NCBI GenBank assembly: GCA_045613285.1 | Contig: JAZLAQ010000035.1 | Location: 4,670 to 68,669 of the forward strand | Source: Alphaproteobacteria bacterium | Lineage (GTDB): Bacteria > Pseudomonadota > Alphaproteobacteria > CAAHEQ01 > UBA3637 | Direction of reading: 5' to 3' | Length of the DNA stretch: 64,000 bases | In this document: positions 1-64,000 of the stretch, piece by piece | Layout: every line of letters starts with the position of its first letter | Position numbering within the stretch: the first letter of the stretch is position 1 | Position numbers and translations under genes: made by a program | The notes under the pieces: generated by a model | Told to the model about the DNA's origin: nothing | The model's database searches: none | What the model saw: the letters and a program-made list of their open reading frames with translations, nothing else

Positions 1-381
1 ACCGTCTTTTTGCAGACGTTTGGCTAATTTGGCAGAAGATGTTGTTTTACCCGATCCTTGTAAACCAACCATTAAAATAACATTTTGCTGATGCGGAATC
101 AACTTTAATGGTTCAGATTCACCCAGTAATTCAACCAATGAATCATTGACGATTTTAACAACCATTTGTGCCGGAGAAACAGATTTAACAATTTGTTCCC
201 CGATGGATTTTTCACGAACCTTGGTAATAAAGTCTTTGATAACAGGCAGAGAAACATCGGCTTCAATCAAAGCAATCTTAATTTCACGCATGGTTTCATC
301 AACGGCTGATTCGGTTAAAATACCACGATGTGTCAGCTTGTCAAAAACAGCGGATAATTTTTCACTTAAACCTGCAAACAT
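1..381 (-). CDS. ffh: Signal recognition particle protein Ffh (SRP54 GTPase), N-terminal part; gene continues beyond window start
   Basis: Reverse-strand translation from ATG at 381 gives MFAGLSEKLSAVFDKLTHRGILTESAVDETMREIKIALIEADVSLPV...VGLQGSGKTT, the Ffh N-domain plus start of G-domain (Walker A GSGKTT); RBS-like AAGGAC upstream. Not in the ORF track because it runs off the window. Confidence 0.8.
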   Translation of the reverse strand, partial: MFAGLSEKLSAVFDKLTHRGILTESAVDETMREIKIALIEADVSLPVIKDFITKVREKSIGEQIVKSVSPAQMVVKIVNDSLVELLGESEPLKLIPHQQNVILMVGLQGSGKTTSSAKLAKRLQKDG

Positions 382-613
382 AACTGTCCTTTCTTTATCA
401 CAAAACCTTACATAAACTAATGGCACCAATGGACGCACCCGCGTTGATTGATGTATCTCCGTAGAGACTAAAACCCTTAGCCATATTTGGAAATTGTGGT
501 TATTTTATCCTATTTACAAAGGAAAGTCAAGTCTTTTTTATCTAAAAAGTATTTTTGTACGGTTGACAAGAATATCGGAATATGATAAAAGTTTTTCCAT
601 GGAGGCTCCTAAA

Positions 614-1432
614 ATGAAAAAATTACCGATAAGTGTGGGCATTTTGTCTTATAAAGCACATAAGACAATTGAAAAGACATTGCAACAATATGGAGATTTT
701 TTATCTTACTTTGAAGAAGCAAAGGTATTCTTTCAATGTTTTTCTGAACAAGATAAGGAAATTGCCGAAAAATACCGGATTGCTTATGAAGGGCGACCGG
801 ATAATATTGGTATTCAGGGTGGAATGCGTTGGGTTGCTGAAAATTTAAAAAGTGATTACATTCTCTACATGGAAAATGATTTTCAGTTATTGACAGATAT
901 TCCGACAGCTTTGGCAGAAATAGAAAAGGCTTATCGTTTGGTGCAGGAGAACAAGGCTGATATTGTTCGTCTTCGTTCCCGTTTTTCGGCAGGCGAACCG
1001 TTTAATGATGTAAAAAAATACACACGTATATTTAAGCCTGTTTCCATTCATCCGAATTTTAAGGATTTTTCAAAGATACAAAAAACAAATCCTATTTTAA
1101 AATATCTGCGTCCGATGAAAGCAAAAAAATTATTGGCTCGTTCTTTATACATAGAAGAACATCCGGAAAAGTTATTTCCAAAATATATTAAACACGAAAA
1201 TGGTTTTTATTTTGTAGATTCCTCTTGTTTAAATTGGACGAATAATCCGACAATTACAAAAAGAGAGTTTTTCTTAAAATTATTGGATTATGCAGATGCT
1301 CATCCATCCAGCCGAACTGTTGGAGGTATGCAGGATTTTGAAAAGCCATTAAATTGCAGATGGTGGCGTCAACAACACTTTAAAATTGCCGTCAGTGAAG
1401 GTATTTTTACACATTGCCGGTTAGATCGGTAG
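614..1432 (+). CDS. Putative glycosyltransferase (GT-A/GT2-like); start moved to internal ATG with GGAGG RBS
   Basis: N-terminus MKKLPISVGILSYKAHKTIEKTL resembles GT2 starts; acidic DxD-like segment ILYMENDFQ. Weak family assignment. Confidence 0.4.
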   Translation: MKKLPISVGILSYKAHKTIEKTLQQYGDFLSYFEEAKVFFQCFSEQDKEIAEKYRIAYEGRPDNIGIQGGMRWVAENLKSDYILYMENDFQLLTDIPTALAEIEKAYRLVQENKADIVRLRSRFSAGEPFNDVKKYTRIFKPVSIHPNFKDFSKIQKTNPILKYLRPMKAKKLLARSLYIEEHPEKLFPKYIKHENGFYFVDSSCLNWTNNPTITKREFFLKLLDYADAHPSSRTVGGMQDFEKPLNCRWWRQQHFKIAVSEGIFTHCRLDR

Positions 1433-2353
1433 AGTATCTTGTATCTGAAAGTGGTGTTCAATAAATAAACGGGGTAGTTGATGATTACTATCGGATTGAA
1501 GTACACCTCTGTCAGATCTTTCCCGGTTGATTGGATAGATGATAACAGCACTTTGGAAGTTTTTATGTACCATTTCATCTGAAACAGTGTCATGGTGGCC
1601 ATAGGGATATGAAAAATGAATACAGGGGACACCTAGCCATTTTTCTAATTTTTGCTGGCTTTGAATTATTTCATTTTTTTTGTTTTTCTGGTTAACTCTG
1701 TCCATATGAACATGGTGAGCTGAATGAGAACCGATTTCACATAGACCGCTGTCCAGCATATCTTTTAATTCAGCTACAGAACAGGCATTTTCACAATGGT
1801 AACGTTTAAAATTCGGTTTTTCTTTAGGACATAAAAAAGACATAATCTGATGGCCGTTGAACCAAAATAAAAAACGTTTTAAATATTTAAATTTTTTCCA
1901 TAATTTTTTAAATTGTTTTGGTTTTTCTGAATCGGAAATAGGCATTTTTTGTACGTAATCACATAACAGTGTCATACCATCCATTTCGGGTAATTTACAG
2001 TATTTAAAACCATTTTCAATTAAATCTGTGGCGATATAAAAGACAAAAGGAATACGATACTTTTTGAAAATCGGATAAGCATATGTATAGACATTACGCC
2101 ATCCGTCATCAATAGTGATAACGATATTTTTATGTTCTTGGTTATCTGATTTGTCTTGTAAAAATTGTTTCATCGATACAAATTGATAGCCTTGCTTTTG
2201 AACAGATAAAATCAAATTTTCTAAATAATCCGGTGAAACGGTTAAACCACGATACAGGTTTGATACGGTTGTTTTATGAGAATCTGGTTCTATACAGTGG
2301 AAACCCCAAATAATACCTTTTTTTATCATAGTGTTATATCCTTTCTTTTGCAA
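1421..2353 (-). CDS. Polysaccharide deacetylase (CE4/NodB family)
   Basis: NodB motif 1 TIDDGW and a His-rich motif GSHSAHHVH in the 310-aa ORF. Confidence 0.65.
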   Translation of the reverse strand: MQKKGYNTMIKKGIIWGFHCIEPDSHKTTVSNLYRGLTVSPDYLENLILSVQKQGYQFVSMKQFLQDKSDNQEHKNIVITIDDGWRNVYTYAYPIFKKYRIPFVFYIATDLIENGFKYCKLPEMDGMTLLCDYVQKMPISDSEKPKQFKKLWKKFKYLKRFLFWFNGHQIMSFLCPKEKPNFKRYHCENACSVAELKDMLDSGLCEIGSHSAHHVHMDRVNQKNKKNEIIQSQQKLEKWLGVPCIHFSYPYGHHDTVSDEMVHKNFQSAVIIYPINRERSDRGVLQSDSNHQLPRLFIEHHFQIQDTLPI

Positions 2354-2540
2354 ACAGTATAAACTTTTTTTCTAGAAAAACAAGAAAAATTCTTGCAATT
2401 TGAAATAAAATTTGTCATAAAGAATAGAAGTGATTAGGAAAAATAAGATGAAACGAGTGGCCACCTATTTTATCGGAAATGACCGATTGGTAATCGGTTG
2501 TGGCAAACTCTCCTCTCTATTGGGAAATGATGAAAACCTG

Positions 2541-2570
2541 AACTCTCTGAAAAAACAGAGGGTTTTTATT
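2541..2570 (+). promoter_or_regulatory. Terminator-like hairpin in the pyrG leader (possible attenuator)
   Basis: AACTCTCTG-AAAAAA-CAGAGGGTT stem (9 bp with one GU) followed by TTTTTATTTT, about 30 nt upstream of the pyrG start; no + strand gene upstream to terminate. Confidence 0.35.
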
Positions 2571-2598
2571 TTAATGTTAAATGTGAAGGAGTATTGAA

Positions 2599-4242
2599 AT
2601 GACAAAATATGTATTTATATTGGGTGGGGTTGCCTCTTCTTTGGGAAAAGGAATCGCTTCAGCTGCAACAGGCAGTCTTTTAAAAGCGCGGGGGTATTCT
2701 GTTCGGATGCGAAAAATGGATCCCTATTTGAATGTGGATCCGGGGATTATGTCGCCTTATCAACATGGAGAAATTTTTGTGACGGAGGATGGTGCCGAAA
2801 CGGATTTGGATTTAGGACATTATGAACGTTTGGCTGGTGTGAACTGTCAAAAAACGGATAGCATATCCGGTGGACGAATCTATTATAATGTTATTCAAAA
2901 GGAACGACGTGGTAATTATTTGGGGGCAACAGTTCAGGCTATCCCTCATGTAACAAATGAAATTAAGGATTTTATCAAATCCGATTTACATGATGAAGAT
3001 TTTGTTTTATACGAAATCGGTGGAACGGTTGGGGATATGGAAGGTCTGTTGTTCTTGGAAGCCTTACGCCAATTTGCTAATGAAGTTGGTCGTCAAAATG
3101 TATGTGTCTTGTTTTTGACGTTGTTACCTTATATACCGACAGCCGGTGAATTAAAAACAAAGCCAACACAACATGCCGTTAAAACGTTGATGGAATCGGG
3201 AATACAGGCAGATATTCTGTTGTGTCGCAGTCAAGCCCCACTGGGGACGGATGAACGCCGGAAATTGGCTTTGTTCTGTAATGTTGAACCAGATGATGTT
3301 GTTATGGCTTTGGATGTGGATAATATTTACAAAATTCCTCTGACTTATCATCAGGAGGGATTGGATGTTCAGGTTTTAAAACATTTTGGTATGCTTGAAA
3401 GTGCACCGGAACCTGATTTATCTTTGTGGGAAAATATTTCAAAAGTTATTCAAAATTATGAAAAAGAGGTTCCCATTGTCGTTGTCGGTAAATATTGTGG
3501 ATTGTTGGAAGCATACAAGTCTTTACATGAAGCCATTATTCACGCCGGTATTGATACACAAACCAAAGTAAAAATAACATGGATGGAAGCTGAAGATTTA
3601 GAAAAACTATCTCAGGAACAGGTAAATGAAGCCTTAAAACCGTATGCCGGTGTTTTAATCCCCGGAGGGTATGGACCACGTGGTATTGAAGGGAAAATTA
3701 AGGCTATTCGATATGCCCGGGAACATAAGGTGCCTTTCTTTGGTATTGGGTTGGGTATGCAAATGTCCGTTGTGGAGGCTTGTCGCAATTTATTGGATAT
3801 GACAGATGCTGGTTCGGCAGAATTTGGAAATAACTGTACACCGGTGATTTCTCAAATGGTTATAACGGAAGAAAATGGTGTTCGACAAATCCATCAGGAT
3901 AATACTAATCCAAATGGTCCGTCCAGATTAGGAGCTTACCCGTGTGTTTTGAAAAAAGAAACATTAGCTTCTCAAATTTATGAAGGGGCAAAAGAAATAA
4001 AAGAACGTCACCGCCATCGTTATGAAATGGATATAAATTATGAACGGGCTTTGGCTGGGCAAGGTTTTATTGTATCCGGAAAGTCACCAGATGGGTTATT
4101 ACCGGAAATCGTTGAAATACCGATGCATCCTTTCTTTATTGCAGTTCAGTTCCAGCCCGAATTTACGTCCCGCCCCGGAAAGCCAAATCCGATTTTTAAA
4201 GCATTTATTAAGGCTTCTTTGAAACATAAATATTTGGTTTAA
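2599..4242 (+). CDS. pyrG: CTP synthase
   Basis: MTKYVFILGGVASSLGKGIASA N-terminus, glutamine amidotransferase C-domain (GYGPRGIEGK, HPFF); 547 aa. Confidence 0.95.
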   Translation: MTKYVFILGGVASSLGKGIASAATGSLLKARGYSVRMRKMDPYLNVDPGIMSPYQHGEIFVTEDGAETDLDLGHYERLAGVNCQKTDSISGGRIYYNVIQKERRGNYLGATVQAIPHVTNEIKDFIKSDLHDEDFVLYEIGGTVGDMEGLLFLEALRQFANEVGRQNVCVLFLTLLPYIPTAGELKTKPTQHAVKTLMESGIQADILLCRSQAPLGTDERRKLALFCNVEPDDVVMALDVDNIYKIPLTYHQEGLDVQVLKHFGMLESAPEPDLSLWENISKVIQNYEKEVPIVVVGKYCGLLEAYKSLHEAIIHAGIDTQTKVKITWMEAEDLEKLSQEQVNEALKPYAGVLIPGGYGPRGIEGKIKAIRYAREHKVPFFGIGLGMQMSVVEACRNLLDMTDAGSAEFGNNCTPVISQMVITEENGVRQIHQDNTNPNGPSRLGAYPCVLKKETLASQIYEGAKEIKERHRHRYEMDINYERALAGQGFIVSGKSPDGLLPEIVEIPMHPFFIAVQFQPEFTSRPGKPNPIFKAFIKASLKHKYLV

Positions 4243-4285
4243 AATTATTATTTTTTTCTAGACATCTCTTTCTTTTCGTGTTAGT

Positions 4286-6283
4286 ATGGCGAAAAAAGGA
4301 GGTGTCTGGATGTTTGGTTTATTGAAAAATGAACGGGGTGTGTCGGCCGTCATCATTATACAACGGATTTTTCTGTTTTGTATAACTTTTACGGTTTTGT
4401 TTATTATCGGGAATTGGTTTGTACGTGTTATGTTTTTTGATTCTGTTGCCGATTCTACGGTAAAAGAATTATACAGTCGGGCTATTGCTGCATCCAGTAC
4501 ATTGATTGCTGGGGATGTTGAATTATCTAACGGAACAATGGGTAATGTAACAAAAGAAGGCTTTCCTGTGCGGGTTTATCGGGTTAATAAAAATTTTTTT
4601 GAAATTACATTGTCAGGTATCCCTCATAAAGTTTGTCAGCATTTGATTGAAAAAGATTGGACTGTTCCGACCTCATTATACATAAATGGGACTTTAAATT
4701 TTAAAGACAAGAATGTTTGTCAAAAACAAAATATTATGTCTTTTGAATTTAGTACTGATTTAAATGAACATGTTTCGAATTCAGAAAAACCTTTCCGGTC
4801 TCATTGTCGATCAGATGCCGATTGTAATGGGTGTGAAGCTTGTTGGGGCGGATTTTGTCAGACATCCTGTAATGCTGGTGAAACGTGCGCTAAAACTATA
4901 GCGGGAAAAGATGTCTGTTGTTCAGAAAACAATAATATAGACGGGATTTGTTGCTCTTATATACAAGATGGTATGTGTTGTTGGGGGAGGGGAAAATGTT
5001 GTCCGATGGATAAACCGATTTTCCTTGAGAATGGCCAGTGTGTTGATTGTTATAGCCAACGGGTATTTTCTGTCGGTAATCCGCCATCTTTAGATACTTG
5101 TCAGGCCTTATGTCCTAATCGAGTTTTTTACGGTCAGGATTCTCTGTGCTACTTACCAATTTGCGGGAGTGGTGAGTTTATGGATATGAACGGAGATTGT
5201 TTATCTTGTCAAGTTGGAGGGGGATTTATGGTTTCTAAAGCTGAATGCAATAAATGCCCAAATCGCACTTATCGGGATGGTCTGTGTTATAATACATGTC
5301 CGGCAAACACTGTTCTTGATGAAAAAGGGAATTGTATATCTTGTAGTGCACCTGAAAGTTTTATCCCGGATAAAAAAGAAGAATGTCAATCTGTTTGTTC
5401 TCAAAGATACCTAAACGGAAAATATTGTGCATTGAATGAGTGTCCTGCTGATTTTATACCAGATAGAGATGGTTCGTGTCATTCTTGTAAAACATCAGGC
5501 GTAATCCCAAATGTCAGTAGTGAAAATTGTGCTTTGTGTGTCGGACGTGAAAATGGTGTGGAAGGCTGTTCTGTTGTTTGTCCAGAAGGTAGTTTTAAAT
5601 CAATTTATGGAGATTGTTATCCCTGTGAAACTCCCCTTGCAGTACCGACAAAACCAAATTCATTAGAGTGTTTATCTTGTCCGGAACGAATGATGTTGGA
5701 AAATTATTGTTTTGCGCCATGCTATTTAGGGTCTTTCCGAGATACATTTGGAGGATGTTATTCCTGTCAAAGTCTGGAAAGTCGATTGGTACGGGAAACT
5801 TCGGCTTGCCATGTTTGTCAGAATAGAAAAGTTCAGATTAAAAGTATCAATGGTCAAAATGAATTTTATTGCGGTTTAGCCTATTGCCCAGAAAATTATT
5901 TTGCTGATAAAAACGGTTCTTGTCAAGATTGTATGTCGGACCAGAGCTTTGAAGGTGTCAGTGAACAGGAATGTTTGAAATGTGCTAATCGTGTTTGGAC
6001 AGCTGTCGGTCAAAAGTGTCAGTTGCGATCAACCTGTAAAGAAGGTGAAATTATTGATGCTGACGGTAAGTGTCAATCTTGTACACAAGATACCTATGCT
6101 ATTTTTATGGAAGGTCGTATAGAAGAATGTGATAAGTGTGCAAATCGGTATAAATTTGGATCTTGGTGTCGGATGTGTCCGACTGATATTACCACATTGA
6201 AGGATAAAGCCGGATGTCAAAAATGTGGCGGAATTTGGGATAATCGGATAGCAAATTGTTCTTTGGCAGTCGCAGAGAAATAG
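4286..6283 (+). CDS. Cysteine-rich tandem-repeat protein with N-terminal hydrophobic anchor and pilin-like head domain; paralog of 58740..59870
   Basis: N-terminal TM segment, then a ~100-aa domain alignable to the pilin-like protein at 58740..59870 (…SGIPHKVCQHL vs …TKIPADVCEHI), then ~12 repeats of ~37 aa with 6 Cys each (DGxCxSC…ECxKCxNR…C…CP). Confidence 0.6.
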   Translation: MAKKGGVWMFGLLKNERGVSAVIIIQRIFLFCITFTVLFIIGNWFVRVMFFDSVADSTVKELYSRAIAASSTLIAGDVELSNGTMGNVTKEGFPVRVYRVNKNFFEITLSGIPHKVCQHLIEKDWTVPTSLYINGTLNFKDKNVCQKQNIMSFEFSTDLNEHVSNSEKPFRSHCRSDADCNGCEACWGGFCQTSCNAGETCAKTIAGKDVCCSENNNIDGICCSYIQDGMCCWGRGKCCPMDKPIFLENGQCVDCYSQRVFSVGNPPSLDTCQALCPNRVFYGQDSLCYLPICGSGEFMDMNGDCLSCQVGGGFMVSKAECNKCPNRTYRDGLCYNTCPANTVLDEKGNCISCSAPESFIPDKKEECQSVCSQRYLNGKYCALNECPADFIPDRDGSCHSCKTSGVIPNVSSENCALCVGRENGVEGCSVVCPEGSFKSIYGDCYPCETPLAVPTKPNSLECLSCPERMMLENYCFAPCYLGSFRDTFGGCYSCQSLESRLVRETSACHVCQNRKVQIKSINGQNEFYCGLAYCPENYFADKNGSCQDCMSDQSFEGVSEQECLKCANRVWTAVGQKCQLRSTCKEGEIIDADGKCQSCTQDTYAIFMEGRIEECDKCANRYKFGSWCRMCPTDITTLKDKAGCQKCGGIWDNRIANCSLAVAEK

Positions 6284-6374
6284 AAATTTTTTTGAAAAAT
6301 TAAAAATCTGTCTTTTTGTGCAAAAAAAAGTTGACTTTTAAAAAAAAGATTGATATGATGGAGTCCGTTACCAT

Positions 6375-6462
6375 GGGGCGTTGGCAGAGTGGTAATGCAG
6401 CGGATTGCTAATCCGTCATCCCCTAAAGGGATGCAGAGGTTCGAATCCTCTACGCCCCGCCA
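6375..6462 (+). tRNA. tRNA-Ser (anticodon GCU), class II with long variable arm, CCA encoded
   Basis: Acceptor GGGGCGT/ACGCCCC, anticodon loop TTGCTAA, T-arm AGAGGTTCGAATCCTCT, long extra arm CCCCTAAAGGGATG. Confidence 0.9.
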
Positions 6463-6470
6463 AATTGGAC

Positions 6471-6496
6471 AAGTCGTCTAAAAAGGCGACTTTTTT
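6471..6496 (+). terminator. Rho-independent terminator after tRNA-Ser
   Basis: AAGTCG…CGACTT hairpin followed by TTTTTT. Confidence 0.4.
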
Positions 6497-6763
6497 CCAA
6501 TTCCGATATCAATTCATTCCACGCTACCGCTTGAATTCATTGTATCTCATTGCTTTGCGCATAAAAACAATTCACCGGATTGTTTTTATTTTGCGCAGTT
6601 ATCAATGGGTTAAGCTGGTTCGATTGTTGTTCGGTCAAAAAGTACCTATTTTTGTAAACATTCGAACTCCTTATTTAATAAATACTTGATTTTATTATGT
6701 TTCATTTTTTTTTGTATCTATTTAAAGGGGGTACCGACATTCAAACATTTTATAATTTATAAA

Positions 6764-6792
6764 TTGACTTTGTAGTTGTTTAATGATACAAT
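6764..6792 (+). promoter_or_regulatory. Sigma70-like promoter upstream of LRR gene (TTGACT-17-TACAAT)
   Basis: Near-consensus -35 and -10 with 17-nt spacer, about 20 nt upstream of the 6814 start. Confidence 0.3.
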
Positions 6793-6813
6793 CAAAACGA
6801 GACTAGTTTAAAA

Positions 6814-7467
6814 TTGGAGTCATTTATGTACGAAGATCATACGATAGAGAAAAAGTATTTACATAATTTTTCCGACAAAGAAAAAGAAGTTTTCTATCAT
6901 CAACACAAAAAATGGGAAAAAAATATAGCTGAATATGAAGGAAAATTGTATGAGCTCATTTTTTCGGATTCTCCAGCCATCTTTGCAAACTATGAACCAA
7001 AACCGAATACTTTTTTGGAAATTAGGTATGTTCTGAATAGGATTAAGGCCAATGATCCTAGAGATACAGCTTTTGAATTAGGACCGATGGATAATGTTCC
7101 GAATGCAGATAGACTCGCTCTTGATATTGCAAAAGCTTTTCGTGAAAATACAGTTTGTAAAAAAGTTATTTTAAGCGGAATTGGTTTGACGGATAATGGT
7201 ATAGTGCCTGTTTTATGCGCCTTAAGGCATAATCAGCTGGATTTATTGAATTTGAGTCATAATAGATTTGGAAAGGCCTCTATTCAACAAATTGATAAGA
7301 TTTTGTCAAATCCTGAAAATAAATGGAAGCAAGTGTATTTGGGGAAAATAGAAGCAACACCAGAACAGAAAAAAGCTTTAGAAAGACATCAAAATCTTTC
7401 TTTTGTTTCTGTATCTCCAAAACAAAAGATATCACATATCTTGAGAGAGTTGTTTCAAAGACAATAG
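6814..7467 (+). CDS. Leucine-rich repeat protein (ribonuclease-inhibitor-type LRR), eukaryote-like; paralog of 10163..10816
   Basis: RNI-type LRR units (VILSGIGLTDNGIVPVLCALRHNQLDLLNLSHNRFG); 217 aa; about 55-60% identity to the second copy. Confidence 0.7.
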   Translation: MESFMYEDHTIEKKYLHNFSDKEKEVFYHQHKKWEKNIAEYEGKLYELIFSDSPAIFANYEPKPNTFLEIRYVLNRIKANDPRDTAFELGPMDNVPNADRLALDIAKAFRENTVCKKVILSGIGLTDNGIVPVLCALRHNQLDLLNLSHNRFGKASIQQIDKILSNPENKWKQVYLGKIEATPEQKKALERHQNLSFVSVSPKQKISHILRELFQRQ

Positions 7468-7503
7468 TTCCCATTATGCACAGAATTGTCCGCCAAAACA
7501 GAT

Positions 7504-7530
7504 AAGTCGTCAGGAATGACGACTTTTTTA
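7504..7530 (+). terminator. Rho-independent terminator after LRR gene 1
   Basis: AAGTCGTC-AGGAAT-GACGACTT hairpin plus TTTTTTA. Confidence 0.45.
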
Positions 7531-7865
7531 TAGGCGTGGATGAGATGAAAAATGAAGTGAGAGATTCTTTATATTTTCTATATTGATATTACCACGGATC
7601 TGGGCGATGCTGAAGGAATATGATGGCACGATACTTCAGGGATTAGGCTTATGTGGTTCGATTTGTTCTTTTTGTTTTTGCAATTGGATTGCGGATTTCC
7701 TAATAAAAAATAGAAAAATTCAAAATATCAGTAAGGGCGAGTGGTTTTTCATTGGTATAATGATTATTGAAACGATTGTAGCTTTTTTTCCTTTTTTTGA
7801 GTTAATAATATTTTTGATATTTTGAATCCGTTCGGTGGAATTTACTAATTCAATGCTGGTAATAT

Positions 7866-8297
7866 TTACTTTTTTTCTAAACTTTCACGCCAATCTTTAC
7901 CATTAATAAGAAGTTGCTTTGCAAGTGGTTCACTCCCTTTGTTGTAGGAATATACAACTTCAAAAATCATATTTGTTGTATTACGACGCCAAAATAAGCT
8001 GTCCAATTCTTTTGCATTCTTTTCAGGAATATAAAAACGGCATTGTCTACCCCAACGAGCTTCCTTACAAAATTCATCTTTTGGACAAACACCGTCTGAA
8101 AACTGAGAACAATCCGTCCTGTTCCAATCAATCGTATATTGAATATAATGTCCCGATAATAAATCCCTGGGATCATATCCTGTCACAGCAACCTTGATTT
8201 CTTTTCCCATTGCCTGTTGTGTATAAAGATACATGGTCCATGCAAATAATGTGATAAAAGGAATAAAAAATGCGATTGCTAAAATTTTCTTATTCAT
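7866..8297 (-). CDS. GDYXXLXY-family membrane-anchored protein
   Basis: N-terminal signal/TM then DPRDLLSGHYIQY segment resembling the DPxxLxRGDYxxLxY signature; overlaps the upstream DUF2157-like gene by 8 nt (operon). Confidence 0.5.
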   Translation of the reverse strand: MNKKILAIAFFIPFITLFAWTMYLYTQQAMGKEIKVAVTGYDPRDLLSGHYIQYTIDWNRTDCSQFSDGVCPKDEFCKEARWGRQCRFYIPEKNAKELDSLFWRRNTTNMIFEVVYSYNKGSEPLAKQLLINGKDWRESLEKK

Positions 8298-9243
8298 GGA
8301 ATACCCCCATTGCTTTGATATATTTTGATGTTTTCTTGAGTAAATATAAAACGCCTAATAATAAAATACCGCCAAAGATAAATCCTATACCAGACATAAA
8401 CAGATTACCGAAACGAGTGACAAATAAGAATAAAATATATAATTCCACCAAACGTGTATCTTCGATAAAGTATCTCATATTTTTATTTTTTGCATCCAAA
8501 AGCAACCGAATGCCCAAAAACACAAGTACAAAAAGATTCGCAAATCCATTTTTAAATCCGATAAAACCACCTAAAAACACTGCGGTAAAATACATACAAA
8601 CAAAACAAAAGTATGAAAAGGCTTTTGGTAAGACAATAATTTTATTAGTAGATTTATATAATTGTTTCCCTGCATATGTTAACAAAGCAAAAACAGAAGT
8701 GGTTACTATAAGAAAACTTAATTCATCTTTCATAAAATAAATTAACCATCTGAGTAAATGACCAAAATCAACGGCAGAAAAAAGTAAACACAACCAAATT
8801 ATATTGATAGGGATTAATTTGCTAAAAATAATGAAAATAAAACTTAGGATTGCCCATGTTGTTGCAAAAGATTCCCAACCACCATTTAAATTAAAAATTT
8901 GAGCAATAAGCCCTATTGTTGCACCGACAAATAAAAATGAAAGAGCTAGAAAAAATTCTTTTAATGTATCTTTTTTATTTAAAACGCTCCAATATGTTCC
9001 ATACAAAATACCAGCCCAAATGCCGAAATCACCTAACAATTTAATCGGAGCCGGAATATCATCCCAATTTGCTCCTATAATTAAAATAAATCCTAAACCG
9101 ATAAGTAAACCCGCAATCCAATACATCAACTTCCAAGCCATATTGGAGTTGTTGGATTGTTCAGAAAGCATAATTTTTTCAGCTTGTTTTTTAGAAATCA
9201 AACCTTGATCCACCCATTTTTGTAATTTATTTGATATTTTCAT
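8290..9243 (-). CDS. Polytopic inner-membrane protein, DUF2157-like (usual partner of GDYXXLXY proteins)
   Basis: Cytoplasmic N-terminus MKISNKLQKWVDQGLISKKQAEKI followed by about 9 predicted TM helices; conserved gene pairing with the GDYXXLXY protein. Confidence 0.5.
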   Translation of the reverse strand: MKISNKLQKWVDQGLISKKQAEKIMLSEQSNNSNMAWKLMYWIAGLLIGLGFILIIGANWDDIPAPIKLLGDFGIWAGILYGTYWSVLNKKDTLKEFFLALSFLFVGATIGLIAQIFNLNGGWESFATTWAILSFIFIIFSKLIPINIIWLCLLFSAVDFGHLLRWLIYFMKDELSFLIVTTSVFALLTYAGKQLYKSTNKIIVLPKAFSYFCFVCMYFTAVFLGGFIGFKNGFANLFVLVFLGIRLLLDAKNKNMRYFIEDTRLVELYILFLFVTRFGNLFMSGIGFIFGGILLLGVLYLLKKTSKYIKAMGVFHE

Positions 9244-9658
9244 TATTAATCCTTCTTTTCCTGTAAAATAATATATTTTCGATGTATATCATATATTTTT
9301 TCCTATTGCAACCCAAAAGTATTTTTTGGGTTCATGTATTACAAGGTGTTTCTAATTAAAACAGATAAGTTTTTTGGGGTAATGATTTTTATTTGTTTTA
9401 TGTTTTAATGGATTTACAACGGTTTGAACTTTTGATGATTTTTTATTGCAATTGATTAAGGAATATATTAAAATATAGCTAAGAAATTTGATAGTCTTTG
9501 AAAGGATTGCTAATAATGATTAATGATTTTATAAATTCAAAGCAAAACGATCATAATGGAGGTGGAAGTAATAAAAGATGCTTTCTGTTTAAAAATTATG
9601 TTTTGTGGTATAGTATCTGTAAGGAAGAAGAATTAAAAAAAAGAATATTTAGAAAATA

Positions 9659-9687
9659 TTGACAAAATTGCAAAAATATGTTATGAT
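9659..9687 (+). promoter_or_regulatory. Sigma70-like promoter (TTGACA-17-TATGAT)
   Basis: Consensus -35 with 17-nt spacer upstream of ORF 9734; a second TATAAT lies at 9706-9711. Confidence 0.3.
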
Positions 9688-19506: not shown

Positions 19507-21180
19507 ATGGCAAATACATCGCACGTTTTGGCTCGAAAATATAGACCTCAGGTCTTTGCTGATTTAATTGGTCAGGATGCTTTGGTTCATACAATTACCA
19601 GTGCGATTATGACAGATAGATTGGCTCATGCATATATGTTGACAGGAATACGGGGAATTGGTAAGACCAGTTCTGCGCGTATTATTGCCAAAGGGTTAAA
19701 TTGTATCGGTCCTGACGGAAAAGGAGGAATGACACCGAATCCTTGTGGACAGTGTCCACATTGTGTCAGTATTGCCAATGATTCCCATATGGATGTAATT
19801 GAAATTGATGCTGCCAGTAATACAGGGGTAGATAACGTTCGGGAAATTATTGAAGGTGCTAAGTATAATCCGGTTTCAGCCCGTTTTAAAATCTATATTA
19901 TTGACGAAGTTCATATGTTATCTAAGGCCGCCTTTAATGCCTTGCTGAAAACATTGGAAGAACCACCGGAACGTATTAAGTTTATATTTGCCACGACAGA
20001 AATCCGAAAAGTCCCAATTACAATTTTATCCCGTTGTCAACGTTTTGATTTAAGACGTTTAGACGAAGAATTGCTGACAAATCATTTGGCAGGTATAGCT
20101 GAAAAAGAAAAAATATCATTTGAACCCGATGCTTTAAAGTTGCTGGCTCGTGCCGGTGAAGGTTCGGTACGGGATTCGTTGTCCTTGATGGATCAGGCAA
20201 TGACTCAGTTGGATGGTAACCTGACGGTGGCTGGTGTACGGCAGATGTTGGGTATGACGGATAAAACGGTTCTGTTTGATTTATATGAAGCCCTTTTGAA
20301 AGGGGATATTCAAACCGCTTTAAAATTGTTGGAAGAACAATATGCAGGTGGTACTGATCCTTTTGAATTAGTACAAGATTTATTGAATTTGACGCATTGG
20401 TTGACACGGGGTCGTTTAATCCCTGAAACTTTGGATGATGTAACGATACCTGAATCTGAAAGAAATCGGGCAAAAGTTTTAACACAACAACTCACAATGA
20501 TGACCTTAACATCTGTTTGGCAGATGTTGTTAAAAGGTGTGGATGAGGTGCGTCGGGCTGATTCTCCGATAAAAGCACTTGAAATGTTATTAGTTCGGGT
20601 GGCGTTTTTATCAGAAATGCCGTCTTTAGCTACATTAGCCGAAGACATAAAAAAAAAATCTATAGCGGTTCCACAAGTTGAAGCAAAATCTTCTATTATC
20701 GCAACAAAAACAGGAACTGATACAGCTTGTTCGGATAATCGGTCAAGTCAACAAAATGGTGTGTCTTTTTCTTCCTTGGCGGATATTGTGGCATTAGCCC
20801 GACAAAAAGGGGAAAGGGTTTTGGCTTACCATATAGAAACATATGTGCGGCCGGTAGAATTAAAAGACAGGACTTTGGTTTGTTCTTTTATTGAAGGAGC
20901 AGGTCGGGATTTATGTGCAAAATTGACTCAATTTTTAAATAAGGCAACTGGTACAAATTGGACACTTGATGTTCGGACAAGTGGTGGAAAACAAACACTT
21001 CACGAAGTCAAAGAAGCTAAGCAAAATGCATTGTTGCAGGACTTGAAAAAAACACCACTGGTTTCTACGGCTTTGTCTGCTTTTAATGGGGCAAAAATTG
21101 AAAAAATAAAGCCTTTGAAAGAAAAAACGGATTTTGAAGAAACTGAAATAATTGAAAGTAATACGGATTTAGAAGAATAA
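19507..21180 (+). CDS. dnaX: DNA polymerase III subunits gamma/tau
   Basis: MANTSHVLARKYRPQVFADLIGQ…, Walker A GIRGIGKTS, Zn-module CGQCPHC, SRC motif; 557 aa. Confidence 0.95.
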   Translation: MANTSHVLARKYRPQVFADLIGQDALVHTITSAIMTDRLAHAYMLTGIRGIGKTSSARIIAKGLNCIGPDGKGGMTPNPCGQCPHCVSIANDSHMDVIEIDAASNTGVDNVREIIEGAKYNPVSARFKIYIIDEVHMLSKAAFNALLKTLEEPPERIKFIFATTEIRKVPITILSRCQRFDLRRLDEELLTNHLAGIAEKEKISFEPDALKLLARAGEGSVRDSLSLMDQAMTQLDGNLTVAGVRQMLGMTDKTVLFDLYEALLKGDIQTALKLLEEQYAGGTDPFELVQDLLNLTHWLTRGRLIPETLDDVTIPESERNRAKVLTQQLTMMTLTSVWQMLLKGVDEVRRADSPIKALEMLLVRVAFLSEMPSLATLAEDIKKKSIAVPQVEAKSSIIATKTGTDTACSDNRSSQQNGVSFSSLADIVALARQKGERVLAYHIETYVRPVELKDRTLVCSFIEGAGRDLCAKLTQFLNKATGTNWTLDVRTSGGKQTLHEVKEAKQNALLQDLKKTPLVSTALSAFNGAKIEKIKPLKEKTDFEETEIIESNTDLEE

Positions 21181-21265
21181 AAATCTTTCATAAAAATATA
21201 AATTTTTTCTTGCTTTTTTCTTGAAAATATGCCTAAATGAGGTACACGTTTTTTTATAACTGTAA

Positions 21266-22354
<1,089 letters not shown>

Positions 22355-22376
22355 TAACATTCTGTTTATTAAAAAA

Positions 22377-22408
22377 AACACGATTCCGTTTTGGGTCGTG
22401 TTTTTTTC
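22377..22408 (+). terminator. Rho-independent terminator after gap
   Basis: ACACGA…TCGTGT hairpin followed by TTTTTTT. Confidence 0.5.
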
Positions 22409-22454
22409 TTGACAATATTTGATTTAAAAGATATTCTGACGGTATGTCTTTTAT

Positions 22455-22931
22455 GTGAGGAGTAATGTTATGACAAATGTACAAGTAAAATATCAGATCA
22501 GACGTGTGTACCAATACTTTTGTAATTTTAATCCAGTCACGGATAAGATACCGTCACAAGGTGAAAAAGTATCGGGTTCTTTTATAATGCCAAGACAAAT
22601 TGGTTCTACGGAAGTATATGATTCCAAAACTAATGATTTTTTGGGAATCATTGATGCTGTCGGTCAATTTATTCCCGGTGAAAAAAATGAAGATTTGCAG
22701 TTCGTTTGTGATGTATTGAATCAGAAAACAAATCAGTTGGAAAAAAAAGCATTTGACTTGGCTGATGCTTATTTGACGGATTTAGAACATACCCCAGGTA
22801 TTCGTTTAATTGTCAATAATATGACATCTGATTGGAAGTCAGTTGGGGATACTTTGGAATATGAAATAACGGAATTACCGGCAGATTTTGAAAGAGAAAA
22901 CAGAGAAAAAGCACTTTCAGGAAATTGGTAA
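22455..22931 (+). CDS. Hypothetical acidic protein
   Basis: 158-aa ORF, no recognisable motifs; overlaps next ORF by 7 nt. Confidence 0.35.
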   Translation: MRSNVMTNVQVKYQIRRVYQYFCNFNPVTDKIPSQGEKVSGSFIMPRQIGSTEVYDSKTNDFLGIIDAVGQFIPGEKNEDLQFVCDVLNQKTNQLEKKAFDLADAYLTDLEHTPGIRLIVNNMTSDWKSVGDTLEYEITELPADFERENREKALSGNW

Positions 22932-23722
22932 TGCCTTATTTTTTTGATGCACGGGTCTTTTTCTTCGTTCTTCGGAAATATATAATTCGAATTATTTTCT
23001 TTTTGATTTTTATTTTTTTTCTGGGACAACTGGGGTCCTGTTATCCTGTTGTTCGTACACCTCTTTTATGGGTGCGCCGTCCTTTTGTTTTGTTGACGGG
23101 TAAGCCTAATACAGAAAAATTATGGAAATATCAAATGGAAGTTTATGAAGATTATCAAGATCCTATGCCTAATCGTCTATTGAATTGGGGAGGGTATCAG
23201 GTTAGAAATACCTTTTTGAAACGCTATAAAGTTTGGGGAAAAGTCGGATATTTGGATATCAATGATTCTTTGATAAAGGGATGGTATTTGAATGCCGGTG
23301 ATGAAGGCTCGGCTGCATATAAAAAGGTTGCTCCCTACGATTTATGCTTGCTTTTTGGACAATTGGCACGTGATGAAAATTTTAATAATGTCAAAGTAAA
23401 ACACGAAGAAAATGTCTGTATTCCGGAATTGAAAAAAAGGAATATTTATTATAATTCACACGAACTGTCAAATTACCATATCATCTTTCCAAAACCGTCT
23501 ATTCGCCGAGTATTAAAATCTTTAAAGTATGGTGATGAAATTCAAATAGAAGGTTTTTTGGCTCATTGGAAAGGAATTGGACCTTTAAGTTATCTGGATT
23601 TCAAATCGGCAACATATTCCGGTGAAAAATATCCTTACTTGTTTGGAGGCAGTTCAAATGCCAAATTATGTAAACAAATTTATATTACAAAAATTATTTG
23701 GAAAAATCGGGTCTTTGAGTAA
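22925..23722 (+). CDS. Hypothetical membrane-anchored protein
   Basis: 265-aa ORF with N-terminal hydrophobic segment; no recognisable motifs. Confidence 0.35.
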   Translation: MVMPYFFDARVFFFVLRKYIIRIIFFLIFIFFLGQLGSCYPVVRTPLLWVRRPFVLLTGKPNTEKLWKYQMEVYEDYQDPMPNRLLNWGGYQVRNTFLKRYKVWGKVGYLDINDSLIKGWYLNAGDEGSAAYKKVAPYDLCLLFGQLARDENFNNVKVKHEENVCIPELKKRNIYYNSHELSNYHIIFPKPSIRRVLKSLKYGDEIQIEGFLAHWKGIGPLSYLDFKSATYSGEKYPYLFGGSSNAKLCKQIYITKIIWKNRVFE

Positions 23723-23725
23723 TAT

Positions 23726-24403
23726 TTATTCTTCAACCAATATGCCGTCTTGGACACTGATACGCCTATCCATTTGGTGTGCCAGTTCCGGATTGTGTGT
23801 GGCAATTAAAGCAGATAAACCGGTTTCGCGTACCAATGACATCAATAATTTAAAAACTTTTTCAGCTGTTTGTGGATCTAAATTACCTGTCGGTTCATCA
23901 GCCAGTAATAATGCTGGATTATTTGCTAGAGCACGGGCGATAGCAACCCGTTGTTGTTCACCACCGGATAATTCTCCGGGCCTATGTGTCGCCCGATTTT
24001 TAAGGCCGACTTTATCCAGTAAATCCAGTGCTTTTTTTTGAGCAGTTTTTTTATCCGTTCCCGCAATCAATTGGGGCATCATAACATTTTCCAAAGCTGT
24101 GAAATCAGGTAATAACAAGTGTGCCTGATAAACAAATCCCATATTCTTTTTTCTTAAATCAGTCCGTTCATTGTCTGACATTTTGGAAATGCTTTTCCCT
24201 TGGATAAATATTTGCCCTTTTGTTGGTGTATCCAGCAGACCGGCAATGTGTAATAATGTGGATTTACCTGAACCAGACGGACCGACAAGGGCTACAACTT
24301 CTCCTGCGGATATAGTAAAGTTGATATTTTTTAAAACAGATAGAGCAGTTTGGCCTTTTCCATATGTTTTTTGAATATTTTTCAATTCTAAAATTTTATT
24401 CAT
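23726..24403 (-). CDS. lolD: Lipoprotein-releasing system ATP-binding protein LolD
   Basis: ABC ATPase motifs GPSGSGKST, LSGGEQQRVAIARAL, LLLADEPTGNLD; start at MNKILELKNIQK. Confidence 0.85.
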   Translation of the reverse strand: MNKILELKNIQKTYGKGQTALSVLKNINFTISAGEVVALVGPSGSGKSTLLHIAGLLDTPTKGQIFIQGKSISKMSDNERTDLRKKNMGFVYQAHLLLPDFTALENVMMPQLIAGTDKKTAQKKALDLLDKVGLKNRATHRPGELSGGEQQRVAIARALANNPALLLADEPTGNLDPQTAEKVFKLLMSLVRETGLSALIATHNPELAHQMDRRISVQDGILVEE

Positions 24404-25640
24404 AACGCAAAGCCTCCACCGGATTTGTTCTGCCAGCTTTCCAAGATGGGTATAGTGTTGCAAGTAAAGATAGTGTTAAAGACATAACCGTTACAATAAT
24501 AACCTCAGTAATATCTACACGAGCCGGCAGATGTGACAAAAAGTATATTTCGGCGGAAAATAGATTTTGTCCAGACAAATTTTCCAACCATTCTTTAATG
24601 GCATCAATATTATAACTGAATGCTAAACCCAATATAACGCCGGCAGCAGTCCCTATAAAGCCAACTACCAGTCCAGACATCAGAAAAACCCGTTGGATAC
24701 CCCCGCGTGAAAGCCCCATTGTACGTAAAATGGCAATATCTTTTGTCTTATCCTGAACCATCATAATCAGACCGGATATCATATTAAAAGCAGCTACAAT
24801 AATAATTAAAGTCAGAATTAAAAACATAACATTTCGCTCTACTCTGATAGCATCAAAAAAGGCTTGGTTAGAATAACGCCAATCATTGATTTGAGCATGC
24901 TGTCCAACAATGTCAAAAATAGGAGGAATTAAAGAATCTATTTCTGTATCATTTGTTGTGAAAATTTCCAGATGTGATACGGTATCTCCCATTTTGAAAA
25001 AAGTTTGAGCCTCTTGCAATGGCATAAAAATATAATTATCATCATATTGGAACATAGAAGAATTAAATGTTCCGATAACCGTATAACTTTTCATTTTGGG
25101 AATAGTTCCGAAAGCAGTTATGTTTCCTTTTGGGGAAACAAGTGTAACCTTGTCGCCTGGTTCAACGGCTAAACGGCGTGCCAGCTGATGACCGACAATA
25201 ATTTGATTATCGGTAAATTCTTCCAGAGGTAACCCCATATAATTATCGTTTAAAATTGGACGGGACTGAAAATCTGATGGTTGTATACCACGTACCATAA
25301 TACCGGCACTACTGTCTCCGGAACTTATCATGACTTGTGAATCAACAACCGGAATAATATGGGTAATGCCATCTATTTTAGCAATCGTCGTCAAATATTT
25401 ATTGTAATCAGATAATTTATCCCCCCAAATCGGATAAATCCCCAGTTGTCCGTTTAATCCCAAAATTCGTTCCATTAATTCAGCACGAAACCCGTTCATC
25501 ACACTCATAACAATAATCAGGGTTGCGACACCTAGCATAATACCCAAGAAGGAAAAACCGGCAATAACGGAAACAAAGCCTGTTCTTTTACGAGATTTTA
25601 AATAGCGAAAAGCCAGTAATCTTTCAGTTTTATTAAACAT
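24396..25640 (-). CDS. lolC: Lipoprotein-releasing system permease LolC/E
   Basis: MacB/FtsX-like topology (N-terminal TM, large periplasmic domain, 3 C-terminal TMs); 414 aa; immediately upstream of lolD. Confidence 0.85.
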   Translation of the reverse strand: MFNKTERLLAFRYLKSRKRTGFVSVIAGFSFLGIMLGVATLIIVMSVMNGFRAELMERILGLNGQLGIYPIWGDKLSDYNKYLTTIAKIDGITHIIPVVDSQVMISSGDSSAGIMVRGIQPSDFQSRPILNDNYMGLPLEEFTDNQIIVGHQLARRLAVEPGDKVTLVSPKGNITAFGTIPKMKSYTVIGTFNSSMFQYDDNYIFMPLQEAQTFFKMGDTVSHLEIFTTNDTEIDSLIPPIFDIVGQHAQINDWRYSNQAFFDAIRVERNVMFLILTLIIIVAAFNMISGLIMMVQDKTKDIAILRTMGLSRGGIQRVFLMSGLVVGFIGTAAGVILGLAFSYNIDAIKEWLENLSGQNLFSAEIYFLSHLPARVDITEVIIVTVMSLTLSLLATLYPSWKAGRTNPVEALRYE

Positions 25641-25713
25641 AAAATATCCTTTAAATAATTAATTAAGGATAATTTATACCAAGAAAAAGAAAAATGCAAT
25701 CTTTATCTGTTTT

Positions 25714-26307
25714 TTATTCGTGTTCAAATTGTTTTTCTGAAAGGATATAATGGCGCAATCCTTTTTTTCGCCAATGTCGGAATGCAATGCAAGGACCTAT
25801 TTCCGGTATGAATGCAGGGGTGTAGAATAAACAATTTTTCCGTCCGATTTCTTCTTTAAAATAGTGGTATGTTATACCCATGCATGCTGTACGATACAGA
25901 GTACAGGCATTTAATAATACATCTGTCATCGGAGAACCGGATATATTATTTTGTTGTGTCTTGTAACTGATACGTAGAGCTTCATGAAAAGTCAACTCAG
26001 GTGAAATTTTTTGTAATTCTGCCGGTGCTACATCGATGTAGTCAAATTCATTTGAGACAACATCGGGGCATTTTTCTAATTTTTCAATACGGCTGAACAT
26101 AGACTGGGTATATCTTAAATAATATGCCATTATCCCCAATTTAACCGCTGGTGATAGCTTTTCCTCCATTGCCATTTCATATTGCTTTTCAAGATTTTTA
26201 ACCTGGTTAAACAAAATTCGTCCATTCTTGAAGCAGTCCAGATGGAACGAAGCAATATTTATTCCGTTTCTAATTTTATTTTTTATTTTTTTAAAAAACA
26301 TCAACAC
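25714..26307 (-). CDS. Hypothetical protein
   Basis: 197-aa ORF; no motifs recognised. Confidence 0.35.
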   Translation of the reverse strand: MLMFFKKIKNKIRNGINIASFHLDCFKNGRILFNQVKNLEKQYEMAMEEKLSPAVKLGIMAYYLRYTQSMFSRIEKLEKCPDVVSNEFDYIDVAPAELQKISPELTFHEALRISYKTQQNNISGSPMTDVLLNACTLYRTACMGITYHYFKEEIGRKNCLFYTPAFIPEIGPCIAFRHWRKKGLRHYILSEKQFEHE

Positions 26308-26365
26308 ATACCTTTAAAAGCAAAGGGTAGTATAGATGAAAATTAAAAAATTGTCAAGTTTTTTG

Positions 26366-27139
26366 TTAAATCATAAATTTTTGTGCTTCGGCTAATTCTT
26401 CCGGAGTATTGATATCGGCTGGTGCTTCGTCAATCAACTTGATACTGTCGACGATAAGAGCATAAATACTCATCCCGTTTTCCAAAGCACGCAGTTGTTC
26501 CAACTTTTCAATATTTTCCAAAACTCCGACAGGGGACGTAACAAACTTTTGTAATGCTGCTGCCCGATAGACATAAATACCAATATGCCAGTAAGCAAAA
26601 TCATACTGTGGGACATTATCCCGATTGAATGGTACCGGAGAACGTGAAAAATACAAAGCTCGCCCAAAGTTTTCGTTTTCTTTTAATCCCATGGCAATTT
26701 TGACGTAATTTGGATTATTAATTTCTTCCGGATTTGTTATTTTAATACCAACAGTCACCATATCGGCACCGGATTTTTCCATTAAATCAACCAATTTTAA
26801 ATTCAACTGGGGATTCACATTGATACCGTCTCCTTGAAAATTTACAACGATATCGTATTTTGTACCATCAGGATCAATTTCCTTTAAGGCAGCTGCAATT
26901 CTGTCCGTACCGGAAGGAAGAGAAGCGTCTGTTAAAATACATTGGGCATTAAAAGTTTTGGCAACATCCAAAATTTCCTGATCCCCAGAAGCAATATAAA
27001 CATCAGCAGCCGGATGAACAGCAATTGCATGCTCATAGACATGTTGTATCAAAGGTTTACCATTGATAACTGCTAAAGGCTTATTGGGAAGTCTTGTTGA
27101 TTTTAAGCGGGTAGGGATGAGGACTGCGACTTTTGCCAT
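26366..27139 (-). CDS. kdsB: 3-deoxy-manno-octulosonate cytidylyltransferase (CMP-KDO synthetase)
   Basis: [23 protein letters not shown]-terminus typical of KdsB; 257 aa. Confidence 0.9.
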   Translation of the reverse strand: MAKVAVLIPTRLKSTRLPNKPLAVINGKPLIQHVYEHAIAVHPAADVYIASGDQEILDVAKTFNAQCILTDASLPSGTDRIAAALKEIDPDGTKYDIVVNFQGDGINVNPQLNLKLVDLMEKSGADMVTVGIKITNPEEINNPNYVKIAMGLKENENFGRALYFSRSPVPFNRDNVPQYDFAYWHIGIYVYRAAALQKFVTSPVGVLENIEKLEQLRALENGMSIYALIVDSIKLIDEAPADINTPEELAEAQKFMI

Positions 27140-27540
27140 TGTAGTTTAATCTCCTGTTCTATTTGTTTTATTGTTTGTGCTAAAATTGTTTTTAAATAAG
27201 TTTTTCCCGGTTTGTTCCAGACTGTATCAGGCCAATATAAATCACCGTTAAACCGACAAATAATATGAACGTGTAATTGTGGGGTAATGTTTCCAATCAT
27301 AGCCACATTTGTTTGTGTCGGATGGTATAAGTTAATCATGGCTTTTTCACAGATTTCAATTTCCCGCATTAAAGTCAGTCTTTCTTCTGTGGTTAAATCG
27401 CACATATTTTTTATGTTGTTCTTTTTTGGTACCAAAAGTATCCATGGAAAATATGAATTATCTTCCAATAAAACGCGACAAAATGGTAAATCGCAAACAT
27501 ATTCTTTTTGAGATAAAGCATGTCCCAGTACAAAAGTCAT
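27103..27540 (-). CDS. HIT-family hydrolase
   Basis: Histidine triad motif LHVHIICRF; 145 aa; 4-nt overlap with ppa. Confidence 0.75.
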
Positions 27541-28088
27541 TTGATATATCCTTCAGTTAATTTTTCTCTATGTGTTTGATAATTTTGTAAAGCCAATGAA
27601 ATAATTTCTTTAGCTTTCTCCGGTCCTAAAAAAGATTTTATTTGGACTTGTTTTTGTTCCAGTATTTTATAATCTTCAAAGAAACGTTTTAATGTTTTTA
27701 ATGTATGCGGTGGCAATTCATCTATATGATAATAGCAATTATATTGAGGGTCATCCTCATGAATGGCGATAATTTTATCGTCCGCTTCCCCACCGTCAAT
27801 CATTTTCATAACACCGATGGGTCTGGCACGCATAATACAAAGTGGAGAAACACTTTCTTGTCCCAGGACTAAGATATCTAGTGGGTCATTATCGTCACAG
27901 TAGGTTTGTGGAATAAATCCGTAGTTTGCCGGATAGTGAACGGCACTGTACAAAATTCGATCAACTTTGACAAGACCGCTTTTTTTATCAAGCTCGTATT
28001 TAATTTGAGAACCTTTTGGAACTTCGATAATTGCCGGAATAATATCCGGATTTTCCTGATAAAGTTCAACTTGATGCCAAGGGTGCAT
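27537..28088 (-). CDS. ppa: Inorganic pyrophosphatase
   Basis: Family I PPase motifs ([10 protein letters not shown]…, [10 protein letters not shown]); start trimmed to [15 protein letters not shown]. Confidence 0.9.
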
Positions 28089-28107
28089 ATGATATCCTTT
28101 CTGCTTT

Positions 28108-30540
28108 TTATGGTGCCCGTTGCAAATATGCCTGAACCAATGCATCCGTATCATTCAGTTGCGCGGATAATTGTTCAGCTAATAACACGTTTTTGTTACC
28201 TGATGAATAGACCTTTAAGTAAGGACCTAAACCGGATAAGTCTACATCCAGAATAACTGATTCATGAATGGCGGGACGGCTGACTAAAATAGCATATTTA
28301 TGGTTTGCAAATTCTTTTCCCATCACAAAGTTCATTTCACGGGGTGAGAGGTTCCATGATGCATAGTCTGCCGGGTTGGCTTGTGGGTTCCGGAAGAAAA
28401 CGACAGTTTGACATTGACCGCGAATAACATCGCCCAGTCCATGATCGTCTAAAAATTTTGGTTGTTGGAAGGCACAAAGGAAAGCTTGTCTCTTTTTACG
28501 ACCTTCTCGCAGACCAACGATAAAACTGTCTTTAAACATTTCATGTTCCAACATCGGGGCAGTTTCGTCAATCATAATCATGGTTGGCGTTCCCTTTTGT
28601 GTGGCCAGTGTATGAATCCGGTGCATAACATAACTGATGACCGCTGGTGATAAAGTACCATCTTGGAATATTGTTGTGAAATCAAATCCCATATAACGGG
28701 AATCCAAATCCAAGTTGTCTTCCAACGAATTGAAAATCCGACCATATTGGTCATCATCTACCCAACGTAATAATTCACGACGCATATAACTGCCGTTTGA
28801 AAAGCAACTCTTATATAAATTTTTAAGTAAACGTTCTTCGGGTTTTAAATATTCAAAAGCAGTCGTAACGGCACGGGCAATTTCTTGTTCGGAAACAGAA
28901 TCTTTTCCACCGGTAATATCACGAAGCCATGTTCTTAAAAACGAACGATTTTCTGGTGTGTCTGGAATGGCAAACGGGTTCAAGGATACCGAATCGGCAC
29001 CACCATCAAATTTAACATAAGGGGCTCCTTGCATTAAAGCAAAGACTTTTGCACCGTTATTTCTGTCAAAGAAGTAAACGTTTAAATCAGGAATACGGAG
29101 AGCTTGTCCTGCCATAAACGAGAAGAAAGTTGTTTTACCTTGCCCTGTTGGACCAATGAGTGCCGTGTGGGCAACAGCATAAGCATCTTCAGATACGTGG
29201 AATTGAAAAGCATAAGGCGTTCCTGTTATTGTTCTGAAATACGATAACGGAACCGGACCCCAGTCAGATTTTTGTCGACCTTCGGCAATTTTATCCATAC
29301 AAACAGCACAGGCTACCACACGGGATAAATATAGGAATGTTCGCGGATAAATGTCATAAGTCGGTAGCTGGGCGAAGAAAGAAGATTGTGCTGACCAACC
29401 GTCACGTACCGGTGTGACGTTGTGAATGCGACATATTTTTTCAACTTCTTCTTGTCCGAACTTTAATTCTTCTTTAGAGTCTCCGAAAATGAAAACATTC
29501 ATGGAATATTCGTTTAGAGTCTGACCGTCGGCATCTGACTGATCTAACCATTCCAAAGCTGTTGTATATTGGTTATAAACGTTTTGTGAAAATGTTGTTA
29601 AAAAGGCCATTTTTCTTTGTTGAACCAATAACATATTCGCTTTTGTTGTAGGAATAGCTTTGATATTGTGCAAGATATTCAATTCACAGTCAATGGACAT
29701 AATATCTGCTATCATTTGCTCATCCATAAAGTCACCAGGTTTTCGGATAGCCATAATGATACCCAGTTTTTCTTTATCTCCGGAAAAGAAACGGATTATA
29801 CCGTCATCTTTTGTAAAGTGGATATAATCAGCTGTCAGTAAATCATTTAATGTTTGTCCGTTTTCTCCATGAATAATGGGCTTGGGACGTGAAACAGGAC
29901 TGAGTAAATGTGCAAATAACCAGAACGGACTTTTGTCGTGCGTTCTCTCCGGTGCTTTTTCAGAAATAACACGTGGTTGATACATATCCAAAATAGTTGT
30001 TGTTGCACTGGTAGCCTGATCTAAATCTTTTAATGCATTTTTTCGATCATTGACAGATAAAATAATATAATGTCTGTTTCTAAAAATACGATGTAAACTG
30101 TCTAGCCAACGGGTTGAAACGGCTTTTAACAAAGGCTCTTTTTTGAAGGCGTCTTTTTCTGATAATGGAACTTTTTCACGTACGGTAATCAAACGAGCTG
30201 TAATTTCCAATTCAGCTAACGAATCAATCCATTGTTTTCTGGCACTGGCAAAAGCAACCCGTTCTTCAGGTAAAACTAAAGTAGTATCTGCACCTTCTAC
30301 TTCCAAAACACGACATAAAGAATTTGTTCTTAGGTGGATGGTTGCTCCATCTTCATCCAAACGATTGAAAGGTAAAAAATCAGCAACGCGTGTTTCCTTT
30401 GGCTTAGGTAAAATCTTATCCCCTAATTTTGTGACAAATGTCGTGGCGATTAACATAGCCGAGATGATACAAATAATTAAAACCCAAGTCACACCAGAAC
30501 CAGCTGTCTGCCATAGCATACTGAAAAGATTCTCTTCCAT
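28108..30540 (-). CDS. virB4: Type IV secretion system ATPase VirB4
   Basis: 810 aa; Walker [11 protein letters not shown], Walker [12 protein letters not shown], VirB4/CagE family N-domain. Confidence 0.92.
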
Positions 30541-30558
30541 TATTTTACCCCCATCCTT

Positions 30559-30855
30559 TTAAGAAGCAAACTTGTCCCCGCGACTGCGGTATATATTTTT
30601 AGACGGCATTAAAAACGGACCGTAAGACTGCATCATTTTTGACATATGTGGTTCTTTTGTTCCATAAACAACCAAGATAATATGTACAACTAAAAATGTA
30701 AACATAAACATTAATGGATTGACTTTCCCCGGGAAAGCCCCTTGAAATACGCACATCAGAGCCATTTGGACACTGAAATTAACGACCATTGGCAACATTG
30801 GTGCCCAAAAGACTTTTGGTGGCATGGAAACTGCTTTTAAAATCGGTTCTCGCAT
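30559..30855 (-). CDS. virB3: Type IV secretion system protein VirB3
   Basis: 98-aa two-TM protein, MREPILKAVSMPPKVFWAPMLPMVVNFSVQMAL…; immediately upstream of virB4. Confidence 0.85.
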   Translation of the reverse strand: MREPILKAVSMPPKVFWAPMLPMVVNFSVQMALMCVFQGAFPGKVNPLMFMFTFLVVHIILVVYGTKEPHMSKMMQSYGPFLMPSKNIYRSRGDKFAS

Positions 30856-30931
30856 TTTTTACCCCTTGTTTTCTGTTATTTTACCGATTTTTTTTATAAA
30901 TGCAAGTATAAAGGATAAAAATATAAAAAAT

Positions 30932-32047
30932 TTACCGTTTTTTTAAACAAACCATTGATGAAATGTTATTTGAAAGAAATAAAAACGTTCTCGGCCATAT
31001 GGTTTTGTTCGGAAATTGTGTCAGAAAAAGAGCTTTATTCAGATTTTTTTCACAAAAACCCTGATAACCATAACGTTTCAAAATAGCCGTAATTTGTTTT
31101 CTTAAAAAATCCAAATCCGATAAAGTTGAAGCTTTGACACCGATAGATAACATGTAACTATTCAAAGAAGATCCGTTTTGAAGTGCAATCAATGCATTTT
31201 TATATTGATCATAAATATGTTGGGAAAATGTTGTAAAAAGTGCCATTTTTTGCTGTTGGATTAAAAGTAGATTTGCTACGTCCTTTTGTATGGTTTCAAT
31301 ATGATGTTGTATAAATACCCGTGGTCCTAAATTTAAAATTTCAGTCAACATATCAGGTTCTGAAAAATCACCCAAATTTTGAATTCCGACAAAACCAAGA
31401 TACGTATTATCAGGTAATTGAATGAGTTTTTCTTTCTTTTGGAAAATGGTTCTGCCGTTTAAAATATCCCATAAATGCTTTGTTTCAAAAGAATCTGTTT
31501 CTTGTGGCCAAGCCGAACTTAATGCAGATAGTGTATAACGAACGCAATAATCTAAATCATTTTTATGTTCCAAAGGCGTCGAAAGAACAAGAATGTCTTT
31601 TTTATCAGGTGATTGTTGTATTTGAATTCTGAAGGGGTAAACCTGTATTTGTTCCAACCATCTTTGAAAGTCTACTGTTGAATTCAGTCCGTGTTTAAAA
31701 GAAATGCAACGTACAACACGATTGTCCCTGGTTATTAATGCGCCATTTTCTTCCCGTATTTTTAGGGTATCGTTTTTCAAGGTGTCTTTGTTCCAATGTT
31801 CTATAACGCCGCCAAATGATTGCATAATTTTGGATAAATGCGGTTCTTTCCTGCTATATATCACCAAGAAAATATGTACGATTACAAAAGACCAGACAAA
31901 AAAATCTGGTATTATTCGGCCAGGGAAAGCCCCTTGAAGCATGACCATAATTGCCATTTGGACAGAAAAATTCGTCACCATCGGCAACATCGGTACCCCA
32001 AAAACACGTGGTGGTATTGCAACTGCTTTTAAAATCGGTTCTTTCAT
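30932..32047 (-). CDS. Truncated VirB3-VirB4(N-domain) fusion paralog lacking the ATPase domain
   Basis: Residues 1-80 are collinear with VirB3 (MKEPILKAVAIPPRVFGVPMLPMVTNFSVQMAI…) and the remainder aligns to the VirB4 N-terminal domain (…TFSQHIYDQY…FLFLSNN vs VirB4 [10 protein letters not shown]…FLYLSRV); ends before Walker A. Confidence 0.7.
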   Translation of the reverse strand: MKEPILKAVAIPPRVFGVPMLPMVTNFSVQMAIMVMLQGAFPGRIIPDFFVWSFVIVHIFLVIYSRKEPHLSKIMQSFGGVIEHWNKDTLKNDTLKIREENGALITRDNRVVRCISFKHGLNSTVDFQRWLEQIQVYPFRIQIQQSPDKKDILVLSTPLEHKNDLDYCVRYTLSALSSAWPQETDSFETKHLWDILNGRTIFQKKEKLIQLPDNTYLGFVGIQNLGDFSEPDMLTEILNLGPRVFIQHHIETIQKDVANLLLIQQQKMALFTTFSQHIYDQYKNALIALQNGSSLNSYMLSIGVKASTLSDLDFLRKQITAILKRYGYQGFCEKNLNKALFLTQFPNKTIWPRTFLFLSNNISSMVCLKKR

Positions 32048-32160
32048 TTTATACCTCTATAGCCTCATTCTAACGATTTTTTTTATAAATGCAAGTATAA
32101 TGATTTAAACTATAAATTTTCTTCAACAGTATTGAAATATTTTTTTTGTCATCTTTTTTG

Positions 32161-32189
32161 TTGACAATATTTAATTTTGGGTGTAAAAT
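32161..32189 (+). promoter_or_regulatory. Sigma70-like promoter (TTGACA-17-TAAAAT) upstream of HNH gene
   Basis: Consensus -35, 17-nt spacer, A/T-rich -10; about 30 nt upstream of the 32221 start. Confidence 0.35.
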
Positions 32190-32220
32190 ACGAAAATAAA
32201 CAAAAAATAGTGGGGAAAAA

Positions 32221-33447
32221 ATGGAATTTGAAAAAGCATGTAGTTTATGTAGCAAAGAATTTGAATTAACGAATACACCATTGTTTATTCAGTTTTTTAA
32301 TCGAAAGGTGTCTGCGTTATTCAGTATTCCCGGAAAAACGGCTGACGATGTAAGGATAAAGAAAATTCGATATACTCCGGTAGAACATGGACTGCTTAGC
32401 AGTGGCAGTGTTTCGAAAGAAAAAAGAAGCTTATTCTTTGTTCCGGATGATATGCAAAAAAAAATGTTGCAACATTTCTTAAAACGGGGCATATTGCAAA
32501 AACACTTTCCGGAAGATGTCGTTAAAGCTGCGGAAAATGGGAATAAACCAAGTTTATATCATTTTGCTTGGATTGTTCCACCGTATTTAGGTGGCAGAAT
32601 GGATAGCAGAAATATATTTTTGGTTCAAAATCACGCATTGGCTGGGTTAAAGCATCTGATTTGGTATCCGTTAGAAAAATCTATGAAAGAAACCATGGCG
32701 AGTGATAAGTTTAAATATATTAATTTTCAGTTTCATGAATTTCCGAAAGTATTCCATTTTAGCGATTTAGAACAATTTTGTGCTAGTAATTTGGATTACC
32801 AAAAACGCTTTATGCATAGATTAAATCTGATAGAAAAAAGTGCAAAAATCAAAATTCAAGATGAAGGTAAGTGCCTTGTTTTAAAGGCTACTGAACATCC
32901 ATTTTTATCTTCGCCTGTTTTAAGAATTCAGTTGCATGATCCAATACCTAATGCTCGGGATGATTTTTATGCGGATGTTCATTTAAAGAAGAAAGTTCGT
33001 CAAAGGGATGCTAGCTTATTGGCACATTTAGGAAAAGATGAACGGCTGGAAATGTCATGTAAAGGAACTGTACCATCAAGATTGCAGTTTGAATTTCATC
33101 ATATTGTCCCTTTGGAATTTGGTGGTAGAAATTGTCTGGAAAATATTTGTATGGTTACACATGATATTCATATCCGTTTTAATGAGACGGTAGAAAAACC
33201 TTTAAGGCAATTTTTGGAGCGTCATCCGGCTATGAAAAAAGCCTCTTATAACGGTAAAGAAATTTTTGTTGAAATACCTGTTCCGATGGTTTCATATCAA
33301 GATGCCGATGTGGATCTAAGTAAAGTTAAAAAAGTAAAAAAAACACACACAAAGTATGAACGGCGTAATTTACGTCGGAAAGAAAAAACAAGTTTATCTT
33401 TGGCACTAAAATATGGTGATTTGGATATTGTTTATACCAGACAATAA
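32221..33447 (+). CDS. HNH endonuclease-domain protein with unknown ~290-aa N-domain and polybasic C-tail
   Basis: HNH motif EFHHIVPLEFGGRNCLENICMVTHDIHIRFN; C-terminus KVKKVKKTHTKYERRNLRRKEK; 408 aa. Confidence 0.7.
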   Translation: MEFEKACSLCSKEFELTNTPLFIQFFNRKVSALFSIPGKTADDVRIKKIRYTPVEHGLLSSGSVSKEKRSLFFVPDDMQKKMLQHFLKRGILQKHFPEDVVKAAENGNKPSLYHFAWIVPPYLGGRMDSRNIFLVQNHALAGLKHLIWYPLEKSMKETMASDKFKYINFQFHEFPKVFHFSDLEQFCASNLDYQKRFMHRLNLIEKSAKIKIQDEGKCLVLKATEHPFLSSPVLRIQLHDPIPNARDDFYADVHLKKKVRQRDASLLAHLGKDERLEMSCKGTVPSRLQFEFHHIVPLEFGGRNCLENICMVTHDIHIRFNETVEKPLRQFLERHPAMKKASYNGKEIFVEIPVPMVSYQDADVDLSKVKKVKKTHTKYERRNLRRKEKTSLSLALKYGDLDIVYTRQ

Positions 33448-33534
33448 AGTCTTTGACTTTTTCAACAAAAAAGCGTATAATCAAAACCGGCCCGTTGTAT
33501 GGGTCGGTTTATTTATTTAGAAAAGGAATTTAAA

Positions 33535-35460
33535 ATGATTGAAATTACGTTGCCCGATGGGGCTAAAATGCAATTTGATTCGCCGGTGTCTGGCTTACAG
33601 ATTGCGCAAAAAATTAGTGAAGGTTTAGCAAAAGCTGCCGTTGCCGTTCAGGTGGACGGAACGTTAACCGATTTAACAACCCCGATTACAACAAATGCAA
33701 CCGTTTCAATCATAACAACACGCAATTCGGAAGCACTGACCGTTTTGCGCCACACAACGGCACATATCTTGGCACAAGCTGTTAAAAATTTATACCCTAA
33801 TGCTTTGGTGACTATCGGACCGGCGGTTGAAAACGGCTTTTATTACGATTTCTTCGGCATTATTTTAAAGGAAGAAGATTTACCCAAAATTGAAGCCGAA
33901 ATGCAAAAAATCATTGATGCAGACTTACCCATTACCCGCTTGGAAGTTTCTTGGGAAGAAGCGCGTCAGTTATTCATTGATAAAGGCGAAAAATACAAGG
34001 TTGAACTGATTGACGATTTACCCGAAGACACAACAACCGTTTCCCTTTATACTCAAGGCGATTATGTTGAACTATGTCGCGGTCCGCACTTATCATCCAC
34101 GGGGAAAGTCGGTAAAGCCTTTAAGTTAACCAAAGTTGCCGCTTCTTACTGGCGCGGGGACGCAACAAAAGAATCTTTACAACGTGTCTATGGAACGGCT
34201 TTTTGGACGGAAAAAGATATGAAAGCTTATTTCACTTTATTGGAAGAAGCTGAAAAACGCGATCACCGAAAACTGGGTAAAGAAATGGATTTATTCCACT
34301 TTGAAGAATACGCCCCGGGTGATGTTTTCTGGCATCCGCGCGGTTGGACGTTCTTCCAAACCCTTATCGGTTATATGCGTCGTCGCCAATTAGCAGAAGG
34401 CTATGTTGAAATCAACACACCGCAAATCATGGATAAAGTTCTGTGGGAAACATCCGGACACTGGGAATGGTATCGTGAAAATATGTACACCACAACCATC
34501 GAAGAAAAAACATTTGCGATTAAGCCGATGAACTGCCCCGGTGGTGTTTTAACGTTTAAACAGGGTATCACCAGTTATCGTGATTTACCACGCCGTATTG
34601 CTGAATTCGGGCGGGTTCATCGCTATGAAGCATCGGGTGCTTTACATGGCCTGTTGCGGGTTCGTGCCTTTACACAGGATGATGCCCATATTTTCTGCAC
34701 ACCTGAACAGTTTAAAGAAGAAAGCCAACGCGTTGTTCGCTTTATGTTGGACATTTATAAAGACTTTGGCTTAAAAGACGTCAATATCAAATTGTCCACA
34801 CGACCCAAAGAAAGAATCGGAACGGACGAAATTTGGGATATGTTGGAAGAAGGCCTTGCTAATGCCTTAACCGAGATGGGATATAAATACACCGTTAACC
34901 CCGGCGATGGCGCTTTCTATGGTCCGAAATTAGACTTTAAACTCAAAGATGCCATCGGTCGTGAATGGCAACTCGGAACACTTCAGGCTGACTTAAACCT
35001 GCCCGAAAGGTTTGACGTCACTTATATCGGCGAAGACGGACAAAAACATCGTCCGATAATGTTGCACCGTGCTTTGTTCGGCTCACTAGAACGTTTCTCG
35101 GGTGTTTTAATTGAACATTGTGCGGGGGCTTTCCCCTTCTGGCTGGCACCGGTTCAGGTGGTCGTTGCACCGATTTCATCCGAGCAAGATGCCTATGTTA
35201 AAGAAATCGCGCATAGACTTTTTGTTGCTGGCATTCGTGTTGAAACGGATTTACGTAATGAAAAGATTAGTTATAAAGTCCGCGAACACTCGCTTAAGAA
35301 AGTGCCTGTCATTTTGGTTGTCGGTGCGAAAGAAGTGGAAAACAAAACTGTTACCATTCGCAGACTCGGTTCCGATAAACAACAGGTTATCCCGTTTGAA
35401 GAAGCGCTCAAGCAATTCAAATTGGATGCCCGTTTCCCAAGCGTAGAATACGACGATTAA
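33535..35460 (+). CDS. thrS: Threonine--tRNA ligase
   Basis: Start at [10 protein letters not shown] (TGS domain); class II motifs ([26 protein letters not shown]), anticodon-binding C-domain. Confidence 0.95.
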   Translation: [641 protein letters not shown]

Positions 35461-35469
35461 TAACAACAG

Positions 35470-35505
35470 ACGGGCTTTGAACATCAAGGCCCGTTTTCTT
35501 TTTTC
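35470..35505 (+). terminator. Rho-independent terminator after thrS
   Basis: ACGGGC…GCCCGT hairpin followed by TTTCTTTTTTC. Confidence 0.5.
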
Positions 35506-35519
35506 AAGGAGATTTTTTC

Positions 35520-36767
35520 ATGCTTCTTCAAAATGTTTTTCATGACGGACAAGTTTGCGATATTCTGATTCAAGGCAATAAAATTGCGCGAATTGCCCCG
35601 CATATAATTATCCCAAACGAAGAAACGCTGGATTGTTCGGGCAAAGCGATTTTACCTTCTTTTGCCAACACACATACACATGCCTCTATGATGTTTTTGC
35701 GTGGTGTCGGGGAAGATAAACCGCTGTTTGAATGGTTAAATGAAAGTATTTGGCCTTTGGAAAATAAATTAAAACCGGAACATATTTATCCGCTCTCCCG
35801 CTTTGCGATTTTAGAGATGATAAAGACAGGAACGACTTTTTTCTGCGATATGTATTGTGATGTTGATGAAACCATAAAGGCGGTTCAGGACATGGGCATT
35901 CGCGCAATGATTCCCTATGTTGGGGCTATGGATGTTTTTGATTCAAATGAATTTCCGAAACGCCTGACAAAAGCCACCGATTATATGTCGACATCAAGTC
36001 CTTGTTCTCGCGTTATCAAAGGACTTTCCTGTCATGCGATTTATACGACGTCCGAAAAAATGATTCGTACATTTTATGAAATAGCTCGGAAACAAGATAC
36101 TTATTTCCACATTCACATTTCCGAAACACAAAAGGAAGTGGACGATTGTATCAACCAATTTGGTTGTAGGCCGGTGGAATTACTCCATAAATGGGGGGTC
36201 TTAGGTCCTAAAACAATCCTCGCCCACGCCGTTCATTTAAGTGATACAGAAATCAAAATACTGGCACAAACACAATCGGTCATAGCCCATTGCCCGACAT
36301 CAAACCTGAAATTAAATTCAGGCGCTATGGATTTACAAAAATACCTAAATGCCGGATTAAGACTGACACTCGGGACAGATAGTGTTTCTTCAAATAATTC
36401 CTTGTCTATGACAAGTGAAATGAAGTTTGCTGCCCTTTCTGCAAAATCTATTGCAGGTTCTACTATGGCCGGAAAAGTGGATGATATTTTTAATATCGCG
36501 ACCCAAAACGGTTTTCAAGCCTTTGGCATAAACGCTGGAAAGATAGAAGAAGATTCACTTGCCGATTTTATTTTGGTTGATTTAAACCATCACTTTTTAA
36601 TGCCGAATACGAATTTAAAATCCAACATGATTTATGCGGCAGATTCGTCTTGTATCACGGATGTTTTCTGTGACGGAAAACAGATTATGACAAACGGCCA
36701 TATAAAAAATGAGGAAGAAATTTGCACTGCCTTTCAAAAAGTATGCGATGATATAATGAGGTCTTAA
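35520..36767 (+). CDS. Amidohydrolase-family deaminase (MtaD/SsnA/guanine-deaminase-like)
   Basis: Metal-binding HTH motif (FANTHTHASM), HIHISE, and C-terminal D in GTDS; 415 aa. Confidence 0.75.
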   Translation: MLLQNVFHDGQVCDILIQGNKIARIAPHIIIPNEETLDCSGKAILPSFANTHTHASMMFLRGVGEDKPLFEWLNESIWPLENKLKPEHIYPLSRFAILEMIKTGTTFFCDMYCDVDETIKAVQDMGIRAMIPYVGAMDVFDSNEFPKRLTKATDYMSTSSPCSRVIKGLSCHAIYTTSEKMIRTFYEIARKQDTYFHIHISETQKEVDDCINQFGCRPVELLHKWGVLGPKTILAHAVHLSDTEIKILAQTQSVIAHCPTSNLKLNSGAMDLQKYLNAGLRLTLGTDSVSSNNSLSMTSEMKFAALSAKSIAGSTMAGKVDDIFNIATQNGFQAFGINAGKIEEDSLADFILVDLNHHFLMPNTNLKSNMIYAADSSCITDVFCDGKQIMTNGHIKNEEEICTAFQKVCDDIMRS

Positions 36768-36796
36768 CCGAATAATTTGAAATCCGGTACAGAATT

Positions 36797-37846
36797 TTAT
36801 CGTCCTGTTTGACTGTTCTTTCTAAAGGTCGTCTGATGTTTTTGGTTTGTTAGGGCAACTTTTTTCTCGGTTGATTTGGATTTGATAGCCTCTAATGCCC
36901 TTTTTTGATGCAATTTTATATGGCAATATTCTCCCTGAACTATAGTTAACTCACAGGTTAAATCCGAATCCTGATTCAAAGCCTTTTCAAAATAAGGGTA
37001 AGGAACTCCCCATTTTTTACGGATAGAAACGGCTGGAATATTTGCATCATAATCCTGATATATTAACCGAGGAATTGCATTTAGATTATTTTTATTTGCT
37101 TGAACGATTTTCATTATGCGATACAATCTTTTTTTACGGCGCTCACGATTAAGGTTGACTGTTCGATCTTTTGCGTTGATGTAAACTTTTGATTCTTTTA
37201 TCGCTGTTTCAAAGTCCCTACTGAGCAAGGCGGCTTTAAATTTTTTATAGGCCATAAAACCTTTGTGTGTTTTTTCTTTTTCACTATAATAACCGACTCC
37301 GACATTATACATGACATCTAAAGCTAAGACTTGCATACATAAAGGCAGTTCAAAAAAAACAGACTTTTTTGTTTTAGGATTTTGAATTTGATTCTGTAGC
37401 TTTTCGATAAAGAATTTCATACCTTTATCGGCTAAAGCTTTTGCGTCTTGGGGTTGAATAGTGTAATTTTCCAACTCATCATCTGTCATTTTTGTCATTT
37501 GGGTATAAACATTTAAGGATTCTTTTTGGGATAATTTTTTTCCTTTGTGGTATAAAGGAATGTTTTGAAACCAATGTGGATTTGCTTCAAAATTCGTCCC
37601 ATAGCCCACGCTGACCTTTTTGCGGGCACATCTATAGAAAGAGAAACGTTCCCCCTCATTCAGTTTTAATAGAGGAAGATAACTATCCATTAATAATTGA
37701 GTTTCATCTTCAATTTCTAATTTCGGATTTAAGTTCGGTAAAGGTTTTTTACTATTTTTTGAAACCTGATATACGGTGGTACCTGTAGCTAATACTGCAC
37801 CTGTTGCAAATAAGCCCTTTAAAAATTGACGTCGTGACATTGGCAT
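36797..37846 (-). CDS. Tat-secreted hypothetical protein
   Basis: Twin-arginine signal MPMSRRQFLKGLFATGAVLATG; mature domain of unknown function, basic C-terminus. Confidence 0.5.
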   Translation of the reverse strand: MPMSRRQFLKGLFATGAVLATGTTVYQVSKNSKKPLPNLNPKLEIEDETQLLMDSYLPLLKLNEGERFSFYRCARKKVSVGYGTNFEANPHWFQNIPLYHKGKKLSQKESLNVYTQMTKMTDDELENYTIQPQDAKALADKGMKFFIEKLQNQIQNPKTKKSVFFELPLCMQVLALDVMYNVGVGYYSEKEKTHKGFMAYKKFKAALLSRDFETAIKESKVYINAKDRTVNLNRERRKKRLYRIMKIVQANKNNLNAIPRLIYQDYDANIPAVSIRKKWGVPYPYFEKALNQDSDLTCELTIVQGEYCHIKLHQKRALEAIKSKSTEKKVALTNQKHQTTFRKNSQTGR

Positions 37847-38037
37847 GGTTATTCTCCTGAAATATCTGATAACGGTTATTGTATACGTAATTTATAAAGA
37901 ATGCAATCCTTTTCTTTTAAATGAAAGGGGATTTGATAGGTGTTTTTCTATAGGTTGTGGTAGAGATTAAAAAATATTGACAGTCTTATATAATTATGGT
38001 ACACATTAAGATGTTTAAATCAATATAAAGGTGTATT

Positions 38038-38307
38038 ATGGAATTTATTGGTGAAATTTTAGGCTATTTGGCCGGTATTTGTACGGCAATTGTTTTTCTG
38101 CCACAGACAATACAGACAATCAAAACGAAAAATGTAGAGGGGATGTCATTGATCACCTATATCATTTATTGTATAGGCATGATCTCATGGATTTTATATG
38201 GTGTCTATTTAAGCTCTGTTCAGATGATTCTTTTTAATGCGATTTCGTTATTTTTTGCATTGATTATTCTTTATATGATTATGATGCATAAAGCAAAGAA
38301 AAAGTGA
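38038..38307 (+). CDS. SemiSWEET / PQ-loop family small sugar transporter
   Basis: 89 aa, three TM helices, PQ motif in TM1 (FLPQTIQTIKTK). Confidence 0.6.
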   Translation: MEFIGEILGYLAGICTAIVFLPQTIQTIKTKNVEGMSLITYIIYCIGMISWILYGVYLSSVQMILFNAISLFFALIILYMIMMHKAKKK

Positions 38308-38487
38308 TGTCGGATGTATTGAGTTTGAGGTCCTAATAAATTTGATCGTATATTTTTAATGTTTAACTTGAATAAAACTTTAATCACTTATTTCAAGGGT
38401 TTTAGCTATTTGTCCAAACAGACAAAGAAGAAAACCAAAAAGCGTTCAATAAAGTTTATGAACAGTTAATAAAATAATTAGCGTATT

Positions 38488-38712
38488 TTAATGAACTGTA
38501 TGGGGCAGGCAGTCATTTTGTTTCAATAAAGCCATCGCCAGTTCTTTGCTGTTGGTATGTCCCAAGCGGTTCCCGTCCGAATCGTACATGGCCCAAACCA
38601 GTTGAAAGTTAATTGTTTCCTGTTTGATGTAAGCCATTTGACAATCGGGTAGCATATCCTGATTTGCAAGACCTTCTGATAATTCGGAATTGATTTTGAT
38701 ATTATCTGTCAT
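38488..38712 (-). CDS. Small hypothetical protein downstream of dnaA
   Basis: 74-aa ORF, no motifs. Confidence 0.25.
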   Translation of the reverse strand: MTDNIKINSELSEGLANQDMLPDCQMAYIKQETINFQLVWAMYDSDGNRLGHTNSKELAMALLKQNDCLPHTVH

Positions 38713-38725
38713 CAGCTAAAAAAAC

Positions 38726-40135
38726 TTAAACGTTTTCTCCTTTTAACCGACGAATTAAAATATCGGCATCTGCGGATAAGGATTTGTCCCTTGTAATCAG
38801 ATTTTCTATTGTGCTGACGGCATGCATAACAGTTGTGTGATCCCGATCAAAACCACGACCGATATCCGGTAAAGATAAAGGAGTCAGTGTCTTTGCCAGA
38901 TACATAGCTAACTGTCTGGGGCGGGCTATTTTTCTATCACGGCGGGTCGATTTTAAATCAGTCAACCCAATTTGATAATGGGCACAAACAGCATATTGAA
39001 TTTCTTTCAGATTGATTTCTTTGACAGAAACACGCAGTAAATCCTGCAATACAACCCGAGTCGTTTCAATATTGATTGGATCACCGATAAGTTCAGCATG
39101 GGCTACAATTCGTTTTAATGCCCCTTCCAATTCACGGATGTTAGATGTAATATTCTTGGCTAGAAAATCTAAAACATCAGCTGGTACCGGCATTGCAACA
39201 GATTTTGTTTTAGCTTCCAAAATACCCCGTCTTAACTCGTAAGATGTTGGCTCTATCTCAACAACCAAGCCTTGAGCTAAACGGGTTTTTAAACGGTCAG
39301 TTGCTTCCTTTAAGTTCTGAACCGGCGAATCTGCTGACAGGATAATCTGTTTTCCATGGGCAATTAAATCGTTAAAAGTATTAAAGAATTCTTCTTGCGT
39401 TGCCTTTTTGTTACAGATAAACTGAATGTCATCAATGATTAAAACATCAACAGAACGGAAAATATCCCGAAAACGCTCGGTCCCTTCAAAACGGTTATTT
39501 TTATCCTGACGCATGGCCCGAATAAAGCGCAATAAGAATTGTTCTGAAGATAAGTACAAAATATTTTTTGTTGGGTATAATTCCCTCATACGCCAGGCAA
39601 TGGCATGTAATAAATGGGTTTTTCCCAGTCCGACACCGCTGTGAATGTATAAAGGATTGGAACCTTCTGAAACTTCTTCTTCTTCGGCTACTTTATGGGC
39701 AGCAGCACAGGCAAATTTATTTGATTGCCCAACAACAAAAGATTTAAATGTATAGGAGGGGTTTAGTAATGAACGCGGAACGTCATTTTCTTCTGATTCA
39801 CCAAATGATGAAATAATAGCTTCATTTCTTAGTGGTTTTAAAACAGCGGGAGACGACAGGGGGAGTTCAGCCTGATTTTGAACAAGTTTTAGGTCTAACG
39901 TAGAAATATCAGCATTTTCTTGTTTCCAGAGTTCCAATATTTTATCAGCATATTTTTCTTTAATCAATTCATGAATACAAGTTGAATGAACTAATAAACG
40001 GACTGTATTTCCTTCAATTTTATCTAAAACGAGTTTTGATAGCCAACGTGCAGCGAATCGGCTGGATTCGCTTCGCTGTATCTGCGAGCATATCCTATGC
40101 CATTGATTGTTCAACATTTCTTGCGACGTTTCCAT
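38726..40135 (-). CDS. dnaA: Chromosomal replication initiator DnaA
   Basis: AAA+ Walker A GVGLGKTHLL, sensor motifs, C-terminal DNA-binding domain (…HTTVMHA…); 469 aa. Confidence 0.95.
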   Translation of the reverse strand: METSQEMLNNQWHRICSQIQRSESSRFAARWLSKLVLDKIEGNTVRLLVHSTCIHELIKEKYADKILELWKQENADISTLDLKLVQNQAELPLSSPAVLKPLRNEAIISSFGESEENDVPRSLLNPSYTFKSFVVGQSNKFACAAAHKVAEEEEVSEGSNPLYIHSGVGLGKTHLLHAIAWRMRELYPTKNILYLSSEQFLLRFIRAMRQDKNNRFEGTERFRDIFRSVDVLIIDDIQFICNKKATQEEFFNTFNDLIAHGKQIILSADSPVQNLKEATDRLKTRLAQGLVVEIEPTSYELRRGILEAKTKSVAMPVPADVLDFLAKNITSNIRELEGALKRIVAHAELIGDPINIETTRVVLQDLLRVSVKEINLKEIQYAVCAHYQIGLTDLKSTRRDRKIARPRQLAMYLAKTLTPLSLPDIGRGFDRDHTTVMHAVSTIENLITRDKSLSADADILIRRLKGENV

Positions 40136-40409
40136 AACGACTATCCCCTGAGTTTATCATTGTAGGATAATCATAGAATAAAAATCATATAAAAAACAAA
40201 TTATTTTTTAACCTTTTTTTAAATTTTTTGCTTGACGCAATATATGTATGTTTGTACCTACATATTGTGTTTTTTGGGTATTTTGTTATGATATATGGGG
40301 ATTTAGCTATATATTAAGGTGTTTTTACATATTTTTTGACCAGAAATGAAAAATAAAAATACCTTTATTTTTCAAATAAAAATATTATTTTTACGATTCG
40401 TTAAAAAAA

Positions 40410-40433
40410 ACACCCCGTCGGGGTGTTTTTTTA
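40410..40433 (-). terminator. Bidirectional rho-independent terminator downstream of MORN gene
   Basis: ACACCCCG-TC-GGGGTGT hairpin flanked by A-run and T-run. Confidence 0.55.
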
Positions 40434-40438
40434 TGGAC

Positions 40439-40960
40439 TTACACAATAATTTTTTTCTTATAGCGGGTAGGGGATATTTTTTTCTTTTTACTTTGACATT
40501 CCTTGTTGACAGGCACTTCTTTCATATAATCTACAAGAGTTTCAGAATCGATCTCGCCATTGACGTAAGAACATTTTTTCCATAATTGTCCGTTGTCGTA
40601 GTAACGTTCATACGCCCCGTTTTTCTTTCCTTTTTTATAAGTACATTTTAAAAAAAGATTACCATTGTCATGGTATGATTCATAATTGCCGTCTATTTTA
40701 TCTTTTTTATAGGTGCATTTTAAAAACATTTGTCCATTTTTGCTGTATGCTTCATAGGAACCGTGTTTTTTTCCTTTTTCATAGGAACACTTCATAAATA
40801 ATTGTCCTTGTTCGTCATAGTTTTCATATAAACCATGCAATTGGCCTTTACGGTTAATAACATAAACGGATTTGATTGTTTTGCCGTCAGGATGATATTC
40901 AATCTTTTTTTCTAATTTCATCATATTCTCTCCCTTTCTGATGATAAAATTTGTCTTCAC
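40439..40960 (-). CDS. MORN-repeat (MORN_2/YwqK-like) protein with polybasic C-tail
   Basis: Five-plus repeats of G.YE.Y..NGQ.F.KC.YKKGKK.G; C-terminus SKKKKISPTRYKKKIIV. Confidence 0.65.
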   Translation of the reverse strand: MKTNFIIRKGENMMKLEKKIEYHPDGKTIKSVYVINRKGQLHGLYENYDEQGQLFMKCSYEKGKKHGSYEAYSKNGQMFLKCTYKKDKIDGNYESYHDNGNLFLKCTYKKGKKNGAYERYYDNGQLWKKCSYVNGEIDSETLVDYMKEVPVNKECQSKKKKISPTRYKKKIIV

Positions 40961-41028
40961 AAACTCATTTTATCACAACTTTTAAATTTGTCAATATTTT
41001 TTAAAAATAAGCAAGAAAAAAATAGGGG

Positions 41029-42435
41029 TTAATTATTATTTATCTTTTTGATTTTAAAATATAATAGAGTGGATAATATCATTGTTCCTATTATACCAAA
41101 ATAGCGAGAATTGATAATATTCCAGTTTAAAAATATTTTGGCATATGCCAAGTAAGTCAGGCAAACACTTGTCATAAATAAGGCTGGTAATAACGATATC
41201 CAAAAGTTTTTCTTTTTTTCATACAGGTAAAAAGTGCCAGTCCACAACATAATAGTTGCCAACATCTGATTAGACCATCCGAAATAGAGCCAGATTTTAT
41301 TTAAATCAATGAAAGCTAATATTATTGAAATACTTAAAATGACAGTTGTTAGGATTAGACGATTTTGCATTTTTTTCTGATTTATTTTTAAAATGTCTGC
41401 AGTTGATAAACGGGCTGAACGAAGGGCTGTGTCTCCGGATGTAATGGTTAGGGCAATGACAGATAAAAGTGTTAAAATTCCGCCTGCTTTTCCTAATAAT
41501 GTAGAAGATATTTCCGAAACTACAGATCCGGGATCCCCAGTTGATCCTAATGCTATATTTAAGCCTTCCGTTCCGTTGTAAAAGGCTATCCCAAGCGTTG
41601 CCCAAATTAAAGCAATTAGGCCTTCCAGAATCATGGCACCGTAAAAAATTGGTCTGGCGTATCGTTCATTTGTAACACATCTTGCCATCAAGGGGGACTG
41701 TGTTGCATGAAAACCACTGATAGCACCGCAGGCAATCGTAATAAACATCAGCGGGAAAATCGGGAGGTTATTGGGATTTTGATTTAGTGTATTTAAGTTA
41801 GGATAAAATATCATGTCCTTTGTGAATAGTACAATCAATAATAAAACAGTTGATATAATCAAACAAGAAGCAAAAATCGGATAAAAACGACCGATAATTT
41901 TATCTATTGGTAATAAGGTCGCTAAAAAATAATAGGCAAATATGATAGCCAACCAAATTCCAAAAGCTATACCCGTTTGAGACGATAAAATAGAGGCAGG
42001 AATTTGTGCAAAAATAGAACCGACCAAAATTAACAAGAAGACCAGTAGAACAGAAAAAATAAAATTAAAACAGGAACCAAAAAAGCGTTTTACAAAGAAA
42101 GTCATTGTTTGCCCTTGGCTACGTAGAGAAATAACGCCGGAAAGCATATCATGGACAGCCCCCGCAAAAATAGAACCAAATACAATCCAAATCAAACAAA
42201 CAGGTCCATATAATGCCCCTAATATTGCTCCAAAAACGGGACCGACGCCGGCAATATTTAAAAATTGAATTAAAAAAATCTTAGCAGGATGTAGTGGTAC
42301 AAAATCAACACCATCTGTTTTTGTTATTGCAGGTGTTATGTTTTTTTCACTAATCCCTAATATTTTTTCAACAAATAAACCGTAAATCAGATATCCTAAC
42401 ACAAGCAGAACAGCAGATAGTATAAAAATATGCAT
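41029..42435 (-). CDS. cstA: CstA-family (carbon starvation protein A) transporter, short form
   Basis: CstA signature FLIQFLNIAGVGPVFGAILGALYGP; about 14 TM helices; 468 aa. Confidence 0.75.
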   Translation of the reverse strand: MHIFILSAVLLVLGYLIYGLFVEKILGISEKNITPAITKTDGVDFVPLHPAKIFLIQFLNIAGVGPVFGAILGALYGPVCLIWIVFGSIFAGAVHDMLSGVISLRSQGQTMTFFVKRFFGSCFNFIFSVLLVFLLILVGSIFAQIPASILSSQTGIAFGIWLAIIFAYYFLATLLPIDKIIGRFYPIFASCLIISTVLLLIVLFTKDMIFYPNLNTLNQNPNNLPIFPLMFITIACGAISGFHATQSPLMARCVTNERYARPIFYGAMILEGLIALIWATLGIAFYNGTEGLNIALGSTGDPGSVVSEISSTLLGKAGGILTLLSVIALTITSGDTALRSARLSTADILKINQKKMQNRLILTTVILSISIILAFIDLNKIWLYFGWSNQMLATIMLWTGTFYLYEKKKNFWISLLPALFMTSVCLTYLAYAKIFLNWNIINSRYFGIIGTMILSTLLYFKIKKINNN

Positions 42436-42487
42436 AAATAACTCCTTTGGGATAATAAAGGAATAAAAAACGGATACGGTTAAAAAT

Positions 42488-44554
42488 CTAACCGTCTTCT
42501 AAGAAACTGCGTAACCGTCTGGAACGACTTGGATGCTTTAACTTTCGCAGAGCTTTTGCCTCAATCTGGCGTATTCGTTCACGTGTAACGGCAAACTGAG
42601 CCCCAACTTCTTCCAAAGTATGATCCGTATTCATTCCGATACCGAAACGCATACGTAATACACGTTCTTCTCTAGGTGATAAAGTGGATAAAACCGCTGT
42701 ACAAGATTGACGTAAATTTGTCTGAATACAAGCTTCTAACGGTTGTAGTGTATTTTTATCTTCGATAAAATCACCCAGATGACTGTCTTCTTCATCACCA
42801 ACCGGTGTTTCTAACGAAATTGGCTCTTTTGCAATTTTTAAGACTTTTTTAATCTTTTCAACAGACATATTAACGCGAGGAGCCAATTCTTCTGGAGTGG
42901 GTTCTAGACCGGTTTCCAATTGGATTTGTCGGCTTGTCCGTAACATCTTATTGATGGTTTCAATCATATGAACCGGGATACGAATGGTGCGGGCTTGATC
43001 TGCGATGGCACGGGTAATGGACTGACGTATCCACCAAGTTGCATAAGTCGAAAATTTATAACCACGTTGATACTCAAATTTATCAACGGCTTTCATTAGA
43101 CCGATATTTCCTTCCTGAATTAAGTCCAAGAATTGAAGTCCCCGATTTGTATATTTTTTTGAAATGGAAATAACCAAACGAAGGTTTGCTTCAATCATTT
43201 CTTGCTTGGCCTTTTCGGTTTCTAATCTGCCTTTTTTTACCATAGAAACCAGTTTTCTGAATTCCCCGATTGGCATTTCTACCTGTTCAATTAAGGTTTG
43301 AATGGTTGTTCGTATCCCTAATATTTCGGGTTTATGTTTAATACAAAACGATTGCCAACATTTATCTGTCTTTTTTGAAACTTTGGATAACCATTTAGGA
43401 TCGTTTTCACTATCTTTATAAAAAGATAAGAAATCTTCACGATCAATATGTTCTGCAGTAGCTAAACGTAGTAATTTTCCTTCTTGCATCAACAATTTTT
43501 GACTGATGTCATCAACTTGATCGATTAAATCTTCAATCCGGTTTGGATTCAAATGTAATTCTTGAATGTTTTCCGTCAGTTTTAGCATAATTTCTTTATA
43601 TTTTGAAAGCGTTTTGGACGGAACTTCTTTTCCTTTTAAAAGGTAATTGACACGATCTTTTTGGACTTTTCTAAATTCTTGATAAATTTCAGTTATTTGC
43701 CCGAGGATTTGTAAAATTTTAGGGCGTATATTTTCTTCCATTTGACTGATGGATAAGAAACCTTCATATTCATCTTCGTCATCATCTTCTTCAATTCGTG
43801 GTGTTTGTTCTATATCGATAGAATCAATATCTTCTATATCATCTTTGGATGCTTTTTTAGCTTTTTTAGCTTCTTTTTGTTCTTTTGTTTTTTTTGAAGA
43901 AGATTTTTCTTCCTGTTCTAATTTTGATAAATCTTCACTGGCCTCTTTACGAATCTTTTCTGCCTTTTCTAATTGTTCTTTGTTTGGGCTTGCTTCCATT
44001 ACTGTTTCTAAATCAATAATGTCCCGAAGCATAATTTCTTCTTTTTCCAGTTTTTCATACCATTCTGTTAAAGATTTTTGTGTGGAAGCACATTCAGCCA
44101 ATCCCCAAATCATTACATGCGTTCCGGCAGAAATACGTTTTGCAATAGCAATTTCACCTTCACGTGATAAGAGATCCACGTTTCCCATTTCGCGCAAGTA
44201 TAAGCGAACAGGATCATTGATTCGTGCTACAACCTCTTCTGTATTATTTCCAACTGCAGAAACGGAACGTCCTTCTGTTTCTGTCAAATCGGTAATATCT
44301 TCTGTTCCTTCTATGACATTAATCCCCATGTCAGAAAAAGAGGCTAAAATGGTTTCTAACATATCATCGTTTTGAACTTCGGATGGAAGTACCTTTTTAA
44401 GGTCGGCCATGTAAACAAAGCCACGATCCTTCCCTTGTTCAATCAAGCGTTTCATTAAGGATTTCGAGTCAGAATTATCCATACTGAATGAATCTTCCGA
44501 TACTTCGTCGTTAAGTAAAATTGAGGTCATATTAGATCCGATCACTTTTTGCAA
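42488..44554 (-). CDS. rpoD: RNA polymerase sigma factor RpoD
   Basis: Regions 1.1-4.2 ([25 protein letters not shown]; [27 protein letters not shown]); acidic/lysine-rich non-conserved insert; 688 aa. Confidence 0.95.
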
Positions 44555-44605
44555 AAAAACAGATTAGGTTTTATTATATTCATTTTTTTTAAGAAGTCAA
44601 CGATT

Positions 44606-46342
44606 TTATTCGCTTTCTTGTAGTTTTTCTATTTCTTTTTTTAGTACCTTGATATTTTCCCATATTTCGGGATCGGGATTGTTAAAATAACTATTTGTTT
44701 TTTCTGATATTTCATTTTGTAAAATTTGGCGCTTGGATTCACGAATAATTTGGGATAATGTATTCGGAATTTCATGTGGGGGCTGACCTGATTTTTTTAT
44801 CATTTCAAATTCAGAAGATAAGATATTCGATGTATCTTGGTCTAATTTTTCCAGAATTTGTTTTGTGCTAATATCAGGTATTTCTAAAATTAAGGAAGTT
44901 GTTTGTTGCAGAATATTTTCCAATATTTTATCTGGCAAGGGTATAGATGCAATCTCATCCAGTAAAGATTCGGCAATTTGCGGGTAAAGAATAAGATAAG
45001 CCAATACCATACGGGCGTCTGATAATCCCGGGGTTGGTGCATGCATGGGCAGTATTGTTTTTTTTGTTTTTCCTTTTGATGTATGATTTAATTTCCATAT
45101 TCTGTTTTTAAAGTCTTTTTGATAATATCCGCGAACAACAGGATCTTGTATGATTTCTAGTGTTTCTTTAATGTCCTTTTCCAAAAGAGCCATTTTTTCA
45201 GGAGTGTCTGTCTGATGTTTTGATAATAAATCATCCCATAAGGTGTCAGAAAAACTACGGGCTTCTTTCAAAAGTTCGGCAAAGGTTTCGGGTGATTTTT
45301 TCCGAATAACATCATCCGGATCATAGGCGGAAGGTAGAGAAACAAAACGAAGGGATTTTCCGGATGTTAAAATCGGTAATGCCCGATATAATGCTCGAAC
45401 AGCTGCTTTTTGACCGGCACCGTCCCCGTCAAAGCAAATTAAAGGTTCGTTACAGGACTGCCATAGAATTTTTATCTGATTTTCTGTAAATGCCGTCCCC
45501 AGTGGGGCAACGGCATTTGTAAAGCCGGCAGAATGCAGTGTAATAACGTCCATGTATCCTTCTACTAAAACGGCTTCGTTTTTTTTGCGAATAGTGTCAA
45601 TAGAATTTGGAAGGGCATAGAGTTGTTCTCCTTTATGAAACAGATTTGTTTCTGGAGAATTCAGGTATTTTGGTTCCCCTTTTTCTAACAATCGTCCGCC
45701 GAATGCAATAACCTGTCTGCGTTTATCTAAAATCGGAAACATAACCCGATTAAAAAAATAGTCCCGCCATAATCCTGTATGTTCATTTTTGACAACTAAT
45801 CCAAGGGACTGACATGTATTCATATCAAAGCCTTTGGATTGCAAGTGCTGTGCTAAAGATGATCCGCTGGGGGCATATCCTAATCGGAATTGTTTGGCAA
45901 CCGTTCCACTGATACCTCGTTTAATTAAATATTTTTTAGCTGCTTCTCCAGCTAATCCAAACAGCTGTGCCTGGAAAAATCGGCAGGCAGTTTCTGTAAT
46001 TTCTGTTAGATTTTTTCGTTGTTGCTCAAAATATTTTTGTCTGCTGGATTGTTCCGGCATGGGTAATCCCGCCATATCAGCTAAATGTTCAATCGCTTCC
46101 GGAAAGGGTAATTTGTCAATTTCCATTAAATAGCGAATAGCATCACCGTGAGCCCCACAACCGAAACAATGGTAGAATCCTTTTTCGTTGTTAATGGTGA
46201 ATGACGGTGTTTTTTCACGATGAAATGGACATAATCCGGTGTATTCATTACCACGTCGTGTCAATTTTACACGTCGTCCAATCAAGTCAGATAATGAAAT
46301 TTTATCGCGAAGCTCATCCAAAAATTGTGGCGGAAAATTCAT
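44606..46342 (-). CDS. dnaG: DNA primase
   Basis: Zinc-ribbon CPFHREKTPSFTINNEKGFYHCFGCGAHGD, TOPRIM domain (EGYMDVI, DGDGAG); 578 aa. Confidence 0.9.
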   Translation of the reverse strand: MNFPPQFLDELRDKISLSDLIGRRVKLTRRGNEYTGLCPFHREKTPSFTINNEKGFYHCFGCGAHGDAIRYLMEIDKLPFPEAIEHLADMAGLPMPEQSSRQKYFEQQRKNLTEITETACRFFQAQLFGLAGEAAKKYLIKRGISGTVAKQFRLGYAPSGSSLAQHLQSKGFDMNTCQSLGLVVKNEHTGLWRDYFFNRVMFPILDKRRQVIAFGGRLLEKGEPKYLNSPETNLFHKGEQLYALPNSIDTIRKKNEAVLVEGYMDVITLHSAGFTNAVAPLGTAFTENQIKILWQSCNEPLICFDGDGAGQKAAVRALYRALPILTSGKSLRFVSLPSAYDPDDVIRKKSPETFAELLKEARSFSDTLWDDLLSKHQTDTPEKMALLEKDIKETLEIIQDPVVRGYYQKDFKNRIWKLNHTSKGKTKKTILPMHAPTPGLSDARMVLAYLILYPQIAESLLDEIASIPLPDKILENILQQTTSLILEIPDISTKQILEKLDQDTSNILSSEFEMIKKSGQPPHEIPNTLSQIIRESKRQILQNEISEKTNSYFNNPDPEIWENIKVLKKEIEKLQESE

Positions 46343-46345
46343 TTA

Positions 46346-46804
46346 CTATCCCAAAACACTTTTGATCAAAGCGGATGCTTTTCCCATATCTAATTGACCA
46401 GCATATTTTGATTTTAAAACCCCCATTACTTTACCCATGTCTTTGATGGATGAAGCCCCTGTTTCCGTGACAATTTGTTGAATAGCTGCTTTTACTTCTT
46501 CTTCGGACATTTGTTTGGGTAAGAATATTTGAATGACATCTATTTCTGCTTGTTCTTTGGCAACTAAATCAGACCGACCGCCTTTAGTGTACATATCGAT
46601 ACTTTCACGACGTTGTTTAATCATAGACTGTAATAAAGATAAAATTGCACTGTCATCGATACCATCGGTAATTCCTTTAGGACGTGCTTCAATGTCTTTG
46701 TCTTTGATAGCTGCATTTATTAAACGCAGGGTACCTGTTGTTTTTTCATCTTTTGCCTTCATGGCTTCTACTAATTTATTTTTTATTTGCTCTCTTATCA
46801 TCAA
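46346..46804 (-). CDS. GatB/YqeY domain protein
   Basis: 152 aa, YqeY-like helical domain; immediately downstream of dnaG. Confidence 0.8.
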   Translation of the reverse strand: MMIREQIKNKLVEAMKAKDEKTTGTLRLINAAIKDKDIEARPKGITDGIDDSAILSLLQSMIKQRRESIDMYTKGGRSDLVAKEQAEIDVIQIFLPKQMSEEEVKAAIQQIVTETGASSIKDMGKVMGVLKSKYAGQLDMGKASALIKSVLG

Positions 46805-46926
46805 AATACTCCTGTTTAATTGTGAATAACAAGGATATTATACTTTTTTTTTAGGAAAAATGAAAGAAAAATCTTGCGTCTGCTTTTTTTTTTATTTATA
46901 AGTGAATAAAAAAGGATGCTAAAAAA

Positions 46927-47613
46927 ATGATCGAAATAATTTTGCTTGGATTTGTGCTTGGATTTTTAATACCGGTTACTGCTGGTCGTTTTGGTAAGGT
47001 TTTACCGGCAGACCCTGGTATGGTGTTATTGAAATTGTGGCATTCACCGCATTTCCCAAGAACAAATGATGTCTATCGGACACGATTATTACGAAAAAAA
47101 TGGATAAAACTTTGGCTTTATTCTGTTTTTTGGGGAAGTATTATGGCTATTCTTTTTGGTTTAACGCCTGTCTTGTTAAAACCGTCTATTCATTTATCAG
47201 CTTATTTTTTCTTCGTTATTATCGGTTTTTGTATTGTTGTTGATATTAAATATTTTCTATTGCCTGACTTTTTTACCATTCCGTTATTATTATTTGGTTT
47301 TTATGCTAGTTTATCAAGTGATGTACTGCTTCCTGATAACAGCATTTTTGGTGCATTTTTTGGTTATTTGATAGCTGTTATAGCTGTTTTACTGACCGGT
47401 TTTGTAAAACAATCCGAATTAGGATCCGGTGATGTAAAAATGATGACGGCATTAGGTGCGTGGTTGGGGATATCGGGATTAAATTATACACTTTTATTGT
47501 CTTTTTTCTTTTTTTCAATTCCGGCTTTTTTCTATGAACAAAAACGAGGTGCTTATGGACCGGCATTAGGAATTGCCGGTTTAATCACGTTCTTTATTAT
47601 TTATGCAAAATAA
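46927..47613 (+). CDS. Prepilin peptidase, A24 family (TadV/CpaA-like, lacking N-terminal zinc domain)
   Basis: Polytopic membrane protein with the second catalytic Asp motif GSGDVKMMTALGAWLG; 228 aa. Confidence 0.65.
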   Translation: MIEIILLGFVLGFLIPVTAGRFGKVLPADPGMVLLKLWHSPHFPRTNDVYRTRLLRKKWIKLWLYSVFWGSIMAILFGLTPVLLKPSIHLSAYFFFVIIGFCIVVDIKYFLLPDFFTIPLLLFGFYASLSSDVLLPDNSIFGAFFGYLIAVIAVLLTGFVKQSELGSGDVKMMTALGAWLGISGLNYTLLLSFFFFSIPAFFYEQKRGAYGPALGIAGLITFFIIYAK

Positions 47614-47671
47614 TGCTTTACAAATGGAATAAAAAAGGTTAGAATAGCACTTATTTTAAAAGAGGTTTATT

Positions 47672-48589
47672 ATGCTGAATGAAGAAAATGAAACAGAACC
47701 GGTATCAGTCGGTGATGAAAAAAAAGTGTCAGATAATATAGAACAAGAAGATTTAAGCTTGGGTGAATTATTACAACAAGCCCGTAAACGCAAACGGATG
47801 CGGTTGCCTTCTATTGCTAAAAAATTATGTATTAAAGAAGTTTATTTGGACGCTTTGGAACGGGGGCATTATTATGCTTTTCCGGCTTTGGTGTACGGGA
47901 TAGGTTTTTTGCGGACATATTCTGCTTTTTTAGGACTGAAACCGGATGATATGGTTGATTTGTTCCAGAAAGAAACGAATGATATTAAACATGAAAAATT
48001 GAAAATGCCTCAGGCAACGGATCCAAAAGTTTTGCCCTCGATTAAAACGATTATAAAATCTTTAGTGGCGTTGTTTTTATTAACTGTTATATGGTATTTG
48101 TTTGAAGTTATCAGGTATGAACCATTACCTGAAATTCCTTTACCACAAACGGAAGTGTTAATTGAACCCGAAGAAGTAATACCAGAAGTTCCTTTAACAG
48201 CGGACGAAATCCAAACAGGGAGTGAAAGCGAACTAGAAAAAATAGCAGAATCCTCAAAAAAAACGCCGGTAGTCAGTGAGGTTAAGAAAATAGATAGAAA
48301 ACCGATAACTTACGGGCTGAAAAAAGTAGCTCGTGTTTCTTTTGTGGCAACAGAAGATACTTGGATTGAGGTTCGGGATGTTGAAGCCGATCAGGTTTTC
48401 ATTAAACAGACTTTACAGGCTGGTGATCGCTATAATCCGGATGAAGATTCAGAAGGATTGGTTTTAAAAACAACCAATGCCGGCGGATTGGATGTTTATG
48501 TAGACGGAAAGAAAATAAAAACATTGGGCAAAAGAAATCAGACAAAAGCTAATGTTTTAATGGATGCAGATAATTTACTGAAAGATTAA
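47672..48589 (+). CDS. rodZ: RodZ-like cytoskeleton protein (HTH + single TM + C-terminal DUF4115)
   Basis: XRE-type HTH (LGELLQQARKRKRMRLPSIAKKLCIKEVYLDALE), central TM, C-terminal beta-rich domain. Confidence 0.65.
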   Translation: MLNEENETEPVSVGDEKKVSDNIEQEDLSLGELLQQARKRKRMRLPSIAKKLCIKEVYLDALERGHYYAFPALVYGIGFLRTYSAFLGLKPDDMVDLFQKETNDIKHEKLKMPQATDPKVLPSIKTIIKSLVALFLLTVIWYLFEVIRYEPLPEIPLPQTEVLIEPEEVIPEVPLTADEIQTGSESELEKIAESSKKTPVVSEVKKIDRKPITYGLKKVARVSFVATEDTWIEVRDVEADQVFIKQTLQAGDRYNPDEDSEGLVLKTTNAGGLDVYVDGKKIKTLGKRNQTKANVLMDADNLLKD

Positions 48590-48592
48590 AAA

Positions 48593-49660
48593 ATGAATTT
48601 TGAACAAAAATTAGAAACGATTTTATCCCGTTATGAGGAAGTAACCGCTTTATTGGCTGAAGGTGCCAGTGGTGATTCTTTTGTAAAATTATCCAAGGAA
48701 TTGAGTTCTCTGGAAGATATTGTTAAAGTTGGTCATGACTATAAAAAGTGTGTTGAAAATTTGGCTGATGCCGAAATGATGTTAACCGATGGTGATTTAG
48801 ATGCCGAAATGAAAGAAATGGCAGAAGAAGAAGCTCGAGAATTGAAAGAAAAATTGCCAGAACTGGAAAAACAGGTACAAATATTGCTATTGCCCCGTGA
48901 TGAAGCCGATGACCGAAATGTTATTTTGGAAGTCCGTGCCGGAACCGGTGGTGAAGAAGCTGCTTTGTTTGGGGCAGAACTATTCCGTATGTATGAACGG
49001 TATGCTGCCAATCGGGGGTGGAAGTTTGAAATATTGTCTTTAAATGAAACAGGATTGGGTGGATATAAAGAAGCTGTCGCCCAGATTTCGGGAAATGCTG
49101 TTTTTGCCAGATTGAAGTTTGAATCGGGTGCTCATCGGGTTCAACGTGTTCCTGAAACGGAAGCCGGTGGACGGGTGCATACTTCTGCGGCGACCGTTGC
49201 TGTATTGCCGGAAGCTCAAGAAGTGGATGTAAAAATTAATGAAGCAGATTTGGAAATAACAACCTGTCGTGCTTCCGGTGCCGGTGGTCAGCACGTTAAC
49301 AAAACAGACAGTGCCATTCGAATTGTGCATAAGCCGACGGGTATTGCAGTTGAATGTCAGGAAGAGCGATCTCAATTTAAAAACAAAGAAAAGGCAATGA
49401 CACGGTTAAGAACGGCTTTATACGATATGCAACGACAGGCTTTGGATAAAGAACGTTCTCAAAACCGGAAATTACAGGTGGGATCCGGTGATCGGTCTGA
49501 ACGTATCAGAACTTATAATTTCCCGCAAGGTCGGGTGACAGATCATCGGATTAATAAAACGGGTTATCAATTACATGAATTTATGGATGGTAATCTGGAT
49601 GAGTTTATTGAAGCTTTGATTTTAGAAGACCAAATGGAACGTTTGGCGGAAATGGATTAA
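48593..49660 (+). CDS. prfA: Peptide chain release factor 1
   Basis: PxT-type tripeptide region and GGQ motif ([18 protein letters not shown]); 355 aa. Confidence 0.95.
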
Positions 49661-50461
49661 ATGGTTTCTGTTGACAAGGATATCATTCAAAAATTAAAAC
49701 AAGTTTCCGAAACACCTTCTTTGGATCTCCGTTTATTGAAAGCATATGCTGAAAAAGAAAAATTAAATCTGGATGATTTAATCAGACGGCGTTTGATCAA
49801 TGAGCCGGTTAGTAAAATTATTGGTAAACGTGGTTTTTGGAAATCGGATTTTATAACAACACCGGATGTATTGGATCCCAGACCAGATTCGGAAACAATG
49901 ATAGAAACTGTTTTATCTTTTTATCCTGATAAAACAAGAAAGTTACATATTTTAGATATTGGTATCGGTAGTGGTTGTCTTCTATTCAGTATATTGGATG
50001 AATACCCCAATGCACAGGGTGTGGGAATAGATAAATCCGAAAAAGCATTGGCAATAGCAGAAAAAAATAAAGAAAACAGACCGGCGACCTTGTATCAAAG
50101 GGACTTTTTTATATCGGATTGGTTTCAAGGATTAGGAAAATTTGATATAATTATTTCAAATCCACCGTATATCCCTAGTCAGGATATATCTTTGTTATCT
50201 GATGAAGTTCGAAAATATGATCCGTTGTTGGCGTTGGATGGTGGGGAAGATGGTTTGGATGCTTATCGGGCTTTATCAAAGAGTGCTTTAAATTTATTGA
50301 CAGAAAATGGTAGTTTATTTCTGGAAATTGGTATCGATCAGGGAGCAGATGTTCGCTCTTTATTTGAAAATTTTGGTTTTAAGTTTGTTCGGTCTGTGTC
50401 TGATTTGGGGCAAATAGAACGAATACTTGTTTTTCAAAAATCGCCAATCCCCTATAAATAA
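49661..50461 (+). CDS. prmC: Release factor glutamine N5-methyltransferase PrmC (HemK)
   Basis: SAM motif LDIGIGSGC and NPPY motif; adjacent to prfA. Confidence 0.85.
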
Positions 50462-50542
50462 ATTGATAGATTCGATACGAAATACCACTTGATTTTTTTC
50501 TTTAAAAATAGTATAATATCTGATCCAAAAGAAGGAGCCGGT

Positions 50543-64000: not shown

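Follow-up and report, generated by a model that had tools for sequence, protein, structure and literature searches.

A VirB3-VirB4(NTD) fusion paralog lacking the ATPase domain, encoded beside virB3-virB4 in gut and rumen Alphaproteobacteria, as a probable non-enzymatic component of a type IV secretion machine

The 64,000-nt stretch of DNA analyzed here (hereafter, the window) encodes, directly upstream of canonical virB3 and virB4 genes, a fusion protein in which a VirB3-like module is joined to the N-terminal domain (NTD) of VirB4 and which ends before the ATPase domain. This protein is probably a non-enzymatic subunit or modulator of a type IV secretion machine. VirB4 is the sole ATPase present in all type IV secretion systems (T4SSs), and our best explanation, to which we assign a probability of about one half, is that the fusion is a functional, membrane-anchored, ATPase-less VirB3/VirB4 paralog module, paired with canonical VirB4 within the inner-membrane complex of a chromosomal T4SS. 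Its resemblance to VirB3 and VirB4 is not due to chance. The coding features are as follows, with the evidence for each in parentheses.

30932..32047, minus strand: VirB3-VirB4(NTD) fusion paralog, whole gene without an ATPase domain (intact open reading frame [ORF], homology, orthologues, dN/dS, AlphaFold2 model)
31802..32047, minus strand: VirB3-like module, aa 1 to ~82 (BLASTP to the adjacent VirB3, hydropathy, AlphaFold2 helices)
30935..31801, minus strand: VirB4 N-terminal domain module, aa ~83 to 371 (BLASTP, family hidden Markov model [HMM], Foldseek, PDB profile match to TrwK)
30559..30855, minus strand: canonical virB3, 98 aa (BLASTP against the fusion, Pfam, orthologues in 80 loci)
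28108..30540, minus strand: canonical virB4, 810 aa, with an N-terminal transmembrane (TM) helix and Walker A at aa 463 (orthologues in 80 loci)

The original prediction had described an intact 371-aa ORF with a VirB3-like N terminus and a VirB4 N-domain, which stops before the ATPase and contains no Walker A motif, and this description was borne out by BLASTP, by the Pfam profile PF03135, and by the predicted fold. The ORF is intact and begins with an ATG codon preceded by an AGAGG ribosome-binding site. Residues 1 to 79 align without gaps to the adjacent 98-aa VirB3 with 51 of 79 positions identical (BLASTP; E = 6e-38), i.e., 65%, compared with the approximately 60% initially estimated for this part. 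The module is laid out as the KAVAIPPRVFGVP motif at the N terminus, a helical hairpin (residues 20 to 40 and 47 to 67), and then a KEPHLS helix. Hydropathy analysis called a TM segment at residues 45 to 63, with the helix at 20 to 40 under the threshold and the corresponding segment of canonical VirB3 above it. The Pfam VirB3 profile (PF05101) gave 19 bits for the fusion and 16.7 bits for the canonical VirB3 next door, both below the cutoff of 23.9; unlike VirB3 proteins of about 100 aa, the module does not stand alone.

The remainder of the protein is the counterpart of VirB4 aa ~59 to 418 and ends right past a PRTFLFLS motif at the boundary between the NTD and the C-terminal domain (CTD). 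Residues 192 to 370 are 33% identical to residues 231 to 417 of the adjacent 810-aa VirB4 (BLASTP; E = 3e-27), and PF03135 (CagE_TrbE_VirB) recognizes the fusion with 34.6 bits (cutoff, 21). An HMM of the fusion family aligns through its positions 90 to 385 to canonical VirB4 aa 59 to 421; as this alignment starts only at VirB4 aa ~59, VirB4's own N-terminal TM helix is replaced by the VirB3 module. The full-length profile NCBIfam TIGR00929 scored the fusion at 45 bits (cutoff, 643) and covered profile positions 219 to 397 of 792 only. No Walker A motif is present in the fusion ORF; VirB4 has GPTGQGKT at residue 463, and the last residue of the fusion corresponds to VirB4 residue ~418, about 45 residues short of that position. 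Thus, it lacks the length of ~800 aa and the C-terminal ATPase with Walker A and B that the VirB4/CagE/TrbE family requires. The virB3 start codon follows its stop codon after just 76 nt, and thus no ATPase remnant lies downstream.

An AlphaFold2 run on the fusion with a 45-sequence alignment predicted one compact body (mean pLDDT, 92.7; pTM, 0.90), in which the VirB3 segment (pLDDT, 87 to 97) forms helices at residues 20 to 40, 47 to 67, and 71 to 81. In Foldseek searches of the PDB with this model, the best 14 matches were all R388 TrwK/VirB4 chains (E = 8e-14 to 3e-12; TMq, 0.60 to 0.64), the matching region being the TrwK NTD, and the next were unrelated flavoenzymes (E > 1e-5). A sequence-profile search of the PDB also reached TrwK (E = 0.003). 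The best-conserved motifs of the fusion family are the N-terminal PPRVFxxP, a GDF segment, and QQRKMAxFTTFSQxVYxQY. In the co-evolution table published for R388, VirB3 F11-G16 is paired with VirB4 D253-T255, Q305, and A312 (PMC9259494), and through the TrwK alignment these VirB4 interface positions fall on G226-D227-F228-S229 and on the helix T272-L286 of the fusion. Judged by this alignment, motifs mapping to the VirB3-VirB4 interface are preserved in the fusion.

Word-indexed protein searches recovered only four to five relatives, and the whole family became visible when 1.84 billion representative proteins were searched exhaustively with a profile, which yielded ~11 clusters with the full architecture (362 to 442 aa). 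In a 16-member alignment reaching down to 17% identity, every sequence starts with the VirB3 motif and ends within about 6 to 30 residues past a PRxFLxLS-type motif at the VirB4 NTD/CTD boundary. The fusion in the window has the composition that defines this family, namely, a length of 360 to 440 aa, a VirB3 module, a VirB4 NTD extending to PRxFLxLS, and no P-loop. Intact orthologues of 371 to 392 aa, 32 to 86% identical to it, occupy the same position in independent metagenome assemblies. The 86%-identical relative (371 aa) occurs on three contigs, and in the two that reach past its stop codon virB3 starts directly after. The relatives at 36 to 37% identity (391 to 392 aa) align over their full length and share the gene order thrS/divergent hypothetical gene/fusion/virB3 (98 aa)/virB4 (814 aa)/HIT/kdsB. 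All family members with informative labels come from gut or rumen Alphaproteobacteria metagenome-assembled genomes (MAGs). We found no description of the VirB3-VirB4(NTD) architecture in the literature on ATPase-less VirB4 proteins, VirB3-VirB4 fusions, or T4SSs of RF32/gut Alphaproteobacteria.

A scan of one genome per species gave 80 loci, mostly from Alphaproteobacteria MAGs (rumen and human, rabbit, horse, and mouse gut) with a few other labels. All 80 have virB3-virB4, with VirB4 53 to 93% identical to that of the window, and two of these species representatives carry a fusion upstream of virB3, namely, L004 (389 aa) and L009 (414 aa; a different subfamily). With adjacency counted where the contig extends far enough, a fusion immediately precedes virB3-virB4 in four divergent subfamilies, represented by the window, L084, L001 to L003, L004, L009, and L087. 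The L087 member (442 aa) overlaps the virB3 start, which suggests a single operon. L005, L006, and L008 have no fusion upstream of virB3, though their VirB4 proteins are 86 to 89% identical to that of the window, and L005 and L008 keep the thrS/hypothetical/virB3 synteny despite this absence. When the 8 kb preceding virB3 in L005, L006, L008, and L018 were searched with tblastn, no convincing fusion remnant emerged; the matches in L025 are the canonical virB4 of that locus, which lay within the range searched. The absence of the gene from L005, L006, and L008, with no remnant in those 8 kb, implies that the fusion is dispensable for the machine. Members also occur away from virB3-virB4: a 367-aa orphan at L088 (1173-2276) in the order uppS-NUDIX-fusion-ptsP and a 362-aa orphan at L090 (8001-9089; also L091 and L092) in the order DUF4379-fusion-Na/Ala symporter-IMPDH, the latter type being present on nine contigs. 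The fusion family is small, rare, patchy, and fast-evolving.

We estimated selection by the Nei-Gojobori method, comparing the paralog with the canonical copies as the original prediction had proposed. For the fusion, dN/dS was 0.19 between the window and L084 (dS, 0.35) and 0.095 between L001 and L002; in the latter pair it was 0.007 for VirB3 and 0.012 for VirB4. These fusion values (0.10 to 0.19) indicate purifying selection, dN/dS is below 0.25 in every segment of the fusion, and the constraint is about 10 times looser than that on VirB3 and VirB4. Between L001 and L004, dN is 0.645 for the fusion and 0.051 for VirB4, such that the fusion has changed ~12 times faster. Fusions are only 32 to 36% identical between genomes in which thrS is 87 to 92% and VirB4 85 to 93% identical, and identity across the fusion family is 17 to 37%.

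In a neighbor-joining tree of the VirB4-like part, the window subfamily (the window, L084, L001, L002, L004, and P0010-12) is monophyletic with 90% bootstrap support and lies outside a 100% clade that contains every canonical VirB4 of the group. This placement suggests an old duplication followed by losses, with the proviso that neighbor joining is open to long-branch attraction. The fusion and VirB4 trees are incongruent, the L004 fusion grouping with that of the window and the L004 VirB4 with that of L001. In a tree of the VirB3 domain, the fusion of the window is nested, with weak support, among canonical VirB3 proteins. Near-identity of the fusion to virB3 DNA is confined to ~60 nt, made up of the promoter block and ~25 nt at the start of the coding sequence, and the remaining VirB3-part DNA is roughly 70% identical by eye in the alignment; recent gene conversion over the whole VirB3 part is therefore ruled out as a full explanation. 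The near-identical 5' tract is compatible with either a short conversion tract or shared constraint. The original prediction held the paralog to be old and conserved rather than a fresh pseudogene, on account of its divergence. Related genomes do carry intact orthologues in the same gene position, and its age and conservation are upheld for the architecture by the syntenic orthologues at 32 to 37% identity, the dN/dS values, and the 90% bootstrap fusion clade; they do not extend to the sequence, which evolves very fast, or to the distribution, which is patchy, and the 65% identity of the VirB3 part may reflect, besides age, some local homogenization of the 5' end in this lineage.

The region upstream of the fusion resembles that upstream of virB3, and the following elements were read from the sequence.

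32067..32098, minus strand: candidate fusion promoter TTGCAT-N16-TAGAAT, inside the block TATACTTGCATTTATAAAAAAAATCGTTAGAAT
32054..32058, minus strand: Shine-Dalgarno-like AGAGG, 6 nt ahead of the ATG
30878..30909, minus strand: candidate virB3-virB4 promoter TTGCAT-N16-TAAAAT, in the 76-nt spacer 3' of the fusion stop

The block around the first of these is a near-copy of the virB3 upstream block, and the two can be written as a ~35-nt block, TATACTTGCATTTATAAAAAAAATCG(T/G)TA(G/A)AAT, reading TTGCAT-N16-TAnAAT. Related blocks stand ahead of virB3 in L001 to L006 and L008 and ahead of the fusions in L001, L002, L004, and L084. The shared block is absent from the list returned by a consensus promoter scan, which missed it because its -35 hexamer is weak; its designation as a candidate promoter comes from conservation rather than from the scan. 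In the promoter/terminator scan, no terminator came up in the spacer between the two genes. The presence of the promoter-like block near both genes implies that the duplication included the promoter region, which favors co-expression of the fusion with virB3-virB4; we thus infer that the genes would be expressed together.

The surroundings of these genes in the window offer several further observations. The virB3-virB4 pair (28108-30855, minus strand; likewise in L004 to L083) is set among the housekeeping genes thrS, ppa, HIT, kdsB, dnaA, rpoD, and uvrA, and no other vir genes were recognized among the window ORFs searched. The pair is kept in at least 80 gut/rumen Alphaproteobacteria species with a VirB4 dN/dS of 0.012, and this conservation together with the housekeeping context points to a vertically inherited T4SS with genes scattered on the chromosome, an arrangement reminiscent of the rvh organization. 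At its 3' end, virB4 shares 47 nt (28108-28154) with the longest ORF of the inorganic pyrophosphatase-like gene downstream (27537-28154); as the ppa orthologues of L005 and L006 are 182 aa long, translation of ppa probably begins at a more internal codon. Divergent from the fusion lies a gene (32221-33447, plus strand) for a 408-aa hypothetical protein whose C-terminal tail is rich in Lys and Arg. It contains two HNH-like motifs; the Pfam HNH_5 match (E = 1.8e-4) does not reach the threshold. The protein is hypervariable, with 22 to 45% identity among relatives whose flanking thrS is 87 to 92% identical, and is only 31% identical to its L084 counterpart, where the adjacent fusion is 86% identical. 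A role as a T4SS substrate or toxin is conceivable. In a 349-aa protein (36797-37846, minus strand), the one recognizable feature is a twin-arginine signal, which at 22.4 bits falls slightly short of the Pfam TAT_signal cutoff; only 35% identical to its L005 counterpart, it is another fast-evolving exported protein near the T4SS genes. Farther away, a 1,274-aa ORF (60135-63959, minus strand) combines in one frame an RND efflux permease (profile positions 235 to 1027), without the first ~235 permease residues, and then a NodT-type outer-membrane factor (aa 813 to 1260), and looks like an unusual permease-outer-membrane factor fusion.

The structure of the R388 machine provides a framework for what the fusion might do. 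That machine contains 12 VirB4 copies, six of them "outside" copies held solely by N-domain contacts (PMC9259494). The NTDs alone form the interface between central and outside VirB4 (1734 A2), VirB3 is wrapped around the central VirB4 NTD (2805 A2), and the hexamer contacts require both NTD and CTD (PMC9259494). With its domains and interface motifs kept, the fusion retains what is needed for membrane anchoring, VirB3 N-terminus binding, and VirB4 NTD pairing; with the CTD missing, it is without everything for ATP hydrolysis and ring formation. In our preferred reading, the VirB3 part would supply the N-terminal docking motif and the transmembrane hairpin, and the VirB4 NTD would supply the dimer-contact and VirB3-binding surface. 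The fusion would be co-expressed with virB3-virB4 from the duplicated promoter, its own VirB3 segment would dock in cis on its NTD, and the protein would then use its NTD to form a pair with full-length VirB4 within the inner-membrane complex. It might occupy or cap the positions of a second VirB4 and so alter stoichiometry or assembly while contributing no ATP hydrolysis. Expression of the fusion, its docking on canonical VirB4 through NTD contacts to form a heteromer, and an influence on secretion are inferred steps. The original suggestion of a scaffolding or regulatory variant is compatible with all of these findings. A more specific version, in which the fusion is a pseudo-ATPase subunit which heterodimerizes with full-length VirB4 through its NTD and replaces the "outside" VirB4 ring or caps VirB4 dimers in a vertically inherited chromosomal T4SS of gut Alphaproteobacteria, is tentative, and we hold it to be less likely than not. 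Against the preferred reading, in R388 VirB3 is bound by central VirB4 only, with outside VirB4 binding VirB8 tails (PMC9259494), and a protein with VirB3 fused to it might thus be unsuited to the outside position. Fast evolution is likewise unusual for a stoichiometric core subunit, and the patchy presence and the orphans far from virB3-virB4 speak against a subunit role.

These same features lend themselves to other explanations. The nearest rival is that the fusion acts as a brake or decoy, competing for NTD, VirB3, or VirB6 contacts, poisoning or delaying hexamer assembly, and so serving as a dominant-negative regulator of the T4SS. Such a role would suit a protein that keeps the docking elements and has lost the whole CTD needed for central hexamer contacts, that is dispensable and patchy, and that evolves fast in the manner of the Rickettsiales Rvh-II paralogs, which have been argued not to contribute to secretion themselves; a promoter-like block of its own would also permit separate dosage. 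That block, however, is a near copy of the one of virB3 and, like the translational coupling to virB3 in L087, argues for co-expression, and no independent regulator is evident. Sequence data alone do not separate this possibility from the subunit reading, and we consider it rather unlikely.

A function outside the T4SS, with the VirB4-NTD fold serving another partner and the adjacency to virB3-virB4 being a relic of tandem duplication, would account for the orphan members among housekeeping genes (L088; L090 to L092) and for the very high divergence from VirB4 (17 to 37% identity across the family). It is made improbable by the best-kept motifs, which map to VirB3-VirB4 contact elements, and by the adjacency retained in four divergent subfamilies. 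As for a decaying pseudogene left over from tandem duplication of virB3-virB4 and still open by chance, the patchy distribution and an evolution much faster than that of the canonical copies are what one would expect of it, but it is strongly disfavored and has very little probability left: the ORF is intact, at least 16 sequences, the most distant of them at 17% identity, preserve the length and a common domain end, purifying selection is seen in every domain segment, the model confidence is high (92.7), the gene still has its ribosome-binding site and its promoter-like block, no ATPase debris lies downstream, and the same protein comes from several independent assemblies.

Comparison with known systems sets the fusion apart from each of its analogues. 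Natural VirB3-VirB4 fusions, which the original prediction had invoked, are indeed on record ("a growing number of virB3/virB4 fusions" [PMC2653234]), with the ATPase domain kept. In full-length fusions such as Helicobacter pylori CagE, VirB3 likewise covalently replaces VirB4's own N-terminal segment; however, these have a complete C-terminal ATPase domain and are the only VirB4 of their system, whereas in our case the ATPase domain is absent and separate canonical virB3 and virB4 genes coexist with the fusion. The closest functional counterpart is Rickettsiales RvhB4-II (PMC4676284, PMC2653234), which is likewise an extra VirB4 paralog unable to hydrolyze ATP and likewise evolves faster than the canonical copy under constraint, with a role presumed to be assembly related. 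RvhB4-II differs in being full length with degraded active-site residues rather than having the ATPase domain deleted outright, in not being fused to VirB3, in lying at a separate locus rather than usually adjacent to virB3-virB4, and in being strictly conserved across the derived Rickettsiales families, in contrast to the patchy presence in gut/rumen Alphaproteobacteria MAGs seen here. The Rickettsiales parallel drawn initially thus stands as an analogy; membership of the host in that order is supported by no result, the relatives with informative labels being gut/rumen Alphaproteobacteria MAGs. The RvhB9-II protein of Rickettsiaceae follows the same logic, as a conserved, C-terminally truncated paralog with the N-terminal interaction domain only, but it belongs to a different component (the periplasmic/outer-membrane part) and is not a fusion. 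Finally, R388 TrwM/VirB3-TrwK/VirB4 (PDB codes 7O41 and 8RTB; PMC9259494) provides the best structural match to the NTD, and its interface elements are recognizable in the fusion; yet identity to the fusion is only 10 to 14%, and in R388 VirB3 and VirB4 are separate polypeptides and VirB4 has its ATPase domain.

The fusion offers a natural probe of whether the "outside" VirB4 subunits need ATPase activity and indicates which half of VirB4 suffices for a selectable function. If the pseudo-ATPase reading is true, the fusion would provide natural evidence that some of the VirB4 complement has a purely architectural role, and the fast evolution, which the fusion has in common with its HNH-like neighbor, might reflect strain-specific tuning of substrates or of the compatibility between machines. 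The protein also carries the "degenerate paralog" theme of the Rickettsiales rvh system over to a second, gut-associated alphaproteobacterial lineage.

Follow-up and report, generated by a model that had tools for sequence, protein, structure and literature searches.

The DNase domains of S-type pyocins and E-colicins belong to the HNH superfamily, which is defined by a metal finger made of a beta-hairpin and an alpha-helix. The parent toxins also contain receptor-binding and translocation domains and are encoded beside an Im-type immunity gene; an active colicin-type DNase that remains in the cytoplasm without an inhibitor would be toxic to its own producer. The fold and the catalytic His/Asn/His set are common to generic HNH nucleases (PF01844, PF14279; Cas8f-HNH, EcoKMcrA, the Gme HNH nickase and the HNH domain of ZRANB3), and monomeric HNH enzymes with a single active site typically nick DNA. 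Partner domains of such systems include Cascade, a 5mC reader and a helicase. McrA-like type IV restriction enzymes combine an N-terminal reader of modified DNA with a C-terminal HNH module. Free-standing phage HNH homing endonucleases, such as T4 MobE and I-HmuI, are discrete cassettes with their own promoter that sit between conserved genes and also occur as degenerate copies.

Proteins exported by VirB/D4 type IV secretion systems (T4SS) constitute a second point of reference. Agrobacterium VirE2, VirD2 and VirF and Rickettsia RalF and RARP-2 are devoid of an evident signal peptide and possess a conserved, flexible and positively charged C-terminal region. In RalF and RARP-2 the C-terminal tails bind RvhD4 (PMC11077975). 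The X-Tfe T4SS killers of Xanthomonadales are characterized by a C-terminal XVIPCD and an adjacent immunity lipoprotein. For the T4SS of the gut Alphaproteobacteria discussed here, no described substrate was found in the literature searched. Rs-D84, an order of gut bacteria that have reduced genomes and may be related to them, has been proposed to lead a partner-dependent lifestyle (PMC12306168).

The gene examined here, gene X, is located in a 64-kb stretch of DNA, analysed as a whole and referred to below as the window. Its product is a concrete candidate T4SS substrate: it is family-specific and fast-evolving, bears a conserved C-terminal element and is encoded beside virB3/virB4.

Gene X and its product

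Gene X (32221..33447, + strand) runs from ATG to stop codon and encodes 408 aa, exactly as the preliminary description of this DNA had it. The product is unannotated, very basic (net charge +19) and without an evident N-terminal signal peptide. The existence of relatives indicates that the ORF is a real gene, as does a dN/dS of 0.11 against a 75 %-identical orthologue, a figure that derives from one close pair with synonymous sites saturated in the N-terminal half; this one usable pair shows no sign of positive selection. A sigma-70-like promoter, TTGACA-17-TAAAAT, agrees with the consensus at 11 of 12 positions (32161..32189, + strand; consensus match only), and a GGGG Shine-Dalgarno-like stretch lies on the same strand upstream of the ATG at 32221. 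The gene had been credited with a strong promoter of its own. The site does exist, but five promoter-like sites are present in the region as against 8.4 expected from shuffles, and for this reason the match alone is no statistical evidence.

The two halves of the protein are homologous (hhalign 98.2 %, E 4e-14, 140 columns, residues ~22-173 against ~209-354). Repeat 1 (residues ~22-175; 32284..32745, + strand) consists of a small three-stranded sheet, a helical bundle and a degenerate beta-beta-alpha module, as delineated by hhalign and AlphaFold2. Repeat 2 (residues ~209-362; 32845..33306, + strand) has the same architecture with an intact HNH module and ends in a conserved E-x-P-V-P strand; P353 and P355 are invariant in the family alignment. 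The secondary-structure pattern recurs in both halves of the AlphaFold2 model, which has a pLDDT of 83.8 for the whole protein, and repeat 2 modelled singly reaches a pLDDT of 93.2 and a pTM of 0.80. The metal-finger fold of the HNH superfamily is present in the models (strands 290-294 and 309-313, helix 314-334) and the best-ranked structural neighbours are all HNH domains. When the beta-sheet sub-domains of the two repeats are aligned alone the match is not significant, and they align only within the whole half; the model of the entire protein has no significant structural neighbour in PDB or BFVD.

Repeat 2 displays an HH-N-H-N catalytic motif, H293-H294...N308...H317...N321 (33097..33183, + strand), established from a residue table per clade and from the alignment to pyocin AP41. 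The string HHIVPLEFGGRNCLENICMVTHDIH, on which the preliminary description had based its HNH call, is indeed found at residues 293-317. As the complete catalytic set is kept in the window allele, repeat 2 is apparently active. The equivalent positions of repeat 1 are A116, W117, N131, L140 and K144: every catalytic residue is lost, which marks this repeat as an inactive HNH copy. Its profile matches Cas8f-HNH at E 2e-4. The ~290 aa that precede the motif had been considered a domain of unknown kind; the remote homology indicates instead that they contain a degenerate duplicate of the C-terminal HNH unit, and the resemblance is to this unit, not to a housekeeping repair or restriction enzyme. 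The tandem fusion of a dead and a live bacteriocin-type DNase unit is a variant of a known nuclease superfamily with an apparently new architecture, and no published description of the family or of this arrangement was found in the literature searched.

Relationship to HNH nucleases and bacteriocin DNases

Taken alone, the gene X product gives only sub-threshold HNH matches in Pfam, NCBIfam, PADLOC and PDB. A Pfam scan up to an E of 1 lists HNH_5 (21.8 bits, cut-off 27.5) and HNH (16.6 bits, cut-off 21.4) and nothing else. The label 'canonical' attached earlier to the HNH motif is therefore apt for the catalytic set of repeat 2 but not for these Pfam matches, which are weak and below the cut-offs. 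The relatives P0003 and P0018 and the L018 protein exceed the PF01844 cut-off with 26.3, 23.7 and 26.3 bits, respectively. An NCBIfam match to IscB (E 3.6e-4, 19.7 bits against a cut-off of 175) was rejected as an identification, being a similarity of the HNH core only.

The HNH assignment is solid only when the family profile is used. This profile matches the DNase of pyocin AP41 at E 2.2e-6 over 69 profile positions, followed by colicin E7 (E 5e-3) and colicin E9 (E 0.2). The AP41 alignment pairs profile positions 236-304 with AP41 residues 49-129 and covers the helices preceding the beta-beta-alpha core; the counterpart of the catalytic motif in AP41 reads FEIHHVVPLESGG...NLVIVTPKRHSEIH. 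Repeat 2 and the S-type pyocin and E-colicin DNases have in common the pattern (F/Y)E-x-HH-x-x-P-x-x-x-GG ... N ... H-x3-(H/N). The top Foldseek matches of the isolated repeat are the DNases of pyocin S2 and colicin E9 (4qko_D, 2vlp_B; probability ~0.9, ~85 aligned residues), weak matches with TM-scores of only 0.35-0.38 and E of 0.05-0.08. Among solved structures, the S-type pyocin (AP41, S2) and E-colicin (E7, E9) DNase domains thus appear most similar to the gene X units.

The differences are substantial. In the clade of gene X the last metal-ligand His of the pyocin and colicin DNases is an Asn. There are two tandem copies of the unit, one of them dead, and a beta-sheet sub-domain and a basic C-terminal extension are added. 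The place of the receptor-binding and translocation domains is taken by the dead copy in the N-terminal half, no Im-type immunity gene is adjacent, and the gene occupies a fixed chromosomal slot in gut Alphaproteobacteria of reduced GC content. The partner domains of generic HNH systems (Cascade, 5mC reader, helicase) are likewise lacking.

Genomic neighbourhood

On its left side gene X is transcribed divergently from a virB3-like ORF (30932..32047, - strand), which encodes a 371-aa VirB3-VirB4(N-terminal domain) fusion paralogue without an ATPase domain. The protein has a VirB3-like N-terminus, matches Pfam CagE_TrbE_VirB at 2.4e-8 and aligns with VirB4 residues 231-417 (BLASTP, 33 %, 3e-27). 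Beyond it are virB3 (30559..30855, - strand) and then virB4 (28108..30540, - strand), both recognized by Pfam, which make up a T4SS islet at 28108..30855; the divergent orientation reported previously is confirmed for all three ORFs. On the right, the flank at 33453..33534 holds a thrS promoter, TTGACT-17-TATAAT (33453..33481, + strand; consensus scan), and a conserved thrS leader hairpin (33484..33510, + strand; z = -3.77), followed by the probable thrS start at 33535. This leader region is the 3' boundary of the cassette described below and could double as the gene X terminator. The gap to the virB3-like ORF is 173 nt and that from stop codon to thrS is 87 nt. No immunity-sized gene fits in either, in agreement with the earlier remark that none is obvious nearby. 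Such DNase domains normally require an immunity gene, and its absence makes self-protection of the producer a matter to be explained. The window contains no second member of the family.

In the closer clades gene X is placed between virB3/virB4 and thrS. The order kdsB-HIT-ppa-virB4-virB3 / X / thrS is shared by L007, L009, L011 and L022, and divergent adjacency to virB3/virB4 is observed in seven loci or lineages (the window, L001, L007, L009, L011, L022 and L023). The distance from the stop codon to thrS is 87-93 nt in thrS-linked relatives and 82 nt in L022. In L023 atpG lies directly 3' of gene X; thrS is no longer adjacent there, and the virB3 adjacency is kept. The virB3/virB4 neighbourhood highlighted in the preliminary description is thus valid for most lineages examined, but not for the P0003 lineage, which has lost the adjacency and still encodes virB3/virB4. 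Overall, gene X is linked to thrS as tightly as to virB3, and the latter association may be historical, because the whole neighbourhood is a conserved syntenic block. Members of a distant paralogue clade reside elsewhere, after a response regulator or after dnaE, and in one case the paralogue and an OmpR-type response-regulator gene share 4 nt. The ~10 loci compared include neither an empty site nor a pseudogene at the slot; all of them were found via gene X, so that lineages without the gene at this position would have been missed.

An allele-swap cassette

Comparison of the window with L014 reveals a variable cassette (32101..33445, + strand) that comprises the promoter and the whole coding sequence of gene X. 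Up to 32100, 70 of 71 bases are identical; across 32101-33445 no similarity is detectable; and from 33446 onward identity is 93 % over 3.3 kb. The break-points are therefore 32100 and the gene X stop codon. ThrRS is 99 % identical between the two and the flanking DNA 93-99 %, whereas the gene X products share only about 23-30 %, so that the gene is far more diverged than its flanks. The L014 allele belongs to a six-member, catalytically dead group, the HW clade. Gene X is thus a swappable cassette at a fixed slot, exchanged between lineages, and has been retained there while ThrRS diverged to 84 % identity. Such replacement of alleles, which extends to a long-lived catalytically dead class, takes place in an otherwise conserved region of the core genome. 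Cassette swapping and hypervariability are typical of proteins that face an external partner, and the pattern fits a protein that meets an external, co-evolving one.

Allelic diversity of this type is also typical of polymorphic toxins. Together with the proximity of T4SS genes and the pyocin and colicin DNase toxin domains as closest known relatives, which lend some substance to the inter-bacterial toxin envisaged in the preliminary description, it would suit a contact-dependent toxin delivered by the T4SS to other bacteria in the manner of a bacteriocin DNase warhead. The swapped cassette, however, holds gene X alone with no adjacent immunity gene, and a toxin allele exchanged without the matching immunity would either kill its carrier or serve no purpose; dead alleles are maintained; and Pfam up to an E of 1 reveals neither XVIPCD-type nor Rhs/PAAR/CdiA-type delivery domains, nor any other. 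It is unlikely that a toxin aimed at other bacteria would lack a linked immunity gene, and we give very little credence to a version whose immunity protein is specified by another genomic locus.

A sharply bounded cassette with its own promoter, highly conserved neighbours, an HNH nuclease that has lost catalytic residues in one clade and in unit 1, and evident allele replacement by homologous recombination would also be expected of a free-standing, selfish homing-type endonuclease. Such an enzyme would cut the virB3/thrS slot in genomes with another allele and be copied in by recombinational repair, its dead alleles decaying or becoming domesticated. This explanation is highly improbable. The gene has been held at one slot for a long time under purifying selection, the dead clade is long-lived and intact, and the NUMOD, IENR and HTH DNA-binding modules sought with Pfam are absent. 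The lack of empty sites and pseudogenes points in the same direction, albeit in a sample biased by having been collected via gene X. Moreover, tblastn with gene X against known plasmid and phage collections yielded no match, and an association with known mobile elements is therefore rejected.

Family distribution and a catalytically dead clade

An exhaustive HMMER search was necessary to recover the family, as word-indexed homology searches returned only 2-3 proteins. It comprises ~30 clusters, none of them named, and those that can be identified derive from uncultured gut Alphaproteobacteria. A GTDB scan with the close alignment found nothing; an alignment of 21 sequences was too divergent to yield patterns, and one of 5 sequences worked. 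JGI metagenomes gave no match in a protein-pattern scan or in a DNA scan for the thrS leader; carriers seem confined to the gut data of ENA, Logan and NCBI. These carriers possess a scattered VirB system of the Rickettsiales style, and at least 616 VirB4 homologues were counted. Net charge in the family ranges from +2 to +33.

H293 and N308 are invariant across 21 family members and the complete catalytic set is strictly kept in 15 of the 21 representatives. In the HW clade repeat 2 is catalytically dead too. The ORFs of its six members are intact, the proteins are less than 50 % identical to each other, and positional orthologues of gene X are included. The retention of intact positional orthologues that lack the catalytic residues indicates that what the family conserves is something other than nuclease activity per se.

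Dispensable catalysis in one clade could signify that gene X encodes a nuclease-derived DNA-binding protein with little or no catalytic activity, for instance one that associates with the nucleoid or one that regulates thrS or the divergent virB3/virB4 operon. The very basic product, the intergenic region shared with virB3-type genes in a divergent layout and the overlap of a paralogue with a response-regulator gene are in keeping with this notion. Yet co-evolution of regulators or nucleoid proteins with their targets is normally slow, and here the alleles have diverged widely between nearly identical flanks and promoters; strict retention of the catalytic set in most representatives argues against it as well. 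We regard this role as very unlikely.

A different possibility, plausible enough to be entertained but doubtful, is that the nuclease is not secreted and serves in defence or DNA processing inside the cell, for example as an immunity-free McrA-like modification-dependent enzyme or a structure-specific nickase. The dead unit would then serve as a DNA-recognition lobe, and the hypervariability would stem from an arms race against phages or mobile DNA. Type IV-like enzymes need neither an immunity gene nor a methylase, the absence of an evident signal peptide agrees with a cytoplasmic location, linkage to the T4SS is not obligatory, as the P0003 lineage illustrates, and defence or immigration-control loci similarly exchange cassettes at a fixed hot-spot flanked by conserved genes. 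HNH-local matches exist to EcoKMcrA (6ghc; profile E 8e-4) and, for P0003, to PADLOC mREase_IV (E 0.0016). These span only the ~35-aa HNH core, however; no modified-DNA reader domain is detected, the N-terminal half being a dead HNH unit, and PADLOC has no match for the gene X product itself. Defence genes are usually patchy, whereas gene X occurs in every lineage sampled, all loci having been found via the gene, and a dead clade kept as intact ORFs is unexpected for a restriction nuclease. Should gene X prove ordinary in this sense, for example a McrA-like restriction nickase, its value would be limited to the annotation of a new HNH sub-family.

The C-terminal extension

The protein continues beyond repeat 2 with a basic extension, KVKKVKKTHTKYERRNLRRKEK... 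(residues 368-398; 33322..33414, + strand), for which AlphaFold2 predicts a helix at 378-398 with low confidence (pLDDT 56-76). The extreme C-terminus, GDLDIVYTRQ (33415..33447 with the stop codon, + strand; pLDDT <50), displays an acidic/aromatic D-x-x-Y motif. A Lys/Arg-rich tail had been noted before. The basic stretch is real and its amino-acid sequence is conserved, yet it is not terminal: it occupies residues 368-389, and another 19 (TSLSLALKYGDLDIVYTRQ) separate it from the end of the protein. The last 20 aa have a net charge of +1, the last 30 of +4 and the last 50 of +7; at least six other ORFs in the window have a C-terminus as basic or more so, and the charge does not stand out.

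The basic extension is 100 % identical between orthologues that are 75 % identical overall, with DNA differences that are synonymous only. As these substitutions are scattered through the last 40 codons, a constraint at the DNA level is rejected, and an overlap with thrS regulatory DNA was ruled out as the cause. An ERR-x-h-x-R motif is common to the tails of gene X and the HW clade. D-x-x-Y-type endings recur in P0003 (DKEY), P0004 (DFDY) and P0005 (YDY) and in the HW clade (DHDY, EYQY, DYEY), and the single-unit relative in L018 has DDYNRE. The tail motif was not found among the other ORFs of the 64-kb window.

A putative T4SS effector

The interpretation that we tentatively favour, short of calling it probable, is that the gene X product is a DNA-targeting substrate of the VirB-type T4SS and would be exported as an effector. 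The protein is built as an intramolecular pseudo-dimer of two ~180-aa units, each with a small beta-sheet, a helical bundle and a beta-beta-alpha-metal HNH finger. With unit 1 dead and unit 2 complete, both lobes and the basic C-terminal helix would be expected to bind duplex DNA and a single active site to cut it, with nicking or slow non-specific cleavage as the likely outcome. The conserved basic helix and the acidic/aromatic C-terminus may constitute the T4SS recognition element. Harm to the producer might be averted by the dead first unit or by a narrow substrate requirement, which would account for the missing immunity gene; autoinhibition is speculation.

Several observations are in harmony with an effector. 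These are the affinity to bacteriocin DNases, the basic character of the family, the conserved tail, the lack of room for an immunity gene, and adjacency to virB3/virB4 in seven loci that persists in L023 without adjacent thrS. To these may be added the T4SS still present in the P0003 lineage where adjacency is lost, the swap in a background of 99 % identical ThrRS, and the intact dead HW alleles, since a binding-type effector can tolerate catalytic loss and a pure nuclease role cannot. Others are less favourable: the unremarkable tail charge, the non-terminal basic stretch and a tail motif absent from other window proteins; the broken adjacency in P0003, its possibly historical nature and a paralogue clade located elsewhere; the low dN/dS without a sign of positive selection in one close pair; and the poisoning of the producer to be expected from a cytoplasmic colicin-type DNase without inhibitor.

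The comparison with VirB/D4 substrates is similarly mixed. The lack of an evident signal peptide, the conserved, flexible and positively charged C-terminal region and the location beside T4SS genes are shared. In gene X, by contrast, the Arg/Lys cluster is set back 20-40 residues from a C-terminus that is itself acidic/aromatic, and the charge is ordinary for the genome; no sequence similarity to known effectors was detected. The XVIPCD and the immunity lipoprotein of the X-Tfe killers are both absent, as judged from Pfam up to an E of 1 and from the flanks.

A more elaborate scenario can be outlined, which we deem very unlikely in its entirety. Gene X would specify an immunity-free exported DNase or DNA-binding effector in which dead unit 1 acts as a built-in inhibitor of, or a second DNA-binding lobe for, live unit 2; the coupling protein would recognize the basic-helix/D-x-x-Y tail; and live HH and dead HW cassettes would be kept at the T4SS-thrS junction by frequency-dependent selection exerted by the target cell. 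Direct reading of the tail shows that it fits the classical bipartite NLS pattern KK-x10-RRKEK, and the target could therefore be a eukaryotic nucleus, for instance in a gut protist or in the host.

Gene X and its setting

An ATG-to-stop frame of 408 aa occupies exactly 32221–33447 (+) in the ORF listing, as the preliminary description had it, and contains both the HNH motif and the basic stretch reported for it. This gene, termed X, is indeed divergent from virB3/virB4: three minus-strand genes lie upstream, namely virB4 (28108–30540), virB3 (30559–30855) and a 371-aa VirB3–VirB4(N-domain) fusion paralogue (30932–32047), and thrS follows downstream on the same strand as X. No further T4SS genes are found in the 64-kb window beyond the virB3/virB4 islet; the remainder is core chromosome, with mfd, trkA, dnaA, rpoD, dnaG, uvrA and an RND pump. 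The strong promoter ascribed to X survives as a consensus match, TTGACA-17-TAAAAT at 32161–32189 (+), which is only descriptive because promoter-like sites are rarer in the region (5) than in shuffled sequence (8.4). That X is a real gene under selection is firmly established.

The fusion paralogue combines a VirB3-like N-terminus with the VirB4 N-terminal domain, lacks the ATPase domain and shows 33% identity to VirB4 residues 231–417. Its 391-aa counterpart in the retrieved locus L022 (8617–9792, –) also matches a VirB4-family Pfam domain. There is none in L001, L007 and L011, where a 98-aa virB3 faces X directly.

A tandem of dead and live HNH units

As a lone query X yields HNH matches below threshold only. 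A word-indexed search recovers two close relatives, and an exhaustive HMMER search a family of ∼30 cluster representatives, mostly of 356–432 aa. In the family alignment A2, residues H293, G302, N308, P353 and P355 are invariant. It was this alignment that first pointed to an internal repeat, which four results bear out. Profile–profile alignment matches residues 62–185 to 240–362 (98.2% probability, E 5e-14), so that the supposedly unknown N-domain is identified as a repeat of the C-terminal HNH unit; the whole halves align over 140 columns (residues ∼22–173 versus ∼209–354). The profile of the N-terminal unit, repeat 1, matches HNH domains on its own (Cas8f-HNH, E 2e-4). The AlphaFold2 model (pLDDT 83.8) shows three strands, a helical bundle, a beta-beta-alpha element and a strand, the whole order occurring twice; a low-confidence basic helix (378–398) and a disordered end follow the second repeat.

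The catalytic positions of repeat 1 are A116, W117, N131, L140 and K144, and this unit is non-catalytic in 21/21 aligned members. Repeat 2 reads HH-N-H-N in the query clade (6 representatives), HH-N-H-H in P0015 and eight distant-clade members (9 representatives) and HW-N-x-x in P0009–P0014 (6 representatives), a clade that has lost the general base and one metal ligand. Relatives with a single unit also occur. The MAG of another gut alphaproteobacterium encodes one of 266 aa, whose long basic tail has DDYNRE at its end, and Micavibrio one of 160 aa. P0008 and P0016 are members with three units or reversed unit order.

By fold and motif X belongs within the HNH superfamily, its nearest sub-family being the pyocin/colicin DNase domain. 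Among solved structures the family profile matches the DNase domain of pyocin AP41 best (E 2.2e-6), with the helices ahead of the beta-beta-alpha core included in the alignment; next come the HNH region of a group II intron maturase/reverse transcriptase, Cas8f-HNH and McrA, and then colicins E7 and E9. For an isolated model of repeat 2 (pLDDT 93.2, pTM 0.80) the top Foldseek matches are the DNases of pyocin S2 and colicin E9, with TM-scores of only 0.35–0.38 (E 0.05–0.08). The global fold score against this domain is not convincing, and searches of PDB and BFVD with the full-length model give no significant neighbour. Pyocin and colicin DNases differ further in possessing an adjacent immunity gene and delivery domains, both absent from X; the earlier remark that no cognate immunity gene lies nearby holds, as none is linked to X. 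The tandem dead/live HNH architecture, related to bacteriocin DNase domains, is firmly established; no account of a single-chain tandem of this kind, or of the X family, was found in the searchable literature.

The basic C-terminal element

X had been said to end in a Lys/Arg-rich tail. It does not terminate there, because 19 more residues follow the basic stretch. The net charge is +1 over the last 20 aa, +4 over the last 30 and +7 over the last 50; several other ORFs of the window have C-termini at least as basic. All family members are basic (net charge +2 to +33). All of the last 40 residues are the same in the window and in its 75% orthologue, and synonymous changes are spread across the codons, which places the constraint on the tail in the protein sequence. 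The pattern ERR-x-h-x-R ... D-x-x-Y is common to the clades with intact (HH) and lost (HW) catalytic residues. A conserved basic C-terminal element is thus firmly established.

Distribution and genomic neighbourhood

Where carriers can be identified, they are firmly established as gut Alphaproteobacteria whose VirB system is scattered. GTDB matches come from MAGs of human-gut origin (Nepal, Hadza) entered as "uncultured Alphaproteobacteria bacterium"; the window's own locus is not among the matches of the species-representative scan. No match was found on plasmids or phages, or in JGI metagenomes. The only member with a source product name is P0016, a generic "HNH endonuclease". For this protein (MDR2902648.1) and for a VirB4 (P0193) 74% identical to that of the window, the longest contig is in both cases one of 30,304 bp in a Lactobacillales-labelled NCBI MAG, probably an alphaproteobacterial contig that was mis-binned.

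In the window and L007 the order is kdsB-HIT-ppa-virB4-virB3 (–), X, thrS, amidohydrolase. The series virB4-virB3 (–), X, thrS recurs in L001 and L011, in L009, where a further paralogue (hhalign 99.5%) directly precedes X, and in L022 with a fusion resembling that of the window. L014, whose contig begins 239 nt upstream of X, has X, thrS, amidohydrolase. The P0003 lineage (L004–L006) shows uvrA (–), X, thrS, and retains virB3-virB4-ppa-HIT-kdsB elsewhere with no X-family neighbour; these loci are connected through P0092 and P0035, whose contigs agree in length (340,438 bp). L023 has virB4-virB3 (–), X, atpG (–) and lacks thrS. Neither linkage, to virB3 or to thrS, is therefore absolute.

A distant paralogue clade sits elsewhere: one case is found after dnaE, and another shares 4 nt with an OmpR-type response-regulator gene. 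The latter lies immediately downstream of the regulator gene, at the site expected for a sensor kinase. This subfamily consists of tandem HNH proteins with the HH-N-H-H motif (L009 6834–7994, L012 6244–7449, L013 1602–2807, all +); in one lineage the tandem paralogue is directly upstream of X.

Cassette exchange and selection

It is firmly established that X is exchanged as a cassette: it is always far more diverged from the window's copy than its neighbours are. Identities to the window for X, ThrRS, VirB4 and VirB3 are 37, 89, 89 and 73% in L007, 29, 87, 81 and 72% in L009, and 25, 88, 81 and 69% in L011; in L001 X is 75% and VirB3 97% identical. L014 is the extreme case: ThrRS is 99% and the amidohydrolase 90% identical (thrS dS 0.31), and X about 23–30% (23% for the close relative P0010 in alignment A2, 30% by direct comparison over 359 aligned columns). 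At the DNA level 70/71 bases are identical up to 32100, similarity is undetectable over the X promoter and coding sequence, and it returns at 33446, inside the X stop codon, with 93% over 3.3 kb. A regulator or nucleoid protein is an unlikely role for X, as the allele has been swapped while the regulatory background is unchanged. The swapped cassette holds X alone, which makes an interbacterial toxin with remote immunity improbable.

L014 carries an allele of the catalytically dead HW clade, whose six representatives are <50% identical to each other and all intact (356–377 aa). The three HW alleles with a retrieved locus share the slot: thrS follows in L014 and L022, and virB3 is adjacent in L022 and L023. 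This allele swap and the existence of a dead clade are more surprising than the original idea of a T4SS toxin.

When the window is compared with its 75% orthologue, the dN/dS of X is 0.11, compared with 0.01 for virB4 (same pair) and 0.02 for thrS (two closer comparisons, L003 and L014). Such long retention under purifying selection speaks against a homing-type selfish cassette, a reading of low probability; no empty site has been seen either, and slots without X would go unseen because every locus was found via X. Against L001, synonymous divergence reaches saturation in the N-terminal half of X (32221–32760, pS 0.71–0.91) and nearer that of the flanking virB3/virB4 (0.35–0.57) in the C-terminal half (32760–33447, pS 0.47–0.61), which suggests a recombination mosaic within X.

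Possible function

Charge, two lobes and tail imply that X would bind DNA. It would cut at a single active site and so is probably a nickase, by comparison with monomeric HNH enzymes. The reading ranked first, tentatively, is a T4SS-exported DNA-targeting effector. A partner outside the cell would fit three observations: the tail is conserved although the rest of X is hypervariable, catalytically dead alleles are tolerated, and X faces virB3/virB4, a position kept in L023 after thrS loss. Nearly as likely, and itself doubtful, is a nickase acting inside the cell in defence or processing.

The thrS leader and other features of the window

The leader of thrS (33453–33534) is also present in L001, L003, L004, L007 and L014, with variants in L009 and L011. 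An invariant promoter, TTGACT-17-TATAAT, is followed by a hairpin (33484–33510); the 59-nt leader folds at -18.4 kcal/mol (z = -3.77). The 7-nt loop enclosed by the inner stem of the hairpin, GUUGUAU, is laid out like the anticodon loop of tRNA-Thr(UGU), as U33-UGU-A37. The leader resembles an E. coli-type ThrRS translational operator, an anticodon-arm mimic, and it has no match in Rfam. The hairpin stands ∼10 nt upstream of a Shine-Dalgarno sequence and the probable true start, ATG 33535 (MIEITLPDG); the start at 33499 in the ORF listing is therefore probably wrong. The hairpin at this place in L009 and L011 differs in sequence and lacks the UGU loop. The leader hairpin may double as the terminator of X.

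A 1274-aa ORF (60135–63959, –) encodes an AcrB-type RND transporter (Pfam ACR_tran profile positions 230–1020) with a C-terminal OEP (TolC-like) outer-membrane efflux domain in frame, an unusual RND–OMF fusion; the window end or a frameshift may have truncated its N-terminus. The RNA features comprise a borderline Rfam "ffh sRNA" match at 416–466 (–; 36.1 bits versus a gathering score of 35), SRP RNA at 19401–19495 (+), tRNA-Ser(GCT) at 6375–6462 and tRNA-Thr(CGT) at 18636–18711.
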